A stretch of 15,117 nucleotides of DNA from positions 1 to 15,117 of the forward strand of contig JBFMGO010000132.1 in assembly GCA_040752695.1 (NCBI GenBank), given 5' to 3'. Source of the stretch: a bacterium. GTDB lineage: Bacteria > SZUA-182 > DTGQ01. This document shows, one piece after another, positions 1-15,117 of the stretch. A program made the position numbers and the translations under genes. Every line of letters starts with the position of its first letter. The first letter of the stretch is position 1. The notes under the pieces were generated by a model. The model worked only from the letters and a program-made list of their open reading frames with translations, searched no databases and was not told the DNA's origin.

Positions 1-92
1 AATCGGGTACCGCATATGAGCCAAGATCCTTACTATAGTCAAAAATCTTTTTTGATGAGTCTATTTCTTTCCTGAAAGAGAGGGAGAAGAGA

Positions 93-914
93 ATGAAAGA
101 TGCAACGAAAATCAGGTTTTCCAGAAACAGAAGAACTGTCAGCGCCTACATGAAGGTAGCACACAGCATACCCTTTACTCATATGACAACCGAAATACGG
201 GTGCCCGGCCTGAAAGCTCTCTGTAAGAAGTACGATGTTACCTACACCATAGCAATCATGAAGGTTATCGCAGCGGCAAGGGAGAAATACCCGGTCATGA
301 GCAGTATCCTTGGCAGGGACCTTACTTTGAGAAAGCAGCTCTATCTTTGCGATCATGTAGACATGGCCCTGGCCATCGAAAAGCAGGAAGAAGATGAATT
401 TTTTGCAACCTTCGCCGTTATTAAAGATGTTCATAATAAAACGCTGGAAGAGATAAGCACCGAAGTAAAAAGCCTGAAGGACTTGCCAAGGAGCAAGATG
501 CCGTTCGGGCTGATATTTTTGATGCTCAATTACATCCCTGACGTGGTGAAGCTTTTGATTTTCAGGATATTGCTCGAGATTCCTCCTCTTTATAAATGCT
601 TTTTCGGCACGGTTGGTCTCAGCACGTTGGGAAAATACGGGCTGACAAGTTTTGATACTCTCTTTGTCAATACCTTTGGCTATGCCGTCAGCAAAATTGA
701 AGAGAAGCAGATAATCGAGAATGGGAAAGCCCAGGTGGAGCCGGTCCTTTACCTGACCCAGACTTCTAATCACTGTGTTGCCGATGGTGCATTGGCAGCA
801 CGGGTTCTGGCAGAGATTAAACGGATTTTGGAGTCAGGGGAATATATTTCAATCTGCGAGCCGGTAACTCATTCTCTTCAAAATTATAGTCGCAAGATGG
901 CCTGCAATAATTAA
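93..914 (+). CDS. Stand-alone 2-oxoacid dehydrogenase E2-like acyltransferase catalytic domain (no lipoyl or E3-binding domain), 273 aa
   Basis: Purine-rich RBS (GAGGGAGAAG) before the ATG. E2-core-like segments: RNRRTVSAYM...IP, 'IMKVIAAAREKYP', 'IKDVHNKTLEEIS', 'GTVGLSTLG', and C-terminal 'LTQTSNHCVADGALAARVLAEIKRILE', matching the HxxxDG catalytic motif (canonical DHRxxDG); His227 at 771-773. Confidence 0.8.
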   Translation: MKDATKIRFSRNRRTVSAYMKVAHSIPFTHMTTEIRVPGLKALCKKYDVTYTIAIMKVIAAAREKYPVMSSILGRDLTLRKQLYLCDHVDMALAIEKQEEDEFFATFAVIKDVHNKTLEEISTEVKSLKDLPRSKMPFGLIFLMLNYIPDVVKLLIFRILLEIPPLYKCFFGTVGLSTLGKYGLTSFDTLFVNTFGYAVSKIEEKQIIENGKAQVEPVLYLTQTSNHCVADGALAARVLAEIKRILESGEYISICEPVTHSLQNYSRKMACNN

Positions 915-1008
915 ACTTTCCATAGACCTGTCCAAAGAAAGAGCAACGGCAATGTGACGATAAAAAGGGTGGGCTGTCATGGGGAAGGAATGTATGTTCG
1001 TTCAGGTA

Positions 1009-1032
1009 CCCTCCTTTTTTCTAAAAGGGGGG
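1009..1032. repeat. Short imperfect inverted repeat (CCCTCCTTTT-ttct-AAAAGGGGGG)
   Basis: 10-bp arms with one T:G mismatch, about 95 nt downstream of the E2-like gene stop. Could be a weak terminator or a dispersed palindromic repeat. Confidence 0.4.
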
Positions 1033-1086
1033 ATTTGTATGAGCTTATCCCAATATACTTCCTCTCCCCTTTTCTCATGAGATCCA

Positions 1087-1115
1087 TTGATCATCGGCTT
1101 TTTCCATTATATAAT
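1087..1115 (+). promoter_or_regulatory. Putative sigma70 promoter for the AT-ER / carboxylase operon
   Basis: TTGATC (1087-1092), 17-bp spacer, perfect TATAAT (1110-1115). Predicted TSS near 1122. Confidence 0.6.
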
Positions 1116-1167
1116 ACTTAAATAATACACCAATAAGTGTCCTTTATAGGGAAAGGCTCAACCGGAC

Positions 1168-1214
1168 GGGTAATTCCCGCGGCCTGTAATGAATACAGGC
1201 CGCGGGAATTACCC
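1168..1214. repeat. Perfect 21-bp GC-rich inverted repeat (hairpin) in the putative 5' leader
   Basis: GGGTAATTCCCGCGGCCTGTA (1168-1188), loop ATGAA (1189-1193), TACAGGCCGCGGGAATTACCC (1194-1214). Extends imperfectly with GAC/GTC and TCAAC (1158-1162)/GTTGA (1226-1230). No U-tract follows. Confidence 0.9.
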
Positions 1215-1318
1215 CGTCAGTGTCAGTTGATTCTATCTGGTCGCATATTTACTGCGGCTCATACTGAAAATAACTATCCATCAGGTAATTTCTATTGCTT
1301 TGGGAGGGAAAGGGATAC

Positions 1319-3673
1319 ATGGCAAAGGCGTTTGTTTTTCCAGGGCAAGGATCGCAGAAAAAGGGAATGGGCGGAGAGCTTTTCGATCTTTTTCCGGAAT
1401 TGACGGAAAGAGCGGATAAAATCCTGGGTTATTCCGTGAAAGAGCTTTGTCTGGAAGATAGCCAGAATGTCCTCAATTTAACTCAATATACTCAGCCGGC
1501 ACTTTATACCGTTAATGCACTCATGTATTACCGAGAGATCAGAGAGACTGGCCAAAAGCCGGATTATGTGGCGGGGCATAGCATGGGGGAATATAATGCC
1601 CTCCTGGCAGGTGGAGCATTCGACTTTGAAACCGGTTTGGAGCTGATTCAAGTAAGATCCAAGCTGATGGCGAAAGCCGCAGGCGGTGGCATGGCCGCGG
1701 TAATCGGACTGGATGAAGAAAAGATTAAGGGAATCTTAGGTGATAGTGGCCTGGAAAGTATCGATGTGGCCAATTTCAATTCTCCATCTCAGACGATACT
1801 ATCGGGATTGAAAGCGGACATCGATCGGGCCGAAAAAGCTTTTAAGGAAGCAGGTGCCCGGTATATTCCCTTAAAGGTGAGCGGTGCTTTTCATTCACGG
1901 TATATGGAACCGGCCAGAAAAGAATTTGTGCGGGTCTTAGAGCTTTTTAAATTTTCGGATCTTGCCATACCGGTAATATCGAATGTCGAGGCACGGCCCT
2001 ATACGAAAGAAAAAATCAAGCGGCTCCTGGCTGACCAGATCAATCACTCCGTCAAATGGACCGAAAGTATTCGCTACCTCATGGGAAAAGGAGTAACGGA
2101 ATTCAAAGAGATCGGCCCTGGTACGGTATTGACGGGATTAGTCGCTCAAATCCAAAAAGGATCAAAGCCTCTCATCATGAGGGATAAGGCTACCCCTCCA
2201 GCAGGTACAGGAGAAACGCGGCCAAACCGGGAGACGACGGGGGCACAGGGAAAAGCCGCAACGACAGCAACGACAGCAACAATAGCAACAAGAGCAAAAA
2301 CTGCACCCGCCACACCCGCCATAACGGCTTCATCCCTGGGCAGTAAGGAATTCAAAGAAGAATACCGCATAAAATATGCCTATGTGGCAGGAGGGATGTT
2401 TAAAGGTGTTGCTTCCAAAGAACTGGTAGTGAAAATGGGCAAGGCGGGACTCATTGGTTATTTAGGCACAGGAGGTGTGTCTCTTGATCGGGTTGAGGAA
2501 TCGATTCGGTACATCCAGAAAGAACTTCGCAGTGGCGAAGCTTACGGCATGAATCTTTTATGCAATCTGCAAGAGCCCCAACAAGAGGATAAAACCGTGG
2601 ATCTGTTCCTTGCCTATGGGATTCGGAACATCGAAGCCGCAGCTTACATGCAATTGACGCCCAGCTTAGTGCGTTTCCGGTTGAAGGGGATACATCGCAA
2701 GGCTCATGGGGAAATCATTGCCCCCCATAAGATCATGGCCAAACTATCCCGCCCGGAAGTAGCCGATTTCTTTATGAGCCCTCCGCCCGAGAGGATCATC
2801 CGGAAATTAGCGGGAGAAGGAAAATTGTCCCATGAGGAAGCTGCGTTAGGGAAAGAAATACCCATGGCTGACGATGTCGTTGTTGAGGCGGATTCCGGCG
2901 GGCACACCGATCAGGGGGTGTCCTCTGCCCTCATGCCTGCCATAATGGCTTTAAGAAATGAAAAGATGAAACAGTACGGCTACAGGAAAAGAATCAGGAT
3001 CGGGGCTGCGGGGGGCATTGGAACGCCGGAAGCCGCTGCGGCAGCCTTTATCATGGGAGCGGATTTCATCCTCACCGGCTCGATCAATCAATGTACCGTA
3101 GAGGCAGGCACGAGCGATGCGGTAAAAAATATGCTCCAGGATATCAATGTACAAGATACGGACTATGCACCGGCAGGCGATATGTTTGAACTGGGTGCAA
3201 AGGTTCAAGTCCTCAAAAAAGGCGTTTTTTTTCCAGGCAGGGCGAATAAATTGTACGACCTTTATATTCATCATAATTCCCTGGATGAAATCGACGAGAA
3301 AACAAAGAAGCAGATCCAGGAGAAATATTTCAGGCGAAGCTTCGAGGAAATATGGGAAGAAACAAAAGCCTATTGGCTCAAGCGAAATCCGGCCGAGATC
3401 GAAAAAGCACACTCAAGCCCCAAACATAAAATGTCTTTGATTTTCCGCTGGTATTTCGGGTACTCGACCTGGCTGGCCTTGACCGGAAACGAAGAGCACA
3501 GGGTCGATTATCAGGTCCACTGCGGACCGGCGCTGGGCGCTTTTAACCAGTGGGTCAAGGGGACGGAGCTTGCAAACTGGCGAAACCGCCACGTCGATGT
3601 GATTGCCGAAAAGGTAATGCAAGAGACAGCCGCTTTACTGAACGAGCGGTTTCAAGCGCTCCAGCAGGGATAA
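1319..3673 (+). CDS. pksE: Trans-acting malonyl-CoA:ACP acyltransferase fused to a PfaD/FabK-type flavin enoyl reductase (PksE/BaeE/DfnA-like), 784 aa
   Basis: Start moved from TTG 1295 to ATG 1319, which follows GGGAGGGAAAGGG. AT motifs: FVFPGQGSQ, TQPALY, GHSMG (Ser88), Arg113 25 residues after the Ser, GAFHS (malonyl-type), 'EIGPG'. ER motifs: 'LGSKEFKEEY..KYAYVAGGM', 'VEADSGGHTD', 'AAGGIGTP', 'TGSINQCTVEAG', 'APAGDMFELGAKVQVLK', 'DYQVHCGPALGAFNQW'. Confidence 0.92.
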   Translation: MAKAFVFPGQGSQKKGMGGELFDLFPELTERADKILGYSVKELCLEDSQNVLNLTQYTQPALYTVNALMYYREIRETGQKPDYVAGHSMGEYNALLAGGAFDFETGLELIQVRSKLMAKAAGGGMAAVIGLDEEKIKGILGDSGLESIDVANFNSPSQTILSGLKADIDRAEKAFKEAGARYIPLKVSGAFHSRYMEPARKEFVRVLELFKFSDLAIPVISNVEARPYTKEKIKRLLADQINHSVKWTESIRYLMGKGVTEFKEIGPGTVLTGLVAQIQKGSKPLIMRDKATPPAGTGETRPNRETTGAQGKAATTATTATIATRAKTAPATPAITASSLGSKEFKEEYRIKYAYVAGGMFKGVASKELVVKMGKAGLIGYLGTGGVSLDRVEESIRYIQKELRSGEAYGMNLLCNLQEPQQEDKTVDLFLAYGIRNIEAAAYMQLTPSLVRFRLKGIHRKAHGEIIAPHKIMAKLSRPEVADFFMSPPPERIIRKLAGEGKLSHEEAALGKEIPMADDVVVEADSGGHTDQGVSSALMPAIMALRNEKMKQYGYRKRIRIGAAGGIGTPEAAAAAFIMGADFILTGSINQCTVEAGTSDAVKNMLQDINVQDTDYAPAGDMFELGAKVQVLKKGVFFPGRANKLYDLYIHHNSLDEIDEKTKKQIQEKYFRRSFEEIWEETKAYWLKRNPAEIEKAHSSPKHKMSLIFRWYFGYSTWLALTGNEEHRVDYQVHCGPALGAFNQWVKGTELANWRNRHVDVIAEKVMQETAALLNERFQALQQG
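2258..2302 (+). repeat. 9-bp in-frame tandem repeat (5 degenerate copies) in the AT-ER linker
   Basis: GCAACGACA GCAACGACA GCAACAATA GCAACAAGA GCAAAAACT, encoding ATT-ATT-ATI-ATR-AKT. Confidence 0.85.
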
Positions 3674-3758
3674 TGATAAAAGATTATAAGAATTGAACAA
3701 TACATTCAATCGCTTCGATAAATAATATATAAAAGGAAAAAGCGAGGGGAAGGAGCCT

Positions 3759-6700
3759 ATGGAGAGGACAGAGCAGGAGAGGCCAATACTTGATGGCGCT
3801 TCACGGATAGGAATTATCAATAGAGGCGAGGCAGCTATTCGCTTTATTCGGGCAGTCAGAGAGTATAATGCCCTTCATCAGACGGCTCTTACTGCCGTTG
3901 CGTTTTACCTCGACATTGAGCAGGAAGCACCCTTCGTGAAAGAGGCTGACGAGGCGTGTCCATTATCGAAACTGACGGGCTTTGCCAGGGTCAAGGGATC
4001 TGCCTACCTCAACAAAGAGCTTATGCTGGAAGCTCTTTTATCCGCACAGTGTCAGGCGGTCTGGGTAGGGTGGGGATTTTTATCCGAAGATGCCGCCTTT
4101 GCCAGGATGGTCGAAGATTCGGGTCTTGTTTTCATCGGCCCTTCCTCCGAATCCATGGCCCTTTTAGGGAATAAAATATCAGCCAAGGAATTGGCGCAGC
4201 GTGCCCGCGTTCCCATCCTGCCCTGGAGCGAAGGCCCTGTCGCTGGTGTGGAGGAAGCCCGCAGGGTTGCCGACAGGATCGGCTATCCGCTCATTGTCAA
4301 AGCAGCCAATGCGGGAGGCGGTCGCGGCATCCGTTTTATCAGAAAACCTGAAGAATTAGCTGCTCAATACCAGGCAGCCAGAGAGGAATCACTTCGCACG
4401 GCCGGCAACGACATCGTATTTATCGAGCATCAGGTAGTAACGGGGCGTCATCTCGAGGTACAGGTGCTGGCCGACCGCTATGGACAGGTACAGACCTTCG
4501 GTGTCCGCGACTGCTCGGTGCAGCGGAGGAATCAGAAGATTATCGAAGAGACGCCGCCGCCACATTTTGATCGGCAAATGATTGAAGATATGGAACAGGC
4601 CGCTGCCCGTCTTATCGTCGAAGCAGGATACGAAAGTGCCGGTACCGTAGAATTTCTGTACGATGAAGATCAATCTCAATTCTATTTCATGGAAGTGAAT
4701 ACCAGGCTTCAGGTGGAACATCCTATTACCGAGCAGCTCTACAACGTCGATCTGGTCAAAGGGCAGTTACGGGTCGCAAGTGGTCAAAGATTACCGGAAT
4801 TGACGGAAAAAGAGGAAGATATTTACACTCCAAGAGGTTGCGCTATCGAAGTGCGCCTGAATGCGGAAGATCCTGACCGGGAGTTCATTCCTGCTCCCGG
4901 CAGGATCGTTCTGTTTAAAGCTCCATCCGGTCCTGGAATCCGGGTGGATTCCGGCATAGAGCAGGGCAGCGCTATCCCTTCGGAATTTGACTCCATGATC
5001 GCTAAAATAATCGCTTATGCACCCTGCCGGAGCGAAGCCCTGGCACGTCTGGAACGTGCTCTTCGGGAGATGCACATAAAAATCGAGGGAGGAACAACCA
5101 ACCGGGCCTTTCTGCTAGGGCTTTTACAGTGCCACGGAATCCGTCAGGGCGGCGTTCATACGCGCTTTGTCGAAGACCTTATCAAGGGAAAGGATCAATT
5201 GCCAGAGGGTCAGGGGCAGGATCATCAAAAACAGATTATCAAGCGCAACACCTGGAATATCGCTCTTTTAGCCTGCGCTATTGAACAGGCTATTTCACGA
5301 TATCAGGAAGAGCTTATTCATTTCAGGCAGCAATGGAACAGCATCGGCCAGCCCAGGGATATACCTTTGTCTTGCGGCTATGAAGTGACGCTGCAACTAC
5401 AAGGGCATACCTATGTATTTCAGGTCAAGGCACTCGGCGGGAATATCTTTCATCTGAAAATCGACGGGCAGCTTCTGGCAGTTCACTATAGTAAACGAAA
5501 TCATGAAGCAATCATGCACTGTGGCAATAAACGGTATGCCATTCAAATGGTCAGCCGTGATGACGTTCTGCAATGTGAGATAGATGGGATCCCTTATTAT
5601 GTCGGAATAGAATCGAACGACCAGATTAAGGCTCCCTTTCCGGCAGTGGTAATTTCCATTGCCGCTGCACCTGGCCAGGCTGTACAAAAAGGCGACGTGT
5701 TATTGCAGCTTGAAGCCATGAAAATGCTCATGAGTATCGAGGCTCCTAAGAGCGGCAAAGTAAAAACAATCTCAGTCAGGGAAGGGGAGCAGGTGTATTC
5801 AGGACAGGCCCTGGTACAGATGGATACGGGGGAGCAATCCGAATCTGAAGAAGAATCAGGCCAACCGCGAGTATCTTTCGATCTCCAAGAAATACATGAC
5901 ACCGCGCGTAAATGGCAGATCCTGGAGCGGGAGTTTCTGGCTGTTTTCTTCGGGTTCGATTACGATGAGGAAGAGGAAACCGCAGCGGCGATTTTTGAGA
6001 AACTCATTGAGTTTGTCAGGGAGAATCCTCAACTTCAGAAGCAAATCATCACCTGTTTCTTATCTGCTTTGGAAGCGTATGCAGCAATTGAGATCCTCTT
6101 TTCCCATAAGAGAATCGAGTCCGAAGGCTTTGCCGGTGCAGCGAGCTATCAGGAATTGCTCATGCACTTTTTTATACGCAACGAGTGTCAAAAGGAAGGA
6201 TTGCCTCAGGAATTTCTGGATAGTCTTGAGCGTGCTCTGGTGTGGTATCCGCAGGGAGGGCAGAGCGAAAAAGAAAGGTTCGATCAGGCGCTGTTTCGGA
6301 TTTACAAGTCACACGCTCACCTTGCGACCAAACAAAATTTACTTCGCTCTATGTTGTGTTCCATGAAGGAGTTTCCCGACATCAGGATATTCAGCCAGAG
6401 AGTGTCCGACCTGCTCGATGAAATCGCCCTGATCTCCCAGAACCAGTTACCCGTCCTGGCTGATGCAGCGATCCAGGCACGGTATCACCTGATTGACCGT
6501 ATGTTTCTGGAAACCATAAAGGAGGAGCGAAAAGGGCAACTCGAAAGATTGGTTGAATTAACGGTGCGTGGAGATGGGAATGGAGATGAGGATAAAAAGG
6601 AGCGGTCCGGATTAATGGACCGTATCGCTAATACCGGCCATTACATGGTGTTCGAACTGCTCTTTCTGGCTCTTGATCCGGTCAGAGAGAAACGGGCGCT

Positions 6701-9440
6701 GGCCATGGAGTTGCTTGGCAAGTATTTTAACCGTGACAGGAGAATCCTTTCTGCCGGGATGGAAGAGGAAAACGGGTTACTCCTCTGCCGCGTAGACAGC
6801 ACCAAAGGGAGAGAGAATTACGAGACGTTCGTGATCGTCTCCAATGATAAGACCTGGGCAAAAGACGCGGGAAAAATTCATCGTTATCTGGAAAGAGCAA
6901 AGATGAAGGAAAAACCGGAACTTATCGTGCTCATTGCAGCCGAAGGAGGCCAGGAGCAGGAGAGGGAGGAGCGGATTATTCAACACCTTTACCGGCAGGT
7001 TTTCCCCGTATCCTGGTGCTGTCTTGGGCTGTTTTCCTCCCCTTTCCCGAAGGGTGCGGAAGAGAGGTTTTCAGGGAATAATGCCTGCTCGTATCGGACC
7101 TTTACCCTTGATCAGGAAGAAAAATGGCGTGAAGATTTCCTCCGGTATTCATTTAACCCTCTTTTTTACCGCGAGTTAAAGATACACCTTCTTTCCCGGT
7201 TCAACCTGAAGATCCTCTACTCAAGTGAGTCCGCCTATCTTATTTCGGCAGTTGCTCAGAGTAATCAAAATGACAGGCGGCTTATCGCCTTGGTGGATAT
7301 CCCGGAAAGCCGTGCCGAAGTTGGCGAGGATAATTCCATATCGAGGATTGTCGCCTTTGACCACGCGCTGACGGAAGCGATTTACGCCATGAGTGTCGAG
7401 CGGTCAAAAGCAGATGGATCTTTCTATCTCAATAGAATCATTGTTCATATTCATCCACTGCTCACGGTAAATATGCAGCAGATTACCGCTTATGCCCATA
7501 AACTCACCCCACGGGCAAGGGAACTGGGACTGGAAAAGGTGATCATCCATACACGCCGCAGGAAAGAGAACGATGATACCATCCACGAGTTCGAACTTCA
7601 TTTTACCAATATCTCTCAGGATCATTTTGCCATGGACGTTTGTCTCCCATCGACCAAACTCCTCGAGGCGATGACCGATGATTATATTTCCAGGGTGGTA
7701 AGAGCACGGCAAAGAGGGAATGTATACCCTTATGAGATCATTAAAATGATCACTCATCTCGAGCTCGGTCAAAGCGGAGACATGAATTTCATAGCAGGAA
7801 ACTTTGAAGAATATGATATTCAGGTGAACGAGAACAGGGATACGGAAGGTCAGGAAACCATTTCCGTCAAGGCAAGGCCCTATGGCCGGAATAAGAGTAA
7901 TATCGTATTCGGTATTATCACGAACTTTACGAGGAACTACCCCCGGGGCCTTAAGCGGGTGATTATTCTTGTGGACACCACCCGCGACATGGGCAGTCTG
8001 GCCGAGCCCGAATGCCGCAGGGTAATCGGCGCTCTGGATCTGGCCGAACAGTTACGGATTCCGGTAGAATGGCTGCCCTTATCGGCAGGCGCAAAGATAG
8101 ATATGAACAGTGGTACGGAAAATTTAGACTGGACAGCGCGGGTGCTCAGGGCGATCATAGAATTTACCCAGGCAGGAGGTGAAATCAATATGATCGTGTC
8201 TGGTGTCAACGTCGGAGCGCAATCGTATTGGAATGCGGAGGCGACCATGCTCATGCACACCCAGGGAGTTCTTATCATGACAGAGGATGCCTCCATGCTC
8301 CTGACCGGTAAAAAGGCGCTGGATTTTTCCGGGAGCGTATCGGCTGAAGATAACATCGGCATCGGTGGAGTGGAGAGAATCATGGGCCCCAACGGTCAGG
8401 CGCAGATGAAGGCAAAAAACCTTTCCGAGGCATACGAGATTCTTTTCCAACACTATGACTTCACCTATAGAGAACCCGGAAAAGTTTTTCCCGCACGTCA
8501 ATCCAGCAAAGATTCGCCCGACAGGGATATTACTCTTTCTCCCTATAGGGATCGCCTGGACCAGGGATTTACCTGCATCGGGGATATCTTCAGCCAAAAG
8601 TACAATCCGGAGAGGAAGAAACCCTTCGATATGCGGCAGGTAATGCAGGCGGTCATTGATCAGGACCTCGGCTTTCTGGAACGGTGGCAGATGATGAAGA
8701 ACGCAGAAACCGCCATTGTCTGGGAAGCACGGATAGGCGGCTTCGCAGCAGGAATGTTAGGGGTGGAAAGCAAGCCCCTGGCCAGAATGGGAAGGATTCC
8801 TCATGACGGACCGGAGTCCTGGACCGGAGGAACGCTGTTTCCTCAATCTTCAAAAAAACTGGCTCGTGCCATCAACGCCTTCAGCAAACGACTTCCCCTG
8901 GTTATCCTGGCCAATCTTTCAGGTTTCGACGGCTCTCCGGAATCTTTGAGGAAATTGCAACTGGAATTTGGCGCCGAAATTGGCCGGGCTATCGTAAATT
9001 TTCAGGGACCGATCGTTTTTGTCGTAATTGCGCGCTATCATGGAGGTGCATATGTCGTGTTTTCCCGCACGCTGAATCCCTTCCTGAAGTCGGCGGCTCT
9101 GGAAGGCGCCTACGCTTCGGTCATCGGAGGCGCACCGGCGGCGGCTGTCGTTTTCCCCCGCCAGGTTTTGAAAGATACCTATGCGGATCCCCGTATCAGA
9201 GAGGCTCAAAGCCGTCTGGACAATGACCCGGAGTTTAGACAAAATGATTTTGATGATCTTTTCCAGAAGATACACACGGAAAAACAGACTGCCCTCGCGC
9301 AGCGTTTTGATCAGATTCACTCCGTAGAGCGGGCAAAAAAAGTGGGTTCCATCGAGGACATCGTTTCTTCCCAAGACCTGCGTCCTTACCTGATCAGGTC
9401 GATAGAGGAGGGAATGAGGAAATTTATGGCGTCAGGGTAG
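3759..9440 (+). CDS. Single-chain multidomain biotin-dependent acyl-CoA (probably acetyl-CoA) carboxylase: BC - BCCP - central region - CT, 1893 aa
   Basis: RBS AAGGAG. Biotin carboxylase motifs NRGEAAIR, WVGWGFLSE, GGGRGIR, RDCSVQRRNQKIIEE, EVNTRLQVEHP, FDSMIAKII (about 3800-5180). Biotinylation motif EAMKM (Lys655, 5721-5723). Central region of about 600 aa. Carboxyltransferase from about 7700, with 'GSLAEPE...SAGAKI', 'GGTLFPQSSKKLARAI', 'LANLSGFDG' and 'GGAYVV'. Confidence 0.92.
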   Translation: MERTEQERPILDGASRIGIINRGEAAIRFIRAVREYNALHQTALTAVAFYLDIEQEAPFVKEADEACPLSKLTGFARVKGSAYLNKELMLEALLSAQCQAVWVGWGFLSEDAAFARMVEDSGLVFIGPSSESMALLGNKISAKELAQRARVPILPWSEGPVAGVEEARRVADRIGYPLIVKAANAGGGRGIRFIRKPEELAAQYQAAREESLRTAGNDIVFIEHQVVTGRHLEVQVLADRYGQVQTFGVRDCSVQRRNQKIIEETPPPHFDRQMIEDMEQAAARLIVEAGYESAGTVEFLYDEDQSQFYFMEVNTRLQVEHPITEQLYNVDLVKGQLRVASGQRLPELTEKEEDIYTPRGCAIEVRLNAEDPDREFIPAPGRIVLFKAPSGPGIRVDSGIEQGSAIPSEFDSMIAKIIAYAPCRSEALARLERALREMHIKIEGGTTNRAFLLGLLQCHGIRQGGVHTRFVEDLIKGKDQLPEGQGQDHQKQIIKRNTWNIALLACAIEQAISRYQEELIHFRQQWNSIGQPRDIPLSCGYEVTLQLQGHTYVFQVKALGGNIFHLKIDGQLLAVHYSKRNHEAIMHCGNKRYAIQMVSRDDVLQCEIDGIPYYVGIESNDQIKAPFPAVVISIAAAPGQAVQKGDVLLQLEAMKMLMSIEAPKSGKVKTISVREGEQVYSGQALVQMDTGEQSESEEESGQPRVSFDLQEIHDTARKWQILEREFLAVFFGFDYDEEEETAAAIFEKLIEFVRENPQLQKQIITCFLSALEAYAAIEILFSHKRIESEGFAGAASYQELLMHFFIRNECQKEGLPQEFLDSLERALVWYPQGGQSEKERFDQALFRIYKSHAHLATKQNLLRSMLCSMKEFPDIRIFSQRVSDLLDEIALISQNQLPVLADAAIQARYHLIDRMFLETIKEERKGQLERLVELTVRGDGNGDEDKKERSGLMDRIANTGHYMVFELLFLALDPVREKRALAMELLGKYFNRDRRILSAGMEEENGLLLCRVDSTKGRENYETFVIVSNDKTWAKDAGKIHRYLERAKMKEKPELIVLIAAEGGQEQEREERIIQHLYRQVFPVSWCCLGLFSSPFPKGAEERFSGNNACSYRTFTLDQEEKWREDFLRYSFNPLFYRELKIHLLSRFNLKILYSSESAYLISAVAQSNQNDRRLIALVDIPESRAEVGEDNSISRIVAFDHALTEAIYAMSVERSKADGSFYLNRIIVHIHPLLTVNMQQITAYAHKLTPRARELGLEKVIIHTRRRKENDDTIHEFELHFTNISQDHFAMDVCLPSTKLLEAMTDDYISRVVRARQRGNVYPYEIIKMITHLELGQSGDMNFIAGNFEEYDIQVNENRDTEGQETISVKARPYGRNKSNIVFGIITNFTRNYPRGLKRVIILVDTTRDMGSLAEPECRRVIGALDLAEQLRIPVEWLPLSAGAKIDMNSGTENLDWTARVLRAIIEFTQAGGEINMIVSGVNVGAQSYWNAEATMLMHTQGVLIMTEDASMLLTGKKALDFSGSVSAEDNIGIGGVERIMGPNGQAQMKAKNLSEAYEILFQHYDFTYREPGKVFPARQSSKDSPDRDITLSPYRDRLDQGFTCIGDIFSQKYNPERKKPFDMRQVMQAVIDQDLGFLERWQMMKNAETAIVWEARIGGFAAGMLGVESKPLARMGRIPHDGPESWTGGTLFPQSSKKLARAINAFSKRLPLVILANLSGFDGSPESLRKLQLEFGAEIGRAIVNFQGPIVFVVIARYHGGAYVVFSRTLNPFLKSAALEGAYASVIGGAPAAAVVFPRQVLKDTYADPRIREAQSRLDNDPEFRQNDFDDLFQKIHTEKQTALAQRFDQIHSVERAKKVGSIEDIVSSQDLRPYLIRSIEEGMRKFMASG

Positions 9441-9464
9441 GAGCTTATGCCGCAAGAGGCAGAT

Positions 9465-9544
9465 GCTTTCAGTTATGAGACAGTTTGAGGGAGCTTTTAT
9501 GAGGCAGTATGAGGGGCGCTTTCAGTTATGGGAGTTGTAGAGGG
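9465..9544. repeat. Three degenerate ~25-28-bp direct repeats downstream of the carboxylase stop
   Basis: GCTTTCAGTTATGAGACAGTTTGAGGG (9465), GCTTTTATGAGGCAGTATGAGGGG (9493), GCTTTCAGTTATGGGAGTTGTAGAGGG (9518). The 13-mer GCTTTCAGTTATG is exact at 9465-9477 and 9518-9530. Confidence 0.7.
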
Positions 9545-9609
9545 CGGCAGGTTCAACCTGTTGCTGGCCGTCCGGTTCTGCTGTGCCTGGCCTGAAGAGC
9601 GCCAGGCAC
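9544..9609. terminator. Two hairpins between convergent genes (possible terminator or 3'-end protection structures)
   Basis: GCGGCAGG-ttcaa-CCTGTTGC (9544-9564, two G:U pairs on the + strand) and GTGCCTGGC-N9-GCCAGGCAC (9583-9609, perfect 9 bp). Neither has an adjacent clear U-tract. Confidence 0.4.
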
Positions 9610-9650
9610 TATGAGCCATTTGTTGGAGGGCATTACCGTGGGTTTTTTAA

Positions 9651-9929
9651 TTATTCCCACTGGTTTATATCGAGTCTTTTAAGAACTTGTTCCCTGTTGG
9701 ATAGATCACCGATAATTCGTTCTGCAGGGGATGGCAACTTCTTGATCAGAGTCGGAGTGGCAACGATTTTTTCTTCCGCAGTTGCCTCCGGATGTTCCAG
9801 CAGATCGATAATGGTCAACTCGTAGTTCCCTTTCAATTCATCCTCGCATATGCGGTGCATATTTTCTATTGCACGTTTTGATCTCGTGGTATGATCAAAA
9901 ACATATAATCTGAATACATATTTATCCAT
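9651..9929 (-). CDS. kaiB: KaiB-family protein (circadian clock KaiB / thioredoxin-like fold), 92 aa
   Basis: YVFRLYV...RSKRAIENMHRICEDELKGNYELTIIDLLEHP...EEKIVATPTLIKKLPSPAERIIGDLSNREQVL matches the KaiB signatures ATPTL and RIIGDLS over the full length. Confidence 0.93.
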   Translation of the reverse strand: MDKYVFRLYVFDHTTRSKRAIENMHRICEDELKGNYELTIIDLLEHPEATAEEKIVATPTLIKKLPSPAERIIGDLSNREQVLKRLDINQWE

Positions 9930-9994
9930 TTATTATCTGCCCTTTACATTCAAGAGGAGTGTATTTATTACTGCTCGATGGTAATTTTCCCATT

Positions 9995-10059
9995 GATTAC
10001 ATCTGCACTGGTCATATCATATCTGTTCTGGTCATATCTGCACGGATTATATCTGCATC
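9995..10059. repeat. ~15-bp degenerate tandem repeat spanning the response-regulator stop codon
   Basis: ATCTGCACTGGTCAT (10001), ATCTGTTCTGGTCAT (10021), ATCTGCACGGATTAT (10036), ATCTGCATC (10051). Confidence 0.75.
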
Positions 10060-10424
10060 TCCAGGATATCTCTGGTTACCGAAACGATCTGGGTACTGTC
10101 TATGGGTTTGCTGATGATTTCGAACTGAAGACCTTCCTCTCTGGCAACCTTGAGTTGTTGAAAAAATTCATTATGGAAGGCTGTTACAATGTAAATGGGC
10201 ATATCCTGGTCTATTTTTCTCAGTTCTCTCAACGTCTTTATGCCATCCCAGCCTGGCATCTTGAGATCGAGAAAGACTAAATGATACTTATTATCTTTCT
10301 CCATCATAACCCCCTTTTCCCCCGATTCTGAGGTATGCACCAAATAACCTGTATCTTCGAGGGCGAGGGTAAAGGCATCCCGTATTCCCTTGCTATCATC
10401 GATGACTAAGATACGTTTACTCAT
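10047..10424 (-). CDS. Single-domain response regulator (CheY-like receiver), 125 aa
   Basis: ILVIDDS acidic pair, FLDLKMPGWDG phospho-acceptor Asp, VTA and SKP all intact; no output domain. RBS AAGGAGG. Start overlaps the kinase stop by 8 bp. Confidence 0.93.
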   Translation of the reverse strand: MSKRILVIDDSKGIRDAFTLALEDTGYLVHTSESGEKGVMMEKDNKYHLVFLDLKMPGWDGIKTLRELRKIDQDMPIYIVTAFHNEFFQQLKVAREEGLQFEIISKPIDSTQIVSVTRDILEMQI

Positions 10425-12228
10425 CGTAATCCTCCTTTTGTCTTTCTATGGGTAATAAGATTTTAAACGTGCTCCCCGATCCCGCTTGACTCTCACAGCC
10501 CATTTTGCCTTTGTGTGCGGCTATGATGCTCCGGCAGATCGAAAGACCCAGTCCCGTTCCCTCTCCTGTAGGTTTCGTCGTGAAAAAAGGATCGAAGATT
10601 TTCTGCAGATGCTCAGGTGCAATACCGCAGCCGTTATCTGCAATTGACACTTCTACCCGATCGTTCTGACGGACAGCCTGAATGCATATCTCCTGCCTTT
10701 CTTTTTCCTTTACGGCATCCAGAGCATTGTGAACCAGGTTAAAAAACACCTGTTGGATATTATTTACCTTCATCCAGACTTCAGGTAAGGTTTCATCAAT
10801 ATCTTTTTGTATCGAAACGTTCTGTTTTTCAATACGATAGGACATTAACTTCAAAACTCTGTCGATGAGTTCGGTGCAGCTTGCTTTCTGATAGCCCTCT
10901 TCCCCCTCTTCCTCCCGCCGTGAAAAGGTTAAGAGGTCTTTTATAACATCTATGCATCTTTTCGTTTCGTTTTCGATGTCGAGAAGAGGCTGATAGGTCG
11001 ATGCTTCACGAGTGGTATGTTTGAGACAATACTGGGCATAGTTGAGTATACTCATCATCGGATTATTCATCTCATGAGCGACACCGGCAACCATGGTACC
11101 CAGAGCGTTCATCTTTTCTGACTGGATGAGCTGGTTCTGAGACTCCTTGAGTTTTTCGTACGTCTCCTGGAGTGCTTCATAGGCATCCTTGAGCTCCTGC
11201 TGTGCCTGCATGCGGGTATAAACCTGTCTGGTAAGCTGTTCATTGGTACTTTCAAGATCCCTTGTGCGCTCTTTGACCAATTGCTCCAGATAATCCTGAT
11301 ATTTTGTCAGTTCCTCCTCAGTCTTTTTATGCTCATCGATTTCGTGATGAGCTATATTTATCTCAGTAAGTCCCTGCATGGGAATGGCCACCAGTGGCAT
11401 GACATAACTGAAAAAATGGGCAATATGAGCTATATTGAATAAAGAGTCGAAAAGATGCCTGGAAAAAGACATATAAACCTGCCCGCAGAAATTAAGCAGT
11501 ATGCTGTTCAGAATCAAGCCGGAAAAGACATCCCTTTTGGCAAGAAACCGCTTCAGGACCAGGATAAAGGCGATGGCGAACAGTATGGCCGAAAAAAAAT
11601 CAACCGGCCGGGATATAAACCTTTCAGGATAGATAAACTGCGGGAGAGGAAGGAAAAAGGATGACGCTGTTACACTTCCGCTCAAAACGAAGACACCGAG
11701 GGAAAAAAAGATGGTTCTTTTAACTCTTTTTTTATCTGGCCCCCACTTTACATGGTCCAAAAGGGGTGCCGCTATGATCATAGCGGCAAGAAAGCATTTA
11801 CCGATAACATAACTGCACGGTATGAAACGCGAAAATTGGGTATGAGAACTCGCAAAGAGCGGTCCGTATGACAATATCCCATGAATGAAATCACTGCTTG
11901 CCGCTATGCTGAAGCCAAGGCCGATGAGCAGGTAATAGGGATTATTCAATACCAGAAATGACATTGTGGAAATTACACCCACTCCAATGGCGATAAAAGT
12001 CTGCACGATTTCCAGGAGCGAGTGAGAATCGTGGGTACTGATCCAGGGAGAGGAAAACGCCCAGGGCTTCATCAGCAGGAAGAGCAGAGCGATAGCAAAG
12101 TAAGAGATAAAGTAGCCGTTAATGCTCTTCTTGTCAGTCCGGTAATGAATGAGGTTCCCGCCATTGTGTTTATTTTGACAGTGCTGCACCTGTATTTTTT
12201 TTCGAAAGGAAAAATTCATTATAGACAT
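10417..12228 (-). CDS. Membrane sensor histidine kinase (multi-TM MASE3-like N-terminus, coiled coil, NtrB-type HisKA and HATPase)
   Basis: About 8 hydrophobic segments with 'HSLLEIV...LIGLGF...DFIHG'. '[25 protein letters not shown]' H-box, '[13 protein letters not shown]' N-box, 'DNGCGI', '[21 protein letters not shown]'. The start codon is uncertain (no clear RBS at 12228), and the MASE3 label is from resemblance only. Confidence 0.9.
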
Positions 12229-12278
12229 GGTGAAAAATTTCCAATTTTGCCTTGAATGAGATTGAGAAACCTCTCTTT

Positions 12279-13265
12279 TTATCGTAACTGTTCACCCTCT
12301 CCATCGGATAATAGAGGGAGTGTATCCTTTAATCTGCTTAGGTTTTTTAGATCCTGCCCAAAGGGATTGAGAAGAGGTAAACTCCTGGAAGTTGATTTTT
12401 CGCTGAGATTATATTTCACGAAAGAAGCCAGTGTTCCCGAAGGACCAAGGTCGAGATAGAGATAAGGTGCCTGTTCTTCCAGTACCTGAATCGTTTTCTG
12501 AAAATAAATGGGAGCACGGACAGTTTCCCAGAAATAGTCTCGGGGAAGGAAGGGAAGGACATTGGCATGTGAACATGAAATAAAACAGATGTTCGGATCA
12601 TCGAGAACAAGGGTGTTGAGAAAATTTTTATAAGCTGCTGCGGCAGGATCAATAAGTGATGAATGAAAACCACGGGAAACATCCAGCATTTGGAAAATAA
12701 TTTTTTTCTCCTCCAACAAAATCTGGATATCGGAGAGCGACTTTCTGTCACCTGATACGACAAAATGAGAAGGAAAATTGACAGCAGCTAATTCAAGGTG
12801 TTCATGAAAGAGCGGATTTTCAAAAAAAAGGTCCGGAGAATGAATAACCGCCATCATCCCTCCTTGAGGACAGAGCGTTTCCAGGGCTTCGGCCTGCCTG
12901 ACCACCGCAGTCAAGGCCGTTTCGAAGGGGATAACACCTGCGATGGCAGCTGCTGCAAATCCGCCCAGGCTTGCACCAAGAACATAGTCGGGGTTTATCC
13001 CGATTTCCATCACTACTTGCGCCAATGCATATTCAACTAAAAAGATAGCCGGGTGAGTGTATAAGGTATGGCTGAACTGATCGCTTTTTTTATATACATT
13101 ACTATAGATCTGGGAGATTATTGATACACCGGTCATCTCGGATACGATCCTGTCCCCATCCAGTACATTTTTCCGAAAAACCGGATTCTGCTCAAAGAGT
13201 TCCCTTCCCATCTGATAATAATGGGATCCCTGTCCGGAAAACATAAAGATAGTGAATTGATTCAT
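12279..13265 (-). CDS. pksD: PksD/BaeD/PedC-like acyltransferase-fold acyl hydrolase (proofreading enzyme of trans-AT PKS), 328 aa
   Basis: RBS GGAGG. 'IFMFSGQGSHYYQMGRELF', 'HPAIFLVEYAL', 'PDYVLGASLG' (Ser99), Gln124 where malonyl-ATs have Arg (Ser+25), 'GFHS', 'YLDLGPSGTLASFVKY'. Confidence 0.85.
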   Translation of the reverse strand: MNQFTIFMFSGQGSHYYQMGRELFEQNPVFRKNVLDGDRIVSEMTGVSIISQIYSNVYKKSDQFSHTLYTHPAIFLVEYALAQVVMEIGINPDYVLGASLGGFAAAAIAGVIPFETALTAVVRQAEALETLCPQGGMMAVIHSPDLFFENPLFHEHLELAAVNFPSHFVVSGDRKSLSDIQILLEEKKIIFQMLDVSRGFHSSLIDPAAAAYKNFLNTLVLDDPNICFISCSHANVLPFLPRDYFWETVRAPIYFQKTIQVLEEQAPYLYLDLGPSGTLASFVKYNLSEKSTSRSLPLLNPFGQDLKNLSRLKDTLPLLSDGEGEQLR

Positions 13266-13436
13266 AGCACGTTAAGACCTCCATCTCTATGATTCAATGA
13301 AGCTGCAAGAATTGTGCCCTTTCTGATACTCACCCCTTTGCATATCTCACCCTCTTTGTCTTTTTTTCCTTGAGCGCAATGCCGTTTCAGTCCTGTTCGG
13401 ACTTCTTTCTGCCTGTATTCCCTGTATAATACGGGA

Positions 13437-15005
13437 TTAGGCCGCTCCTTCAGTTATGGCAGGTCGTTTGAGGGGAAATATTTTTTGGCTGCCATGCCTT
13501 TTTTTGCGGTCAGACACTCCGGCACTGTCGGCATCTTGACTACTACCCACGATAGCGTTCAATTCCTGTGCATGACGGTCAAATTCCTCAGCAGTGCCAG
13601 CCAATTCCCCGGAATTCGCGGCACTTTGCTGAATCGCCTTATCCATCTGCGCTACCGCCATGTTCACCTGCTCAATTCCCTGCGACTGCTCCCTGAAAGC
13701 GACGGCAATTTCCGTCACCAGCACTACGACCTTGGCCATGCTTTCCTGTACGAGGGCCAGGGATTTGCCCACTTCGCCTGTAATGTCAACGCCTGAATCA
13801 GCGTTTTTCTGTGCTCCCGCAATCAAATCGGTTGTGGTCCTGGCCGCTTCCGCACTGCGCTGAGCCAGGCTTCGTACTTCTTCGGCTACCACGGCGAAGC
13901 CTTTGCCTGTCTCACCGGCCCTCGCCGCCTCGACTGCAGCGTTCAGCGCCAGTAAGTTGGTCTGAAATGCAATCTCGTCTATGACTTTGATAATTTTTGC
14001 CGTCTCTGTGGACGATGTCTTTATTTTTTCGATGGCATCGCTCATGCGCTCCATAGCTCCCACTGCACCTCCAAGTTGAGACTTTACCTCTTCCATCAGA
14101 AGGTTAGCCTTATTCGTATTGTCAGCATTCTGCCGTGTCATAGAGGCCATTTCCTCAAGTGACGAGGATGTTTCTTCTATGCTTGAAGCCTGTTCTCCGA
14201 ACCTTTGAGCCAACTGCTGGCTGGCATGGGATATTTGTGCAGAGCCTTGAGTAATCTGTTCGATAATAAGCTTAAAGGTCCGTCCGGTTTCTTCCAATTC
14301 GTGGGTACTGAGTTTATTCAGGCCACGGAACAGGTCTTTCAGCGGTCCTGTAATTCCCAGAGCGATCATCAAGGCAATAAGCGATGAAATGAAAATGCCG
14401 CTGAAGCCGAGGACAAACATCATCTTCGTTCGCGACCTGATCAATGCAGAGGCTTCCAGTTCACCGACCCGGTTTCTTTCTGCTGTCATGTGCACAACCT
14501 GGTCTGTTGCTGCACGGTGATCCTCATATTCCTTCAGCATGATACCATAAGCCAACTCACGAGCAAGCTCTATGTTTCCGCTTTTCACGGCTGGTATGAA
14601 TTTCGTGGTCATAATATCAAAGAACGCAACCGCTGGATAGTATGACTGCTCAAGGAAAGTAGATTTGATTTGGCCCGCAGTGAGTTCTTCCTGCCAGAAA
14701 CTGTGCCTGGACATATACTCGGCCCTTAAGGCATCACTTCTTTCAATCAGAGCCGCAAGAGCAAGCCGGTCGTTGTTTCCCAACATCTGCAAAGCAACGA
14801 GATAGGATTCGATGATGTATTCGGGTGGGGGAAGAATATCTGCAATCAGGTCTTTTCCCTGAATAATATGCTGATAAACCGGACCATTCACTTTCAGCTT
14901 ATCTAACGTGACAGTAGATAATCCCCAAAACAGGACAAACGAGAGTATAAAAGTAAAAACGAGTAAAACGATTCTGGCATTCAGCCCCAGTTTTGAAAGT
15001 CTCAT
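13437..15005 (-). CDS. Methyl-accepting chemotaxis protein (two TM helices, periplasmic sensor domain, MCP signalling domain), about 522 aa
   Basis: Start moved to ATG 15005, which follows AGGAG. TM1 [18 protein letters not shown], periplasmic '[27 protein letters not shown]', TM2 [22 protein letters not shown], methylation-type helix [10 protein letters not shown], hairpin tip [40 protein letters not shown]. Confidence 0.95.
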
Positions 15006-15117
15006 GTATCGCTCCTGTATCAATTTTTCCCGCTATCAATTTTTCTATTTCTGGTCGGGTTTACAAACTTGTGCCTTCTTGCTTAGAGGCTATCCGAAAA
15101 GTGGGCTCGGCACTTAC

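Follow-up and report, generated by a model that had tools for sequence, protein, structure and literature searches.

Two close counterparts of the enzymes discussed here are the PksD (PDB 8AVZ) and PksE (PDB 5DZ7) proteins of the Bacillus subtilis bacillaene pks set, and the accessible part of the source on that set (PMC11775670) distinguishes PksD/PedC-type hydrolases by a G(A/S/V)SL motif replacing GHSL. A third is SACE_4237, an essential housekeeping acetyl-CoA carboxylase (ACC) of Saccharopolyspora erythraea that also accepts propionyl-CoA, according to the available portion of PMC6491548. Proteins resembling all three are encoded on the 15,117-bp stretch of DNA analyzed here (the window), which is the complete contig C132 of genome G000 (completeness 96.6%). 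We consider, with a probability of roughly 0.7, that C132 carries two independent gene sets likely joined by shuffling: the tail, comprising supply and clean-up functions, of a short trans-AT cluster whose AT-less synthase is encoded on another contig, C69, and, apart from this tail, a kinase-receiver-KaiB cassette accompanied by an ordinary chemoreceptor. The window holds eight open reading frames, all judged real, and one promoter-like match:

93-914, plus strand: stand-alone E2-type (2-oxoacid dehydrogenase/CAT fold) acyltransferase core, PF00198 only
1087-1115, plus strand: sigma-70-like promoter match 5' of the AT-ER gene, a 10/12 consensus match only
1319-3673, plus strand: PksE-type malonyl acyltransferase fused to a PfaD-family enoyl reductase (AT-ER)
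3759-9440, plus strand: single-chain acyl-CoA carboxylase, 1893 aa, BC-BCCP-central-CT
9651-9929, minus strand: orphan KaiB (PF07689)
10047-10424, minus strand: single-domain receiver with Asp53, in an 8-bp overlap with the kinase stop
10417-12228, minus strand: MASE3-HisKA-HATPase_c membrane-sensor histidine kinase
12279-13265, minus strand: PksD-type (AT-like) acyl hydrolase with Q12, GASL including S99, Q124, F200 and H201
13437-15005 (alternative start 15023), minus strand: methyl-accepting chemotaxis protein (MCP) with two transmembrane helices and a four-helix-bundle-like sensor

The plus- and minus-strand groups converge across 210 bp, and the ORF coordinates confirmed the eight genes and the gaps of 171, 50, -8 and 117 bp (MCP/hydrolase/kinase/receiver/KaiB) of the original prediction. 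An orthologue is available for every gene except the MCP; in these seven, pN is well below pS, and dN/dS is 0.05 to 0.18 in eight of nine comparisons, the ninth being saturated. A terminator-like hairpin (1009-1032) lies ahead of the promoter match; promoter-like sites are not significant as a set, since 23 were found against 18.2 expected. Searches of the gaps for structured RNA gave one sub-threshold Rfam match only. Positions 1168-1214 hold a 21-bp inverted repeat that resembles a dispersed one.

The AT-ER, which likely starts at ATG 1319 (the ORF finder chose TTG 1295), scores 362.5 bits against TIGR00128 (cut-off 260.9) and 718.1 bits against TIGR02814 (cut-off 449.25), and combines malonyl AT motifs (GHSxG, Arg, xFHS) with a PfaD-family ER, the PksE-type arrangement. 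For the hydrolase we looked, beyond the motif replacement, for Gln or His in place of the malonyl-binding Arg, a Ser-His dyad, Phe200 and Gln12; the protein has GASLG at 97-101 together with Q12, S99, Q124, F200 and H201. Its best PDB match is PksD (E 1.7e-84 versus 8e-38 for the next), and we assign it to the PksD type with a predicted activity of acetyl-ACP hydrolysis.

The carboxylase has BC motifs matching those of solved BCs, on which ground a dead ATP site was rejected, and an intact AMKM biotin site, and is 37% identical, end to end, to a Pseudonocardia protein. Pfam returned no match to the ACC central domain PF08326, and the region aligns with homologs that carry it; for the central-CT part, the best 20 PDB matches are eukaryote-type single-chain ACCs. 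The sequence thus points to an enzyme of the SACE_4237, eukaryote-like type, predicted to carboxylate acetyl- or propionyl-CoA, with the CT class taken from the PDB ranking and the comparison with SACE_4237 made through the Pseudonocardia homolog, the SACE_4237 sequence itself being outside the alignment. The PksD, PksE and carboxylase calls were therefore borne out by sequence features, and because all three proteins keep their catalytic motifs, the supply half of the proposed "supply and control module" holds; the control half fell to the distribution data and to a receiver without an output domain, as described below. It is unlikely that the carboxylase belongs to general fatty-acid or propionate metabolism and stands behind the AT-ER by chance, a reading that would suit the essential role and propionyl-CoA use of SACE_4237 and the two carboxylase copies of relative G007, both away from PKS genes and with unrelated neighbors. 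G000 also has a conventional multi-subunit ACC (AccA, an AccD-like CT and AccC, along with FabD, elsewhere in the genome), G002 preserves the succession of AT-ER and carboxylase, and the single-chain carboxylase occurs in three of 40 genomes, all of which have trans-AT parts and are among the AT-ER and hydrolase carriers.

The megasynthase had been expected outside the window, and profile searches of the contigs found no KS or ACP match on C132 and located on C69 three KS domains with no PF00698 match, that is, an AT-less three-module PKS. Its architecture is KS-DH-KR / ACP-KS-DH-KR-ACP-KS-DH-KR-ACP-R-GMC; a FadL gene comes next, and module 1 includes an insert of about 600 residues that contains neither GHSxG nor any Pfam match. 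The end of C69 cuts the FadL gene, and C132 starts 92 bp before the E2-like gene; the missing ~120 FadL residues were not found elsewhere in the G000 assembly. A direct overlap between the C69 end and the C132 start was considered and rejected, the two sharing no sequence. FadL lies 30 to 150 bp 5' of the E2-like gene in five of six loci with upstream sequence (G005, G007, G012, L085 and L086, the exception being L083; L084 is too short to count), the PKS R/GMC end precedes FadL in four of these five, and the AT-ER is at most 2.5 kb 3' of the E2-like gene in three of five loci with downstream sequence. G002 retains, on one contig, what deletion has left of the C69 line (~80% identical) 4.4 kb 5' of its AT-ER and carboxylase genes, and its AT-ER is the closest relative of that on C132 (82% identity). 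The order PKS-FadL-E2-like-(AT-ER) in relatives makes it very likely that C132 continues C69, so that the accessory genes probably belong to the same physical cluster as the C69 PKS, the join between the separate contigs being drawn from synteny. The C69 synthase and this synteny agree with the view that the window holds the accessory set of an uncharacterized trans-AT PKS.

The assignment of a client is not unique, because C17 of G000 encodes another AT-ER together with a PPTase, and C100 encodes a PKS-NRPS. We therefore weighed a scheme in which the C132 enzymes form a dispersed toolkit shared by several lines (the C69 PKS and the C100 PKS-NRPS), with C132 not attached to C69, and regard it as quite improbable. 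Hydrolase, AT-ER and carboxylase do move independently in relatives; G007 has a single hydrolase-AT-ER fusion and several AT-less lines, the closest of them ~50 kb away from it; the C100 AT is internally shortened, matching only positions 1-125 of the 319 in Pfam; and a promoter-like site precedes the AT-ER. However, C69 ends in FadL and C132 begins before the E2-like gene, precisely the FadL-E2 order of five of the six informative loci, and shared use would itself be compatible with a C69-C132 join.

The signaling genes are probably unrelated neighbors of the polyketide genes. Within the phylum (20 genomes in all, several incomplete, and not independent of one another), the AT-ER and hydrolase co-occur in the same five of 20 relatives, and the kinase-receiver-KaiB genes appear in three gene orders at four loci (the window, G002 and two in G004). 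G004 (95% complete) has the cassette and lacks the AT-ER, hydrolase, E2-like, carboxylase and PKS genes altogether; G003, G005, G007 (98% complete) and G012 have toolkit genes and no KaiB or kinase orthologue, although G007 does carry non-orthologous kinase and receiver genes 5' of its fusion. The only relative with both sets is G002, where the hydrolase, the AT-ER/carboxylase pair and the cassette are on three contigs. There the hydrolase is flanked by a UDG gene and a gene for a 358-aa protein, an LVIVD gene comes after KaiB, and nrdG/nrdD face the carboxylase. Values of dS between C132 and G002 are similar for all blocks (1.26 to 1.56), which fits vertical inheritance followed by shuffling. 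A reciprocal swap of neighbors between G000 and G002 (nrdG/LVIVD versus KaiB/carboxylase) was set aside; it is a hint only, because the LVIVD genes are just 54% identical. The neighbor 5' of the G002 kinase is not readable, since the contig ends ~110 to 190 bp away. Joining the G002 hydrolase contig (C66) to the kinase contig (C24) was also tried and rejected, as the two have neither a 12-mer in common nor a reading frame that fits, and a looser link between the two is possible.

These data bear directly on the suggestion that the minus-strand run is a single operon in which a KaiB-linked phosphorelay gates the PKS. The genes share a strand and are closely spaced, with no clear terminator in the 50 bp between hydrolase and kinase, the hydrolase is of an intact PksD type, and no KaiC was found for KaiB to act on; in G000 alone, the hydrolase may be co-transcribed with the kinase, receiver and KaiB genes. 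Gating nevertheless appears very improbable. Linkage of the two sets, whose loss in relatives the original prediction had named as evidence against itself, is absent in the one relative with both, and otherwise they are in different genomes. None of the 48 close kinase homologues listed is on a contig of 35,183 bp, which is the size of the contig or contigs (presumed the same from this length) bearing homologues of the E2-like and carboxylase genes. The receiver has no output (DNA-binding) domain. MCPs signal via CheW and CheA, and the CheW-domain genes of G000 are on other contigs (C2, C6, C20 and C208), so input from the MCP to the C132 kinase cannot be assumed; the MCP is of the ordinary four-helix-bundle receptor type, and its sensor region was not found in the 20 relatives. 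Signaling genes are also common in G000 (101 kinase, 75 receiver and 9 MCP matches), and with 14% of the genome within 3 kb of such a match, their adjacency to the toolkit may be due to chance. KaiB itself scores 92.2 bits against PF07689, below the NCBIfam circadian KaiB cut-offs, with a T. elongatus-type KaiB as its best PDB match (E 7e-24), and searches of G000 for KaiC gave only weak partial PF06745 matches and none with the G013 KaiC as query. Control of the PKS by a clock protein is not supported.

Returning to the two-set reading, family knowledge suggests how the polyketide half may operate. The single-chain carboxylase would provide extra malonyl-CoA, the AT would load malonyl groups onto the three ACPs of C69, the ER would reduce enoyl intermediates in trans, and the hydrolase would remove stray acetyl groups. 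With less certainty, C69 and C132 may be linked by a few hundred bases missing from the assembly, and an acyl starter may be lengthened in three KS-DH-KR rounds before the terminal reductase releases an aldehyde or alcohol. Most speculatively, the lipoyl-less E2 core could acylate the released product at the membrane and FadL could carry it through the outer membrane. An envelope-type lipid is the probable product.

The E2-like core is the least-known part of the cluster. It retains the His-x3-Asp-Gly and G-x-x-x-x-S-x-x-G stretches, His227 and Asp231 are invariant, and the CAT fold gives matches, its own structure model being weak (pLDDT 60). It matches PF00198 only, far below the E2 equivalog cut-offs; profile searches found no lipoyl or E3-binding domain, and the relatives' loci read have no E1- or E3-like gene beside it. 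About 30 hydrophobic residues are inserted at residues ~138-170. The protein belongs to a broad, unstudied group of stand-alone cores of 250 to 290 aa. One homologue, L083, lies between an RND pump and a TetR gene with no PKS within 10 kb; a plasmid search returned 11 distant records (23 to 28% identity). Among the roles considered, all highly speculative, acylation of the product at the membrane leads at somewhat less than even odds, some other function comes well behind, and acyl transfer between CoA and ACP thiols slightly further back. We tentatively suggest, though we would not bet on it, a new PKS-dedicated acyltransferase that has departed from the 2-oxoacid dehydrogenase complex and gained a membrane-facing helix pair, acylating the reductively released chain (or shifting acyl groups between CoA and ACP) as a step of a conserved FeeM-PKS-R-GMC-FadL-E2 pathway for an undescribed envelope lipid of a small uncultured phylum, with its own eukaryote-like carboxylase as feed.

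By synteny, C132 would complete an uncharacterized short trans-AT PKS that recurs across several genomes of an uncultured phylum of 20 species; together with C69 it offers a parts list open to testing by heterologous reconstruction. The contig would also give a SACE_4237-type carboxylase outside Actinobacteria as an extra, probably pathway-linked enzyme, and a first concrete setting for the large group of stand-alone E2 cores; the orphan kinase-receiver-KaiB cassette merits separate study. Among titles and abstract beginnings (most subscription papers and all supplements being outside the search), we found no description of this arrangement, no paper on a trans-AT PKS with a GMC oxidoreductase and thioester reductase, and none linking PF00198 to a polyketide gene cluster.

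Set against known systems, the C132 protein with a KaiB domain differs from the clock KaiB of kaiBC/kaiABC (PMC5520375, in its accessible part) in belonging to a genome where no KaiC was found, in traveling with a kinase and receiver, and in having Arg at the Gly implicated in fold switching (Arg or Ala in three of the four cassette copies). The E2-like protein shares PF00198, the CAT fold and both motifs with the catalytic cores of 2-oxoacid dehydrogenases, but lacks their accessory domains and E1/E3 neighbors, has the hydrophobic insertion and occupies a fixed place after FadL in a PKS cluster. The carboxylase resembles SACE_4237 as a single chain of ~1,850-1,900 aa with the BC-BCCP-central-CT order; the latter is the essential ACC of its host (PMC6491548, in its available portion), whereas the former comes in addition to AccA, AccC and an AccD-like CT and stands next to a PKS AT-ER. 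The heterocyst glycolipid (hgl) synthases, in the accessible part of PMC11804610, likewise combine a PKS with a separate ER, thioester-reductase release and a glycosyltransferase, and give an envelope lipid, the probable kind of product here too, but have AT and CLF domains (cis-AT, PUFA-type), whereas the C69 line is AT-less and modular and ends in GMC; of the loci examined, only that of G000 showed a GT2 gene. Compared with the bacillaene set, as covered in the available portion of PMC11775670, the hydrolase has the same residues at the same numbers and the AT-ER the same pairing of malonyl motifs with a PfaD-type ER; here, however, 8.6 kb separates the two genes, which are read from different strands, the client line is short, with three modules and a reductase-GMC end, and the partners are FeeM-like, FadL and E2-like proteins together with a carboxylase.

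The window constitutes an entire contig, C132 (15,117 bp), of an assembly (G000) of 6.05 Mb in 239 contigs that is 96.6% complete. The eight genes of the original prediction were recovered as ORFs at the same positions, domain and family profile matches placed them in the families it had named, and ORF coordinates reproduced the gaps of 171, 50, -8 and 117 bp in the minus-strand run:

93-914, plus strand: E2-like protein
1168-1214, between E2-like and AT-ER genes: perfect 21-bp inverted repeat, 5-nt loop
1295/1319-3673, plus strand: AT-ER
3759-9440, plus strand: single-chain carboxylase
9465-9544, convergent gap between carboxylase and kaiB: three degenerate 27-nt direct repeats
9929-9651, minus strand: KaiB
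10424-10047, minus strand: receiver
12228-10417, minus strand: kinase
13265-12279, minus strand: hydrolase
15005-13437, minus strand: MCP

The low dN/dS against orthologues (0.05-0.18 in eight of nine comparisons, the ninth being saturated at synonymous sites) indicates that the window genes are maintained. The inverted repeat has about 20 weak matches elsewhere in G000, which suggests that it is a dispersed repeat.

The identities proposed for the biosynthetic enzymes were borne out by sequence tests. Among 113 PDB sequences the minus-strand AT-like protein best matches B. subtilis PksD (E 1.7e-84; next 8e-38), and it carries Q12, GASL/S99, Q124, F200 and H201, residues described as diagnostic of acyl hydrolases (PMC11775670). 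The PksE-like AT-ER, which probably starts at ATG 1319 with a ribosome-binding site ahead, scores above the FabD and PfaD-family cut-offs in profile searches and carries GHSMG, the malonyl Arg and GAFHS. A 16-row tree, composed of local homologues with no reference protein, splits five hydrolases from eleven ATs at 100/100. The giant carboxylase is predicted to be of the SACE_4237 type, since it is 37% identical to a 1,873-aa Pseudonocardia protein over 1,930 columns, the 20 closest of 39 PDB matches to its central-CT part are ACCs of eukaryote type, and both the BC motifs and the AMKM site are preserved; the protein itself gave no Pfam match to PF08326. SACE_4237 carboxylates acetyl-CoA and propionyl-CoA (PMC6491548). 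G000 encodes FabD (C91), and also AccA (C1), an AccD-like CT (C12) and AccC (C62), which make the window enzyme a second carboxylase.

The E2-like protein comprises the catalytic core only, with His227 and Asp231 invariant in 16/16 aligned homologues and a hydrophobic stretch (138-156) inside an insertion relative to solved E2s. Its structure was modeled weakly by AlphaFold (pLDDT 60) and better in the Atlas (0.81). Chloramphenicol acetyltransferase, which has the same fold, performs O-acylation. A profile search placed 9 clusters below E 1e-30 and 280 below E 1e-10; most of the matches listed are 250-290-aa proteins. One metagenome homologue (71%; L083 5085-11422) has an RND efflux operon on one side and a TetR gene on the other, and no PKS is encoded less than 10 kb away.

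An AT-less megasynthase, which the original prediction placed elsewhere in the genome, was found on contig C69. G000 has 18 KS-family matches, three of them in two C69 ORFs in which profile searches gave no AT match; all three keep the Cys and HGTGT motifs. The Pfam order is FeeM-like, GT2, KS-DH-KR, ACP-KS-DH-KR-ACP-KS-DH-KR-ACP-reductase-GMC, FadL, and the contig end truncates FadL after about 310 of 420-450 residues, the remainder being found nowhere in the assembly. The E2-like gene begins 92 bp into C132. Relative sets comprised the 19 other genomes of the phylum (20 including G000) plus 1, or 21, outsiders. E2-like homologues (67-72%) occur in 3/20 relatives and in four metagenome loci; FadL lies 30-150 bp upstream in five of the six loci having upstream sequence (L083 is the exception; L084, too short, was left out), and a PKS reductase/GMC end precedes it in four of those five. 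AT-ER follows within 2.5 kb in 3/5 loci having downstream sequence. The same-genus genome G002 carries, on one contig:

G002:C50 66500-83200 (L022, L023): decaying cluster copy

Here large internal deletions have reduced the C69-line PKS to a remnant, and 4.4 kb downstream of it is a split AT-ER, the nearest relative of the window's (82%); the carboxylase is broken by stops, and metK and ahcY are inserted. From the cut FadL, the FadL-E2 order and this remnant we infer, on gene order in relatives, that C132 continues C69; no sequence overlap was found between the C69 end and the C132 start.

The toolkit's client assignment is not unique. A second G000 AT-ER, 74% identical (GC3 0.38), is found close to the end of its contig with a PPTase next downstream (C17 66210-69411, L005), and a hybrid PKS-NRPS (C100 4560-19145, L003) has an AT that keeps GHSIG, matches 1-125 of 319 Pfam positions and apparently misses over 100 residues, so it may need a trans AT. 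In G002 a second AT-ER immediately precedes an AT-less PKS adjoined by a squalene-hopene-cyclase-like gene (C71 8115-23195, L061). Several AT-less lines are present in relative G007, one of which includes a beta-branching-like gene run, as is a hydrolase fused to AT-ER (about 1,100 aa; C49 205868-209164, L035), upstream of which lies a PP2C phosphatase along with unrelated kinase/receiver genes.

The window had been read as a supply and control module, possibly gated by a KaiB-linked phosphorelay. The supply part stands, given the enzymes' sequence tests; the KaiB gating is not supported, as kinase, receiver and KaiB form a separate cassette in relatives, in three gene orders:

Window 9651-12228
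G002:C24 66802-69220
G004:C14 end, C31 end and C180

AT-ER and hydrolase occur in the same 5/20 relatives (G002, G003, G005, G007, G012) and the single-chain carboxylase in 3/40 genomes (G002, G005, G007); KaiB occurs in 3/20 relatives (G002, G004, G013), the kinase sensor region in 2/20 (G002, G004) and the MCP sensor region in 0/20. G004 (95% complete) carries the cassette twice, as KaiB-HK-RR, split across two contig ends, and as RR-KaiB-HK, whose kinase lacks a MASE3 match; no toolkit genes were found there. The proposed linkage of pksD/pksE to signalling genes failed in G002, the only relative with both sets, where they are spread over three contigs with different neighbours: a UDG gene stands on one side of the hydrolase and a 358-aa gene on the other, an LVIVD gene follows HK-RR-KaiB, and the carboxylase faces nrdG/nrdD. 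The G002 kinase gene is near the end of its contig; that this contig joins directly to the one with the hydrolase was not supported. dS to G002 is alike for all blocks (1.26-1.56), which fits inheritance and later shuffling. The signalling genes thus appear to be a unit separate from the toolkit. In G000 the kinase, receiver and MCP searches gave 101, 75 and 9 matches respectively, and 14% of the genome is no more than 3 kb from such a match.

Two TM helices were seen in the MCP, whose sensor resembles a four-helix bundle. MCPs signal via CheW/CheA; in G000, genes with a CheW domain are located on four contigs other than C132. The receiver lacks an output domain. KaiC was not found in G000 (96.6% complete); of the other cassette carriers, G004 gave only a weak match and G002 has a KaiC-like protein that is distant (28%), and the G013 KaiB adjoins a real KaiC. 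The first C69 PKS ORF (11267-17209, L001) has a ~600-aa insert after KS1, without an AT motif, holding a repeat (residues about 769-820) that we take to be MshEN-like; it is kept in two G007 orthologues, and the pattern is unmatched in G012 and G005. If the PKS is signal-controlled, this insert is a better candidate than KaiB. The window KaiB has Arg at the position of a Gly linked to fold switching in cyanobacterial KaiB (PMC5520375), and this Arg may lock it in the thioredoxin-like state.

Reading fluxes, substrates and product from the observed domains and gene order, we propose that the carboxylase would supply malonyl-CoA and the AT load the ACPs, an acyl starter being extended by three KS-DH-KR rounds with the ER acting in trans. 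Reductase release would give an aldehyde or alcohol, tailored by the GMC, FeeM-like, GT2 and E2-like enzymes and transported by FadL; the hydrolase would clear acetylated ACPs. Literature searches did not find a lipoyl-less E2 core and reductase-GMC end combined with these parts, each of which belongs to a known family. In outline the C69/C132 pathway is similar to the heterocyst-glycolipid pathway as described in PMC11804610, of which it is no member.
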